Source: an uncultured Solirubrobacteraceae bacterium
GTDB lineage: Bacteria > Actinomycetota > Thermoleophilia > Solirubrobacterales > Solirubrobacteraceae
Length of the DNA stretch: 64,000 nt
Reading direction: 5' to 3'
Assembly: GCA_964588985.1 (NCBI GenBank)
Contig: CAZPQW010000001.1
Coordinates: 64,001 to 128,000, forward strand
The notes below the pieces were generated by a model that worked only from the letters and a program-made list of their open reading frames with translations, ran no database searches and was not told the origin of the DNA. The first letter of the stretch is position 1, and every line of letters starts with the position of its first letter. The translations under genes were made by a program, and so were the position numbers. Shown piece after piece: positions 1-64,000 of the stretch.

Positions 1-5
1 CGGCC

Positions 6-1829
6 GTGGTGGGTCTCTCCTCCTCGCACGCGATCTCGCCGCTGCTGCGGACGAGCTCCGCGCGCATCGCGAGCTCCTCGCCGAGCTGCGTGCCGCCGCG
101 GCTGAACGTGTCCGCGGCGCTCGCGGGCTCGCGCGTGACCGTCTCTCCGGGCCCCGAAACGCGGGATGCGGCGGCGACGACGCAGATCAGCCTGCTGGGC
201 GTGCCCGCGGGCGCGCTCACGAACGTGGTCGTGAAGGGCTCGCGCACCGGGGCGCACCCGGGGCGGCTCGCGGCGTACTCGCAGGACGACGGGGCGAGCT
301 TCCTGCCCTCCAAGCCGTTCATGGCCGGAGAGACGGTGAGCGTGCACGCGGAACTGAGCGAAGGCGGGCACACGACGCCGTTCGCGTGGAGCTTCGTCGT
401 GGCCGTGCGCGACGTGCGCGGCACGGCGAAGGTGAGCGCGGTCTCCAAGCCCGCTGCGGCGGCGACGAACTACCAGAGCTTCCACTCGCTCCCGGGCGTG
501 CGCCCGCCGATCGTGACCGTCGCGTCGAAGGCGCCGACCGCGAGCGGCGAGCTGTTCCTCGCGCCTTACTCCGGCGTGGGGCAGTACGGGCCGATGATCC
601 TCGACGAACACGGCGGCCTGCTGTGGTTCCAGCCGATCCCCGCGGGCGCCCGCGCGGCGGACCTGCGCGTGCAGCAGTACGAAGGCAAACCGGTGCTCAC
701 CTGGTGGCAGGACCCCCTCGTGGCGGGCGGCTCCCGTCAGGCCGGCCTGGTGATCGCCGACAGCTCCTACAAGACCGTCGCGGTCGTGCGCGCCGGCAAC
801 GGCTACCAGCCCGACCTGCACGAGTTCACGATCACGCCGCAGGGCGCCGGCCTGACCACCGTCTACACCGCGATCGCGTGCGACCTGTCCTCCGTCGGCG
901 GCCCGCGGGCGGGCGCGGTGGCGGACACGCTGCTGCAGGAGATCGACCTGAAGACGGGGCTCGTGATGTACGAGTGGCACAGCCTCGACCACGTGCCGCT
1001 CGCCTACTCCTACGCTTCGGCGGCGCAGGCGAGCCTGACGCAGCCGTTCGACTACTTCCACATCAACTCGATCGACGTCCAGCAGAACGGCGACCTGCTG
1101 GTGGACGCACGCAACACGTGGGCCGCGTACGACGTCAACTCCAAGACCGGTCAGGTGCGCTGGCAGGTGGGCGGCAAGCACAGCAGCTTCAAGATGGGTC
1201 CGGGGACGAGCATCGCGTGGCAGCACGACGCGCGCCAGCAGCCGAACGGCGCGTTCACGTTCTTCGACAACGGCGCGTTCCCGGCGGTGCACAAGCAGTC
1301 GCGCGCGATCGAAGTGAAGCTAGACACGACCCGCAAGACGGACACGCTCCTGCGCAGCCGCGTGCACCACAACCCACTCGTCGCGGGCAGCCAGGGCAAC
1401 GTGCAGGCGCTCCCCAACGGAGACTGGGTTGTGGGCTGGGGCCAGGCGGGCTACCTGTCCGAGTTCGACGCCGTCGGACACGTCCTGTTCAACGCGCACC
1501 TCCCGTCGAGCTGGGAGTCCTACCGCACCTACGTGTTCCCCTGGAGCGGACAGCCCGCGCAGCCGCCGGCGCTCGCGGTCGAACCGGCGCCCGGCGGCGC
1601 TGCCGGGACGGTGGCGTACGCGAGCTGGAACGGCGCCACGTCCGTGGCCTCCTGGCGCGTGCTCGCGGGCTCGTCGCCGAGCAGCCTCGCACCGGTCGCG
1701 ACCTCGCCGCGGGCGGGCTTCGAGACGGCGATCGCGCTGCCGGGAGCCGCCGCTCCCGCCTACGTCGAGGCCCAGGCGCTCGACGGCTCGGGCGCCGTCA
1801 TCGGTGCTTCGGCGGCCGTGAAGAGCTGA
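6..1829 (+). CDS. Arylsulfotransferase (ASST-like) family secreted protein; 5' end may lie outside window
   Basis: DLHEF, DYFHINSI, WQHDAR, FDNG, SQGNVQ motifs; paralog of 3617..5440. Confidence 0.8.
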   Translation: MVGLSSSHAISPLLRTSSARIASSSPSCVPPRLNVSAALAGSRVTVSPGPETRDAAATTQISLLGVPAGALTNVVVKGSRTGAHPGRLAAYSQDDGASFLPSKPFMAGETVSVHAELSEGGHTTPFAWSFVVAVRDVRGTAKVSAVSKPAAAATNYQSFHSLPGVRPPIVTVASKAPTASGELFLAPYSGVGQYGPMILDEHGGLLWFQPIPAGARAADLRVQQYEGKPVLTWWQDPLVAGGSRQAGLVIADSSYKTVAVVRAGNGYQPDLHEFTITPQGAGLTTVYTAIACDLSSVGGPRAGAVADTLLQEIDLKTGLVMYEWHSLDHVPLAYSYASAAQASLTQPFDYFHINSIDVQQNGDLLVDARNTWAAYDVNSKTGQVRWQVGGKHSSFKMGPGTSIAWQHDARQQPNGAFTFFDNGAFPAVHKQSRAIEVKLDTTRKTDTLLRSRVHHNPLVAGSQGNVQALPNGDWVVGWGQAGYLSEFDAVGHVLFNAHLPSSWESYRTYVFPWSGQPAQPPALAVEPAPGGAAGTVAYASWNGATSVASWRVLAGSSPSSLAPVATSPRAGFETAIALPGAAAPAYVEAQALDGSGAVIGASAAVKS

Positions 1830-3618
1830 CGCGCGAGCGCACGCGGGTCGCCGGCGGGCTGCCTGCCTGCGGGATGTGCCCGAGGTCGCGTTCGGAGTGC
1901 AGCTTGCGCCGTGCCGTGGACGCCTGGGCGGCGTTGCGCGCGGTCGTGAAGTAGTCGGCGAAGCCGCGACTGTGCGCGGCGCTCAGCCTGTGCGGCAGCG
2001 GGCGGCGCAGCTCTTCGCTGAAGGCGCGCTGGTATTCGGCGCGCAGCGATTCCTCCTGCGCGCTCTGCCCGGCGCTGTTGTGCAGCTCGAGGCGCCCGCC
2101 GTGGGTGGCGTAGTCGTAGAGCTCCACTTCCTCCGCGTGCGACTGCGGCGCGATGCCGCCTTCGGGCCAGTGCGAGTACGTGGCGAACTTGGCCTGCGGC
2201 GTGCGCATCGCGACGACGTGCAGCGGCGCGTACGCGGCGTAGGTCTCGATCGCGAACTCGGTGACGATCTCGTCGGTGGCGTGCAGCACGAACGGGCGTC
2301 CCGGGGCGTTCGGGTCGGCGAGGATGCGAGCGAGGTCGAGTCGATGGGCGATGTGCGAGTAGTGCTCTTCCCTGCGCCATTCGTTGGAACCCGTTGCGAC
2401 GGTGAGCAGCAGCGGCGCGAGGTCCACGCTCGAGGTGAGCTGCGTGCGCGGCTGCTCCGGTTCGCTCGTGAGCACGCCGCGCGGATCCTTGACGATCAGC
2501 GGCACGCGGATGCACTCCTCGTACGCGCTCGCGCCCTTGCCGCGCAGGCCGTGCGACGCGCCGTACTCGCCGTGGTCGGAGGTGAACACGATCACCGTGT
2601 TCTCAGCCACGTGCGGCTGGCTCTCGAGCGTGCGCAGCACGTGGCCGACGTGGTGGTCGACCTCGCGTTGGAGCTTCGTGTAGAGGTCGACGAACCGCAG
2701 CCACTTGGCGCTGTATTCGGGGCCGCTGAACGGCACGGCCCCGAACGATGCGGCGGCGGTTTCCTGGAAGGTGCGCTGCAGCAGCGGCTTGTGGCGCTCG
2801 GCCAGCTGCTCGGGAGTCTCGAAGTTCGGCGGCAGGCGCCGCACTGTCCGGCGCGCGTCCGTCTCGCTCGGCACGCGGTCGCTCCACACGTACCACCACG
2901 CGATGTCGTGCGGGTTTACGAACGACACCGTCGTGCACCACGGCCCGCTGCCGCCCTCGTGCCGATACCACTCGGCGAAGGCGCGGGCGATGTGCGGATC
3001 CCGGTGCCAGCCCTGGCCGGGGCCGCCGTCGGGCGAGGGGTAGACGCCGCCCGCGAAGCCGTAGCCCTCAAACGCGCGTTCGCCGCTCGCTTCCGTCCAG
3101 TGGTTGTCGCGGTGGGTGAGGTGCCACTTGCCTAACCAGCGCGTGTGGTAGCCGTGTTCGCGCAGCATCGTGCCCCACGTGGGGAAGCCGGGATCGAGCG
3201 TGCTGCCGCCGGTGATCATGCAGCCGGTCTGGTGGGTGTAGAGCCCCGTGAGCATCGCCGCTCGCGACGGAGAGCAGTCGTTGGAGGCGGTGTAGTGCCG
3301 GTCGAAGGAGACGCCTTCGCGGCGCAGGCGGTCGATGTTGGGCGGCAGGCCGATGGCGGTCGGCGTGGCCCCGAACCACTGCGGGAAGCGCAGCTGGTCG
3401 ACGACTATCACGAGGATGTTGGGGCGTCGCCCGGATCCGGCGGGGCGGAGCACCCTCGCGGTGGAGCCCTGCGGAGGCGCGGGGACGGCCTTGTCCCCCG
3501 TGTCCGCCACCGCACGGATCACGCCGGCGCCCGCGAGCACGCCTCCGGCGGCGAGGCCGCCCTTGATGAAAGTCCGTCGATCGACTCTCTTATGCTCTCG
3601 TGGATCGATGTCATCCAT
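1798..3618 (-). CDS. Tat-exported sulfatase-family hydrolase
   Basis: RRTFIKGG twin-arginine signal; PNILVIVVDQ; CSPSRAAMLTG formylglycine motif; GKWHL; FTSDHGE; start taken at MDDIDP. Confidence 0.85.
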   Translation of the reverse strand: MDDIDPREHKRVDRRTFIKGGLAAGGVLAGAGVIRAVADTGDKAVPAPPQGSTARVLRPAGSGRRPNILVIVVDQLRFPQWFGATPTAIGLPPNIDRLRREGVSFDRHYTASNDCSPSRAAMLTGLYTHQTGCMITGGSTLDPGFPTWGTMLREHGYHTRWLGKWHLTHRDNHWTEASGERAFEGYGFAGGVYPSPDGGPGQGWHRDPHIARAFAEWYRHEGGSGPWCTTVSFVNPHDIAWWYVWSDRVPSETDARRTVRRLPPNFETPEQLAERHKPLLQRTFQETAAASFGAVPFSGPEYSAKWLRFVDLYTKLQREVDHHVGHVLRTLESQPHVAENTVIVFTSDHGEYGASHGLRGKGASAYEECIRVPLIVKDPRGVLTSEPEQPRTQLTSSVDLAPLLLTVATGSNEWRREEHYSHIAHRLDLARILADPNAPGRPFVLHATDEIVTEFAIETYAAYAPLHVVAMRTPQAKFATYSHWPEGGIAPQSHAEEVELYDYATHGGRLELHNSAGQSAQEESLRAEYQRAFSEELRRPLPHRLSAAHSRGFADYFTTARNAAQASTARRKLHSERDLGHIPQAGSPPATRVRSRVSSSRPPKHR

Positions 3619-5440
3619 GCGCGCTCTCATCCTAGGGCCGGTCGCCGCCTTGGGCTTTGGGCTCGTGGGGGCAGGCGCCGCCGCGGCGCAGTCGGCTCCG
3701 ACGTGCGGCCCGGCGAAGCTGAACAACTCCGCGCTGCAGGCCGGCGCGGTGACCGTCTCGCCGCTGCCGGGCACTCGCGACGCTTCGCCTCACGCGCAGA
3801 TCAGCTTCCTGGGGGTTCCCGCCGCCGCGCTGAGCGCCGTGAGCGTGGCCGGCTCGCGCACGGGCGTCCACGCCGGAAGTCTGAAGGCCTACTCGCAGGG
3901 CGACGGCGCGAGCTTCGTGCCGGCCGCTCCGTTCGCCGAAGGCGAGCGGGTGAGCGTGCACGCCCGCGTGCGCGTCGGCGGCTCGACGCGAACGCTGAGC
4001 TACCAGTTCGGCGTGTCCAGCGAGGACACGATCAGCACCACGCCCGAGACGATCCACCCAGGATCCGCCGCCGAAATCCAGGGTTTCCGCTCGCGCCCCG
4101 ACCTGCGCCCGCCGACCGTGAGCGTGACCGCGTCCTCGCCCGCGGCGGCGCCGGGAGACGTGTTCGTCGCGCCGTACACAGGGCCGGGCCAGGCGGGCCC
4201 GATGATCCTCGACCAGAGCGGCGGGCTGGTGTGGTTCAAGCCATTGCCCACGAACACGTTCGCGACCAACCTCAGGGTGCAGGAATACGCGGGCAAGCCG
4301 GTGCTGACGTGGTGGCAGGGCAACATCTCCATACACGGGTTCGGGATGGGCGAGGGGATCGTCGACGACGCCACCTACACGGAAATCGCGCGCGTGAGAG
4401 CCGGCAACGGGCATACGGCGGACCTGCACGACTTTCAGCTCACGCCTCAGGGCACGGCGCTGATCACGTCCTTCGACCCGATCCGCTGCAACCTCTCCGC
4501 GGTCGGCGGGCCGGCGAACGGCGCGGTCACCGACGGCACCCTGCAGGAGATCGACGTGAAGACGGGTCTGGTGATGTACGAATGGACGAGCCTCGACCAC
4601 GTGGGGCTGACCGAATCCTACGTATCCCCCGCGCGGACCTCGCCAGGGTGGCCGTACGACTACTTCCACATCAACTCGATCAACTTCGACCGCGACGGCA
4701 GCCTGCTGGTGTCGGCGCGCAACACGTGGACGGTCTACCGGATCGAAGCGGGCACGGGCCAGATCTCGTGGCGCCTGGGGGGCAAGCACAGCAGCTTCGC
4801 CGAGAGCCCGCAGACGCGCACCGCCTACCAGCACGACCCGCGCGAACTCCCCGACGGCGCGATCAGCATCTTCGACAACGGCGCCTCCCCGAACGTGCAC
4901 GGGCAGTCGCGGGCGATCGTCGTCGACATCAACGGGCAGACGAACACCGCCGCCCTGGCGAGCCAGATAAGCCACGCCCCGGGTCTCGTGGCGGACAGCC
5001 AGGGCAACATGCAGGCGCTCGCGAACGGCGACTGGTTCGTCGGCTGGGGCCAGCTGCCGGACTTCTCCGAGTTCGGCCCCGAAGGCAAGCTGCTGTTCGA
5101 CGCGCACTTCCCCGGCCGCACGCAGTCCTACCGCTCGCTGCGCTTCGAATGGGCGGGCATGCCGGCGCACCAGCCGGCGTACTCCTTCCAGGCGACCGGG
5201 TCGGGGACGGGAACGGTGTACGCGAGCTGGAACGGCGCCACGCAGGTGAGCGCATGGCGGGTGCTCGCGGGCGCGAGTGCGACTGGGTTGAAGGCGGTTG
5301 CTCAGGGGGCACGGGCAGGCTTTGAGACGGCCGTCTCCCTTCCGGCTGGGACCGTCGGCCCATACGTGGCAGTGCAGGCGCTCGGCGCGGTGGGGCAGGT
5401 GCTGGGGACTTCAGCCGTGACCGCGCAGCATTCGCCGTAG
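3617..5440 (+). CDS. Arylsulfotransferase (ASST-like) family secreted protein
   Basis: Signal peptide MRALILG...AAAAQS; DLHDF, DYFHINSI, YQHD, FDNG, SQGNMQ; alternative start 3608. Confidence 0.8.
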   Translation: MRALILGPVAALGFGLVGAGAAAAQSAPTCGPAKLNNSALQAGAVTVSPLPGTRDASPHAQISFLGVPAAALSAVSVAGSRTGVHAGSLKAYSQGDGASFVPAAPFAEGERVSVHARVRVGGSTRTLSYQFGVSSEDTISTTPETIHPGSAAEIQGFRSRPDLRPPTVSVTASSPAAAPGDVFVAPYTGPGQAGPMILDQSGGLVWFKPLPTNTFATNLRVQEYAGKPVLTWWQGNISIHGFGMGEGIVDDATYTEIARVRAGNGHTADLHDFQLTPQGTALITSFDPIRCNLSAVGGPANGAVTDGTLQEIDVKTGLVMYEWTSLDHVGLTESYVSPARTSPGWPYDYFHINSINFDRDGSLLVSARNTWTVYRIEAGTGQISWRLGGKHSSFAESPQTRTAYQHDPRELPDGAISIFDNGASPNVHGQSRAIVVDINGQTNTAALASQISHAPGLVADSQGNMQALANGDWFVGWGQLPDFSEFGPEGKLLFDAHFPGRTQSYRSLRFEWAGMPAHQPAYSFQATGSGTGTVYASWNGATQVSAWRVLAGASATGLKAVAQGARAGFETAVSLPAGTVGPYVAVQALGAVGQVLGTSAVTAQHSP

Positions 5441-5445
5441 GCTGT

Positions 5446-5474
5446 CTGATATCAAATCGATATCAACTGCTATC
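5446..5474. promoter_or_regulatory. Candidate operator upstream of the RHH/HTH gene
   Basis: AT-rich patch with GATATCAA twice (ctGATATCAAatcGATATCAActgctatc). Confidence 0.35.
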
Positions 5475-5483
5475 GTATCTCGG

Positions 5484-5825
5484 ATGTCGGAGGATCGCGT
5501 TCCGCTTTTCGTGAGGCTTCCCCGCGACCAGGTGGCCGAGCTCGATCGGCTGGTCGACACCACCGGGCAGCGCAAGCAGCAGCTCGTGAGCGATCTGCTC
5601 GCCGATCGCCTGCAGGTGGGTCGAATCGAGATCCGAGACACTCCGAGCGCCTCGGAGGAGGTGCTCAACCTCGAGGAGCTCGCAAAGCTGCTGCGCGTGT
5701 CGATGGACGCTGCCGAGGCACTTGCCGAAGAGGGCGAGCTGCCGGGTCGGCGCGTCGCGGGGGAGTGGCGGTTCGCGCGCTCGGTGGTCTTGCTGTGGCT
5801 TGCGGGCCCGTCGTCCAGGGCATGA
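5484..5825 (+). CDS. DNA-binding protein: N-terminal ribbon-helix-helix-like plus C-terminal excisionase-like HTH
   Basis: PLFVRLPRDQVAELDRL; VLNLEELAKLLRVS...GELPGRRVAGEWRF. Confidence 0.7.
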   Translation: MSEDRVPLFVRLPRDQVAELDRLVDTTGQRKQQLVSDLLADRLQVGRIEIRDTPSASEEVLNLEELAKLLRVSMDAAEALAEEGELPGRRVAGEWRFARSVVLLWLAGPSSRA

Positions 5826-5867
5826 CTGACGTCAGGCTTGCGCCGTGCAGAACAGCCTAAACAACGA

Positions 5868-5957
5868 CGGAAGGGGGGGGATTCGAACCCCCGAGACGGG
5901 GTTCGCCCGCCTAACGGTTTTCAAGACCGCCGCATTCAACCGCTCTGCCACCCTTCC
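5868..5957 (-). tRNA. tRNA-Ser (anticodon UGA)
   Basis: GGAAGGG/CCCTTCC acceptor stem, GCGGT-CT TGA AA-ACCGT anticodon arm, long variable arm, GTTCGAATC. Confidence 0.95.
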
Positions 5958-6026
5958 ATGATCACCGCAGATGCTACGCGGTCGCCCGGGATGGTCGCGA
6001 GGCTCTAGACTTGCCGTCCCAATCCA

Positions 6027-6118
6027 GGAGAGGTGGCCGAGAGGCTGAAGGCACTCGCCTGCTAAGCGAGTATGGGGGTTAAACTCCATCGCGGGTTCGA
6101 ATCCCGCCCTCTCCGCCA
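6027..6118 (+). tRNA. tRNA-Ser (anticodon GCU), CCA encoded
   Basis: GGAGAGG/CCTCTCC acceptor stem, CTCGC-CT GCT AA-GCGAG, long variable arm, GTTCGAATC. Confidence 0.97.
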
Positions 6119-6510
6119 TTTGCTTTGGTTTCAAACCGTGGCCCCGAAAAGCGGGGCTGCGGCCGTTTTCGGGCCGGGTTTCGCCGGTCTGGCCGCTTTC
6201 GCGGGCCAGTTTGCGGGCCAGCGGCACAAGCTCGGCGTAGAGCGGTGTGGGCTTGATCTTGACCTCGCCAGTGTCCGAGACGAGCAGCATCAGGTAGATG
6301 GCGAGGTTGATCAGGCGTTTCTCGGTGGGTGATCCGGTCAGGTAGGGCACTAGGCGTTTGTCGATGAGTAGTAGCGCGTCGCTGAGCGCTTGGTCTAGCT
6401 CGCTGACCTCGAAGCTGGCGGCGTCGGCGAGTTGCTGCGCCCTGGTCTGTTCGGTCTCCAGGCGCTTCTGTTGGGCTTGGAGCACCTCTTTGGAGACGCG
6501 GTCAGCGAGG
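6095..6510 (-). pseudogene. C-terminal remnant of a large serine recombinase-like gene reading into the tRNA antisense
   Basis: LADRVSKEVLQAQQKRLETEQ coiled coil, YLTGSPTEKRLINLAIY, then GLKPKQMAERAGFEP; catalytic N-terminus absent; family recognised by eye only. Confidence 0.65.
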
Positions 6511-6636
6511 ACTTACTCGACCAGAAGTTGACCGCCGCTATCGCTAGGGTGCCGCAGCGTACCCTAGTCACGACTCAGAACACATTCCTCGATTGATTCA
6601 ACTTTCGGGACGGGGGCCATTGCCGCCTTGTAACAT

Positions 6637-6918
6637 TTGTGTCAAACTTTGGGCAGACATCACAGACATCGCCCACAATGGAGGAAGCTGATGCCGGATG
6701 CTAGTACGGATCAAACGACTCAAGAAGATGGAGCTGTTGGCGAGTTGATTGTCGAGATCAACTCGCTGCTGTTGAGCACACGAAGTAAGGCCGATACTGC
6801 ACTTCGACTCTCTACAGGCAATCCCCGCCAGCTACGCGACGTCGCAAGACTCGACGACATGCTCACCGCCCCATTGCGATATAGCAGGCAGCTCGCTAGC
6901 GAGTCCACACCAACCTAA
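6637..6918 (+). CDS. Small hypothetical protein (start possibly 6691)
   Basis: ORF with GGAGG before MPDAS; no recognisable domain. Confidence 0.3.
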   Translation: MCQTLGRHHRHRPQWRKLMPDASTDQTTQEDGAVGELIVEINSLLLSTRSKADTALRLSTGNPRQLRDVARLDDMLTAPLRYSRQLASESTPT

Positions 6919-7049
6919 CGCAAACGCCACTTGAGCGTGGAGCGCACGCCGAACATCGCCCAAGTCATCAGCTCCGCTTACGCCAACGCGTCCAACCCCC
7001 TGGATCACGATAGCGATCCAGGGGGTCTTTTTGCTAGCGTCAGGCAGCC

Positions 7050-9254
7050 ATGTCTACGGATATCGACCCGAGATTTGCAGCGGCACTCCCAGAACAAGTT
7101 GACTCCGGCGAACCGTTTCGCACCGCGAAAGCATTCCGGCGGGCCTGGTTTGGTCAGGAGCATGGAGGACAAGCGCTCTTCTTTCTCTTTTCTAAGAATC
7201 TCAGCGTAACCAACGTCCAATTCGCCGAGCTACTCAGTCTGCTGCGGCTGCATACCTATGAGCGTCGTACGCAAGAACGTGCGAAGGCGCTGCATTTCGT
7301 CACCAGCTCCGAGTTTGATCGGCTCTTCGTCGAAATGATCGAGCCTTTCGAAAAGCACGGCGACGAGCTCCGTCAGATCGTCGGTCCGCTGTACAGCGAC
7401 ATCTTTTCGCGCACAGTAGTCGTCGATCCACGATACGGCTCCTGTAACGTCTTCTTGCCACCATCCCTGATTGCGAACATGGCGGCAATGGCAGGACAAG
7501 CCGGCTACATACACTCGTGCGGCTATCTCGTCTTCATTCGCAATGTAGTGAAGGCCGACCCAGGGCTTCTCTTTACCAATCTGCACAAACATCTTCTGCG
7601 CTATCCGCCAAGCACAGATAAGAAGCTACGATTCTTTGTTTACGCGGACGAGGATTTTACGAAGGAGGATCGTTCAGAGGCGAGCCGCCTCCGCGCGGGG
7701 CTTGACGACGTGAAGATCCACGTCGAGAAGGCGTGGTTTCGCACGCAGCGCCTGGTGGATGTGATCGGGACACTCAAAGAGCAGATGCCCGACCTTGTTT
7801 TCGGCGCAGGGCGCGGATTCCGCGCAGATCACGATACCCAAATTGGGCAAGATGACATCGACCGCGCCCGTACGCTTTGGCTAATCCAAGATCACGGTAT
7901 CGGGAATCCGCCCGAGCAACGTGGTGTGGACCGCTACTACGTTTGCTATGACCAGCTGTTTTATGCGCAGAACGCCGTACATCTCTTCGATGAGAACAAG
8001 CCAGCATGGCATGACCACACGACCCTCCCGCCGAGCCTAGCGGGAAGCCTCGTCAACATCATCCGCACACCCGAGCGTCACGAAGCATCACTCTCAATAG
8101 TAGACCCTTTTGCAGGCACCGGCACGTCACTTCTCGAGGTCATTCGCCTTCCAAAGGCTAAGTTCACCGGATTCGACAACGATCCTGGAACTGAGCGTCT
8201 CATCTACGACAACCTTCAATTCTTCGATCAGCCCCGAGAGGGACTGATTCACATTCACCGTCAGCTCTTGGACGCCAAGCAGGAGCTACTGTTCGCTCTC
8301 GACGAAAACCCTGCCGCGATTGGCGGTACCCGGGCGCTAAGCTTGGCACGCCAAGTGTTTCGAACCGAGGACGTGGTCGGACAGGCGTCCGTACTCGATG
8401 GCCTGCCGAGTCCGCGCGACGAGGACTTGCCCAATGATCTCGCAGAGCGCATTCTCGTGTATGTCGCGATGCGTACTAGCAAGCGCCACAGTGCACGGTT
8501 CTCGAGAGCCGCCGAAACGTCAGACATTGACTGGTGCGATGCGTATCTTGCGGAACTGGAGACCCTCAATGCGCAGATTGCCCGCCTAATCGAACTACGC
8601 GATCGGCAAGAGCTAGATGCGGCAGCTACCGAGAGCTATCTTCGCGGACTCGGCTATTTCGACGACTCTTCGAAACAGCTCGCAATGTTTTTCGACGACT
8701 ACTCCATGGGGGTAATGCCTCGCGCGCAGGCAGTGCAGGTCGACCGAATGCTCCAAGAGTCAGACCCTAAGCGCGAGTTTGAATTGTATGTCGGTAGCGA
8801 ACGCGGCGATGCGCGTGGCCTGCCTGCTGCGACATACGATGTTGTGATCGGTGATCCGCCATATGGCTTCAACACCGTTGCAGAAGCCAGCGACCTCGCC
8901 AAGCTCTATAGCGAGTTTGCCCGGGCGGCACTCCTTTCTCTGCGCGACGGAGGTGATCTTGTGCTTTGCCTTCCTGAGCGAAGTCACAGCGGTCGATACT
9001 CGCCGGCCTTTACCCACCGCGCTCTCGTATTGCAGCAGCTATTTCTTGTTGCTGGTGAAGAGGAGCTTCAGCTTGTATTTCCACGGAATAGCGTCCGTGG
9101 CGCAGAGCATCTTTTCGACGCGGACTATTATTGGGAGTCCCAGCGGGCCCTAAGACGAAGCGTGTTGCACGTGCAAGTACGGTTTAAAGCGCCACGTTCC
9201 GACAACGGAGATGGGTCAATGCCGCAACTCGCGAGCACGAGCTTGACGCACTGA
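7050..9254 (+). CDS. Large SAM-dependent amino-methyltransferase, Trm11/UPF0020-like or orphan DNA MTase
   Basis: TLPPSLAGSLVN, IVDPFAGTGTSLLE, GDARGLP, VIGDPPYG, LRDGGDLVL. Confidence 0.7.
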   Translation: MSTDIDPRFAAALPEQVDSGEPFRTAKAFRRAWFGQEHGGQALFFLFSKNLSVTNVQFAELLSLLRLHTYERRTQERAKALHFVTSSEFDRLFVEMIEPFEKHGDELRQIVGPLYSDIFSRTVVVDPRYGSCNVFLPPSLIANMAAMAGQAGYIHSCGYLVFIRNVVKADPGLLFTNLHKHLLRYPPSTDKKLRFFVYADEDFTKEDRSEASRLRAGLDDVKIHVEKAWFRTQRLVDVIGTLKEQMPDLVFGAGRGFRADHDTQIGQDDIDRARTLWLIQDHGIGNPPEQRGVDRYYVCYDQLFYAQNAVHLFDENKPAWHDHTTLPPSLAGSLVNIIRTPERHEASLSIVDPFAGTGTSLLEVIRLPKAKFTGFDNDPGTERLIYDNLQFFDQPREGLIHIHRQLLDAKQELLFALDENPAAIGGTRALSLARQVFRTEDVVGQASVLDGLPSPRDEDLPNDLAERILVYVAMRTSKRHSARFSRAAETSDIDWCDAYLAELETLNAQIARLIELRDRQELDAAATESYLRGLGYFDDSSKQLAMFFDDYSMGVMPRAQAVQVDRMLQESDPKREFELYVGSERGDARGLPAATYDVVIGDPPYGFNTVAEASDLAKLYSEFARAALLSLRDGGDLVLCLPERSHSGRYSPAFTHRALVLQQLFLVAGEEELQLVFPRNSVRGAEHLFDADYYWESQRALRRSVLHVQVRFKAPRSDNGDGSMPQLASTSLTH

Positions 9255-9288
9255 CGCTCAATACCGGTTGTGCGACAGCGGCCAGTCG

Positions 9289-9957
9289 CTACCAAAGAAG
9301 TATTGCTGTACTAGCGAGAGCGAGCGCACCGATGGCGACAAGTGCGCACCCTCCGCCTGCGGTTGCAACTGATCCAGCGGCCGACGAGTCGGCAGGCTCG
9401 CGTGACGATGTGGGGCCGAACTCTTCACGGACACCGTCCACGAACTCATCAAGAGATGCGCCCAACTCGTCAACAATGATTTCATTGATTTCGCGGAATA
9501 TGCGACTCTCGACACTGGCTCGGCGAGAATCGTCTCGTTGGACCTCCGTGTCTGCCAGCATAACCGTGAGGATGCTGCAAGCGCCATCGATTCGCTCGAG
9601 GATATTGGGCGGCCCGACATGCGTCTCGCCGAGCCAGCCTTCAAAGAGGTTTGCCCCATTGGACTGTGCGTATGGCACGAGACGTTGGGTCAATATGAGC
9701 CCTGCGACGGTCTTCGCGATCTCCCGGATCTGATCCGGCGTAGGGCTAAGCGCGGCGTCGCGGAACACTCGCTCCGCCCACGCGGTGAGGGCTTCCTTCT
9801 TGTCGCTGCCTGCAGGCGGATAGACGTCTTCCACGATGATCGCTACCTCAGTTATGTGGCTGGCATAGTTCGGGCTACGGGACTGAGCCACATCGTAGCT
9901 GGCCTGTCGTCGCCGTGTTCGCTCGTCGCGAGGTCCGTCCATCACCTTGCTTGTCAC
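9289..9957 (-). CDS. Hypothetical protein with C-terminal hydrophobic anchor
   Basis: 222-aa ORF ending GCALVAIGALALASTAILLW. Confidence 0.5.
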   Translation of the reverse strand: MTSKVMDGPRDERTRRRQASYDVAQSRSPNYASHITEVAIIVEDVYPPAGSDKKEALTAWAERVFRDAALSPTPDQIREIAKTVAGLILTQRLVPYAQSNGANLFEGWLGETHVGPPNILERIDGACSILTVMLADTEVQRDDSRRASVESRIFREINEIIVDELGASLDEFVDGVREEFGPTSSREPADSSAAGSVATAGGGCALVAIGALALASTAILLW

Positions 9958-18132: not shown

Positions 18133-18540
18133 TCAAGCAGACTGCACTTCCGGCAGCCCCGGGTCGGGCGCGCCGAGCTTGGTCACTTCGGGCGCCTTGT
18201 AGACGTGTCCGGGGCAGCCGCCGATGGCGAGCAGGCGCATGCCGTCGGCGCCGGGCCAGACCTTGCGCTTCGGCTCCGGACCGACGCGGACCATCGTCTC
18301 GGGGTCGATCGCGAGGCGCTCGCCGTCGATCTCGATCTCGCCGGAGCCGCGCAGGACGACGAACACCTCCTCCTGCCCGCTTTCGGCGTGGTCGTGGTTG
18401 GGGTACTGGGTGGCGTTGGGCGGCAGGTCGATGACCTGCATCCCGAACGACTCGACGCCCAGCGAGGCGCGGGCGCGCTTGAACGAGCCGAACACGACCG
18501 CCTCCATGTCGTCGATGGGGGTGATGGTGAAGTCGGGCAT
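18133..18540 (-). CDS. Cupin-domain protein
   Basis: HDH...QEEVFVVLRGSG; AGGAGG RBS. Confidence 0.85.
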   Translation of the reverse strand: MPDFTITPIDDMEAVVFGSFKRARASLGVESFGMQVIDLPPNATQYPNHDHAESGQEEVFVVLRGSGEIEIDGERLAIDPETMVRVGPEPKRKVWPGADGMRLLAIGGCPGHVYKAPEVTKLGAPDPGLPEVQSA

Positions 18541-18590
18541 GTGGACCTCCTGGTTGGAACGGGGAGTAACGGGAGGCGCGCATTAATAGC

Positions 18591-18602
18591 ACGAACGTTC
18601 GT
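18591..18602. promoter_or_regulatory. Palindromic TetR operator candidate
   Basis: ACGAACGTTCGT between divergent cupin and TetR genes. Confidence 0.55.
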
Positions 18603-18610
18603 TCGTTACA

Positions 18611-19201
18611 ATGGATCCGATGAGCCCTGTTGAGACGAAGTCCGCTCGCACGAGATCGACGATCCTCGACTGCGCGGTCGACCTCGCCTCTGCGGAGGGC
18701 CTCGAAGGCCTGACGATCGGCCGGTTGGCGGGCGAGCTGGGGATGAGCAAGAGCGGCCTGTTCGCGCACTTCGGCTCCAAGGAGGAGCTGCAGCTGGCGA
18801 CGATCGACGCGGCCGCCCAGCGCTTCTTCGGCGCCGTGATCGCTCCCGCCCAAGGGGCGCCCGAGGGGTTCGAGCGCCTGCGCGCGTACTGCGAGCGCTA
18901 CCTCGACTACCTGCAGCACGAGGTGTTCGCGGGCGGCTGCTTCTGGGCGGCCACCGCGGCCGAGTTTGATGATCGTCCGGGCGTGGTGCGAGACGCTGTT
19001 CGCGCCGGCGTGGCGGGCTGGCTGGGCGAGATCGAGCGACAGGCGACGATCGCCGGCGTGGACGCGCCGGCGGAGCTGGCGTTCGAGATCTACTCGCTTG
19101 GGCTGGGCGCGAACGCGTGCTCGCGCCTGCTCGGCGACGGGCGCGCGTTCGAGCGCGCGCGGTCGGCGATAGAGCGCCGGATGCTCGAACAATCGCAGTA
19201 G
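18611..19201 (+). CDS. TetR/AcrR family regulator
   Basis: GLTIGRLAGELGMSKSGLFAHFGSKEELQ. Confidence 0.92.
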   Translation: MDPMSPVETKSARTRSTILDCAVDLASAEGLEGLTIGRLAGELGMSKSGLFAHFGSKEELQLATIDAAAQRFFGAVIAPAQGAPEGFERLRAYCERYLDYLQHEVFAGGCFWAATAAEFDDRPGVVRDAVRAGVAGWLGEIERQATIAGVDAPAELAFEIYSLGLGANACSRLLGDGRAFERARSAIERRMLEQSQ

Positions 19202-19335
19202 TAGAAGCTCGCACCGAGGGTCCCCGGTGAGTCGTTCCGGGGACCCTCAGCGAGCACAGGCGACGCGCACGAAAGTGGGCCGGCGCACCGCCTGAGTTGT
19301 GCCCGGGCAATCTGTGGGGATGCCATGGGCGGTTG

Positions 19336-19366
19336 AAATCCTACAAGGATTTTAGTCCTAGGACTA
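19336..19366. promoter_or_regulatory. Overlapping palindromes upstream of the XRE gene
   Basis: AAATCCT-aca-AGGATTT and TAGTCCTAGGACTA. Confidence 0.5.
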
Positions 19367-19379
19367 CGCTCCCTGGACT

Positions 19380-19640
19380 TTGAACCTTGAAGTACGCGAT
19401 GTTTCTGACGTGCGCGCCGAGCCCGACGCCGCTCTGGCGGCGCTACTGAAACGACTCCGCAAGGAGCGGGAGATCACTCAGGAACAACTCGCATTCGACG
19501 CTGGCATCACCGCGTCGGCCCTGTCGAGGATCGAACGGGGGCTCAACGACCCGGGCTGGACGACGGTCAATCGCATCGCAAAGGCCCTCGGCATCAGCCT
19601 TGTGGAGCTTGTGATGAACATCGAGCGGGACGTTACATAG
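19380..19640 (+). CDS. XRE-family HTH protein (controller-protein-like)
   Basis: LKRLRKEREITQEQLA...LSRIERGLNDP. Confidence 0.85.
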   Translation: MNLEVRDVSDVRAEPDAALAALLKRLRKEREITQEQLAFDAGITASALSRIERGLNDPGWTTVNRIAKALGISLVELVMNIERDVT

Positions 19641-19719
19641 GTCGTCGGAACCATCAGGCCAAAAACGCCACCGTACTTCGAGCTGGTGCGCCAGCACGGC
19701 GTGGCGTCGGATCGGCGAC

Positions 19720-20619
19720 TCAGCGGCGCGAGACGTCTTCGAGGTAGTTCTGCACCCAGCTCTCCGACAGCTCGTCCGCCTGCCTGCCCATCGTCGGCGT
19801 GCGCGCGGGCGCGAGATCGGCGGGTCGCTCGACCCCGAGCTCGTCGAGGACGCGTCCGACGGTCCCCTCGAGGTCGCCGGCGACGTCCTCGTAGAACAGC
19901 GACAGCGGCCGCTGGCCGATGCGGAAGAAGAAGCCCCGCCAGGCGTCCTCGTGGCGGCGCAGCTGGTCGAGCAGGTGGTCGATCGCGTCGAAGGAGTAGA
20001 CGGCTCGCTGTGTGGGCAGCGGCTCCTCGCTCCCACGCCCCTCGCCTTTGCGCCACACCCACGTCTGCAGCGCGCGCCACAGCGACACGGCCTGACGCAC
20101 CTTGTCGCTGCGCGAGATGAACACGTAGTGCAGATCGGGGAACGCGGCGTTCAGCAGCGAGCCGTCCCCCATCCCGCCGAAGCGCGGTATGCCGCGCATC
20201 AGCTCGAGGAAGTCGTCGAAGTAGCTCCACATGAGCTTCGAGCCGAACACGCCGTTGGGTGTGGTGCCCTCCCGCAGCGACGCCGACAGGTGCAGGGCGT
20301 AGTCGTCTCGGTTCCACGTGGCGGTGCGTTCGCCCTCGCGGTCGAGCTGGGCGTCGTGGGGTAGCAGGCGGATGACTTCGGGGCTGCGCAGACCCCAGAA
20401 GTACTCCCGCGGGCGCCTCGGCACGCCGGTCTCCTTGAGCGCCTCGAAGTACTCGCGAGGGCGCCCGGCGACGCCCGTGCGCTCGAGCGTCTCGCACAGC
20501 AGCGTGCTGCCACTGCGTGGGGTCGCGCAGACGAGATAGGAGCGCGTGGGGACCACGGGCTGCGCGTCCGCCTCGGCCGCCACAGGTGGCGTGTCCGGCT
20601 GGGGCTCGCCCGAGCTCAT
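19720..20619 (-). CDS. Stf0-family sulfotransferase
   Basis: YLVCATPRSGSTLLC, PREYF, TPNGVFGSKLMW, RQAVSLWRALQT. Confidence 0.88.
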   Translation of the reverse strand: MSSGEPQPDTPPVAAEADAQPVVPTRSYLVCATPRSGSTLLCETLERTGVAGRPREYFEALKETGVPRRPREYFWGLRSPEVIRLLPHDAQLDREGERTATWNRDDYALHLSASLREGTTPNGVFGSKLMWSYFDDFLELMRGIPRFGGMGDGSLLNAAFPDLHYVFISRSDKVRQAVSLWRALQTWVWRKGEGRGSEEPLPTQRAVYSFDAIDHLLDQLRRHEDAWRGFFFRIGQRPLSLFYEDVAGDLEGTVGRVLDELGVERPADLAPARTPTMGRQADELSESWVQNYLEDVSRR

Positions 20620-21923
20620 GCGATCGTGAGCGTCGGCTCGGTCGCCGAGCGCTGGTCGGGGTCGTTGATCTCCGCTCCCGCGGGCGGGGTCGGATCGCCG
20701 TGGAGCAACGGATCGGAGGTCTCCTCCATCCATGCCCGCAGACGCCCGCTCAGCTCGCGACGCACGTGCTCGTGGCTGGGGTCGCCGGCGAGGTTGTCCG
20801 CCTCGCCGGGGTCGAACGCGAGGTCGTACAGCTGCTCGAACGCGATCGTACGCTCGCCCCACCCGAGCGACAGCAGCAGGTCCTTGCTGGGCGAGTCGTC
20901 GCAGTTGGGCAGGACGGGCTTGGTGCGATCGCCGAAGCGGCGGATGTACTTCCAGCGATCGGTGCGGATCGCGCGCTGCGGCTCGTATGCGGCGTGCCAC
21001 GTCATCTCGGCGAAGATCTCGTCGCGGACCGCTGCGGTCTCGCCGCGGATCAGCGGCATCAGCGAAACACCCTGGAGGAAGTCCGGACGCTCGATGCCCA
21101 CAAGCTCGCACAGCGTCGGATACACGTCAATGTGGGAGACGAGCGCGTCGAGCACCTTGCCGCCTTGGAAGCCGCCCGGGCCGCGCACGATCAGCATCAC
21201 ACCGAGCCCGCGGTCGAACAGCGTGGCCTTCGAGCCGGGGAACGCGAGGCCGTGGTCGGTGGTGAACACGATCAACGTGTTGTCCGCGAGGCCGTGCACG
21301 TCGAGCGCCTCGAGCACCGAGCCGACGCCCTGGTCGAGCGAGCGCGCGCTCGCCTTGTAAGCGGCCATGTCACGGCGCGTCTCGGGCGTGTCGGGGATGT
21401 TGCCGGGCGGCAGCGAGTAGAGCGCGTCGCGCAGCGACGGGGGGTTGAGGAAGTCGCGGTGTGTCTCGAAGAAGCCCACCGACAGGAAGAACGGCTCCGG
21501 CGGCGGCCCGGCGAGAACCTCGATGGCGGCGGGGGCGACCGACTCCACGCGCGTGGTCTCGATCTTGATCACCTGGTCGAAGCCGATGATGTCGGGGCGC
21601 TTGGCGATGTGCTGCTCGCCGATCAGGATCGAGTGGTAGCCGGCGTTGTGCAGCGGGTGCACCAAGTGCTCGCGGTAGTCGTTGAGCGACCAGCCGCGGT
21701 GGGCGAGGCCGAGCATGCCGTTGTTGTGGCCGTACTGCCCCGTGAGCAGGCACGCGCGCGAGGCCGAGCACGTGGGCGCGGCGCAGAAGGCCTTGCGGAA
21801 CAGAACGCCCTGGTCGGCGAGGCGCTGGATGTTCGGCGTGGGCACCGGGTGGCCGTACGGCTGCACGTAGCGACCGGTGTCGTGCGAGTGCAGGTAGAGG
21901 ATGTTGGGCGGCTTGGGGGTCAT
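20616..21923 (-). CDS. Sulfatase (sulfamidase-like), cytoplasmic
   Basis: PNILYLHSHD, CSASRACLLTG, FTTDHG, QLYDL. Confidence 0.88.
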   Translation of the reverse strand: MTPKPPNILYLHSHDTGRYVQPYGHPVPTPNIQRLADQGVLFRKAFCAAPTCSASRACLLTGQYGHNNGMLGLAHRGWSLNDYREHLVHPLHNAGYHSILIGEQHIAKRPDIIGFDQVIKIETTRVESVAPAAIEVLAGPPPEPFFLSVGFFETHRDFLNPPSLRDALYSLPPGNIPDTPETRRDMAAYKASARSLDQGVGSVLEALDVHGLADNTLIVFTTDHGLAFPGSKATLFDRGLGVMLIVRGPGGFQGGKVLDALVSHIDVYPTLCELVGIERPDFLQGVSLMPLIRGETAAVRDEIFAEMTWHAAYEPQRAIRTDRWKYIRRFGDRTKPVLPNCDDSPSKDLLLSLGWGERTIAFEQLYDLAFDPGEADNLAGDPSHEHVRRELSGRLRAWMEETSDPLLHGDPTPPAGAEINDPDQRSATEPTLTIA

Positions 21924-22025
21924 GTGCGGGCCTGTACGAGTGGGCTGTCGACCGGTAGCCTAAACGTTTGTTCAGTCGATAGGTCGAGAATCGCGCACGA
22001 GCGGTGCGCGACGGAAAGGAGATAC

Positions 22026-22235
22026 ATGGCGCGCATCCTGCTTGACGACACGGAGATCGACGTGTCGGAGGACGTGGAGGACACCCTCAGTCGGATCGTC
22101 AACTCGCGAGACGGACTGCGGCTCGGCAGCGGCGCGATCGTGGCGCCGGCGGGCTGGGTGACGTTGACCGCGGCGGACAACGGCGAGGCGCTCTACGTGC
22201 AGGTGTCGCGCATCGGATACGTGCGCGAGGGGTAG
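22026..22235 (+). CDS. Small hypothetical protein
   Basis: AAAGGAG RBS before MARILLDD. Confidence 0.65.
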   Translation: MARILLDDTEIDVSEDVEDTLSRIVNSRDGLRLGSGAIVAPAGWVTLTAADNGEALYVQVSRIGYVREG

Positions 22236-22238
22236 CTC

Positions 22239-22544
22239 TCAGACCTGCTCGCCCGGTTCGTCGGGCGCGGCGACGGCGAAGATGATGTGGCGGCGGGCGA
22301 CGGAGAGGTAGGCGTGCAGCTCCACCGGCCCGCCCTCGCGTGGCGCGACTGTGACGTCGGTGAGCGTTATGAAGTCGCGCTCGGCGGCGTTGAGCACGTC
22401 GGACACGCGGCTGCGAAAGCCGTCCCGCGCGAGCGTGAGCACCCCCTCGATGCGGTGGTACTCGGTCTCGAGCCGCACGCGCTCCTTGCGGCGGTCGATG
22501 CCCGGTGCCTCGTCCTCGACCTGTGGCTCCTCCTCGTTGCTCAT
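22239..22544 (-). CDS. Small conserved hypothetical protein
   Basis: MSNEEE...RVSDVLNAAERDFITLTDV. Confidence 0.65.
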   Translation of the reverse strand: MSNEEEPQVEDEAPGIDRRKERVRLETEYHRIEGVLTLARDGFRSRVSDVLNAAERDFITLTDVTVAPREGGPVELHAYLSVARRHIIFAVAAPDEPGEQV

Positions 22545-22591
22545 GCGCTCATTATCGGGCCTCGCGCCGGGCGTGTGCGCAACGGGTGCGT

Positions 22592-24538
22592 TCAGCGCGT
22601 GACGGTGTACGTCTTGGCGATGGTCGTGCGCAGCCCTGTGGGGCCCGTCGCGACGATCCTCACACGCGCTCGCATCGCGCTGTGACGGCCGAGCGCGCGG
22701 CGCAGCCGTCTGAGCGATCTCGGACTCACGCGCAGCCGCACATGACCCGCATGGGCGGCGGACAGCGTGCGTGCGACAGTCACGAGCCGCACGCTCCGGT
22801 GTCGGCCGAGCGGTGTGAGCGTGGCGCTGACGAGGATGCTGCAGTCGCGCGCGCAGCTGACGTTGAGCGCGACGGCGCGGCGAGCGAGCACGGCTCCCCT
22901 GCGCAGCAGGCTCACGCGCAGCACCGGCGCGACGTTCAACGGCGGCGGCCACGCGCCCGCGGGCAGACAGCCGGTGGGCGCGGGGTTGGCGAGGCTGAAG
23001 CGCTGCACGCGGTTGTTGTTCGTGTCGGCGACGTACACCGCGCCGTCGCATCCCACCGCGATGGCGCTCGGCTGGGAGAGGTCCCCGGGCGCGATGCCTC
23101 GCAGACCCCATTTGGCGAGTGGGTTTCCGGCGGCGTCGAGCACCTGCACGCGGTTGTTCCTGACGTCGAGGACGTACTGGCGTCCCGCGCCGTCGACGGC
23201 GATTGGGTTGAACGGCGAGCCGTTGAGCGGCGTGGCGGCGATGAGGTTGCCTAGGAAGGTGCCGTCGCCCCACAGGTCCGCGATCCGCGAGTGCCCGGTG
23301 TCGTCGACACCCACGGAGCCGCTGGGGTCGACGGTGATGGCGCCGGGAGCGTCGAAGCCGGTGTACCCACCGCCTGCGCCCGTCCACTGTTCGACATAGG
23401 GGCCGGCGCCGGGAGCGAACACCTCGACGCGATTGCCGACGGTGTCGGACACGAGCAGCCTGCCGGTGGGGTCGACCGCGAGTCCGCGCGGACCCGTCAT
23501 CTGCCCCGGCCCGCGCGCGGAGGCGCCGAGCGTGCGCAGGTAGGCGCCGTTGGCGTCGAACACCTGCACGCGGTCGTTGGCGGTGTCGGCGACGTACGTG
23601 TCGCCGGCGGGGTCGCTGGCGAGCGCGCGCGGGAACGCGAGCTGCCCAGTCCTGGTGCCGTATTCGCCCCACGCGCCGAGGAAGCCGAGCTGCGGCGAGA
23701 GCTTGACCACGCGCGCGTTGATGTTGTCCGCGACGTAGGCGTTGCCGGCGGCGTCGAGCGCGATGCCATAGGGGAAGCTGAACTGACCGGCGCCCGCGCC
23801 GTGCGTGCCGGCTTCGGCTTCGTAGGCGCCTTCGGGGTTGAATTTCTGGACGCGGTGGTTGTCGTCGTCGGCGACAAGCACCTCGGTCGCGTTCGCCGCG
23901 AGCCCGCGCGGGTAGGCGAACTGTCCGGGAAGCGATCCGTGGGTGCCCCACTGCAGCGGTTCGCCGCCTTCGAGGTTGAAGCGCTCGATGCGGTGGTTGT
24001 CGGTGTCGGCGACGTAGACGTGGTTGCCCGCCACGGCGATGCCGCCGCCGGGAGGCTGGACGAAGTTCTGAGTGGAGCCGAAGTTGAACCGGCCGAGCGC
24101 GGTGCCGCTGCCGCCCCAGGAGGCGAGGAAGGCGCCGTTCGGGTCGAACTTCTGGATGCGATCGTGGCTGGAGTCGACCACGTACACGTCGCCGGCGGCG
24201 TCCGTTGCGAGGCCGCCGATCGGGCCGAACTGCCCGTGCCCGCCGCCGTATGAGCCCCACTGCGTCTCGAACGCGCCCGCGGCGGTGAACTTCTGCACCA
24301 CGTAGCTGAGCTGGTCGGCGACGTACACGTCGCCGGCGGCGTCGACGGCGACGGCCTCGGGGAAGCGCAGGACCGATTCTCCGCGCTGGCCGATGCTCTG
24401 CACGGATATGTACGGGCAGGCGGGCTGCGCGCCGGAGCCGGGGCAGGCTTCGGCGTGTGCGCTGCCGGTGGCGCTCGCGCAGGCCCACAGGAGCACGACG
24501 ACGAGCGCGAGCGAACGGCGAGGTGGCGAAAGCGTCAT
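22592..24538 (-). CDS. Secreted NHL-repeat beta-propeller protein
   Basis: Signal peptide; many GQF..P.GLA.D..G.VYVAD..N.RVQ.F repeats. Confidence 0.88.
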   Translation of the reverse strand: MTLSPPRRSLALVVVLLWACASATGSAHAEACPGSGAQPACPYISVQSIGQRGESVLRFPEAVAVDAAGDVYVADQLSYVVQKFTAAGAFETQWGSYGGGHGQFGPIGGLATDAAGDVYVVDSSHDRIQKFDPNGAFLASWGGSGTALGRFNFGSTQNFVQPPGGGIAVAGNHVYVADTDNHRIERFNLEGGEPLQWGTHGSLPGQFAYPRGLAANATEVLVADDDNHRVQKFNPEGAYEAEAGTHGAGAGQFSFPYGIALDAAGNAYVADNINARVVKLSPQLGFLGAWGEYGTRTGQLAFPRALASDPAGDTYVADTANDRVQVFDANGAYLRTLGASARGPGQMTGPRGLAVDPTGRLLVSDTVGNRVEVFAPGAGPYVEQWTGAGGGYTGFDAPGAITVDPSGSVGVDDTGHSRIADLWGDGTFLGNLIAATPLNGSPFNPIAVDGAGRQYVLDVRNNRVQVLDAAGNPLAKWGLRGIAPGDLSQPSAIAVGCDGAVYVADTNNNRVQRFSLANPAPTGCLPAGAWPPPLNVAPVLRVSLLRRGAVLARRAVALNVSCARDCSILVSATLTPLGRHRSVRLVTVARTLSAAHAGHVRLRVSPRSLRRLRRALGRHSAMRARVRIVATGPTGLRTTIAKTYTVTR

Positions 24539-24605
24539 CGTCGGGTGGAACACGGCTGGGGCGCGGGTGTTGCGCATGCCCACGCCAGGGCCGCTGGCGT
24601 TCTCT

Positions 24606-25628
24606 TTAAGAGATCCGCTCGGGCGTGCGTGCCGCGAGCCCGGAGCGCGCCGCGAGCGCGACGGCCGGGCCGTTCTCGGGCGCGGCGGGTGCGTTGCGCT
24701 CTTCGCGCACGATGTACAGCGGACGGTGCTTGACCTCGTCGTAGATGCGTCCGACGTACTCCCCGATCACGCCGAGCGCGATCAGCTGGATGCCGCCGAG
24801 CAGCAGGATGGCGATCGTGATCGAGCCGAAGCCCGGCAGGTAGGAGTCGAAGATCCGCAGCACGATCACCACGGGGATCGCGATGAAGGCGAGGCCCGCG
24901 GAGAGCATGCCCACGTAGGTTGCGAGTTGCAGTGGCACATGTGAGAACGACGCGATCGCGTCGAGCGAGAAGCGCAGCATCTTGCGCAGCGTGTACTTCG
25001 TCTCGCCCGCGTGGCGCGCGTCGCGCTGGTATGAGACGGCGGTCTGGTTGAAGCCCACCCACACGGTCATCCCGCGCAGGAAGCGCGAGCGCTCGCCCAT
25101 CGCGAGCAGCGCGTCGAGCGCGCGGCGGTCGAGCAGGCGGAAGTCGCCGGAGTTGGGCTCGAGGTCGACCTGCGCGAGCTTGTCGAACAGCTTGTAGAAC
25201 CACGAGGCGGTGGCGAGCTTGAACTTGGTCTCGCCTTCGCGCTGCTTGCGCACCGCGTACACCACGTCCGCCCCCTGGCTCCACTGGGCGATCATGTCGG
25301 GGATCAGCTCGGGCGGATCCTGCAGGTCGGCGTCGATCATCGCGACGACGTCGCCCACGGCGTGCTCGAGTCCGGCGGTGAGGGCGGCCTGGTGGCCGAA
25401 GTTGCGCGACAGGTGCACCACGCGCACGCGCGGGTCCGCGGCGGCGAGACGATCCAGTAACTCGGGGGTGTTGTCGGAGCTGCCGTCGTTGACGAGCACC
25501 AGCTCGAACTCGTAGTCGGCGATCGCGTCGGTGGCGCGACGGACGAACTCCTCGATCAGATCCTCCTCGTCGTACACCGGCGCGACGAGGCTGAGGAGGG
25601 TGGGGGTGCGAAGTTGGGTGTCCGGCAT
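24606..25628 (-). CDS. GT2 polyprenol-phosphate glycosyltransferase (GtrB-like)
   Basis: VNDGSSD, LSRNFGHQAAL, DADLQDPPE, GDFRLLDR, two C-terminal TMs. Confidence 0.92.
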   Translation of the reverse strand: MPDTQLRTPTLLSLVAPVYDEEDLIEEFVRRATDAIADYEFELVLVNDGSSDNTPELLDRLAAADPRVRVVHLSRNFGHQAALTAGLEHAVGDVVAMIDADLQDPPELIPDMIAQWSQGADVVYAVRKQREGETKFKLATASWFYKLFDKLAQVDLEPNSGDFRLLDRRALDALLAMGERSRFLRGMTVWVGFNQTAVSYQRDARHAGETKYTLRKMLRFSLDAIASFSHVPLQLATYVGMLSAGLAFIAIPVVIVLRIFDSYLPGFGSITIAILLLGGIQLIALGVIGEYVGRIYDEVKHRPLYIVREERNAPAAPENGPAVALAARSGLAARTPERIS

Positions 25629-25696
25629 GTGTTGGCGACTACTCTCTTACCTGCGCCTAAGCTGCCGCTCAATTTATCGTTCATCCTGTGTAGGCG

Positions 25697-26179
25697 ATGC
25701 CCTTGGAGACCGTCGAGTCGCAGCAGCCGACCACCAGCGTAGCGGCACCGCCGCGCTCGTCGCGGGCGGCGATGCTCATCCAGTTCATCAAGTTCGGGAT
25801 CGTCGGGGTGTCGAACACGACGCTCACGTTCGTGGTGTACACGCTGCTGTTGAAGGGGTTCGGCGTGTGGTACCTGCTGGCGTCCGCGATCGGGTTCGCG
25901 GTTGGCGCGACGAACGGGTTCCTGCTCAACCGGCGTTGGACGTTCCGCGAGCATGTGGGCGACTCGCTCACGCCGGTGCGCTGGGCGATCGTGCAGAGCG
26001 GCGGGCTGGCGATCAACGAGGGGCTGCTCTACGCGCTGGTGGACGGCGCGAGCTTCGACAAGCTGGTGGCGCAGGCGATGGCGATCGTCGTGGTTACCGT
26101 GAGCACGTTCCTCGTCAACCGCGCGTGGACGTTCCGCGTGCATGCGCCGGCGTCCGACGCGCCGCCGCCGGCTCCCTAG
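25697..26179 (+). CDS. GtrA-family flippase-like protein
   Basis: QFIKFGIVG, NRRWTF, four TMs. Confidence 0.88.
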   Translation: MPLETVESQQPTTSVAAPPRSSRAAMLIQFIKFGIVGVSNTTLTFVVYTLLLKGFGVWYLLASAIGFAVGATNGFLLNRRWTFREHVGDSLTPVRWAIVQSGGLAINEGLLYALVDGASFDKLVAQAMAIVVVTVSTFLVNRAWTFRVHAPASDAPPPAP

Positions 26180-26904
26180 CGGAAGACGGCCATGAGCGAG
26201 AGCCCAGCCGGGATGCGCCCGCCTCGGGCGATCAGCGCGGCCTCGAGGTTGAGGGGCTGTTCGAGCGCGGTGTTGAGCGGATGGGGCGGGATCCACAGGT
26301 CGAGGCTCGACTCGGTCGTCTTGCGGCTGAAGCGGTCGAGTACGCGCAGGAGGATCGCGGCGGGCAGGAGCAGCGAGTTGAAGTAGGTGGTGCGCGTCTG
26401 GCGCCAGCCGGCCTGCTCGGCGGCCCGCTGGAGCGAGCGGCGCGTGTAGCGGCGGTGGTGGTGGTTGATCTCGTCGTGCCCACTCCACAGCCACTGGTAG
26501 GCGGGGACGGTCACAAGCAGCTGCCCGCCCGGGGCGACCGTGCGACGCAGCTCGCGCAGGGCGCCGAGGTCGTCCTCGAGGTGCTCGATCACGTCGAGGC
26601 TGACCGCGAGGTCGAAGCTGTCCTCGGCGAAGGGCATCTCGAGCACCGAGCCTTCGACGACCTCGCCGGCGTTGCGGGCGCGGGCGAGCGCGACGCTCGT
26701 GTCGGAGAGCTCCACTCCGGTGACGGCGCCGAAGCGGGCGAGCTCGACCATGTTGCGTCCGCTGCCGCAGCCGGCGTCGAGGATGCGCGCGTGCGCGGGC
26801 AGGCCCAGCGCGGCGATCGCGCCGTCGAGCACCTTGCGTCGGCCCGCGTACCACCAGTGGCGGTCCTCCACCTGGTGGGTCTGAAGCTCGTAATCCCTGT
26901 CCAT
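26176..26904 (-). CDS. Class I SAM-dependent methyltransferase
   Basis: EDRHWWY, ILDAGCGSG, DVIEHL, VPAYQWLWSGHD. Confidence 0.88.
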   Translation of the reverse strand: MDRDYELQTHQVEDRHWWYAGRRKVLDGAIAALGLPAHARILDAGCGSGRNMVELARFGAVTGVELSDTSVALARARNAGEVVEGSVLEMPFAEDSFDLAVSLDVIEHLEDDLGALRELRRTVAPGGQLLVTVPAYQWLWSGHDEINHHHRRYTRRSLQRAAEQAGWRQTRTTYFNSLLLPAAILLRVLDRFSRKTTESSLDLWIPPHPLNTALEQPLNLEAALIARGGRIPAGLSLMAVFR

Positions 26905-26964
26905 GAGGGCCCATCTTTTCGTATTGGGGCACCCTCGCGCGCTGCGGCTGTGCCCGGCGAGGGG

Positions 26965-28308
26965 TCAGGGGGCGGCTGAGAGGGCGCCGCGAATGGCGTA
27001 GCGGACCCGACCGCCTTCGCCGCGCCAGGCCGCGACCGCCGCGTCGTCGCTGGGGTCGAGCGCAACGGTTGCGTCGTTGTTGGGCCCGGGCGGCGCGACC
27101 TGTTCGGGGGCCCCGAACCGTGTGCGCCCGGCGGACACGTCGAGCCCGCGGGCGGAGAGGATCGCCTGCCGGCTCATGTCCGGCGCGCCGCCGCCGGTCT
27201 GCTGCGGCTCGGTCCACAGCGCGAGCGCCTCGCCGTCGGGTCCGGGAGCGAACGCGGCGAGCAGCGCGTCCACTCCGGGCGTGGCGATCGTGCTCGCATT
27301 TCCGACTCCGGTCGCGTTGACGGCCGCGGTGCGCACCGCCCACCTTCCGTGCGCGGCGCCCGCCCACGCGAGCATCACGCTCTCGGTGCTGAGACGCACG
27401 AGTGTGGGGGAGCCAGGCGGAGAGGAGAGCCCGTCCGGGTCGCGGAAGCGCTCGAGCAGTCGTGGCGCGCCGAAGCGCACGCCCGCCGCCGAGCGATCCA
27501 CGTAGACACTCGTCTCACCGGCGTTGTCTTCCGCCCAAGCGACGGTCGCGCGATTGGCGTCGCTGAGCAGGGCGGAGATCCGCACGTGCGCGCCGACGTG
27601 CGCGAGCCGTTGCGTCGGGCTGTTCGCGCCGGAGGCGGGCAGGTCGTGCGCATAAAGGACGCCGCGCTGTGCCCACACGGTCATCGCATCGGTGCGATAG
27701 TCGAGCGCGAGCGCAAGCCGGCTCGTGGCGTGTGCCGCTCCGGCGCCGGCCGAGAGTCGTGAGGAGAGGACGTTGGAGTAGTAGCGCTCGACCCCCACGC
27801 CCGGGCCGCCGGCGCTCACACCACGACCCGTTGCCGGAGTGAAGGCGACCCCGACGTCGCCAAGGTAGGCGGTCGTGAGCGCGAGCGGCGCCGGGGATCC
27901 TTCGAAGCTCGACAGCGAGGAGAAAGCTCCACCGGCGCGTCCCTGGATCAGCAGCCCGTGTTGCTGGCCGGCCGGCGAGGCTCCGGCGATCGCGATCTGC
28001 CCGTGTGGAGCTGTGGCGACCTTGAGCGGACCGCGCAATGTGATCGGCTGCCCGACTGCTTCGCGGGGCATGGTCGACGTGCCCGGAGCGTCGCCTGCGC
28101 CAATTGCGGCGAGGCGTGCGCCCTCGCGGCCGGGGCAGCCCGGCGCGGCGTCCCACACGATCGCCCCCGGACCGGTCGCGTGACTGGGGGTGTCGCTCGG
28201 GAACACGACCTTCGGTGGGCCGACCGCTGGGCACGGTGCGAGCGGCGCCGCCGCCGGCGACCACGGTGCGGCGCCGGCGGCGATGGCTAGCAGGGACGTG
28301 AGGTTCAA
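26965..28308 (-). CDS. Secreted hypothetical protein
   Basis: TTG start overlapping upstream stop; beta-rich sequence. Confidence 0.55.
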   Translation of the reverse strand: MNLTSLLAIAAGAAPWSPAAAPLAPCPAVGPPKVVFPSDTPSHATGPGAIVWDAAPGCPGREGARLAAIGAGDAPGTSTMPREAVGQPITLRGPLKVATAPHGQIAIAGASPAGQQHGLLIQGRAGGAFSSLSSFEGSPAPLALTTAYLGDVGVAFTPATGRGVSAGGPGVGVERYYSNVLSSRLSAGAGAAHATSRLALALDYRTDAMTVWAQRGVLYAHDLPASGANSPTQRLAHVGAHVRISALLSDANRATVAWAEDNAGETSVYVDRSAAGVRFGAPRLLERFRDPDGLSSPPGSPTLVRLSTESVMLAWAGAAHGRWAVRTAAVNATGVGNASTIATPGVDALLAAFAPGPDGEALALWTEPQQTGGGAPDMSRQAILSARGLDVSAGRTRFGAPEQVAPPGPNNDATVALDPSDDAAVAAWRGEGGRVRYAIRGALSAAP

Positions 28309-28985
28309 CTGGCGAGCGCCGAGCGCAGGAAGTCGACCGTGCGTCCCCACGAGAGCTGCGCGAGCGCCTCGTCGTAGGTGCCGAGGCGGTTGGTGTCGTT
28401 GAAGAACGCATGCCCCGCGCCGTCGTAGTAGTGGAACGTCGTCTCCACGCCCGCGTCGCGCAGCTCGGACTCGAGCTGCTGCGCGTGCTCGAGCGGGATG
28501 AATTCGTCGGCGGTGCCGAAGTGGCCGAGCACGGGCCCTTCGATCTTCGTGAAGTCGGGCTTGCCGTGAGGCATCACGTAGTAGTAGGTCACGGCGGCGG
28601 AGATGTTGGGGCACGTGGCGGCCGCCCAGATCGAGAGGCCTCCGCCGAGACAGAAGCCGAGCGAGCCGACGCCGGGGCCCTCTACTCCGGGCTGCGAGCG
28701 CAGATACTCCGCCGCGCCGCACATGTCCTTCTCGACCTGGTCCATCGACAGCGCCATCATCTTCTGCTGGGCCTCGCTCGGCTGCGCGGTGGTCTCGCCG
28801 CGGTAGAGGTCGGGCGCGAGCGCGTAGAAGCCCTCGGCGGCGAGGCGGTCGCAGATCGAGCGGATGTGCTCGTCGAGGCCCCACCACTCCTGCAGCACGA
28901 TCGTCGCGGGACCACGCTCGCCGGCGGGAACGGCGAGGTAGCCGGGCGTGGTGCCGTCGCCGGCGGGGAAGTCGATGTCTGGCAT
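28305..28985 (-). CDS. Dienelactone hydrolase family
   Basis: QEWWGL, APDLY, GFCLGG, GHAFFN. Confidence 0.92.
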   Translation of the reverse strand: MPDIDFPAGDGTTPGYLAVPAGERGPATIVLQEWWGLDEHIRSICDRLAAEGFYALAPDLYRGETTAQPSEAQQKMMALSMDQVEKDMCGAAEYLRSQPGVEGPGVGSLGFCLGGGLSIWAAATCPNISAAVTYYYVMPHGKPDFTKIEGPVLGHFGTADEFIPLEHAQQLESELRDAGVETTFHYYDGAGHAFFNDTNRLGTYDEALAQLSWGRTVDFLRSALAS

Positions 28986-29083
28986 GGGTACGTCTCCTTT
29001 TATCAAGTGTGGTGTTCGCCGAGGGCGTGACGGCGCAATACTCTCGCGAGAACTTATCCGCCGGATCACGAAAGGCAAACACC

Positions 29084-30091
29084 GTGGATGCCGTGAACCA
29101 TCAGTTTCAGCTCGCAGCGCGTCCCGTCGGCCTGCCCAAGCCGAGCGACTGGCACTACGCCGAGGCGCCGATCTCCCAGCCTGGCGACGGCGAGGTGCTC
29201 GTGAAGATCCAGTACGTCTCACTCGACCCGGCGATGCGCGGCTGGATGAACGAGAGCCGCTCCTACATCGCGCCCGTGGGGATCGGCGACGTGATGCGCG
29301 CGTTCGCGGCGGGCGAGGCGATCGCGTCGAACGACCCCGACATCGCGGTCGGCGATCACGTGGGCGGTCTGCTCGGGGTCCAGGAGTACGCGGTGGCGCA
29401 CGGCAAGACGGTGTTCAAGCTCGACACTTCGCTCGCGCCGCTGCCGGTGTACCTGGGGACGCTCGGCATGCCCGGGGTGACGGCGTACTTCGGCCTGCTC
29501 GACATCGGCCGTCCCGAGGCGGGCAACACGGTGGTGGTGTCCGGAGCGGCGGGCGCGGTCGGCGGCCTGGTGGGCCAGATCGCGAAGCTGAAGGACTGCC
29601 GCGTGGTGGGGATCGCGGGCGGACCGGAGAAGTGCCGCGGCCTCGTGGAGGACCTCGGCTTCGATGCGGCCATCGACTACAAGGCGCAGGACGTGAGCGC
29701 CGCGCTCGGCGAGCACTGCCCGAACGGGATCGATGTGTTCTACGACAACGTCGGCGGCGAGATCCTCGACGCCGCGCTCGCGCACCTGGCGAGGCGTGCG
29801 CGCGTGGTGATCTGCGGCGCGATCTCCCAGTACAACGCGACGGACGCGATGAAGGGCCCGTCGAACTACCTCGCGCTGCTGGTCAACCACGCGAGCATGA
29901 CCGGCTTCACCATGGGGGACTACCTCGACCGCTACATGGAGGCCGTGACGGAGATGGCCGGCTGGCTGGCGAGCGGCAAGCTGATCTCGCGCGAGGACGT
30001 CGCGGAGGGCCTCGAGAGCTTCCCCGACACGCTGCTGCGGCTGTTCCGGGGCGAGAACACCGGCAAGCTGGTGCTGAAGATCGCCGACTGA
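29084..30091 (+). CDS. NADP-dependent oxidoreductase (prostaglandin reductase/CurA-like)
   Basis: LAARPVG, SLDPAMRGWM, VSGAAGAVG, GENTGKLV. Confidence 0.92.
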   Translation: MDAVNHQFQLAARPVGLPKPSDWHYAEAPISQPGDGEVLVKIQYVSLDPAMRGWMNESRSYIAPVGIGDVMRAFAAGEAIASNDPDIAVGDHVGGLLGVQEYAVAHGKTVFKLDTSLAPLPVYLGTLGMPGVTAYFGLLDIGRPEAGNTVVVSGAAGAVGGLVGQIAKLKDCRVVGIAGGPEKCRGLVEDLGFDAAIDYKAQDVSAALGEHCPNGIDVFYDNVGGEILDAALAHLARRARVVICGAISQYNATDAMKGPSNYLALLVNHASMTGFTMGDYLDRYMEAVTEMAGWLASGKLISREDVAEGLESFPDTLLRLFRGENTGKLVLKIAD

Positions 30092-30111
30092 GCGCCGGCG
30101 GGGCGTGCGTC

Positions 30112-31176
30112 CTACGGCTTGAGGACGTGCGCCTTGGCGGGGTCGATGCGCCCGTCGAGGAGGTCGAGATAGGCGCTCTGTAGCGCCTCGCCGCCCTCGG
30201 CGTGGATCACCTCGAGCCAGCCGGAGCACCATTCGGCGTACGGGCGCCACGCGTCGGCGAGCCGCTGCTCGAAGCCCTCGCGGCCCCAGTCGGCGGTGCG
30301 CTTGCTGACGCGGTCGGGCGCGAAGAAGAACGTGGGGCGTGGGCCGGGCAGTGTGTCCGGCACCGCCCCCATGCGGTCGTGGTGGGTGGCGCCGACGACG
30401 GCGGAGTGGGCGAGGTCCTCGCGGTAGTGCTCGTGGACGGCGGAGCGCACCTCGGCGTCGCCGGCCATGTCGACGTACACCGCGCGTCCCTGCGGGAGCG
30501 CGTCTAGCTCGTCGTAGGCGAGCACGTGGTCGTACACCCCGAGATCGCGCGTGAACGGGGCGGAGCGCGCGGAGGTGAGCCCGACGACGTCGATGCCCTC
30601 GCGGCGCGAGAGCAGGAACGCGAGCGCGCTGGAGGTCTTGCTCGACGCGCTGGAGAGGACCGCGACCTCGGCGCCGAACATGTCGCCGTCGGCGAGGAAG
30701 TCGTCGATCAGATAGGAGGTGAAGAACAGCGGTCGCAGCAGCATCTGCAGGTCCTCGGTGTCCGCTGAGTAGACCGGGTCGGCGTCGACGCGCACGTAGC
30801 CGTTGTACGCGGGCGGGAGCTTCGCGCGATGCGCGGCGGCGTCGGTGAACCCGTGCGCGCCCACGCGCGCGGGCGTGACGACGAGCTCGCTCGACGGCGG
30901 CAGGTAGCCGTAGACGCGCGTGCCCACCTCCAGCTCGGGAACGCGGCTGGCGCTGACGTCGGCGAACCCCCACACCGGCATGTGACCCCAGCCCTCCTCG
31001 GCGGGGAAGAAGCCCCAGTAGGACATCGCCTCGCCGAACATCGCGTAGGTGATGTTGTTCGCGCTCAGGCCGAAGCTCGACACGGCGAGCTTCGCCTGGC
31101 CCTCCTCCAGCTCGGCCGGCTCGCTCTCCACGACGCGGCAGTTGTGCAGGTCGTCCTTGGCGATCAGGAAGTCCAT
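30112..31176 (-). CDS. DUF2855 family protein
   Basis: FGLSANNITYA, PVWGFA, LRPLFFTS, SASSKT. Confidence 0.8.
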   Translation of the reverse strand: MDFLIAKDDLHNCRVVESEPAELEEGQAKLAVSSFGLSANNITYAMFGEAMSYWGFFPAEEGWGHMPVWGFADVSASRVPELEVGTRVYGYLPPSSELVVTPARVGAHGFTDAAAHRAKLPPAYNGYVRVDADPVYSADTEDLQMLLRPLFFTSYLIDDFLADGDMFGAEVAVLSSASSKTSSALAFLLSRREGIDVVGLTSARSAPFTRDLGVYDHVLAYDELDALPQGRAVYVDMAGDAEVRSAVHEHYREDLAHSAVVGATHHDRMGAVPDTLPGPRPTFFFAPDRVSKRTADWGREGFEQRLADAWRPYAEWCSGWLEVIHAEGGEALQSAYLDLLDGRIDPAKAHVLKP

Positions 31177-31188
31177 GTAACGCGCAGC

Positions 31189-32481
31189 TTACGCGCCCGC
31201 GGGGGTCTCGGCTAGATCGAGGCGCTCGAGCATGCGGGTCTCGCGCGGCAGTAGCCCGAGGACGAACGCGACGAACGCGAGCACCGAGCCGCCGATCAGC
31301 ACGTTGACGGTGCCGAGTGCTTCGGCGAGCGGTCCAGCGGCGATATAGCCGAATGGCAGCAGCGCGTAGGAGACCATCCAGTCGTAGGAGCTGACGCGCG
31401 AGAGCGAGCCGGGCGGGATCCGTTCGGCGAGCGCGGTCATCCACCACACGTTGAACAGCGCGATGCCCATGCCCGCGAGCACCGCCGCGGGGAGCACGAG
31501 CACGAGGGTGACTCCGGTTGCGTAGAGGACCGCGTCGAGCGGCCACACGAGCATCGCGAGCATCGCGAGGCGCATCGGGTGTCGCGGGCGCCAGCCGATT
31601 CCGACGATCGAGCCGATGATCGTGCCGAAGCCGATCGACGCCTCGACCACCCCGTATACCGACAGGTGGCCGTACTGCTGGAGCGCGATCGCGGGGCCGA
31701 GCACGAACCACGGCGCGAGGCCGCAGCACAGCGCGACGCTGAACGACGCGAGCGTCGCCCACACCCACGCCCGCGCGCGCACCTCGCGAGCGCCCGCGCG
31801 CACCTCCGCCCACACGCTCTTGCGCGGAGCTGGCGCCTGCGCGGCGGAGGTCGTCGTCCCTGTGAGCTGTGATTGCCGAACCGCGCGCGCTCGTGGGCGC
31901 ACGCGTGTGAGGAAGGCGGCGCTGAGCAGGAACGTGGCGCTGTCGAGCGCGAACGCCCAGCCGGCGCCCGCGCCGAGCACGAGCGCGGTGGCGAGCGTGG
32001 GGCCGGCGAATTCGGCGAAGTTGTTCGACATGCCCGTGATTGCGGTCGCCTGCTGGATGTCCTCCTCCGCGACGGTTTGCGGCAAGAGACCCTCGGCGGC
32101 GGGCCGGAAGAACGCCTCCGCTGCGCCGAACACGATCTCGATCGCGACCAGCTGCCAGATCCGGACGGAGCCGACGAAGATCAGCACCGCGAGCAGCGCG
32201 TGGAGCGCGAAGCGGATGAGGTCGGTGGCGATCATCACCCGGTGGCGCGGCAAGCGGTCGGCCCACACGCCGCCGATCAGCAGGAACGCGACGAGTGAGA
32301 GCGCGTGCGCGCCCAGCACCAGCCCGAGGTCGGTGGCGCTGCCGGTGAGCTGCACGACGTAAAGCGCGAGCGCGACCAGCACGATGAAGTCGCCGATCGC
32401 GCTCGTGGACTGCGCAAGCCACAGCGAGCGGAAGTCGCTCCCGCGCAGAACCCGTCTCATCTCGCCGAGGCTTGACTTCAC
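31189..32481 (-). CDS. MFS transporter
   Basis: FRSLWLAQ, GGVWADRLPRHRVMI, multiple TMs. Confidence 0.9.
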   Translation of the reverse strand: MKSSLGEMRRVLRGSDFRSLWLAQSTSAIGDFIVLVALALYVVQLTGSATDLGLVLGAHALSLVAFLLIGGVWADRLPRHRVMIATDLIRFALHALLAVLIFVGSVRIWQLVAIEIVFGAAEAFFRPAAEGLLPQTVAEEDIQQATAITGMSNNFAEFAGPTLATALVLGAGAGWAFALDSATFLLSAAFLTRVRPRARAVRQSQLTGTTTSAAQAPAPRKSVWAEVRAGAREVRARAWVWATLASFSVALCCGLAPWFVLGPAIALQQYGHLSVYGVVEASIGFGTIIGSIVGIGWRPRHPMRLAMLAMLVWPLDAVLYATGVTLVLVLPAAVLAGMGIALFNVWWMTALAERIPPGSLSRVSSYDWMVSYALLPFGYIAAGPLAEALGTVNVLIGGSVLAFVAFVLGLLPRETRMLERLDLAETPAGA

Positions 32482-32509
32482 CCCAGCCAGCTTGACGCGT
32501 TCCGCGGAT

Positions 32510-33001
32510 TCAGGCGGGAACGGGTGCCGCGCGGCGCTCCGCGAGGCGCTGCTCGGCGTAGGCGCGGCCGCGCTCGGCGTCGCCGGTGGCGAACGTGGCG
32601 ATGTCCGCGAGTGTGACGACGCGGCCGAGCGCGCCCCACGTGCCGTCTGGGATCTCGGGCGTAAAGACCCACACGCGCGAAGGGTCGCGGTCGTGGGCGC
32701 CCTGCTCCGCGTCGAGCACCGCCTCGGTGATGCTCGCGACCATCCCCTGGCGGCGCTCGGGGTCGTACTGCCCCTCGGGCACGGACGCGACGAAGCGGTA
32801 GCGGGGCGTCTCGGCGCGTGAGCCGGCGACGTACACGTCCTGCGGGCGGTGAACGAACAGCCACGCGATCGAGCGCACCTGCGGGTTGGTCGGATCGGCG
32901 CCCTCGTGGGTGATGAGGATGTCGGTGAGGTCGGCGAGCAGCCGCTCCTCGGCCTCGGGTGTGAGCGCTCCTGCGGGGATGTATGCGTCGAGCATCGGCA
33001 T
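32510..33001 (-). CDS. Tautomerase family protein
   Basis: N-terminal Pro (MPMLDAYI), RVWVF.EIPDG.WG. Confidence 0.75.
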   Translation of the reverse strand: MPMLDAYIPAGALTPEAEERLLADLTDILITHEGADPTNPQVRSIAWLFVHRPQDVYVAGSRAETPRYRFVASVPEGQYDPERRQGMVASITEAVLDAEQGAHDRDPSRVWVFTPEIPDGTWGALGRVVTLADIATFATGDAERGRAYAEQRLAERRAAPVPA

Positions 33002-33098
33002 GCGATGAGCCTCCTGTGAGTCACTTTCTTTATAAGAGCGAGCTGTCGCGGCGACCATAGCGGAGTAACTCCTCTTATGCAAGCGATACACTGCGCGC

Positions 33099-33632
33099 AT
33101 GAAGCGAACGTCCCTCGCCAACCAGCCGTGCTCGATCGCGCGGACGCTCGACGTGGTCGGCGAGTGGTGGGCGCCGCTGATCCTGCGCGACGTCGCCTAC
33201 GGCGTTCGCCGCTTCGGCGAGATCCAGGACGACCTCGGCATCTCCGCGAACGTGCTCGCCGACCGCCTTGGGGCGCTCGTGGCGGCGGGGGTCCTCGAGA
33301 CGCACGTCTACCAGCAGCGCCCTGAGCGCCATGAGTACCGGCTGACGGAGAAGGGCGCCGACCTGATTCCAGCGCTGCTGGCGCTGATGCAGTGGGGAGA
33401 CCGCTGGACGTGGCCGGGCAAGCGGGGGCCTGTGCGGGTGGTGCACCACGACTGTGGGCAGGAGGTCAGCGTGGAGGTGCGCTGTGAGACCTGCGACCGA
33501 GAGCTGGAGATGGGGGAGCTGCGCGCGAAGCCGCGGCGGGGAGTGGTGGAGGAGCCGGGCGAGGGAGATCCGGGGCGGCTGTCGGGGATGCGGCTGCAGG
33601 CCAGTCGGGAGGGGGCGCGGCTGGAGGCGTAG
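33099..33632 (+). CDS. HxlR-family regulator
   Basis: CSIARTLDVVGEWW, EYRLTEKG. Confidence 0.92.
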   Translation: MKRTSLANQPCSIARTLDVVGEWWAPLILRDVAYGVRRFGEIQDDLGISANVLADRLGALVAAGVLETHVYQQRPERHEYRLTEKGADLIPALLALMQWGDRWTWPGKRGPVRVVHHDCGQEVSVEVRCETCDRELEMGELRAKPRRGVVEEPGEGDPGRLSGMRLQASREGARLEA

Positions 33633-33643
33633 GGCTCAGGCCC

Positions 33644-34111
33644 TCAGACCTCGCCGTCCCAGTAGTCGACCGCGCCATCCGCGCGGCGCAGCATCACGTT
33701 GTCGTCGGGGTTGCCGGGCCAGACGCCGATCTTGTCGCTGTCCGGATACACCGCGACGGAAGGCTCGCGTGCGCTGGAGAACATCATGATCCGCGCGCTC
33801 GACTCGGACTTGTTGGAGACCCTGTGGGCGCCGTCGGGGCCGGGTGGGAAGCAGACGATCTCGCCGCGTTCGAGCGTCTCCTCGCCAGATGGGATGCGGA
33901 CGACGACGCTGCCGTCGAGCACCACGAGCCACTCCTCCTCGTACTCGTAGTGATACGGGCACAAAGCCTCGCCCCGAGGCAACTCGAAGACCTTGACCGC
34001 GAGCGCTTGGCCGCCGACGGCCTTGCCGACCCGCGCCATCGCGGCGCGATATCCTGCCGGGTCGCTCTCGTCAAACTCGCACTCGTCGCTGAAGATGTTC
34101 GCTCGGCGCAT
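33644..34111 (-). CDS. Cupin-domain protein
   Basis: CPYHYEYEEEW, FPPGPDGAH, YPDSDK. Confidence 0.85.
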   Translation of the reverse strand: MRRANIFSDECEFDESDPAGYRAAMARVGKAVGGQALAVKVFELPRGEALCPYHYEYEEEWLVVLDGSVVVRIPSGEETLERGEIVCFPPGPDGAHRVSNKSESSARIMMFSSAREPSVAVYPDSDKIGVWPGNPDDNVMLRRADGAVDYWDGEV

Positions 34112-34120
34112 ACGCCGATG

Positions 34121-34912
34121 CTACTTGCGCTTGGCTTGGTGCTCCAGCACCTTCCCGAACGCGTCCTCCAGCTGGGTGGTCATCCGCTGCTTGAACAGCG
34201 CGAGCAGCGCCTCCGAGGCCATCGGTCGCAGCGAGTTGACCGCGTCGGTGAGCTCGTCCCAGCGCTCGTCCGGACGGCCGGCGGCCTCGAAGGGCTCCCA
34301 CAGCTCGCGGATGAACAGCTTGGTGAACGCGCGCGAGATCGACTCGCAGTCGCGGCTCATGCGCTCCACAAGCGACAGCGCGGCGCGCAGCGGGATGCCG
34401 AGGGCGGTGACCTCTTCGGCGGCGCTCAGCAGTGCGGGGCTTGGGACTTCGAAGCGGTCGTCCCCGAGCGGCACGAGCAGTTTGAGCTTGATCACTCGCT
34501 CGGTGTCCTTGTGGGCGACGGGGCCGAAGCGCTTCTCCAGTTCCTCCGCGGTGATGAACTCGGGCGTCTCGGGCTCATACGGTGCGGTTACCGCGGCGCG
34601 CAGGCCGAGCAGGCGACCGGCGAGGCCATCGGAGCCGCTGAGCAGTCGCTCGATCGCGGCAAGGTTGAAGCCGTCGGCCTGTAGGTCGAGGATCAGCTTG
34701 AGCCGTGCGACGTGGTCGGCGTTGTAGTAGCCGATGCGTGCACGAACCTCCGGAGCGGGTAGTAGTCCCCGTGTGTGGTGGTTGCGGATGTTGCGAACCG
34801 ACATGCCGACCTCGGCGGCGAGCTGCTCGACGGTTAGGTTGTTACCGGGGGTCGAGCCGTTCTGCTTCTTGGTCGCCGGTGTTTTGGGGGCGGTCTCTGT
34901 GTTTGTCGTCAC
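34121..34912 (-). CDS. MerR-family regulator
   Basis: LTVEQLAAEVGMSVRNIR...GLLPAP. Confidence 0.88.
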   Translation of the reverse strand: MTTNTETAPKTPATKKQNGSTPGNNLTVEQLAAEVGMSVRNIRNHHTRGLLPAPEVRARIGYYNADHVARLKLILDLQADGFNLAAIERLLSGSDGLAGRLLGLRAAVTAPYEPETPEFITAEELEKRFGPVAHKDTERVIKLKLLVPLGDDRFEVPSPALLSAAEEVTALGIPLRAALSLVERMSRDCESISRAFTKLFIRELWEPFEAAGRPDERWDELTDAVNSLRPMASEALLALFKQRMTTQLEDAFGKVLEHQAKRK

Positions 34913-34933
34913 AGTTGGAGGATACCACGTTTG

Positions 34934-34957
34934 ATGTACCCTCATTTGAGGTAACAT
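34934..34957. promoter_or_regulatory. Imperfect inverted repeat between MerR and the desaturase operon
   Basis: ATGTACCCTCA-tt-TGAGGTAACAT. Confidence 0.45.
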
Positions 34958-35011
34958 TAACTCGCGTCATGACTTTCATCCTTCATCCATCGAGCGAGAG
35001 CAGCGGCCCTG

Positions 35012-36121
35012 GTGGCGCCCGTGGCTGAACGCGGCGCCGTGCCCCAGGTCTCCGCCGGGCGCCGTAGGGCGCTGGGGCTGATCCGCTCGTTCACCTCGCC
35101 GCTGCTGCCGGACGACTACCTCGAGCTGATCAACCCGCTGTGGTCGACGCGCGAGCTGCGCGGGCGCATCGAACGCGTCGAGCGCGAGACCGCGGAGGCG
35201 GTGACGGTGCTGATCAAGCCAGGGTGGGAGTGGCTGGGCCATCGGCCCGGTCAGTACGTGCGGCTGGGCATCGCGGTCGATGGCATCCATCACTGGCGCG
35301 CGTACTCGCTCACCTCCGACCCCGCGCGCCCCGACGGCTGCATCGCCATCACCCCCAAGCTGGTCGAGGGCGGGAAGGTGACGCCGTTCCTCTGCGGGGA
35401 CGTGCGCCCCGGCACGGTTGTCCGTCTCGGCGGCGTGGAAGGGAGCTTTGTGCTCCCCGATCCGCTGCCCGAGCGGCTGCTGTTCGTGAGTGCGGGCAGC
35501 GGGATCACGCCGATCATGAGCATGCTCCGCAGCCTCGACCGCGCGGGCGGGCTGCGCGACGTGGTGCACGTGCACTGCGAGCGCGACGCCGAGCGGGTGA
35601 TCTTCGGCGGCGAGCTGCGCGATCTGAGCGAGCGCGCGCCCGGCTACACGCTCCACGAGCAGCTCAGCGGACAACAGGGTCGCCTGAGCGCGGAGCGCCT
35701 GCAGGAGCTGTGTCCCGACTGGCGCGAGCGCGAGACGTTCCTGTGTGGCCCGGGCGGGCTGTTGGACGCGATGAGCGAGCACTGGCAGCTCGACGGCGAT
35801 CCCGCGCGTCTGCACGTGGAGCACTTTCAGCCGCACTTGGCGGTCGGCGACGGCGAGCGCGGCGCGGGCGGGGCGATTCGCTTCTGCAAGAGCGGCGTGG
35901 ACGCGGCGAGCGACGGCGAGCAGCCGATCCTCGTGGCGGGCGAGAACGCGGGGGCTGAGCTTCCGTTCGGCTGTCGCATGGGCATCTGCCACAGCTGCGT
36001 GGGGCGTCTGCGCACTGGGCAGGTTCGCGACCTGCGCACCGGCCGCGTGCACGGCTCGCCTGGAGAACTGCTGCGCACCTGCGTCAACGCGCCCGAAGGC
36101 GCGATCGAGATCGACCTATGA
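35012..36121 (+). CDS. Ferredoxin reductase partner of acyl-CoA desaturase
   Basis: PGQYV, RAYSLTS, AGSGITP, CGP, GCRMGICHSC. Confidence 0.9.
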   Translation: MAPVAERGAVPQVSAGRRRALGLIRSFTSPLLPDDYLELINPLWSTRELRGRIERVERETAEAVTVLIKPGWEWLGHRPGQYVRLGIAVDGIHHWRAYSLTSDPARPDGCIAITPKLVEGGKVTPFLCGDVRPGTVVRLGGVEGSFVLPDPLPERLLFVSAGSGITPIMSMLRSLDRAGGLRDVVHVHCERDAERVIFGGELRDLSERAPGYTLHEQLSGQQGRLSAERLQELCPDWRERETFLCGPGGLLDAMSEHWQLDGDPARLHVEHFQPHLAVGDGERGAGGAIRFCKSGVDAASDGEQPILVAGENAGAELPFGCRMGICHSCVGRLRTGQVRDLRTGRVHGSPGELLRTCVNAPEGAIEIDL

Positions 36122-36168
36122 CCGGCCTCCGAGCACCTCTGACCATCCACGAGCGAAGGATCTGAGAC

Positions 36169-37368
36169 ATGTCAGCCACAACAGCCGAGCGCCCTGTGAC
36201 GGAGCGCACCGCCGATGAGCCTGAGAACCCGCTCGCGAACCTGACGACCGAGCAGCTGGAGCAGCTCGGCCGCGAGTTCGACGCGATCCACGACGAGGTC
36301 TACGCGGACCTCGGCGATCGCGACGCGCGCTACATCCGCTCCACGATCAAGCTCCACCGCCATCTCGTGCTGGCCTCGCGCTTGCTGCTGATGGGCTCGC
36401 GCAAGCGGCCGCTTTGGCTGGCGGGCACGACTGCGCTGTCGCTGGCGAAGATCCTCGAGAACATGGAGATCGGCCACAACGTGATGCACGGCCAGTGGGA
36501 CTGGATGAACGACCCGGACATCAACTCCCAGAACTGGGACTGGGACACGGCCTCGCCGGCGGACGCGTGGCGGCACTCGCACAACTACGAGCACCACACG
36601 TTCACCAATATCCGCGGCAAGGATCGCGACCTCGGCTACGAGATCATGCGCATCGACCCGCATCAGAAGTGGCACCCGGTTTACCTGCTCCAGCCCTTCT
36701 ACAACCTGCTGCTGATGGGCTTCTTCGAGTGGGGCGTGGCGATGCACGACCTCAACCGCGGCGCGATCCACTCGGGCGAGAAGTCGAAGGAGCAGGTGCT
36801 CGAAGAGCTGAAGGCGATCGGCGTCAAGGCGCGCGATCAGATCGTCAAGGACTACGCCGCGTTTCCCGCGCTCTCGGCGCTGGCGGCGCTCGCGACCAGT
36901 CGCGGGTCGGTGGCGTCGGGGCGGAGCTCGTTCAAGTCGACCATGACGGCAAACTTCACCGCCAACATCGTGCGCAACATGTGGGCCTACTCGATCATCT
37001 TCTGCGGCCACTTCCCCGACCAGACCTACACGTTCAGCGAGGAGGAGGTCGCGGACGAGACCCGCGGCGGCTTCTACGTGCGTCAGCTGCTCGGCTCGGC
37101 GAACATCGACGGCGGCCCGGTCTTCCACCTGCTCGCGGGCAACCTCAGCTTCCAGGTCGAGCACCACCTGTTCCCCGACATGCCCTCCAGCCGCTACGCG
37201 GAGATCGCGCCGAGGGTGCGCGACATCTGCCGCCGCTACGGCCTCCCCTACAACACGGGTCCGCTGCACAAGCAGCTCGGCACCGTCCACCGCACGATCC
37301 TGCGACTGGCCTTCCCCGGCGGCAGGTCACGTCCCAAGCCTGGGCCGTACCGGCCGAGCGAGGTCTAG
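36169..37368 (+). CDS. Membrane fatty acyl-CoA desaturase (DesA3-like)
   Basis: His boxes GHNVMHG, HNYEHH, QVEHHLFP. Confidence 0.92.
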   Translation: MSATTAERPVTERTADEPENPLANLTTEQLEQLGREFDAIHDEVYADLGDRDARYIRSTIKLHRHLVLASRLLLMGSRKRPLWLAGTTALSLAKILENMEIGHNVMHGQWDWMNDPDINSQNWDWDTASPADAWRHSHNYEHHTFTNIRGKDRDLGYEIMRIDPHQKWHPVYLLQPFYNLLLMGFFEWGVAMHDLNRGAIHSGEKSKEQVLEELKAIGVKARDQIVKDYAAFPALSALAALATSRGSVASGRSSFKSTMTANFTANIVRNMWAYSIIFCGHFPDQTYTFSEEEVADETRGGFYVRQLLGSANIDGGPVFHLLAGNLSFQVEHHLFPDMPSSRYAEIAPRVRDICRRYGLPYNTGPLHKQLGTVHRTILRLAFPGGRSRPKPGPYRPSEV

Positions 37369-38141
37369 TCGCAGCCGGTGATGCCGCCGTCGAGCGGGAT
37401 CACCGTGCCGGTGAGGTAGGCGCCGGCGCGCGAGGCGAGGAACTGCACGAGCCCCGCGACGTCGTCGGCGCGCCCGATGCGTCCGAGCGGCACGGACTGC
37501 TCGACCGCCTCACGCGTCTCGGGGTTGTCGAGGATGAAGGCCATCATCTTGCTCTCGAATGGCCCCGGAGCTATCGCGTTGACGGTGATGTGCTCGGAGG
37601 CGAGGCGCTTGGCGAGGTGGCGGGTGAGCATGTGGACGGCGGCCTTCGACGCGCTGTAACTGAAGTTCTCCACGGCAGGCGTGCGCAGGCCGTCGATCGA
37701 GCCGATGTTGATCACGCGCGCGGGGTCGTCGGCTTCGGCCGCGGCGCGCAGCGCGGGCAGCAGCGCGACGGTGAGGTGGAAGACGCCCTCGACGTTGGTG
37801 TGCATGACCTTGTCCCAGCCGGTCGCGGGGAAGTCCTCGATCGGCGCTCCCCAGACGACGCCGGCGTTGTTGACGAGGATGTCGAGCGCCTGAAAGCGCG
37901 AGTGGGTCTCTGCGGCGAGCGCCGCGGCGCCCTCGGGTTTCGAGACGTCGCCGACGATCGCCTCGCACTCGCCGTGCTCGCTCAGCAGTCGCGCGGCCGC
38001 CTCGACGTCTTCGCGCTTGCGCGAGGAGATGATCACGCGCGCGCCCGCCTGCACGAGGCCGCGGGCGATCATCAGGCCGATGCCGCGCGATCCGCCGGTG
38101 ACGAGCGCGGTCTTGCCGGATACGTCGAAGAGGTCGCTCAT
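37365..38141 (-). CDS. SDR oxidoreductase
   Basis: TGGSRGIG, NNAG, YSASK. Confidence 0.93.
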   Translation of the reverse strand: MSDLFDVSGKTALVTGGSRGIGLMIARGLVQAGARVIISSRKREDVEAAARLLSEHGECEAIVGDVSKPEGAAALAAETHSRFQALDILVNNAGVVWGAPIEDFPATGWDKVMHTNVEGVFHLTVALLPALRAAAEADDPARVINIGSIDGLRTPAVENFSYSASKAAVHMLTRHLAKRLASEHITVNAIAPGPFESKMMAFILDNPETREAVEQSVPLGRIGRADDVAGLVQFLASRAGAYLTGTVIPLDGGITGCD

Positions 38142-38143
38142 CG

Positions 38144-38947
38144 CTAGTCGGCGAACTCCGCGGGACGCTTCTCGAGGAACGCGCCGATCGCCTCGGGTAC
38201 GGCCTGGCCGAAGGTGCTCATGATCTGCTGGCGGTCCTCGTACTCGACCGCGGCCTGCTCGGAGGGGATCTCCAGCGCCGTCCAGATCCCGCGCTTGGTC
38301 AGCCGCACGCCCCACGGCGCGAGCGACGCGATCTGCTGCGCGCTCTCGAGCGCTCGCTCGAGCAAACGATCGCCCTCGACGACGTCGGCGACGAGCCCGA
38401 TCCGCAGCGCCTCCTCGGCGTCGACCCTGCGGCCGGTGAGCATCAGCTCGTGCGAGCGCGACGCGCCGATCAGGCGCGGCAGCAGCCAGCTGGTGCCCAT
38501 GTCGCAGTTCGACACGCCTATGTTGATGAACGCCGCGCGGAACACCGCGGCGGTGCTCGCGTAGCGGATGTCGCTGCCGAGGCTCAGCGCGAGGCCGAAC
38601 CCCGCGGCGGGGCCGTTGACGGCGGCGATCACCGGCTGCGGCAGTGCGCGCAGCTCGAGGATCAGCGTGGACATGTGCTGCTGGTTGCCGAGGCGGTCGC
38701 GCGATTCGTCGTTGCCGTCGTTCCCCGGTGCGGCGCCGTAGCCGTGGAGGTCGAGGCCCGCGCAGAAGCCGCGGCCGGCGCCGGTGAGGATCACGGCGCG
38801 GCACGAGCGGTCGGCCGCGATCGCGCGCAGCTGGCCGTGCAGCTCCTCGCACAGCTCGGCGTTCATCGTGTTGAGCTGCTCGGGCCGGTTGAGCGTCAGC
38901 TGACGAACGTGCGGGGCGGGTTCGTCGACGAGCAGCAGAGCGGTCAT
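38144..38947 (-). CDS. Enoyl-CoA hydratase/isomerase
   Basis: LNRPEQLN, GFCAGLDL, PVIAAVNGPAAG. Confidence 0.92.
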   Translation of the reverse strand: MTALLLVDEPAPHVRQLTLNRPEQLNTMNAELCEELHGQLRAIAADRSCRAVILTGAGRGFCAGLDLHGYGAAPGNDGNDESRDRLGNQQHMSTLILELRALPQPVIAAVNGPAAGFGLALSLGSDIRYASTAAVFRAAFINIGVSNCDMGTSWLLPRLIGASRSHELMLTGRRVDAEEALRIGLVADVVEGDRLLERALESAQQIASLAPWGVRLTKRGIWTALEIPSEQAAVEYEDRQQIMSTFGQAVPEAIGAFLEKRPAEFAD

Positions 38948-38973
38948 GGCGAGCGCTGATACTACGCGCTGGG

Positions 38974-39840
38974 GTGTGTGTGAGACTGCCGCGCGTGCAC
39001 GCGAGCGGGACGAGGGTGGCGGTTGTGGGCCACGTCGAGTGGGTGCAATTCGCACACGTGGATCACGTGCCCGTGGCGGGCGAGGTGGTCCACGCGGGAG
39101 AGCCGTTCGAGGAGCCCGCGGGAGGGGGAGCGGTGGCGGCGGTGCAGCTCGCGCGCCTCGCGGGCGGGGCGACGCTGTTCACGGTGCTCGGCGACGACGA
39201 GCACGGCCACCGCTCGGTGGAGCGTCTGAGCGAGCTCGGGGTCGAGGTTCGCGCTTCGTTCGTGTCCACGCCGACACGCCGCGCGGTGACGCTGGTGGAC
39301 GACGCGGGCGAGCGCACGATCACGACGTTCGGCCCGCGCCTGGATCCGCCGGGCGACGCGGGCGACGAGCAGTGGGAGGGGCTGGCTGATCTGGACGCGG
39401 TGTACTTCACCGCGGGTGACGTGGGCGCGCTGCGCAGGGCGCGCGCGGCGACACGGGTGCTCGTCGCGAGCCCTCGTGCGCGCAGTGCGCTCGGTCACGG
39501 CGTGGAGCTGGATGCCCTGGTGATGAGCGGTCACGACGCGATCGAGGCGCGCGAGGCTGAGCGTGCTCAGGGCGAGGCGGCGGTCGTTGTATCAACCGAA
39601 GGCGCGCGGGGTGGGAGCTACCGGGAGCGTTTGGGCGCGAGCGGCAGGTGGGAGGCGGCGGAGCTACCGGGCGAGGCGGGAGACTCCTACGGCTGCGGCG
39701 ACTCGTTCGCGGCGGGGCTCGCCTACGGGCTTGGTGTGGGACTCGCGCTGGGCGAGGCGCTCCACCTGGCGGCGCGCTGCGGGGCGGCTTGTCTCACCGG
39801 GCGCGGGCCGTATGAGCGGCAGTTGGGTGGCATGAGCTAG
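38974..39840 (+). CDS. PfkB-family carbohydrate kinase (start uncertain)
   Basis: GGGAVAA, GERTI, DSYGCGDSF. Confidence 0.85.
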   Translation: MCVRLPRVHASGTRVAVVGHVEWVQFAHVDHVPVAGEVVHAGEPFEEPAGGGAVAAVQLARLAGGATLFTVLGDDEHGHRSVERLSELGVEVRASFVSTPTRRAVTLVDDAGERTITTFGPRLDPPGDAGDEQWEGLADLDAVYFTAGDVGALRRARAATRVLVASPRARSALGHGVELDALVMSGHDAIEAREAERAQGEAAVVVSTEGARGGSYRERLGASGRWEAAELPGEAGDSYGCGDSFAAGLAYGLGVGLALGEALHLAARCGAACLTGRGPYERQLGGMS

Positions 39841-40898
39841 CCAGCTCTGAGGCGCGCTTGACTGCCGGCCCGCGAGCCGCCGTTGGAGCGGCCACGCCGC
39901 GCTCGATGCTCGCTGTGCCTTTTGCTAGATCGACGGGAGCAAGGACGACGGGTCCCGGCGAGGGCTGTGTTGCGAGCTGCGGTTCTCAACACCTGGCCGC
40001 ATGTGGTGTACTCGAGCTCGTCTGCCGACAGGTGACCGATCGCGTACCTGAGGCCTGCCGGCGAGGTGCCCCGTACTGAACGGCCGTGGTTGCACCGCAT
40101 GATCGCCCGCTGCCCTTCATGCTCGATCTGTCGCTGTGTCGGGTGCCGGCGCGACGCGGCCGACGAGAGACGGTGCGGCATCGTGGAAGTATGTGCGCCT
40201 CTGGCGGGAAGGCCCGCGGCGCTAACCGAGCCGACGCCTCCAGCGTGCACGGCCAGGACGATCGCGGTAGTTGCCGACGCGGCAGCGAACGCCTGGCCGA
40301 GAACACCGAGTCCGGTCTTGAGGCCCGCTGCGCGACCCTTGACCAGCAGCGGCACCGACAGCATCGACTCCGCGCGCAGCGTGCGCAGTCTCCCTCGGGC
40401 ACGATGCAGGAGTGTCTTGACCGCCAGCACGGAGGTTCCAAGACTCACAGCCAGTTCGGCGTGACTGCGGCCCTCGAGCTCGCGCCCTACCAGCGCCTGG
40501 CGCTGGCGTGACGGCAGCTCGGCGATGGCGCCCATCAGCCAGTCGATCCACTCGCCCTGCTCGGCCGCCTCGTTCGGCGTCCGCTGAGTCACGTCCACGT
40601 GGCGGTCCTCGTCGGCTAGCGCGTAGGTCGGCTGGGACCGCCGCTGGGTATTGAGCGCACAGTTGCGCACAATCGCGAATAGCCAGGGACGCACGCTCTC
40701 CGGGCGGGCCCCCTGCTCCAGGGCGCGGTAGGCGTTCAGCATCGACTCCTGCACGACTTCCTCGCCAGCCTGTTCGTCGCTACCGAGCATCCTGACCGCG
40801 AAGCGCAGCAGCTCTGCCCGGTGCGGCTTCACCAGCTTGGCAAACGCCTCGCCGTCGCCAGCGGTGACCCTCTTCATCAAGTCATCGTCGGAGGTCAT
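39837..40898 (-). CDS. ECF sigma factor with C-terminal hydrophobic extension
   Basis: GDGEAFAKLV, EEVVQE, WLFAIVRN, LPSRQR, VKTLLHRAR. Confidence 0.85.
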   Translation of the reverse strand: MTSDDDLMKRVTAGDGEAFAKLVKPHRAELLRFAVRMLGSDEQAGEEVVQESMLNAYRALEQGARPESVRPWLFAIVRNCALNTQRRSQPTYALADEDRHVDVTQRTPNEAAEQGEWIDWLMGAIAELPSRQRQALVGRELEGRSHAELAVSLGTSVLAVKTLLHRARGRLRTLRAESMLSVPLLVKGRAAGLKTGLGVLGQAFAAASATTAIVLAVHAGGVGSVSAAGLPARGAHTSTMPHRLSSAASRRHPTQRQIEHEGQRAIMRCNHGRSVRGTSPAGLRYAIGHLSADELEYTTCGQVLRTAARNTALAGTRRPCSRRSSKRHSEHRARRGRSNGGSRAGSQARLRAG

Positions 40899-40962
40899 GC
40901 TAGGTATGACGCGCCCGCGCGGCAAAGGTTGCGCCGGTTCCCATCGCAATATGCTCCAGTGC

Positions 40963-41841
40963 ATGGCCTTCGAACAGATCGCATCCGACACCCCCCAGAT
41001 CTCGACCGATGTCGCGGACAGCGTGCTCACGATCACGCTCAACCGTCCTGAGCGCCTGAACGCATGGACGGGGCAGATGGGCGCGGAACTGATGGCGGCG
41101 TTCGACCGCGCCGACGTGGACGACCAGGTGCGGGTGGTGATCGTGACGGGCGCAGGCCGCGGCTTCTGCGCGGGCGCGGACCTGGCGGGCGGCGGCGAGA
41201 CGTTCGACTACAAGACGCGCGACAGCGGCGGCGCCGCGGCGCCGCGGGACAACGGTGGCCAGTTCACGCTGCGGGTCTTCCAGTCCACCAAGCCGGTGAT
41301 CGCCGCGATCAACGGACCGGCGGTGGGCGTGGGGGCGACGATGACGCTGCCGATGGACGTGCGCCTCGCGTCGGAGGACGCGCGCATGGGCTTCGTGTTC
41401 GCGCGCCGGGGGATCATCCCCGAGGCGTGCTCCAGCTGGTTCCTGCCGCGCGTGGTGGGCATCAGCCGCGCGATGGAGTGGGTCTCCACCGGACGTGTGT
41501 TCACCGCACAGGAGGGACTTGAGGCGGGACTGCTGCGCAGCGTTCACCCCGCTGGGGAGTTGCTCGACGCGGCGCACGCGCTCGCACGGGAGATCGTGGA
41601 GAACACAGCGCCGGTGTCGGTGGCGCTCGCGCGTCAGCTGATGTGGCGGATGCTCGGCGCGGAGCACCCAATGCTCGCGCACCGCGCCGACTCGCGCGGC
41701 ATGTTCTCCCGCGGTCAGTCAGCGGATGCCGTCGAGGGGATCACCGCGTTCCTCGAGAAGCGGCCCGCGAGCTTCCCCGACCGCGTCAGCGAGGGTCTCC
41801 CCGAGATCATGCCCTGGTGGAGCGAGCCGGAGTACGAGTAG
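40963..41841 (+). CDS. Enoyl-CoA hydratase/isomerase
   Basis: LNRPERLNA, FCAGADL, KPVIAAINGPAVGVG. Confidence 0.92.
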   Translation: MAFEQIASDTPQISTDVADSVLTITLNRPERLNAWTGQMGAELMAAFDRADVDDQVRVVIVTGAGRGFCAGADLAGGGETFDYKTRDSGGAAAPRDNGGQFTLRVFQSTKPVIAAINGPAVGVGATMTLPMDVRLASEDARMGFVFARRGIIPEACSSWFLPRVVGISRAMEWVSTGRVFTAQEGLEAGLLRSVHPAGELLDAAHALAREIVENTAPVSVALARQLMWRMLGAEHPMLAHRADSRGMFSRGQSADAVEGITAFLEKRPASFPDRVSEGLPEIMPWWSEPEYE

Positions 41842-42687
41842 GGACCGGCGGCTCTGCGCTAGGCCCCCGTCCATCGACGCGCTTCGGTCTGATACGTCGA
41901 GCAAGCGCGTCGGCGCTGGTGTCCAGCCGCCGGTCAATTGCGGCCCCGAGCTTTGCTGAAGCTCTGCAGAACAGCCACGCCATGCCCAACGCCGCAGTCA
42001 GCTTGAGTGTCAGCGGGCTCGTAGCGAGGCGGACCGTTGAGGTCAGCGAATATTCCGCGATGACGGTACCGAGCAACATAGCCCAGAGCATGAACGTCGC
42101 ATATAGAACGAATGCCCCCAAACCGGTACGCAGGCGCCACTCGTTGACGAAAGGCTCAAAATGCACCAGCCCGGCGTATGCGAGGAGGAAGTAGGCAGCG
42201 CCTCTCAGCAGGGCACTCGTTTGAGGGTCGAGCTGCCGATGGAGAACGACCCAAACTGCTGCCCCCGCGTAGCCGAGCATGACAAATGAGAAGCCGGTAA
42301 GGGCGCGTTCTGCCCAAAGCCGTGACGACTTGTTGCCCCGGGGAATGCTCGACATCCATCTCAGCTGCGGCCGTGTGAGCGCGAGTGTGAGCATCGTGCC
42401 ACCGACTATTGCGACGATCACCTCACGGCCGTCAATGGCTTTGGGTACAGCAGTCGCTAGAGCGGTCGGCACGCCAAGATATTCGACATGCTGGACTCCA
42501 GGCTTGAGCTTGGCGCTGACGCTACCGATCAGCGCCAGGCACCGGCCATTGTGTCGGGATCGTCGAGCGCGAGCGCGTCGGGCGTGAACAGCAGCTCGAC
42601 AAGCGCCCTGCGCCTTCTGCGATGGAGGGCGGAGGAGAGAGCCACTTGAAGGATGTTGACCAGCTTGTTGATGTCGAGAATGCTCAC
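41807..42687 (-). pseudogene. Lower-GC membrane protein gene with probable 1-bp frameshift near 42540
   Basis: GTG at 42687 gives ..DPDTMAGA then shifts; one added C joins to LALIGSVSAK..VPTALAT and the multi-TM ORF 41807..42472. Confidence 0.45.
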
Positions 42688-42726
42688 ATATCGCTTCCTG
42701 CTCCGCGTGCTCCAGCCACCGTGTAG

Positions 42727-45081
42727 TTAGCCCGGCACCCCCTGCACCAAAGAAAGCACCGGCGCGAACAGATCCCCCCGCTCGGCCACCCGCCTCAGCA
42801 CATCCCCCGCCTCGAACACTAGCCGCGCCGGGTCACCCTCCTCCAGCGCCTCCCGCACCTCGACCCACTCAAGCGGCGTCGAGACCGTGGGCCGTTCGCC
42901 CGCGCGCAGCGAATACACGCATACGGTGGTCTTCCTGCGGTCGTTCTGGCTCCAGTCGATCAGCACCTTGCCCTCGCGCTTGGCCTTGGTCATGCGCGAC
43001 ACCACGAGGTCGGGCTGCTCCTGCTCGAGTAGCTCCGCCACCGCCTTCGCGAACGGCTTGGTGTGCTCGAACGTGACGTCGGGGTGGTTGAGCGGCACGT
43101 ACACCTGCAGCCCCTTCGAGCCTGACGTCTTGACGAAGCTCTGCAGCCCTAGCCCCTCGAACATGCCGTGCAGCTGCAGCGCCACGCGGCAGCACTCGAT
43201 CGCGGTCGCCGGCGGGCCCGGGTCGAGGTCGAACACGAGCGCGGTCGGCCGCTCGATCGAGTCCGCCAGCGCGAGCGGCACGTGCAGCTCGAGCGCCGCG
43301 AGGTTCGCGAGCCACACGAGCGTCGGCAGGTCGTCCGCGAGCGTGTAGTCGATCGGCTTCTCGCGGCTCGCGATCGTCGCCGTGCGCACCCACTCCGGTC
43401 GATGCGCGGGCGCGTGCTTCTGGAAGAACGACTTGCCCTCCACGCCATCGGGCCATCTGGTCACGGTCAGCGCCCGGCCTTGCAGGTGCGCGAGTAGCAC
43501 CGGTGCGATCTCCCGATAAAAATCGATCAAATCGCCCTTGGTGAACCCCGTCTTCGGGTAGAGCACCTTGTCGAGGTTCGTCAGCTTCAGCTCGCGCCCC
43601 TCGACCGTCGGGCGCGCCGGATCCTCGCGCACCACGTCCCCCGCGTCCTTGTCGTCGCGAAGCCCCACGTACACAGGGTGACGCAGGCTCCCCGCCTTGG
43701 TCCAGTGCGCGAACTCCACCTCCACCACCAGGCGCGGCTCGCAGAACACCGCCTCGCGCGGCGGCGTCTCGCCCGTGGTGAACGGCGAGTCCTCGCGCGC
43801 GAGCGGCCCGAGCAGCGCGGACAGGCGCTCCAGCTCGCGCTCGTCGAAACCGCTGCCAACGCGCCCCGCGTAGCGCAGCACGCCGCCCGGCTCGTGCACG
43901 CCCAGCAGCAGCGCGCCGACCGTCTCCCTCCGCTTGCCCTTCCCCGGCATCCATCCGCCCACCACCAGCTCCTGGCGCTCGAAGCTCTTCACCTTCACCC
44001 ACTCGCCCGAGCGCGACCCCGGGCGGTAGGGGGAGTCCAGGCGCTTGGCCACAACCCCCTCCAAACCCTGCTCCGCGCTCGCCGCGAGCAGCGCAGCCCC
44101 TCCGCCGACGGTGTGCTCCGGCGTCTGCCAGTGCGGGCCGTTCAGCCCCATCGCCTCCAGCAGGTCGCGCCGCGCCTCATACGGCTGGCCCATCAGCGAG
44201 TGCCCGTCCATCCACAGCACGTCGAAGATCACGTACGTCACCGGCGTGTCCTTCGCCTGCCGGCGTGCCTGCGCCCGCGTGGGCGTGTGCATCCGCCCCT
44301 GCAGCGCCGCGAAGCTCGGACGCCCCTCCTCGTCGAACGCCACGATCTCGCCGTCGAGGACCACGCTGTGCGAACCGAGCGCGTCGCCCAGACGGAAGAG
44401 CTCCGGGTAGCTGTCGGTTATGTCTTTTAGGGAGCGGCTTTCCAGCCGCAACTCGCCCGGTTGGCTGTATGCGAGAGCGCGCACCCCGTCCCACTTGATC
44501 TCGTAACCCCAGCGGTCGTCGTCGTGGGGGATCTCACCGGAGCGCGCGAGCATCGGCGCGATCTTGCTCGGCATCGGCTCGCGGGTGGGGTCCGCGGGCG
44601 GGTCCATGCGGTGGATCATCCAGTTCTTCGGCTGCTCGTCCTTGTCGATCGGGAAGAGCGCGTAGCGGGCGCTCTCGTGCTGTCCGTGCAGCGCCACCTC
44701 CACCTTGCGCGGTTCCCACTTGAGCGTCTCGTACGTGCCGCTGTCCCAGATCGAGATCGTCCCCGCGCCGTACTGCCCCGCGGGGATCTCCGCTTCGAAG
44801 TCGAGGTACTCCAGCGGATGGTCCTCCACCGCCACCGCGAGGTGGTTTTCCTTCGGCGCGCGCGGCAGCCCCTTGGGGATCGCCCACGACGCGAGCGCGC
44901 CGTCGCGCTCCAGGCGCAGGTCCCAGTGCAGCCGCGTCGCGTGGTGCTCGTGGATCACGAACCGCGGCAGACCGTCGCCGCTCTGGCGCTCGCCGGGCTC
45001 GGGCTCGGGTGTGGCGCTGAAGTCGCGTTTGCCGCGGTAGTCCTTCAGGCTGGCCTTCCGCTGGGTGCGCTTCGGTGCCGT
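42727..45081 (-). CDS. ligD: DNA ligase D (phosphoesterase-ligase-polymerase)
   Basis: YRGKRDF, HHATRLHWDLRLE, YEIKWDG, EGVVAK, LTNLDKVLYP, FDLDPG, KTSGSKG; start codon unusual. Confidence 0.93.
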   Translation of the reverse strand, partial: TAPKRTQRKASLKDYRGKRDFSATPEPEPGERQSGDGLPRFVIHEHHATRLHWDLRLERDGALASWAIPKGLPRAPKENHLAVAVEDHPLEYLDFEAEIPAGQYGAGTISIWDSGTYETLKWEPRKVEVALHGQHESARYALFPIDKDEQPKNWMIHRMDPPADPTREPMPSKIAPMLARSGEIPHDDDRWGYEIKWDGVRALAYSQPGELRLESRSLKDITDSYPELFRLGDALGSHSVVLDGEIVAFDEEGRPSFAALQGRMHTPTRAQARRQAKDTPVTYVIFDVLWMDGHSLMGQPYEARRDLLEAMGLNGPHWQTPEHTVGGGAALLAASAEQGLEGVVAKRLDSPYRPGSRSGEWVKVKSFERQELVVGGWMPGKGKRRETVGALLLGVHEPGGVLRYAGRVGSGFDERELERLSALLGPLAREDSPFTTGETPPREAVFCEPRLVVEVEFAHWTKAGSLRHPVYVGLRDDKDAGDVVREDPARPTVEGRELKLTNLDKVLYPKTGFTKGDLIDFYREIAPVLLAHLQGRALTVTRWPDGVEGKSFFQKHAPAHRPEWVRTATIASREKPIDYTLADDLPTLVWLANLAALELHVPLALADSIERPTALVFDLDPGPPATAIECCRVALQLHGMFEGLGLQSFVKTSGSKGLQVYVPLNHPDVTFEHTKPFAKAVAELLEQEQPDLVVSRMTKAKREGKVLIDWSQNDRRKTTVCVYSLRAGERPTVSTPLEWVEVREALEEGDPARLVFEAGDVLRRVAERGDLFAPVLSLVQGVPG

Positions 45082-45089
45082 AGCGGCTC

Positions 45090-45884
45090 CTACCAGCAGG
45101 GTTCGTAGCGTTCGCCGTTCAGCGCGAGGTTGAAGCGCGCGCCCATGATCCCGGCCGCTTCGTCGGCCGCGCAGAACCTCTTCACCGACAGCTTGTACTC
45201 CGCGTTGAGCACCGGCTTGCCAGCCGCGAGGTAGGGCTTGTAGTCCTGGCATTCGCTGTACTGGTTGCACTGCTCGCTCAACGCTCCGTCGAAGCGGCGG
45301 TTCAGTTCATTGGTCTGTTCGCCGTCGTTCTTCTGCAGCACCGCCATGCCCAGCGCGTGAGCCTCGCTCGCGATCCACCTGTTGAAGGTGAGCTGCTGTT
45401 TCGCCGTCACCGGGAAGCCGCTCTTGTTGGCGTACGCTTCGATGTTGTCCGGCTCCAGCGCGTCGAAGCCCTTTTCCTCACACATCTCCAAGCGCTTCGT
45501 CATGATCGGCTCGAGCACCTTCAGCTTGCGGATGTCGAGCCATTTCTCGCCAGGCCAGCCGTTCGAGCGGCCGAGCACCGACGCCGGGAACTCGGAGTAG
45601 TCGGGCCGCCAGTTCTCCGCGGTGCCGACGTCGATGTAACAGATCACGTGCTTGCCCTGTTCGTGCAGGGCCGTCACCTCGGCCGCGGTGGTTTCGAACC
45701 CGTCGATGTCGTACGCCGCGACCGGCACGTCGGTGGGGGCGGCGCCCTGCAGCTGCCAGTACCACGTCAGGTGCTGCGGCGGTGTCCACCAGCCGCCGCC
45801 CGCGTGTGCGTCGGCCAGCGAGGTGGCGGCGAGCACGATTGCCGCGGACGCCAGGAGAACCCGTGTGGTGCGGCGGATGTCCAC
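45090..45884 (-). CDS. Secreted endo-alpha-1,4-polygalactosaminidase (GH114-like)
   Basis: WYWQL, YDIDGF, VICY, ENWRPD, GWPGEKWLDIR, GFDALEPDN. Confidence 0.85.
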   Translation of the reverse strand: MDIRRTTRVLLASAAIVLAATSLADAHAGGGWWTPPQHLTWYWQLQGAAPTDVPVAAYDIDGFETTAAEVTALHEQGKHVICYIDVGTAENWRPDYSEFPASVLGRSNGWPGEKWLDIRKLKVLEPIMTKRLEMCEEKGFDALEPDNIEAYANKSGFPVTAKQQLTFNRWIASEAHALGMAVLQKNDGEQTNELNRRFDGALSEQCNQYSECQDYKPYLAAGKPVLNAEYKLSVKRFCAADEAAGIMGARFNLALNGERYEPCW

Positions 45885-46784
45885 CTACCGCTTGGCGGCC
45901 GGTTTCTTCGCCGCGGGTTTCTTCGCGGCGGCGGCCGGCTTTTTCGCCGGTGCTTTCTTGCCCGCCGCTTTGCGTCCCTTGCCCGCGCCCGTGCCTTCGC
46001 GTGCGCGCACCGCGTCGAGGCTCGCCTTCAGCGCGCTCATCAGGTCGGGCGCCGGCGCGGCCACCTCTTCGGGCGTGGGCTGCACCGCGATCTGCTTGCC
46101 CTGCGCCTTGCGCTCGATCAGCGCGAGCACGTCCGCGCGGTAGGTGTCGCTGTACTTGTCCGGTTCGAAGTCGCCCGCGAGCGAGTCCACGAGCTGCTTC
46201 GCGATGTCCAGCTCGCGCTCGGTCGTCTTGACGTCCTTGGCATCCGCGATCTCGTCCACGCGGTCCGCGGGCAGGATTTCGTCGGCGAAGATCATCGTCG
46301 CCATCCCCAGCGCGTCGCCCATCGGGCGGATCGCCACGAGCTGCTCCTTCGAGCGGATCACCACGCGCGCGATCGCCACCTTGCCCGTCTCGCGCATCGC
46401 CTCGAGCAGCAGGCGGTAGGGCTTCAGGCCGCCGGGGCCGGGCGCGAGGTAGTAGGGGTGGTCGTAGAACACGGGGTCGATCTGCGACAGCTCGACGAAG
46501 TCCTCGATCTCGATCGTCTTCGTCTTCTTCGGCTGCAGCGTCTCCAGCTCGCCCGGCTCGATCACCACGTAGCGGTCGGGGGCGATCTCATAGCCCTTGA
46601 CGATCTCCGCGTACGGGACCTCCTCGCCGGTCGTCGGGTCGACGCGCTTCTGCGCCACGCGCACGCCCGTCTTGCCCCAAAGCTGGTGGAAGCGCACCGT
46701 CTTGCGGTCGATCGCGCTGTACAGCTTCACGGGTACGGTGACCATGCCGAAGCTGATCGCTCCGGTCCACATCGCGCGGGGCAT
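45885..46784 (-). CDS. ku: Ku protein
   Basis: MPRAMWTGAISFGMVTVPVKLY; DLMSALKASL; basic tail. Confidence 0.95.
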   Translation of the reverse strand: MPRAMWTGAISFGMVTVPVKLYSAIDRKTVRFHQLWGKTGVRVAQKRVDPTTGEEVPYAEIVKGYEIAPDRYVVIEPGELETLQPKKTKTIEIEDFVELSQIDPVFYDHPYYLAPGPGGLKPYRLLLEAMRETGKVAIARVVIRSKEQLVAIRPMGDALGMATMIFADEILPADRVDEIADAKDVKTTERELDIAKQLVDSLAGDFEPDKYSDTYRADVLALIERKAQGKQIAVQPTPEEVAAPAPDLMSALKASLDAVRAREGTGAGKGRKAAGKKAPAKKPAAAAKKPAAKKPAAKR

Positions 46785-46847
46785 CTGTCAAGTGTTACCA
46801 CGTAGGAACCCGCACAGGCAGCGCTGCAATGCGCCTGCCGAGCGGGC

Positions 46848-48200
46848 TCAGGCCTGCTGGGGCGCCTGCGGCATCGACGCGGGGAGCAGGTCGCTGGGGG
46901 CGTCCATGTCCTTCTCGCCCGCGGTGAGGCGCGCGGAGTAGATCGACGGCGCGCCGAGCACGCGCGCGAGCACAGTCGCCTCGACCACCGCGAGCAGCAC
47001 AGCGACCATCAGCGAGTCCCCGTGGTGGGTGAGCTCGAGCAGCAGCACCACCGCCGCGAGCGGGCCCTGCATCGCCGCGCCGAGCACCGCCGCGCCGCCG
47101 ATGATCGCGTAGCCGCCGAGCGGCGCGCCGGGCCAGATCTGCGACCACGCCTCGCCGAGCAGGCCCCCCAGCAGCACGCCGAACGCGAGCGTGGGGGTGA
47201 AGAGGCCGCCGGGCGCGCCGCTGCCGAGGCACGCCGCTGTGGCGAGCGGCTTGAGCACGAGCAGCACCGCCAGCAGCGCCACGCTCAGGCGCGCGACGAG
47301 CGCGAGCTGGACGATGTTCTTGCCGTTGCCGAGGATCTGCGGGTAGGCGACCGCGACCGCGCCGAGCGCGGTGAACACCACGATCGGCGCAGCGAGCCGC
47401 ATCCACCCCGACGGGCGCACCGCGTGGGCGAGCGCGATCAGGCGGATGTAGCCGACCGCCGCGAGGCCCGCGATCGGCCCCACGATCAGCGCCCACACCA
47501 CCTGCGAGGCATGGATCGTGTAGGTCGGGATCGCGTACGTGGGATGCGTCGGCAGCGCGATCCACGCGACCGCGGTCGCGATCAGCGAGGTCGCGAGCGC
47601 GGGCAGCACGAGCGGCAGCGTGAGCGTCCCCAGCAGCACCTCGAGGGCGAACAGCGCGCCGCCGAGCGGCACGTTGTAGACCGCCGCCATGCCCGCGCCC
47701 GCGCCGCACGCCACGAGCAGGCGGCGCTGCCAGTCGGGCAGCTTCGCCCAGTCGCTCAGCGCGCTCGCCACCGCCGCGCCGGCCTGCTGCGGCGCGGCCT
47801 CCCGACCGAGCGACGCGCCGAGACCGACGATCACGATCGAGTGGACCGCGCGCGCGAGGCTCGCGAGCAGCGGCAGGCGCGCGTCGCGCAGCCAGATCGC
47901 CTCCGAGATCTCAGCCGTGCCGCGGCCGGCGAGAAGAAGCCCGCCCCCGCCGGCGACCACGCCGCCGATCGCCAGCACCACCACGCGCCTGGTCGCGGAG
48001 GCGCCCTGCACGCCTTCGAGGAAGTCGCCTATGTGGTAGGACCACGCGAGGTGCTGGACGCCTTTGAGGAGCTCCATCAGCGCCGCGCCGCCGAGGCCCG
48101 AGCCGATGCCCACGAGCACCACCAGCATCCAGAACCTCACGCCGTAGGAGGCCACGATCCCGCGGCCCGGCACGTTCGGTTGAGGGTGCGGTCGCGTCAC
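46848..48200 (-). CDS. ClC-family chloride channel protein
   Basis: GASLGREAAP, AAVYNVPLGGALFALE, GGLFTP. Confidence 0.88.
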   Translation of the reverse strand: MTRPHPQPNVPGRGIVASYGVRFWMLVVLVGIGSGLGGAALMELLKGVQHLAWSYHIGDFLEGVQGASATRRVVVLAIGGVVAGGGGLLLAGRGTAEISEAIWLRDARLPLLASLARAVHSIVIVGLGASLGREAAPQQAGAAVASALSDWAKLPDWQRRLLVACGAGAGMAAVYNVPLGGALFALEVLLGTLTLPLVLPALATSLIATAVAWIALPTHPTYAIPTYTIHASQVVWALIVGPIAGLAAVGYIRLIALAHAVRPSGWMRLAAPIVVFTALGAVAVAYPQILGNGKNIVQLALVARLSVALLAVLLVLKPLATAACLGSGAPGGLFTPTLAFGVLLGGLLGEAWSQIWPGAPLGGYAIIGGAAVLGAAMQGPLAAVVLLLELTHHGDSLMVAVLLAVVEATVLARVLGAPSIYSARLTAGEKDMDAPSDLLPASMPQAPQQA

Positions 48201-48326
48201 GCAGACGACAGTCTTACGCGCGCTCCGGCCGCGGTTGTTGCCAGTATGCGCGTAGCGGGCCAAACTGGCCAGACAGCCAGTACTATCCGCTGGAGCATTC
48301 AAAGGCGGCGATCACGGAGGTTGGGC

Positions 48327-49556
48327 ATGGCGACGGTTGGGCGCGACATCGAGAGTGTGGAACTCACCGAGGAAGAGCTGTGGCACGACGGCCCGCCGCT
48401 CGAGGTCTTCAAGCAGATGCGCAGCGAGTGCCCGATCCACTGGACGGAGAGCTTCGAACTGTTCCCCGAGGAGGAGGGCTTCTGGTCGGTGACGACCGCC
48501 GACGACGTCCACACGGTGAGCCGCGACTTCAAGACGTACTCCTCAGAACGCGGCGGCGTGCTCGTCGCCGCGGCCGGCTTCCCGCTCGAGCTCGCGCAGG
48601 CGATGTTCATCGGCATGGACCCGCCCAAGCACGACCGCCTCAAGGCGCTGTTTCAGGCGGGCTTCACCCCGCGGCGGATCGCAGCGCACGAGGACGCGAT
48701 CAGGGCGATCGCGGTGAAAGTGCTCGACGGCCTCGAGGGACGTGACACATGCGACCTCGTCAGCGACGTCGCACAGCCCGTCGTCTCGCGCGTGATCGGC
48801 AGCTTCATGGGCATCGACGAGAAGGACGACGCGATCTGGGCTCGGCTGATGAACTCGACGCTCGGCGCCGCCGACCCCGACCTCAACCCCGACGGCTTCG
48901 AGGGCGCGATCGAGAAAGACCTCCCCGAGATCTTCGAGCGCTGCAGGGCGCTGATCGCCGACCGCCAGGCCAACCCCACGGAGGACCTCACGAGCGTGCT
49001 CGTCCACGCCGAGGTCGACGGGCAGAAACTGGAGGAACACGAGATCGTGATGGGCTTCTTCCTGCTGATGGCGGCCGGCAACGACTCCACCAAGGCCACC
49101 TACTGCAGCGGCATGCGCGCGCTGATGGAAGACCGCGACCAGATGCAGCTGCTGCTCGACGACCCCTCGCTGATCCCCAACGCCGTCGAGGAGTCGCTGC
49201 GGATGTTCCCCGCGTTCGCCCACTTTCGCCGCACCGCCACGTGCGACACCGAACTGCACGGCCAGAAGATCAAAGAGGGCGAGAAGGTGGTCATGTGGTA
49301 CGTCTCCTCCAACCGCGACGAGACGCGCTTCGAGAACCCCGACACGTTCGAGCTGCGTCGCAAGGAGGAGCACCAGGCGTTCGGCGCCGGCGGACGCCAC
49401 TTCTGCCTCGGCACCGCGCTCGCGCGCCTCGAGCTGAAGGTGATGATCGAGGAGACGCTCAAGCGCTACCCCAACATCGCGATCGACGGGCGGCCTGCCG
49501 CGGTCGAGTCGCTGTTCATCAACCAGCTGAAGACGCTGCCGGTGCGGCTGGCCTAG
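48327..49556 (+). CDS. Cytochrome P450
   Basis: MDPPKH, AGNDST, EESLR, FGAGGRHFCLG. Confidence 0.95.
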   Translation: MATVGRDIESVELTEEELWHDGPPLEVFKQMRSECPIHWTESFELFPEEEGFWSVTTADDVHTVSRDFKTYSSERGGVLVAAAGFPLELAQAMFIGMDPPKHDRLKALFQAGFTPRRIAAHEDAIRAIAVKVLDGLEGRDTCDLVSDVAQPVVSRVIGSFMGIDEKDDAIWARLMNSTLGAADPDLNPDGFEGAIEKDLPEIFERCRALIADRQANPTEDLTSVLVHAEVDGQKLEEHEIVMGFFLLMAAGNDSTKATYCSGMRALMEDRDQMQLLLDDPSLIPNAVEESLRMFPAFAHFRRTATCDTELHGQKIKEGEKVVMWYVSSNRDETRFENPDTFELRRKEEHQAFGAGGRHFCLGTALARLELKVMIEETLKRYPNIAIDGRPAAVESLFINQLKTLPVRLA

Positions 49557-49969
49557 CTCGCCGGTGCGGCCGACTGCGGCGAGGCGCAGAAGGCGCACTT
49601 GCGCGCCGCGCGGGGAATCTCACTTAGGCACTCGCTGCAGGGCCGGGTCTCGGACTCCACGTCCACTCCGGTCTTGCGGCGAGCCATCAGCGCGTTGACG
49701 GGCTGGACGACGAAGAAGAACACCGCTGCGGCGATCGAGACGAAGCTGATCACCTGGTTGATGAAGTCGCCGTAGAAGAAGCGGCTGTTGTGGATCGTGA
49801 AGGACAGCCCGCTGAAGTCAGGCTTGCCGATGATCGCCGCCACGATCGGCGTGAGCAGATCGCCCACCAGGGCTTTCACCACCGCCCCGAACGCCGCGCC
49901 GATGACGATGCCGACGGCCAGGTCGACGACGTTGCCTCTGAGCAGGAAGGTCTTGAACTCCTTGACCAT
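49553..49969 (-). CDS. mscL: Large-conductance mechanosensitive channel with C-terminal CxxC..CxxC
   Basis: EFKTFLLRGNVVDLAVG. Confidence 0.93.
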   Translation of the reverse strand: MVKEFKTFLLRGNVVDLAVGIVIGAAFGAVVKALVGDLLTPIVAAIIGKPDFSGLSFTIHNSRFFYGDFINQVISFVSIAAAVFFFVVQPVNALMARRKTGVDVESETRPCSECLSEIPRAARKCAFCASPQSAAPAS

Positions 49970-50055
49970 TACGCCCACCCCATGCTACTTGGCCGTGTGG
50001 CGGGGATCGCTTGACCTGCATCGGCGCGTCGCCGCTTGCCGGTAGCGTACGCGCC

Positions 50056-51039
50056 GTGATCGTCGATCGTGCCATTTACCGTGACGGCCGGCGCGTCGTG
50101 GGGCTTCGGGATCTTGCGGAGATGGCCGCGAGCTGTGGGGCTGATGGCGGGATCGCGTGGATCGGCTTGTATCGCCCGAGCGCGGAGGAGTTCGCCGAGG
50201 TCGCGCGTGAGTTCGCGCTGCACGAGCTGGCCGTCGAGGACGCGGTCAACGCGCATCAGCGTCCCAAGCTCGAGCGCTATGGGGAGACGCTGTTCTGTGT
50301 TCTGCGCCCGGCCCGCTACATCGACAGCACTGAGACGGTCGAGTTCGGCGAGGTTCACGTCTTTGCCGGTCCGCGGTTCGTGATCACCGTTCGTCACAGC
50401 GAGGCCCCCGATCTCGGCGATGTCCGTCGCAAGCTCGAGGCGCGCCCGGATCTCCTCCAGCGCGGCAGTGTCGCGATCCTGCACGCCATCATGGATCGCG
50501 TGGTCGATGACTACGGCCCCGTTGTCACGGGCGTCGAGAACGACGTTGACGAGATCGAGGACGAGGTCTTCAACCCAAGCGCCGACGCGTCGCGCCGAAT
50601 CTACGACCTGACTCGTGAGGTCATCCTGTTCCAGCGCGCGGTTAAGCCGCTGGTGGGGATGCTCGACCGGCTGATGAGCGACGCGGAGGTCGATGAGGAG
50701 GAGCGTCGGTATCTACGTGACGTCCAGGATCACGCGCTGCGCGTCCAGGACCAGGCCGACGGCTTTCGTCAGCTGCTGCAGAACATCCTCAGCGTCAACC
50801 TCACGCTGGAGACCAAGACGCTCAACGAGGTATCCAATCGGCAGAACGAGGAGGTCAAGAAGATCTCCGCTTGGGCGGCGATTCTGTTTGCCCCCTCCGT
50901 GGTCGGCACGATCTATGGCATGAACTTCCACAACATGCCCGAGCTCCACTGGCACTACGGCTATGCCTACGCGCTGGTCTTGATGGTCGTCGTGTCCACG
51001 ATGCTCTACGTCGTGTTCAAGCGTCGCAGCTGGATCTGA
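50056..51039 (+). CDS. corA: CorA Mg/Co transporter
   Basis: LHELAVED, HQRPKLE, YGMNF, MPEL. Confidence 0.92.
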   Translation: MIVDRAIYRDGRRVVGLRDLAEMAASCGADGGIAWIGLYRPSAEEFAEVAREFALHELAVEDAVNAHQRPKLERYGETLFCVLRPARYIDSTETVEFGEVHVFAGPRFVITVRHSEAPDLGDVRRKLEARPDLLQRGSVAILHAIMDRVVDDYGPVVTGVENDVDEIEDEVFNPSADASRRIYDLTREVILFQRAVKPLVGMLDRLMSDAEVDEEERRYLRDVQDHALRVQDQADGFRQLLQNILSVNLTLETKTLNEVSNRQNEEVKKISAWAAILFAPSVVGTIYGMNFHNMPELHWHYGYAYALVLMVVVSTMLYVVFKRRSWI

Positions 51040-51078
51040 GGCCGTCCGAACCCCAGCGGGCGGCTCGCCCGTCCCGTC

Positions 51079-52158
51079 ATGAGACTTGTTCACTACCTGA
51101 GCGTTTTCATCCCCGTTGCGCTGGCTCTTGACATCGCCGGCGCCTCTCCGGTGCTCGTGTTCGCCACCTCGGCTCTCGGGGTCGTGCCGACGGCCGCCAT
51201 GATGAGCGAGGCGACCGAGCAGCTCGCCGCGCGCTCGGGGCCGGGTATCGGCGGGCTGGTGAATGTCACGTTCGGCAACGCCCCGGAGCTGATCATCGCG
51301 ATCTTCGCTCTTGCGAACGGGCTGCAGGAGGTCGTCAAGGCATCGCTCGTCGGATCGATCGTCGGCAACTCCCTGCTCGTGCTGGGCGCCGCGATGCTGG
51401 CCGGCGGCTGGAAGCGCACGCGACAGACCTTCGATCGCACCGCGGCGCAGACGCAGACGGGGATGCTGCTGCTCACGGTGGTCGCGCTCGTGCTGCCCTC
51501 GGTCCTCGAGCTCGCCCACCACGCGAGCCTCCCGCGCGTAGCCGAAGTGCGCCACGTGTTCGCGCATGATGTCGAGCAGGTCTCGGTGGTGGTCGCTGTC
51601 GTGTTGGTCGCGACCTACGCCGCCGGGCTGTTCTTCTCGCTCAGGACCCATCGCGACCTGTTCAACCCAGAGGGCGAGTTGGAGGACTCCTCGAGCCTGT
51701 GGTCGATACGCCGATCCATCGGAACGCTCGCCGTAGCCGGGGCGCTCGTTGCGCTGATGAGCGACATCCTCGTCGGCTCGATCGAGCACGCCTCCAACGA
51801 CATCGGGCTCTCGCAGTTCTTCGTCGGCGCGTTCGTCGTCGCGATCGTCGGAAACGCCGCCGAGCACTACGTCGCCGTGGTCGCCGCGGCGAAGAACAAA
51901 ATGAACCTCGCCGTCAACATCGCGATCGGCTCCGCAGCGCAGATCGGGCTGTTCGTCGCGCCCGTACTCGTGCTGCTCTCCTTCGCGGTCGGCCCATCAC
52001 CGATGGCGATGGTCTTCAACGCATATGAGATCGCGGCGCTTCTGGCGGCCGGGTTGGTCGCGACGGCGCTGGTATCCGACGGCGAGTCAACATGGTTCGA
52101 GGGCATCCAGCTGCTCGCCCTCTACGCCGTGATCGGCGCCATCTTCTACGCAGCGTGA
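51079..52158 (+). CDS. Ca2+/H+ exchanger (CAX)
   Basis: TFGNAPE, GNAAEH, WFEG. Confidence 0.92.
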   Translation: MRLVHYLSVFIPVALALDIAGASPVLVFATSALGVVPTAAMMSEATEQLAARSGPGIGGLVNVTFGNAPELIIAIFALANGLQEVVKASLVGSIVGNSLLVLGAAMLAGGWKRTRQTFDRTAAQTQTGMLLLTVVALVLPSVLELAHHASLPRVAEVRHVFAHDVEQVSVVVAVVLVATYAAGLFFSLRTHRDLFNPEGELEDSSSLWSIRRSIGTLAVAGALVALMSDILVGSIEHASNDIGLSQFFVGAFVVAIVGNAAEHYVAVVAAAKNKMNLAVNIAIGSAAQIGLFVAPVLVLLSFAVGPSPMAMVFNAYEIAALLAAGLVATALVSDGESTWFEGIQLLALYAVIGAIFYAA

Positions 52159-52194
52159 CGGCAAAATGGGCGCGGCGGGTGCGGCTACGCTGAG

Positions 52195-53106
52195 CTAGAC
52201 CCAGCTCAGCGTGTCCTGATCCCAGTACGACAGGCAGCCGCCGTCGTCGGCCAGAAGCGGGTCGACGAACTCGATGACGCTGGCGATGAGCTCGGTCCAG
52301 TGTTCCGGTGGAGATGAGAGGTACGCCATTCGCTGGACCATTGCGGCATAGGGTTGCTGGCGGTCTGGCATGTTGGCTAGTGCTTCTGCCATCGGGATCA
52401 CGGCCTGTCGGCGGTGTTCAGCGACCCCCCGGATGTGCCGGCGGAGCTCAGTGGCGTCGAGGCGATGGCGGCGGCTGGTGACCCAGAGGTCGGCGAAGTC
52501 GCGATCGCGGGTGCTGGTCTCGCGACGTTGCATCGCGGTGACGATCTTCTCGGCGAGGTTCAGCGCGAGCGGGTAAGCCTGGAGTCGAACAGACGGGCGA
52601 TCGAGGACCGATTCGAGTTGTAGGACGGTCAACGGCCTGGGTCGCCGAAGGAGAAGTCCAGAGCGAATGGGATCTTCGCATTGCCGAGTGTGGCAACCAG
52701 CTTGCAGCGAACGCCTTGGTAGTCGTCGTCTTCGCGCATGACCTCGGTCCTGATGCTCGCCAGGTCGAACTCGACGCCGTCGGGAGGATCTGGAGCGAGG
52801 GTGGAAATACGCGCGACAGCGTCTCGGATGGTCTCCTGATCATTGGCCACGCCGTGCGTATATATCGTGCGTATATAGGTCGGCGTCTTTGGTCATGCGT
52901 CGGATGTTGTTGGCCGCCATCAGCATGCCGCCCTTGAGGACCATGCGGTCGGCGAAGTCGGATTGAGCTAGCCGTCGCAGGAACGACTCGACGGCGTAGA
53001 CAACGAGCAACCCTTGCGTGTTGCCACCGTGCTCGGCACGGGCCTTGGCCTGGAGTGCCTTGAACGCGTTACTGGCGGCCTGGTCGACGGCTGTCTGGGC
53101 GGTCAA
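52195..53106 (-). pseudogene. AbiEii nucleotidyltransferase toxin, two frameshifts
   Basis: VLKGG, RMTKDADL, DFSFGD, AEK, STRDRDFAD split over three ORFs. Confidence 0.85.
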
Positions 53107-53717
53107 CTGAGCAGTGCCTCCAGCACTGGCTGTAGCCGGGCGCTGCCACCAAGCTCTCTCGCCAGCTCAGCGAGGCGTGCAGGGCTAGCGCCTTTCCGCG
53201 CCATATAGCGGCGGAGCGCGTGCAGAGCAACGTCACGGCCGACCCAGCGAGACATGCGCATCGCGTCGACGATCGACCGCTCGGGCGAGTAGACCCAGAA
53301 GGGCTCGTCGGCGTCCGTGCGGGCCAGTTGGCGCTCGAGCTCGAAGGTGTCGGCGTCGAAGACGTGCACCCGGGTCGCGGGTTGGTCGATGCGCGGACGG
53401 TGCGCACCACGGGGGACGGCGAGGTGGACCTGCTGAGGGATCTCGTCAGTCAGATCCCAGAAGGCCAGTGCCGAGTTGAGGCAGATGGTGCCGCTCGGAA
53501 CCCGAGCCGAGACAACCGCCAGCCCGGACAGCATTCCCATACCGGCATCAGGCAGCTGCATGACGCCCCGGCCGACCGCGGAGAGCCTGCCGGCCTCGCG
53601 TAGTCGGTAGATCGTCGTACGGCTCACGCCGGCCTCCAGGGCTTCGGACACACGGAACGGCCGCTCGCCGAAGCGACCGCGCAACACTTCGATACTCGGC
53701 CGGGAACCAGATGGCAT
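53103..53717 (-). CDS. AbiEi type IV TA antitoxin
   Basis: N-terminal wHTH, ICLNSALAFWDLTDEIP, YSPERSIVD. Confidence 0.88.
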   Translation of the reverse strand: MPSGSRPSIEVLRGRFGERPFRVSEALEAGVSRTTIYRLREAGRLSAVGRGVMQLPDAGMGMLSGLAVVSARVPSGTICLNSALAFWDLTDEIPQQVHLAVPRGAHRPRIDQPATRVHVFDADTFELERQLARTDADEPFWVYSPERSIVDAMRMSRWVGRDVALHALRRYMARKGASPARLAELARELGGSARLQPVLEALLS

Positions 53718-53885
53718 GGGACAAATCCTACACATAGATACAGATGATGTGGAGGTTTTGTTCCACATGCCCCGAAAACACGCCGAGAATTCCAGCGTCG
53801 CGTGAATTGGCTGAGCTGGACAAACGGACCTTTGGCCGAAGCTCTCGGCCGTCCGCCGAGTCAATGCCGATTTGCAGGCACTTTA

Positions 53886-53957
53886 TGGGCGCGGCGGGTT
53901 TCGAACCTGCGACCTCTCGCGTGTGAAGCGAGCGCTCTCCCACTGAGCTACGCGCCC
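53886..53957 (-). tRNA. tRNA-Val (anticodon CAC)
   Basis: GGGCGCG/CGCGCCC acceptor stem, CTCGC-TT CAC AC-GCGAG, GTTCGAAAC. Confidence 0.95.
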
Positions 53958-54010
53958 TGGACGTCAGAGTCTATTGGCTTCGATCGGCACCGGCCGATCG
54001 GCACGACTCG

Positions 54011-54688
54011 TCAGGATCCGACCCGAACCCCCGTGTGGGGGTGCAGCCGGTCGCTCGGCTCGGAGTAGGTCTGCGCGAGCGCGTCCACTTCCTGCTGGGT
54101 GAGCGACGCGCCGAACGCCGCAGGGCCGCCGAGCTTGTTGTAGGCGGCGAGAAGCTGCTTGCCGATCTGCGCGAGGCCGAAGTGGGCGTCGTAGACGGTC
54201 GTGATGTAAAGGTTGACGTTCGCTCGGGCGAAGCGCGCGGCGGTCGGCGGTCCGTGTTCGATCTGGTCGATCGCCGCGCCGATCATCCGCCAGCCGCTGT
54301 TCGCGAGGACGATGAAGTTGCGAACCTCGGCGGCGAGCCCTGCTGCGGGTCCGGCGATGGCGGTGGCCGCGGGTTCTTCGAGCAGCGTCGGCGTGCGCAG
54401 CCTCGCCGCGCTCGCGGCAGCAGCTTCGATCGGCGGTCGCGGGATCGTGCTCGGGTCCGCCGGCAGCCCGTTGACGACAAGCGGCCATGCAGCTTTCGTG
54501 GCGGCGACCTCGGCGCGGATCGGGGCTGCCGTCTTGCTCAGCGCATGCGCGACCGCCGCGAGATCTTCGCGCTCGAGTCCCTGCATCGCCTGGTGGGCTT
54601 TCGTCTTTCCGCCACCACCACAGCCGCCGAGCGCGATGGTCGCAAGGCCCAGGACGAGCAACGCCGCGCGGTATACCGCGCGGCGCAT
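54011..54688 (-). CDS. Putative lipoprotein
   Basis: Lipobox LGGC after hydrophobic leader. Confidence 0.65.
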   Translation of the reverse strand: MRRAVYRAALLVLGLATIALGGCGGGGKTKAHQAMQGLEREDLAAVAHALSKTAAPIRAEVAATKAAWPLVVNGLPADPSTIPRPPIEAAAASAARLRTPTLLEEPAATAIAGPAAGLAAEVRNFIVLANSGWRMIGAAIDQIEHGPPTAARFARANVNLYITTVYDAHFGLAQIGKQLLAAYNKLGGPAAFGASLTQQEVDALAQTYSEPSDRLHPHTGVRVGS

Positions 54689-54730
54689 TGTGCTCCTACA
54701 GCTCTTGTGGTGCTTGGGCGTGGCCGCGGC

Positions 54731-55330
54731 CTACGTGCCGAGCAGGTCCACCACGAACACGAGCGGCGCGTTCGCCGGGATCGTGGGAGGCGAGCCTTTG
54801 ACCCCGTAGGCGAGTGCGGACGGGATGATCAGCTCGCGCCGTCCGCCCACCTTCATGCCCGCGACGCCCTGGTCCCAGCCGGGGATGACCTGGCCCTTGC
54901 CGAGCGCGAAGCTGAACGGTTCGCTGCGCTTCCAAGAGGCGTCGAACTCCTTGCCGCCTTTGTAGAGCACGCCGACGTAGTTGACGGTCACCGTCTGGCC
55001 CGCCTTGGCTTCGGCTCCGGTGCCCACGATCAGGTCTTTGGTCACCAGCTTGGTCGGCGCCGGTCCCGTCGGCACCGTCACCTTCGGTTCTTTGGACAGC
55101 GGGCCGCTCGTCGGCGTCTTCGCGGTCGCCGTCTTCGGCGTTTCGCTCGATTTCGCGTTGGCGCCTTCGGTGGACTTGATCAGCGCGTTGTCCGCGCTGT
55201 TCTCGTTGCCGACTGTGATCGTGCTCGAGCCGCCGGAGCTGCCGCAGCCGGCCAGCAGGGCCGTCGTGCCGAAGGTCGCGAGCACGAGGCCGGCGCGGGA
55301 GTGGAGGGAAAAGCCGTTGAAGTAGGTCAC
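54731..55330 (-). CDS. FKBP-type peptidyl-prolyl isomerase lipoprotein
   Basis: LAGC lipobox; VNYVG, FDASW, VIPGWDQG, IPSALAYG. Confidence 0.93.
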   Translation of the reverse strand: MTYFNGFSLHSRAGLVLATFGTTALLAGCGSSGGSSTITVGNENSADNALIKSTEGANAKSSETPKTATAKTPTSGPLSKEPKVTVPTGPAPTKLVTKDLIVGTGAEAKAGQTVTVNYVGVLYKGGKEFDASWKRSEPFSFALGKGQVIPGWDQGVAGMKVGGRRELIIPSALAYGVKGSPPTIPANAPLVFVVDLLGT

Positions 55331-55385
55331 GGTCGCGCAGCCTACCGGAACTTGACGGAGCGGTGGGTACGTTACGATCGGCGGC

Positions 55386-55658
55386 GGACCGTGCTAGGCG
55401 GGGAGGTAGCGGTGCCCTGAATCCGCAATCCGCTCTAGCGGGGCTGAATTCCCCTTCGAGGGGCTTTGGCTCCGGTCGCTCCGTCGCTCGGGGCGTCGAT
55501 GGTTCGGGTCCCGCGCGGTGTCGGCTTGCGAACCAGGTCAGGTCCGGAAGGAAGCAGCCTTAAGCGATCACCGACAGGCGCAGCGGGAGCTCCCGGACCG
55601 GAGTCGTGGGCGGCGATCGGCGCCGGGGCCAGGAGTCTCGACAAGGGGTGCACGGTCC
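55386..55658 (+). ncRNA. ffs: Signal recognition particle RNA, large (Alu-domain) type
   Basis: CCGTGCTAGGCGGGGAGGTAGCGGTGCCCTG Alu 5' end; helix 8 CAGGTCCGGAAGGAAGCAG; ends pair ggaccgtgc/gcacggtcc; near dnaX. Confidence 0.92.
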
Positions 55659-55679
55659 ATCAGCAGCCGCATGCCGCGG

Positions 55680-57170
55680 CTACGTACAGCGCTGGAAGAT
55701 CAGCCAGGAGCGGTTGGCGCCCTTCTCGGTGAAGCCGGGAGGAACGCTGACCGCCTGATGGGGGTCACGCGGGTCGAGCACGTAGTCGTCTTCGACCTCA
55801 TTGCTCGCCGGGTCGACGTAGATGCCGGTTGCGATGTGCCCCGTCTGCAGGCTCACGACACTGCGAGGGCTCGTCTTCAGATAGAGCGCCAGCAGTGGGA
55901 CGGGCGCGTGGTTGGGAACACCCACGGGCCCGCAGCGCAGGTCGATCGCGTGGTTGCGCACCAGCGCCACGAGGTCGCCTTCGATGCTCTGCTGGCGCGC
56001 CAGTTCGCCGAATTGGCGATCGGCGCTGCGGTACTGCGAGGGGGTGTACGCGATCAGCGCGAGCAGCACGATCGCGCCCTCCGCCATCCACCAGGGGCGC
56101 CGGGAGTCGCCCCGTGGCAGGCGTGTCCACCCGAACGCCCCCGCGCCGCAGAACACGCACAGGATGGCCGCCGCGAGAAACGCGTAGCGCGTGTTGATCG
56201 GCAGCCCCACGGTGGCGAACGCCGCGAACACCAGCACCGCGAGCAGGCCCGCCGCGGCCCCCAGGAGGGCACGGCTGCGCAGCCAGAGCAGGGAGAGAGC
56301 GCCGCCGATCGCCGCCCCGACGAGCACCGGTGGTCTGAGGATCTCGCCGATCCGCCTCGGGATGTACTCCGGCACGTTCGCGATCCCGGTGTAGCGGTGC
56401 AGCGTTTCGACGGTGTGCTGGGTGTTCGTCAGCGACCAGAAGGGGTGGCCCGTGATGGCGAGGTCGCTGAGGATCCACACGAGCGGTGCGGCCAGCGCAA
56501 GCAGTGTGAGCCTCGAACGAGCGACCTCTCGCGTGTGAAGCGAGCGCTCTCTCGCAGAGCTACGCGACCACCTCGGCACAAGGTCCATCAGATACAGCCA
56601 GTACAGCCCGGAGAATGCCCACGCCTCCGGGCGCAGCAGTCCGGCGAGCGCGAGCAGCGCGAGCACCGGCAGGCCGGACCCAGCCCTCCGGGCCGTGTGC
56701 CCGCGCCGGCGGGTCTCGACCAGCAGCGCGCCGAGCACCATCAGTAGGTAGGGGATGTCCACGTAGGCGCGCACGCCGTAGGAGAGCACCGGCACGCGCG
56801 TGAGGAAGATCAACGCGGCGAGCGCGCCGGCGGCTCGCCCGAACCACTCCGCGCCGAGCCGGTAGATCACCCAGCCGCACGCGGACAGCGCGAGGAAGCC
56901 GAGCGCGATCGTGACGTCGGCCACGGCGTGCGGCCCGAGCGGGGACAGCACGACCCCCAGCAGCTCCACCAGCGGGTGAGGGGTGGGGGCGATCGGCACG
57001 TCATAGGCGGGCACGGATCCGCGCGAGAGCTGCCCGCCCCACGCGAGCGCGTAGAGGGTGTCGTAGTTGACGAAGCCGACCCCCGAGATCACGCGCAGCA
57101 GCACCGCGCCCGCGGCGATCGTCAGCGGAGTGCCGAGAGTCCGCGCAAGTGCCTTCGTCGAGGTGCTCAT
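55680..57170 (-). CDS. Multi-pass membrane protein, GT-C glycosyltransferase-like
   Basis: NYDTLY, PTPHPL, LLRPEAW, many TMs; contains a tRNA-derived segment. Confidence 0.7.
   Translation of the reverse strand: MSTSTKALARTLGTPLTIAAGAVLLRVISGVGFVNYDTLYALAWGGQLSRGSVPAYDVPIAPTPHPLVELLGVVLSPLGPHAVADVTIALGFLALSACGWVIYRLGAEWFGRAAGALAALIFLTRVPVLSYGVRAYVDIPYLLMVLGALLVETRRRGHTARRAGSGLPVLALLALAGLLRPEAWAFSGLYWLYLMDLVPRWSRSSARERSLHTREVARSRLTLLALAAPLVWILSDLAITGHPFWSLTNTQHTVETLHRYTGIANVPEYIPRRIGEILRPPVLVGAAIGGALSLLWLRSRALLGAAAGLLAVLVFAAFATVGLPINTRYAFLAAAILCVFCGAGAFGWTRLPRGDSRRPWWMAEGAIVLLALIAYTPSQYRSADRQFGELARQQSIEGDLVALVRNHAIDLRCGPVGVPNHAPVPLLALYLKTSPRSVVSLQTGHIATGIYVDPASNEVEDDYVLDPRDPHQAVSVPPGFTEKGANRSWLIFQRCT
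56513..56569 (-). repeat. Partial tRNA-Val copy embedded in CDS
   Basis: 51/57 ungapped identity to 53901..53957 with a 31-bp perfect core. Confidence 0.9.
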
Positions 57171-57240
57171 CAGCGCGGACGCTATCCGCTCGCATCGGTT
57201 CCCGAGCCCGCTCACGCGCGCGGGTAGACTCAGGCGAACG

Positions 57241-59046
57241 GTGTCGACGCAGGAGCAGCCACAGGAGCAGCAGCGGTCGCTGTACCGCAGGCACCGCCCC
57301 CGCACGTTCGCCGAGGTGGTCGGCCAGGAGCCGGTCGTGAGGACGCTGCGCAACGCGGTCGAGCGCGGCAAGGTCCACCACGCGTACCTGTTCGTGGGCT
57401 CGCGCGGCACCGGCAAGACCTCGATGGCGAAGATCCTCGCGGCGTGCCTCAACTGCGAGAACGGCCCCACGATCGAGCCCTGCGGAGTGTGCGACTCGTG
57501 CGTGTCGATCGCCCGCGCCACCTCGCTGGACGTGATCGAGATGGACGCCGCGTCGAACAACTCCGTCGACGACATCCGCGAGCTGCGCGAGAGCGTCGCG
57601 TACGCCCCGGTGAGCGGGCGGCGCAAGGTGTACATCCTCGACGAGGCGCACATGCTCTCCACCGCCGCCTGGAACGCTTTCCTGAAGACGCTCGAGGAGC
57701 CGCCGCCGAACACGGTGTTCGTGCTCGCGACGACCGAGGCGAACAAGGTCCCCGCCACGGTGGTCGATCGCTGCCACCGCTTCGACTTCCACCGGCCGAC
57801 CGTGGAGCAGATCGCGAGTGTCGTGCGCAGGGCGGCCGCCGCCGAGTCGATCGAGATTCCCCCGCCGGCGGTGGCGGCGCTCGCGCGCTCGGCCACCGGC
57901 AGCTTCCGCGACGCGCTCGGCACGCTCGAGCAGCTGGTCACCTACAGCGGCAGCGACGTAGCGCTCGAGGACGTGCTCGCGGTGCTCGGCGTGGCTGACA
58001 CACGGCTTCTGGAAGCGACCGTGGACGCGGCCGCCCAGAGTGACGCGGCGGGTGCGCTGCGGTCGCTGGAGGAGTGCGTCGAGCAGGGGCGCGACGCCGC
58101 CTCGTTTGCGTCGGATCTGGAGGTGCGCGCCCGCGAGCTGCTGATCGTGCAGACGCTCGGCGAGGTGCCCGACGAGCTGTCGCTCACGCCTGAGGCGGAC
58201 GAGGCGCTGGGGGCGCAGGCCGCGCGCGTGGATCACGCAGCGGTGGTGCGCCTGCTGGAACTGCTCGGCGAGGCGATGGAGGCTGTGCGCGCCGGAGCGG
58301 ACGCCCGCACGCGCCTGGAGCTCGCGTTGGTGAAGGCCGCCAAGCCAGAGGTCGACGGCTCGATGCGCGCGCTGCTCGCGAGGATCGAGCGGCTCGAGCA
58401 GGGCGGCGCCGTCGCGGTCCAGGCGCAAGCGCCCGCTCCCCGCGTTTCCGCTCCCCAAGCTGCTTCCGCGCCTGTGGCTGCTTCCGCGGCTGAGGCTGCT
58501 TCCGCGCCTGAGCCAGCTCCCGCCCCAGCCGTCGCTGCCGATCCGCCGCCGCAGGCCCAGGCGGATCTCGCGCCCACCCCTCCAGAGGACCCGCCCGCGC
58601 CCCCCTCTAGCGCAGACGCACCTGTCGAGCGGGATCTGGAGGCGGTGTCTTCGATCTGGCCCGCTGTGGTCGATCTGGTGCGCTCTGAGAACGGGCTCAT
58701 CGGGGCGTTGATCGCCGAAGCGCAGCCGGTGGCCGTCGATGGCGAGGAGCTCACGCTCGCGTTCGCCTCGACCGCGCAGTTCCTGAAGAAGAAGGCCGAA
58801 GACCCGGCGAACCGCGCGACGGTGGGCGAGGCCCTGCGCACCATCGCCGGCGGGCGCTGGCGACTCTCCTACGAGCTGCGCGAGCAGCTGGCCGCCGAGG
58901 ATCGCCCGGGCGCGGTCGAGCACTCCGAGGAGGAGTGGATCCGACGCTTCATGGAGGAGTTCGACGCGGAGGAGATCGGCGGCGAGTCCGCTCAGGACGG
59001 CGAGCGCGACGTCGAGGTGGCCACCAGCAACGAGAAAGGCGCGTGA
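57241..59046 (+). CDS. dnaX: DNA polymerase III gamma/tau
   Basis: LYRRHRP, HAYLFVGSRGTGKTS, EMDAASN, DEAHML, LKTLEEPP. Confidence 0.96.
   Translation: MSTQEQPQEQQRSLYRRHRPRTFAEVVGQEPVVRTLRNAVERGKVHHAYLFVGSRGTGKTSMAKILAACLNCENGPTIEPCGVCDSCVSIARATSLDVIEMDAASNNSVDDIRELRESVAYAPVSGRRKVYILDEAHMLSTAAWNAFLKTLEEPPPNTVFVLATTEANKVPATVVDRCHRFDFHRPTVEQIASVVRRAAAAESIEIPPPAVAALARSATGSFRDALGTLEQLVTYSGSDVALEDVLAVLGVADTRLLEATVDAAAQSDAAGALRSLEECVEQGRDAASFASDLEVRARELLIVQTLGEVPDELSLTPEADEALGAQAARVDHAAVVRLLELLGEAMEAVRAGADARTRLELALVKAAKPEVDGSMRALLARIERLEQGGAVAVQAQAPAPRVSAPQAASAPVAASAAEAASAPEPAPAPAVAADPPPQAQADLAPTPPEDPPAPPSSADAPVERDLEAVSSIWPAVVDLVRSENGLIGALIAEAQPVAVDGEELTLAFASTAQFLKKKAEDPANRATVGEALRTIAGGRWRLSYELREQLAAEDRPGAVEHSEEEWIRRFMEEFDAEEIGGESAQDGERDVEVATSNEKGA
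58459..58512 (+). repeat. Three 18-bp imperfect tandem repeats in the dnaX linker
   Basis: Encodes AASAPV AASAAE AASAPE. Confidence 0.7.
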
Positions 59047-59396
59047 TGCCCAAGCAGCCGCGGATGCCGAACATGCAGGCGATGATGCAGCAGGTCCAGA
59101 AGATGCAGAAGGACATGGAGCTCGCCCAGCAGGAGCTCAAGAGCGAGGTCGTCGAGGCCTCCACGGGCGGCGGGATGGTCACCGTGAAGATCAGCGGCGA
59201 CCTGGAGGTCCGGGAGGTCAAGATCGACCCCTCGGCGGTAGACCCGGAGGACGTGGAGATTCTCTCCGACATGGTGCTCGCGGCTGTCAACGAGGCGCTG
59301 CGCATGGCGCAGGAGCTGGCCGAGCGCAAGATGGGCGGCGCGACCGCCGGCCTGGACCTGGGCGGCCTCGGCGGGCTGGGTCTCCCGGGGCTGTGA
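59046..59396 (+). CDS. ybaB: YbaB/EbfC nucleoid-associated protein
   Basis: MMQQVQKMQ, GGGMVTV, DMVLAAVNEAL; between dnaX and recR. Confidence 0.93.
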   Translation: MPKQPRMPNMQAMMQQVQKMQKDMELAQQELKSEVVEASTGGGMVTVKISGDLEVREVKIDPSAVDPEDVEILSDMVLAAVNEALRMAQELAERKMGGATAGLDLGGLGGLGLPGL

Positions 59397-60016
59397 GCGA
59401 CGCCACCTCCTACGCGCCGCCCGTCCAGCGGCTGGTGACCGAGCTGTCGAAGCTGCCCGGCATCGGCAACCGCACCGCGCAGCGTCTCGCGTTCCACATC
59501 CTGCGCGCCTCGGGCGAGGACGCGAACGCGCTCGCGGAGGCGATCCGCGAGGTGAAGGAGAAGATCGGGCTGTGCGAGGTGTGCTTCAACCTGACCGACG
59601 AGGCCCGCTGCCGTATATGCCAGGACCAGCGACGCGACGAGGCGCTGATCTGCGTGGTCGAGGAGCCGAGCGACGTGATCCCGATGGAGCGCACGCACGA
59701 GTACCACGGCGTCTACCACGTGCTCGGCGGTGCGCTCTCGCCGATCGACGGCATCGATCCCGAGGATCTGAAGATCGCTGAGCTGTTCGCGCGCGTGACC
59801 GGGCCGGGTCACGCCGCGGTGCGCGAAGTCGTGCTCGCCACCAACCCCACCACGACCGGCGAGGCCACCGCGCTGCACATCGCCGAGGAGCTGCGCACAC
59901 GCGCGCCGGAAGTCAAGGTGACGCGCCTAGCGAGCGGCCTTCCGGTGGGCTCGGATCTCGAGTACGCCGACGAGGTGACGCTCGGCAAGGCCTTCGCGGG
60001 GCGTCGCGCGGTCTGA
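59393..60016 (+). CDS. recR: Recombination protein RecR
   Basis: LPGIG, C4 zinc finger, YHVLGG, TOPRIM domain. Confidence 0.97.
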   Translation: MSDATSYAPPVQRLVTELSKLPGIGNRTAQRLAFHILRASGEDANALAEAIREVKEKIGLCEVCFNLTDEARCRICQDQRRDEALICVVEEPSDVIPMERTHEYHGVYHVLGGALSPIDGIDPEDLKIAELFARVTGPGHAAVREVVLATNPTTTGEATALHIAEELRTRAPEVKVTRLASGLPVGSDLEYADEVTLGKAFAGRRAV

Positions 60017-60031
60017 CATATCCTGCGACCC

Positions 60032-61285
60032 ATGCCCGACACGATCGTGATGAAGTTCGGCGGCACCTCCGTCGCGGACGCGGAGCGCATCAAGCGCGCC
60101 GCCAAGCGGATCGTGCGCAAGCGCGAAGAGGGTCACTCGGTCGTGGCGGTGCTCTCCGCGCGCGGCAAGACCACCGACGAGCTGATCGCGATGGCTGAGG
60201 AGGTGTCGAGCACTCCCGACCCGCGCGAGATGGACATGCTGCTGTCCTCCGGTGAGCGGATCTCGTGCGCGCTGTGCGCGATGGCGATCAACGACCTCGG
60301 CCACCGCGCGATCTCGTTGACGGGATCGCAGGCGGGGATCGTGACCGACGAGTCGCACACCAAGGCGCTGATCCTCGACGTGCGCGCGGACCGCATCCGC
60401 GCGGCGCTCGAGGAGGATCACATCGTGCTGGTGGCGGGCTTCCAGGGGGTTTCGCGGACCGCCAAGAACGTCACCACGCTCGGTCGCGGCGGCTCGGACA
60501 CGAGCGCCGTCGCCGTCGCCGCCGCGCTGGGCGCCGAGGTCTGCGAGATCTACACGGACGTGGCGGGGGTGTACTCGGCGGACCCGCGCATCGTGCCGAA
60601 CGCGCGCAAGTTGGAAACAGTGTCGTTCGAGGAGATGCTCGAGATGGCGGCCTCGGGTGCGGGCGTGCTGCAGCTGCGCTCGGTCGAGTACGCACGCAAC
60701 CACGGTGTGCGCATCCACTGCCGCTCATCATTCGACGAGGAGCCGGGCACGATGGTGCTGGCGGAAGGAGAGACGATGGAGCAGCCCCTGATCACAGCGG
60801 TCACCCACTCGGTCGCGGAAGCGCGCGTGACGCTCACGGGCGTGCCGGACACGCCGGGCGCGGCGGCGCGCATCTTCGAGGCGATGGCGCAGGCGAACGT
60901 GAACGTGGACATGATCGTCCAGAACGAGCCGGTCGCCGCGGGCGGACAGGCGGAGATCTCCTTCACCGTTCCCCGCGAGGACCTGCGCGTGGCGTCCACC
61001 GCGCTCGAGCCACTCACGGGCGAGGCGTTCGCGAAGCTGACAACGCACGAGGAGATGGGCAAGGTCTCGATCGTCGGCGCGGGCATGCGCTCGCACCCCG
61101 GTGTCGCGGCGAAGGTGTTCGGCGTGCTCGCCCGCGAAGGCGTGAACATCGACATGATCTCCACCTCTCCGATCAAGATCTCGTGCGTGATAGACCGTGA
61201 CAGCGTGCCGCTCGCGGTGCAGGCGCTGCACAGCGCATTCGAACTGTCAGGCGAGGGCACGGTGAGCGTGGAGGAGTCCTTCTAG
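60032..61285 (+). CDS. lysC: Aspartate kinase
   Basis: KFGGTSV, TTLGRGGSD, two ACT domains. Confidence 0.95.
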   Translation: MPDTIVMKFGGTSVADAERIKRAAKRIVRKREEGHSVVAVLSARGKTTDELIAMAEEVSSTPDPREMDMLLSSGERISCALCAMAINDLGHRAISLTGSQAGIVTDESHTKALILDVRADRIRAALEEDHIVLVAGFQGVSRTAKNVTTLGRGGSDTSAVAVAAALGAEVCEIYTDVAGVYSADPRIVPNARKLETVSFEEMLEMAASGAGVLQLRSVEYARNHGVRIHCRSSFDEEPGTMVLAEGETMEQPLITAVTHSVAEARVTLTGVPDTPGAAARIFEAMAQANVNVDMIVQNEPVAAGGQAEISFTVPREDLRVASTALEPLTGEAFAKLTTHEEMGKVSIVGAGMRSHPGVAAKVFGVLAREGVNIDMISTSPIKISCVIDRDSVPLAVQALHSAFELSGEGTVSVEESF

Positions 61286-61370
61286 GTCGAGCAGACCTCC
61301 CGAGAGCGCCGGATTTGTCACAATCCCTCCTCAACGCTCTACGTTGCTCCACTTCAAGGACGAATGGAAT

Positions 61371-61577
61371 ATGCGAACCATGAAAAGACCACGTCGATAT
61401 GTGGCAAAGCATTGGCTGATGCTGATGCGTCCGGTTCTGCGCTACAGCGCCGCTCGAGACGCGTATGTTCTACGCGTCGTCGGCCGCCAGACCGGTCCGG
61501 TGCTCCGCGTCGATCGTCGTCCCCGACGGCCGCAGCCGTTCGACGGCGTCGAGCGTCGTCGTACCAGCATCGCCTAG
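61371..61577 (+). CDS. Small basic hypothetical protein
   Basis: RYSAARDAYVLRVVG..GPVLR. Confidence 0.5.
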   Translation: MRTMKRPRRYVAKHWLMLMRPVLRYSAARDAYVLRVVGRQTGPVLRVDRRPRRPQPFDGVERRRTSIA

Positions 61578-62312
61578 ATTGCCCCCCAACACTTGGCTCT
61601 GGCGTGCGGTAAGCCGGGGCGGTTTGCGCAAGCGCCGGCTGGACACCTGTCCAAGAACTCCCTCCAAATCTCCTACTTCCAACGGGCGTGCGGTTGTTAT
61701 CCTCACGTGAAGTTAAAATGAGCGACATTGCCGATAGAAACAATTGAGATTCAGGAGTTCAACCCTTGAGTAGTGCTTTGGCCACGAAGTTGCGGACGGG
61801 TCGTCGGGGAAGCGAGCGCGCGGTGGCTGCCTCTGGCCGCGACACCGCGCGCGTGATCGTCGGTGCGGCGGAGGTGTCTCTGCTGGCAAGGGATCCACAC
61901 CTCGCGGCGCGCGCCATGTGGGTTCTCCTGAGGAGCGACGATCAGGTTCGCCCGCTCGACGGCACGCCCGTAAGTCGCTGTATCGGTTGACGGCGGCCCG
62001 ATCGCGACGCCCCGGCGTCGCCCGCTGCTCCCCGGTGGCGCCATTGCGATTGCCTGGGTGAGTTAGGTTGGCAGCAGCGAACAATTCTATTTACAGATAT
62101 CTGCTCGCGACTGTGCGAAGTGTTCGGCTCAGCTTCGTAACGACGTGTGTCCAAGCGGCCTTTTACACCTGAAGCCTTGACCTTTAGCCTGGAATGCGCT
62201 GATATGTGACTCTGGCGATGACCATGAAGTCATCGTTTGGACAGATGTTGACCATCAGGCGGCTGAAGTATCGGGTATCGGCGAGGCCGGTGCCCAACGG
62301 GGGGACGGAGCT

Positions 62313-63815
62313 ATGGACAGCAAAATCGCAGACCCGGGCGTAGCCACGCTTCCGAGTCGTGGGCTGGGCGTCGCACATCGCTTTCGCACGATCGGGACAC
62401 TCGGCTCGAGGGTGCCGATCGCCGAGACCAGGGGGCCCGCGGCGAGCAAACTGCGCGACGCGATCTTCCGCAGGACGCTGCTGGTCGCGGACTCGCTCGC
62501 CATCGTAGGCGCCTTCCTGCTGACGATCACGGTGGCCACGAGGTCGCTGCAGCTCACGTGGGTGGGCATCGCCGCCCTCCCGATCCTCCTGGTGTGCGCG
62601 AAGGTCTCCGGGCTGTACGACCGGGACGAGGCGCTGCTGCGCAAGACGACACTCGACGAGGCGCCCAAGCTGTTCCACGTCGCCACGTTGTGCGCTCTGG
62701 TCGCGTGGCTCGCGGGGGGGCTGGTCGTCACCGGCTCGCTCGACCGTCGCGAGGCCTTGTTCCTGTGGCTCGCCCTCGTCGTTCTGCTGATCCTCATGCG
62801 CACCGCCGCGCGTGCGCTCGCCCTGCGCGTCGCGCCGGCCGAGCGCTGCCTGTTCATCGGGGACGCGGACGCCGCCAGGACGATCCGCTCCAAGCTCGCA
62901 GACCACGGGGGTATCAACGCCAACCTGGTCGCTCATCTCGACCTGGACAAGATCGAGCCGTGGTCGACGGACACTCGTTCGGCCGCCAAGCTCGCGGAGG
63001 TGCGTGAGCTCGCGTGCGACCTCGACATTCACCGTGCGATCGTCGCGCCGAGCAGCGCGGACGCGGGCGAGGTGCTCAACCTGGTGCGGACCCTGAAGGC
63101 GGTGGGCGTACGAGTCAGCGTGCTGCCGAGGCTGCTCGAGGTGGTGGGTTCCTCGGTCGAGTTCGACAACCTTCACGGAGTCACCGTGATGGGCGTCAGG
63201 CGCTTCGAACTGACCCGCTCCTCGGCGGCGGTCAAGCGAGCGTTCGATTTGGCGTGCGCGACGGTCGGGCTGCTTGCGGTCGCGCCCCTGATGCTCGTGG
63301 CCGCGATCGTCATCAAGCTCGACAGCCGCGGTCCGGTCTTCTTCCGCCAGCTGCGCGTGGGACGCCACGGAGAGCACTTCCACATCCTCAAGTTCCGCAC
63401 GATGGTGCCGGAGGCCGAGTCGCTGAAGGCCTCGCTGCGCGATCGCAACGAAGCGCAGGAGGGGCTCTTCAAGATCGCCGACGATCCGCGGGTGACCCGT
63501 GTGGGCAGCTTCCTGCGCAAGTCGGCGCTGGACGAGATGCCACAGCTCCTGAACATCCTCAAAGGCGACATGAGCCTCGTCGGGCCCCGGCCGCTGATCG
63601 TCGAGGAGGACATGCGCGTCGAGGGATGGCACCGTCGGCGCCTCGAGTTGACGCCGGGCATGACCGGGCACTGGCAGATCCTTGGGCCGGCACGGGTGCC
63701 CCTGGCCGAGATGGTGGCCATCGACTACCTGTACGTGGCCAACTGGTCGCTGTGGACGGATTTCAAGATCCTGCTGCGCACCGTCCCCTACGTGATGGGG
63801 CGCCGTGGGCTGTGA
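62313..63815 (+). CDS. Polyprenyl-phosphate priming sugar transferase
   Basis: KRAFD, KFRTM, DPRVTRVG, LDEMPQL, MSLVGPRP, PGMTG. Confidence 0.93.
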   Translation: MDSKIADPGVATLPSRGLGVAHRFRTIGTLGSRVPIAETRGPAASKLRDAIFRRTLLVADSLAIVGAFLLTITVATRSLQLTWVGIAALPILLVCAKVSGLYDRDEALLRKTTLDEAPKLFHVATLCALVAWLAGGLVVTGSLDRREALFLWLALVVLLILMRTAARALALRVAPAERCLFIGDADAARTIRSKLADHGGINANLVAHLDLDKIEPWSTDTRSAAKLAEVRELACDLDIHRAIVAPSSADAGEVLNLVRTLKAVGVRVSVLPRLLEVVGSSVEFDNLHGVTVMGVRRFELTRSSAAVKRAFDLACATVGLLAVAPLMLVAAIVIKLDSRGPVFFRQLRVGRHGEHFHILKFRTMVPEAESLKASLRDRNEAQEGLFKIADDPRVTRVGSFLRKSALDEMPQLLNILKGDMSLVGPRPLIVEEDMRVEGWHRRRLELTPGMTGHWQILGPARVPLAEMVAIDYLYVANWSLWTDFKILLRTVPYVMGRRGL

Positions 63816-63819
63816 GGCG

Positions 63820-64000
63820 ATGACGTCGATCTCGATCGAGGCTCAGCCCGATGCGGAGCAGATCGCGAGCGTGCGTGTGTCGCAGGCCATCAGGCGCGCC
63901 CAGCTTGGAGATTGCGAGGCGTTCGGGTTCCTATACGCGCGCTACGCCGACGACATCCACGGCTACGTGCGGAGCATCGTCAGAGACCAGCACGAGGCCG
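63820..64000 (+). CDS. ECF sigma factor, runs off window
   Basis: RAQLGDCEAFGFLYARYADDIHGYVRSIVRDQHEA. Confidence 0.7.
   Translation, partial: MTSISIEAQPDAEQIASVRVSQAIRRAQLGDCEAFGFLYARYADDIHGYVRSIVRDQHEA

Follow-up and report, generated by a model that had tools for sequence, protein, structure and literature searches.

A tRNA-Val-derived stretch read in frame within a membrane-protein gene of Solirubrobacteraceae

The 64,000-nucleotide stretch of DNA analyzed here (hereafter the window) comes from an uncultured Solirubrobacteraceae bacterium. Within it, a gene for a membrane protein carries a piece of sequence that matches a tRNA-Val(CAC) gene lying downstream on the same strand. How did tRNA sequence come to be read as protein at this locus, and does the piece still act as RNA? 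The reading that we prefer, with a probability of roughly 0.7, is that a fragment of the tRNA gene was captured as coding filler, a tolerated scar of DNA repair that has been drifting since and whose surrounding patch has been moved between species.

The insert, its source and its host gene

The coordinates of the features are collected in Table 1. The genome itself holds a donor collinear with the insert, namely tRNA-Val(CAC) on the same strand. A recount of the identities over 56513-56569 (tRNA positions 1-57) gave 51 of 57, the same figure as in the first-pass annotation, and the perfect core of 31 nt on the same strand was reproduced in the ungapped alignment. The offset of 2612 bases to the tRNA gene (56569 minus 53957) was likewise correct, as was the placement of the insert inside the open frame. 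The core spans the 3' side of the D stem, the entire anticodon arm and the variable loop. This genome's copy (G000; other genomes are numbered G and host-gene loci L) keeps both the D stem (GCTC/GAGC) and a complete anticodon arm, as had been noted. The pairing of the T stem and the acceptor stem had been called lost, and indeed their 3' halves are missing from the insert.

Table 1. Features of the locus in window coordinates
Feature	Position	Strand	Basis or remark
Host gene, 496-aa polytopic membrane protein, GT-C glycosyltransferase fold (predicted)	55680..57170	-	ORF list; predicted start, open frame extends upstream to 57941
Hypervariable low-confidence loop, insert site	56534..56587	-	Codons for residues ~195-212, between helices 182-194 and 212-240
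tRNA-Val-derived insert	56510..56569	-	tRNA positions 1 (at 56569) to 60 (at 56510), ungapped; in-frame residues ~202-220 of the membrane protein
31-nt perfect core	56521..56551	-	tRNA positions 19-49
tRNA-Val(CAC) gene, source sequence	53886..53957	-	ARAGORN; 2.6 kb downstream of the insert, same strand
FKBP-type peptidyl-prolyl isomerase gene, context only	54731..55330	-	Pfam FKBP_C, E 3e-33

The tRNA's in-frame context was said to contain no stop, and this holds. When the tRNA-Val gene is read forward, two of its three frames are open, including that of the insert. The translation of the insert (residues 202-219) is SRSSARERSLHTREVARS. A BLAST search of the whole 3.41-Mb assembly aligned the insert with the tRNA gene at 93.5% identity over 46 nt (E 7e-13). 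The insert is the sole such copy of tRNA-Val in the assembly, all other non-self matches being 23 nt or shorter. The FKBP gene is located between the host gene and the tRNA-Val gene.

Orthologues of the host gene were found in 35 of 41 related genomes. The AF2 model of the host protein had a mean pLDDT of 91.7 and a pTM of 0.91. Its top Foldseek match was ArnT (5f15, E 7e-7, TM 0.58/0.54), followed by PglB (3rce_A, E 7e-6), ALG12, AftD and Pmt4, and every one of the 16 matches at E <= 0.001 was a GT-C enzyme. The modeled structure thus places the protein in the GT-C membrane fold. By sequence, the Pfam family PMT_2 stayed below its cut-off (18.9 bits vs 26.1), no NCBIfam match exceeded its cut-off, and no PDB match was found. 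The residues N35-Y36-D37, directly after helix 1, are invariant in 41 orthologues and may provide the acidic residue that GT-C enzymes conserve in their first extracytoplasmic loop, a candidate equivalent of the catalytic Asp of ArnT or PglB.

The insert lies in the least certain part of this otherwise confident model, with a pLDDT of 51 for residues 201-210 and below 50 for residues 206-209. Alignment of orthologues had been suggested as a check of whether the loop is variable. In 109 orthologues, its length from the RPEAW motif to the W..SD motif ranged from 27 to 138 residues. A structurally permissive insert site, which takes from almost no extra residues up to about 100, is therefore supported. 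Seven Arg and one His stand against two Glu around residues 198-220, and the positive-inside rule suggests that the loop is on the cytoplasmic side, while helix counts give conflicting answers. For the loop DNA of three other variants, L010 (in G003), L017 (in G008) and L007 (in G005), no convincing second copy was found in their own genomes, the best match being 37 nt at 92% in a low-complexity, GCG-rich stretch. Nothing here thus indicates that templated insertions generally collect in this loop.

Distribution of the insert among relatives

Whether other orthologues carry tRNA-derived inserts was a further question of the first-pass annotation, and they do. Counting this one, 14 distinct Solirubrobacteraceae species bear the insert at the same codon and in the same frame, collinear and ungapped with tRNA positions 1 to ~61. 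It follows directly after a conserved Trp codon; the tRNA in that frame reads W-ARSSVGERSLHTREVAGSK, which is nearly entire in L049. The core of positions 19-49 is also intact in L049 and L087, and in L127 the match is intact from position 19 on.

A pattern scan of 401 genomes of the genus gave matches in 102, most of them due to chance in G+C-rich DNA or to true tRNA-Val genes with a T before position 1; 9 of the 14 loci checked were tRNA genes. In at least 12 of the 401 genomes the match was the insert within the host gene, the pattern being one that misses decayed copies and copies without the Trp codon (L087). Four bearers were found by a pattern that required GCTC and GAGCGCTC. Since the search pattern demanded both, the invariance of these columns proves nothing.

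About 90% of the orthologues examined are without the insert. We also looked for remnants in 105 loop rows by comparing Smith-Waterman scores with those of 200 shuffles. Thirteen rows stood clearly above the rest, with scores of 26-99. L036 and L086 were reached by none of the 200 shuffles, yet their scores of 20-21 belong to the background. The remaining rows (z about 1-4) showed no detectable tRNA remnant, and loops such as PAWMRARIG could not be shown to be decayed inserts. This lack of remnants counts against the explanation that we prefer.

The tRNA-Val gene itself is identical at 72 of 72 positions in most relatives. Of 80 named loci, 45 have it on the same strand downstream of the host gene; 8 others have its 5' part (the leader and positions 1-40), followed by foreign DNA. 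At one of the host-gene loci, L061, an IS66-family transposase stands beside the interrupted tRNA-Val. Pieces of the 3' part (positions 27-29 to 72) are scattered in G310, G098, G001 and G415, and G000 contains many 3' tRNA fragments.

Origin of the insert and its alternatives

We propose a single capture in an ancestor belonging to this Solirubrobacteraceae genus: a ~61-nt copy of tRNA-Val(CAC), reaching from position 1 as far as the T loop, was taken up at a break or a replication error in the variable loop of the GT-C-type gene. The template would have been the tRNA gene a few kb downstream or a tRNA molecule. By chance the piece would have stood in an open frame, and it would have been translated since then as about 20 mostly basic residues that form a disordered loop and the first turns of the next membrane helix. 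It would have no tRNA-like function and would drift near the neutral rate. In many lineages it would have been shortened or overwritten, and the loop patch carrying it would have moved between species by homologous recombination. That tRNA sequence was captured as coding DNA had already been proposed, and the collinearity, the frame, the presence in 14 species and the permissive loop bear this out. Like the homology itself, the decay pattern, the scatter of the bearers outside a single clade and one clear recombinant, these points are read directly from the sequences; the single capture event, the templated-repair mechanism and the neutrality are what we infer.

The genome encodes Ku (175 bits), two LigD polymerase domains (298 and 223 bits) and one RVT_1 reverse transcriptase. 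Judged by gene content, candidate repair machinery for templated insertion is thus present. Only GG, common to the conserved Trp codon and to tRNA positions 1-2, is seen as an overlap at the 5' end of the insert, and the 3' junction is too diverged for such a comparison. Neither microhomology nor a donor-side sign that would fix the mechanism was seen at the insert. It also counts against our explanation that the homology begins exactly at the mature 5' end of the tRNA, which with a DNA template would be no more than coincidence.

The exchange of the patch is best seen in L049. On both sides of the loop this gene is 86-96% identical to L061, L065 and L071, while its loop is a patch of ~100 nt that has the flank of other bearers. 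By these identities, L049 clearly imported the loop patch of ~100 nt by recombination. Exchange between species is also supported by the gene tree, on which a single clade of bearers is rejected (p-AU 2.9e-5).

It is less certain that all copies have simply drifted. They differ from the tRNA at 6-22 of 61 positions. Over all pairs, mean identity of the insert is 0.695 vs 0.646 at synonymous third positions, in keeping with drift. In two sister pairs, insert identity is about that at synonymous sites (0.85 vs 0.85 for L047-L048; 0.85 vs 0.81 for L031-L032); these inserts show no excess conservation and diverge as fast as synonymous sites. The identity of the L049 and L127 inserts, in contrast, is 54/61 vs 0.62 at synonymous sites (P 4e-6). 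That of L049 and L148 is 51/61 (P 7e-5), and the sister pair L001-L087 has 54/61 (P 6e-4). To judge from these comparisons, drift by itself would make some copies look too young, those of distant species included. Their likeness may be due to the exchange of cassettes or to conversion by the invariant tRNA gene. L148 has a well-kept insert (51/61); the flanks of its gene reach only 62-77% identity with other orthologues and carry no donor signature. To explain this insert, one has to assume that a very short patch was imported or that some force maintains it. It likewise speaks against plain drift that 11 of the 14 copies, in a genome of 68% G+C, retain the rare Leu codon CTT that came with the tRNA.

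It is conceivable, though we consider it unlikely, that the insert and tRNA-Val are a live pair, tied by repeated short-tract conversion or by selection that preserves the sequence of the D and anticodon arms, for instance because it diverts an agent that cuts tRNA-Val or inserts into it. If this is true, the protein loop is hostage to the sequence of an RNA gene in some lineages and decays freely in others. Ectopic conversion taken by itself, in which the invariant tRNA-Val gene 2-5 kb away repeatedly refreshes the captured piece in some lineages, is slightly more doubtful still. Copies with a long perfect match would be refreshed, and copies that lose the match would decay for good. Such a process is consistent with a nearby, same-strand donor that is unchanged across most of the genus, and with a graded divergence among copies that have derived changes in common. 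It also agrees with the fact that the center of the insert is best kept and both edges worst, with the excess identity between distant species, and with L148. Homology of ~60 nt with a core of at most 31 nt is, however, near the lower limit for RecA-type exchange. Conversion cannot account for the foreign flanks in L049, and the close sister pairs show no excess conservation. Nor do the inserts of G098 and G415 carry the variants of their own tRNA genes (a T-stem variant and A5, respectively). Both sites are peripheral, so that this is not decisive, and the G098 variant is perhaps recent.

Several independent captures of the tRNA piece at the same loop position are improbable. The bearers are scattered on the gene tree, requiring 10 changes on 92 rows, and a constraint that makes 13 of them one clade was rejected (lnL difference 452.7, p-AU 2.9e-5); several copies are also nearly pristine. 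Repeated capture would accommodate these facts, but codon, frame and boundaries are identical in all 14 copies. Moreover, TAC or TAT at tRNA positions 6-8 is common to L049, L127, L148 and L033, and CGCTCGCTG to L033, L047 and L048, and the bearers share the 5' flank G(F/L)TP.W. These shared derived changes and the shared flank argue against independent captures. In L049, sequence outside the tRNA homology was replaced as well, and the G098 insert is without the T-stem variant that a capture from its own genome's tRNA might have brought.

The first-pass annotation had offered, as a second possibility, a tRNA mimic in the mRNA recognized by modification enzymes or anticodon nucleases. More broadly, the insert could be a mimic in mRNA or DNA under nucleotide-level selection, as a target of tRNA-modifying enzymes, anticodon nucleases, ValRS or an element inserting into tRNA-Val, or as a decoy for them. 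Four copies (G000, L087, L049 and L127) have an unbroken D stem and anticodon arm, and all 15 rows agree in columns 10-13 and 21-28. In some distant pairs the inserts resemble each other more than the synonymous sites do, and the interruption of tRNA-Val in the 8 related loci, after position 40, falls within the part that is preserved in the best copies. The search pattern itself, however, required some of the invariant columns, and the anticodon stem is broken on one side in six copies (L002, L031, L032, L033, L047 and L048). There is no covariation in 11 pairs over 15 rows: 89.1% of the cells are paired vs 89.4% in shuffles, and one pair is altered on both sides vs 1.1 expected. The differences from the tRNA, summed over 13 bearers, fall on all codon positions (55, 51 and 78).

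As RNA, the insert of G000 is equally unconvincing. Its cloverleaf is incomplete, since the homology ends at about position 61 and the 3' strands of the T stem and the acceptor stem are missing. The Rfam tRNA model (RF00005) scores 21.8 bits vs a gathering score of 29 (E 0.044), ARAGORN calls no tRNA at the insert, and the local RNA fold (96 nt) is no more stable than shuffles (z +0.93). None of the 105 orthologues is interrupted at the insert, and, as noted, most orthologues live without it. The decay pattern, the lack of compensatory pairing, of a T arm and of an acceptor stem, and the low Rfam score therefore make a functional tRNA mimic very unlikely, and that part of the first-pass annotation is not upheld.

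We give as little weight to the view that the insert is the attachment-site scar of an integrase- or IS-type element that targets tRNA-Val, or a secondary attachment site. tRNA-Val is a hot spot of insertion in the genus, as the 8 interrupted loci and the scattered 3' pieces indicate, and G000 has its many 3' tRNA fragments too. The known scars, however, consist of positions 1-40 with the native leader or of positions ~28-72, whereas the insert comprises positions 1 to ~61 without the leader. The gene runs unbroken on each side of the insert, and neither an element nor an integrase nor a target duplication occurs between or alongside. The 2.6 kb up to the tRNA gene consist of the host gene's 3' half, which is conserved, and of an FKBP gene that is found in synteny in non-bearers too.

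An assembly chimera or a collapsed repeat can be dismissed: the metagenome-assembled genome does consist of 48 contigs and short-read graphs do break in the shared 31-nt core, but separate assemblies of 14 species, some of the records being titled whole chromosomes, have the insert at the same codon with graded divergence and an intact frame. Each junction is also bridged without differences by Logan contigs of public rhizosphere runs. The region 56350-56549 is covered by record 1 of run X1, and 56522-56750 by record 6 of X1, record 29 of X9 and record 13 of X10; X1 may be the source sample, whereas X9 and X10 carry no such flag. The whole insert is crossed by none of these contigs, since assemblies break in the core common to the tRNA gene. 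The assembly chimera that had been named as a refutation is thus itself excluded.

Significance and comparison with known systems

A full-text literature search brought up no other bacterial gene in which a piece of a tRNA gene is translated, which is not proof of absence. The locus is a clear natural case of a bacterium in which sequence from an RNA gene has become part of a translated protein, with the donor, the target, the frame and the later history all readable across many species. It would mean that bacterial genes, too, keep fixed scars of the templated ectopic capture known from the repair of eukaryotic breaks. The insert also flags a structurally free loop in a GT-C enzyme, and as a built-in tag it reveals that uncultured soil species exchange very short patches of their genes. 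With an invariant donor, the copies can be used as molecular clocks with a known starting sequence. Short ectopic gene conversion in bacteria and the neutral substitution spectrum at high G+C are therefore testable on public genomes alone.

Scars of integrative elements at attachment sites resemble the insert in that the intact tRNA gene and an incomplete copy of it share a strand, at a distance of a few kb. tRNA-fragment scars of this kind are common in these genomes. They are 3' parts, or the leader with positions 1-40, at the borders of elements, whereas the insert has positions 1 to ~61, no leader and no element, and sits in a housekeeping-type membrane gene.

The likeness to in-frame palindromic elements, which had also been proposed, holds for the outcome and fails for the nature of the sequence. 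In the palindromic elements of Rickettsia (RPEs) and in MITE-like repeats, as here, non-protein DNA is read in frame where the fold tolerates it; PMC10969869 describes 44 in-frame integrations of RPEs in R. conorii genes. RPEs are mobile palindromic repeats with many dispersed copies. The insert, in contrast, is a single-copy fragment of a host tRNA gene without terminal repeats, with one copy besides the tRNA gene in 3.41 Mb and no strong fold, and it spreads only as part of the loop of its host gene.

In eukaryotes, NUMT and NUPT pieces and tRNA-derived SINEs in coding exons are cases in which RNA-gene-derived sequence has been recruited as coding sequence. NUPTs as a source of genes are a subject of PMC11110229. 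Eukaryotic DNA of this kind becomes exonic by organelle transfer or by retroposition and splicing, whereas the present case concerns a bacterial chromosome, without introns, and a direct in-frame insertion.

The closest likeness in form is to the templated insertions that arise at repaired breaks or stalled forks, by NHEJ fill-in or by microhomology-mediated template switching (MMBIR), the latter treated in PMC8421209. In these, too, a short ectopic copy appears in the same orientation as a nearby donor that is left unchanged. For bacteria, bioRxiv 10.1101/2022.03.14.484287 reports that a group-II-intron-like reverse transcriptase acts in microhomology-mediated end joining. The published templated insertions come from eukaryotes or from experimental breaks, whereas the insert described here is ancient, fixed, in frame and translated, is found in many species, and has a tRNA gene as its donor.

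The tRNA-Val-derived insert and its host protein

ARAGORN reported three tRNA genes in the window, including tRNA-Val(CAC) (72 nt). The first-pass annotation claimed that 57 bp inside the coding sequence match this gene on the same strand (51/57, with a 31-bp core), and the claim was borne out by an ungapped alignment (51/57 over 56513-56569, tRNA positions 1-57) and by BLAST. With the tRNA as the query against the whole assembly (3,414,776 bases, in which the window maps to contig 1, 64001-128000), the insert site gave a 46-nt match of 93.5% identity (E 7e-13), and no other match exceeded 23 nt. The match is therefore far above chance and single in the genome. The annotation was also right that the D stem and the complete anticodon arm are intact and that T-stem and acceptor pairing is lost; the copy lacks the 3' half of both the T stem and the acceptor stem. 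The tRNA translated in the host gene's frame would read W-ARSSVGERSLHTREVAGSK, and the orthologous locus L049 retains KWAYSSVGERSLHTREVAGSK at the insert.

Features and their coordinates (L-numbers, orthologous loci of related genomes; G000, the window's genome; C, contig)
Feature	Location	Strand	Evidence or remark
tRNA-Val(CAC) gene	53886-53957	-	ARAGORN
tRNA-Val-derived insert	56510-56569	-	ungapped alignment; tRNA position 1 = 56569, position 60 = 56510
Perfect 31-mer core	56551-56521	-	tRNA positions 19-49
Open frame with insert	55680-57170	-	insert translated as SRSSARERSLHTREVARS, residues 202-219
LigD polymerase domain	42853-43590	-	298 bits
Ku	46206-46754	-	175 bits
Second LigD polymerase domain	contig 8
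Interrupted tRNA-Val	L055:9511-9552
Interrupted tRNA-Val	L070:9057-9096
Interrupted tRNA-Val	L057:10292-10331
Interrupted tRNA-Val	L058:8762-8803
Interrupted tRNA-Val	L061:8174-8213
Interrupted tRNA-Val	L073:8453-8492
Interrupted tRNA-Val	L074:8670-8709
Interrupted tRNA-Val	L081:8993-9032
IS66-family transposase in inserted DNA	L061:8539-10032		Pfam E 5e-37
tRNA-fragment examples, G000	C1:40544-40585, C5:122935-122980, C13:77693-77734, C16:69108-69153, C28:7466-7512

The insert is not an assembly artefact. The annotation had considered a chimera; independently assembled contigs from public rhizosphere sequencing runs bridge each junction. Record 1 of X1, a possible source sample of the genome (X9 and X10 are not flagged as such), covers 56350-56549 and bridges one junction without difference, and 56522-56750 is covered without difference by X1 record 6, X9 record 29 and X10 record 13. 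The contigs of these runs break solely within the core common to the insert and the tRNA gene. Of 41 related genomes, 35 contain a host-gene orthologue, as do 80 named MAG records, and 14 distinct orthologues carry the insert at the identical codon and in the same frame, several of them in records titled whole chromosomes. In one of these, L152, whose genome is 57% complete, the host gene is frameshifted at another point. Just the first few insert codons are left in L038 and L054.

A PDB sequence search with the host protein gave no match, NCBIfam gave nothing above cut-offs, and Pfam PMT_2 scored 18.9 bits, below its cut-off of 26.1. The AlphaFold2 model, based on an alignment of 41 orthologues, had a mean pLDDT of 91.7 and a pTM of 0.91. 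Its top structural match was ArnT (5f15; E 7e-7, TM 0.58/0.54), followed by PglB, ALG12, STT3 subunits of OST, AftD and Pmt4; the best of the 16 matches at E <= 0.001 were all GT-C glycosyltransferases. The alignment shows no variation at N35-Y36-D37, which follows the first helix. The model has a loop at residues 195-211, between helices 182-194 and 212-240, and its pLDDT is below 50 only at residues 206-209. The tRNA-derived codons are accordingly predicted to specify a basic, disordered loop together with the start of the following membrane helix (its first two turns).

Whether this loop varies among orthologues had been asked in the annotation. The segment from RPEAW to W..SD ranges from 27 to 138 residues in 109 orthologues and is barely alignable, and the tRNA-derived insert is found in others too. 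The loop is a site where the host protein tolerates nearly anything. In L020, L025, L019 and L026 it has grown to 80-138 residues by tandem peptide repeats (e.g. GPKR(E/G)HAA.P or GGSHP units), and it therefore also expands through local duplication. A 633-nt contig of X10, from a co-occurring relative, matches the window at about 90% in both flanks and carries 73 other letters in place of 58 at 56504-56563; alternative loop alleles therefore exist side by side in one rhizosphere sample.

Probable single origin, exchange and drift

All 14 copies align without gaps to the tRNA from position 1 to about position 61 (T loop), and 12 of them share the 5' flank G(F/L/V)TP.W. Over positions 1-61, differences from the tRNA numbered six in L049, nine in the window's own locus L001, L127 and L087, 10 in L148 and L032, 12 in L119, 13 in L031, 14 in L002, 17 in L152, 18 in L035, 21 in L048, and 22 in L033 and L047. 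In its T-stem bases the insert in the related genome G098 follows the common tRNA rather than the variant tRNA of G098 itself. Several changes absent from the tRNA are common to subsets of the copies: TAC or TAT in place of positions 6-8 (L049, L127, L148, L033), TC at positions 50-51 (L001, L087), and CGCTCGCTG (L033, L047, L048). These shared changes suggest a single origin rather than repeated capture.

The insert is distributed patchily. At least 12 genomes in a sample of 401 from the genus (three flagged unpublished among the 401) carry it, a lower bound as the search pattern requires the Trp codon and two tRNA blocks. In local alignment with the tRNA, 13 of 105 distinct orthologues stood clearly above the rest (scores 26-99); for L036 and L086, too, none of 200 shuffles reached the scores, yet these lie at the background of 20-21. 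When the loop columns were left out of the maximum-likelihood trees, the distribution of bearers required 8 changes with 109 rows, of which well-supported branches force at least 7, and 10 changes with 92 rows. Forcing 13 bearers into one group was worse by 452.7 log-likelihood units (p-AU 2.9e-5).

Exchange is clearest in L049, which groups with L061, L065 and L071 at 99% support, and its DNA is 86-96% identical to theirs on either side of the loop. These three have the WPAW-type loop of the wider clade, whereas L049 has a patch of about 100 nt with the flank and insert of other bearers. This patch is a short recombinational import. Certain copies resemble one another more closely than neutral drift since speciation would allow: L049-L127 (insert 54/61 vs 0.62 at synonymous sites, P 4e-6), L049-L148 (51/61 vs 0.60, P 7e-5), L127-L148 (50/61 vs 0.59, P 9e-5) and the sisters L001-L087 (54/61 vs 0.70, P 6e-4). 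Very-short-patch transfer would explain this excess similarity. The host gene of L148 is the most divergent of the set, and no donor signature was found in its flanks. The excess would also be explained if the invariant tRNA gene repeatedly converted the insert, which would account as well for the centre of the insert being best kept.

In the sister pairs L047-L048 (insert 0.85 vs synonymous sites 0.85) and L031-L032 (0.85 vs 0.81), the insert has diverged in step with synonymous sites. Over all pairs, mean identity was 0.695 for the insert, 0.753 for the gene and 0.646 for third positions at conserved residues. Differences from the tRNA, summed over 13 bearers, were almost flat across codon positions 1/2/3 (55/51/78), which suggests little protein-level constraint. 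The proposal that the mRNA mimics a tRNA found no support at the RNA level: in six copies, changes in the 3' strand of the anticodon stem disrupt pairing without compensation, the paired-cell share of the 11 scorable cloverleaf pairs is at shuffle level (D-stem invariance, partly imposed by the search pattern, is uninformative), the Rfam tRNA model scores below threshold, and the local fold is ordinary.

Donor and probable capture

Homology starts right after a Trp codon that is also found in non-bearers (P-x-W). The T of this TGG stands where an A precedes the tRNA gene, so the tRNA leader was not copied; the sole visible junction microhomology is GG. Immediately 3' of the insert, the window's copy and L087 both lack 27 nt through a later deletion. 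Of the 80 named loci, 45 have tRNA-Val(CAC) downstream of the host gene, always on the same strand (45/45), eight have its 5' part, and 27 lack it, nine of these ending early at contig ends. The tRNA is 72/72 identical across most of the genus.

The insert was probably captured by templated copying of tRNA-Val sequence during repair or replication. The nearness of the donor gene favours a DNA template, since a tRNA gene picked at random would be the neighbouring one in only about 1 of 48 cases. On the other hand, homology beginning precisely at the mature 5' end, expected by chance a few times in 60, points to the tRNA itself having been copied by run-off. Both odds are our estimates rather than computed tests. 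The genome encodes Ku, two LigD polymerase domains and one reverse transcriptase; Ku and LigD form the two-part bacterial end-joining system, and Ku and the first LigD domain are encoded 10-13 kb from the insert.

Other tRNA-derived sequences and known systems

In eight related loci the native tRNA-Val, with its own leader, is followed by foreign DNA after positions 1-40/42. The foreign DNA begins alike in six (L055, L070, L057, L058, L061, L074), and L055 and L070 have, 1-1.5 kb beyond, an intact tRNA-Val whose leader is similar. These loci look as though an element targets the anticodon-stem region of tRNA-Val and supplies a replacement 5' part. In L146 (on G101:C6; match at locus position ~1701, - strand), a tRNA-Val copy is intact to about position 45, beyond which the sequence is unrelated; the site is not called as a tRNA by ARAGORN. 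G000 has 17 non-tRNA matches to fragments of its own tRNAs, mostly 3' parts (from about 27-36 to the end) at 95-100% identity, the mark that integrative elements typically leave at tRNA genes. In G098, the resident tRNA-Val (C85:5645-5716) has a variant T arm with six differences, and two 3' pieces identical to the common tRNA-Val (positions 28-72) lie on another contig (C130:3102-3146, 5258-5302), which suggests replacement of the gene's 3' half by an integrated element. At G000:C27:31243-31339, ARAGORN reported a 97-nt 'tRNA-???' whose anticodon has four bases (ggag); it may be an unusual tRNA or a spurious call.

A full-text literature search found no report of a tRNA-gene fragment translated within a bacterial gene. 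As far as the evidence reaches, the insert is not a new functional system. The att-site scars abundant in these genomes are tRNA 3' parts, unlike the insert, and the tRNA-Val att-type scars, unlike it again, consist of the leader and positions 1-40 followed by foreign DNA (with the IS66-family transposase in L061). The likeness to in-frame palindromic elements drawn in the first-pass annotation stands for the outcome, which resembles that of the Rickettsia palindromic elements (PMC10969869); it fails in that the insert is not a repeat family. In mechanism the insert appears closest to templated insertions at repaired breaks. Its interest is that of a natural experiment whose course can be read, and of a marker for the exchange of short patches.
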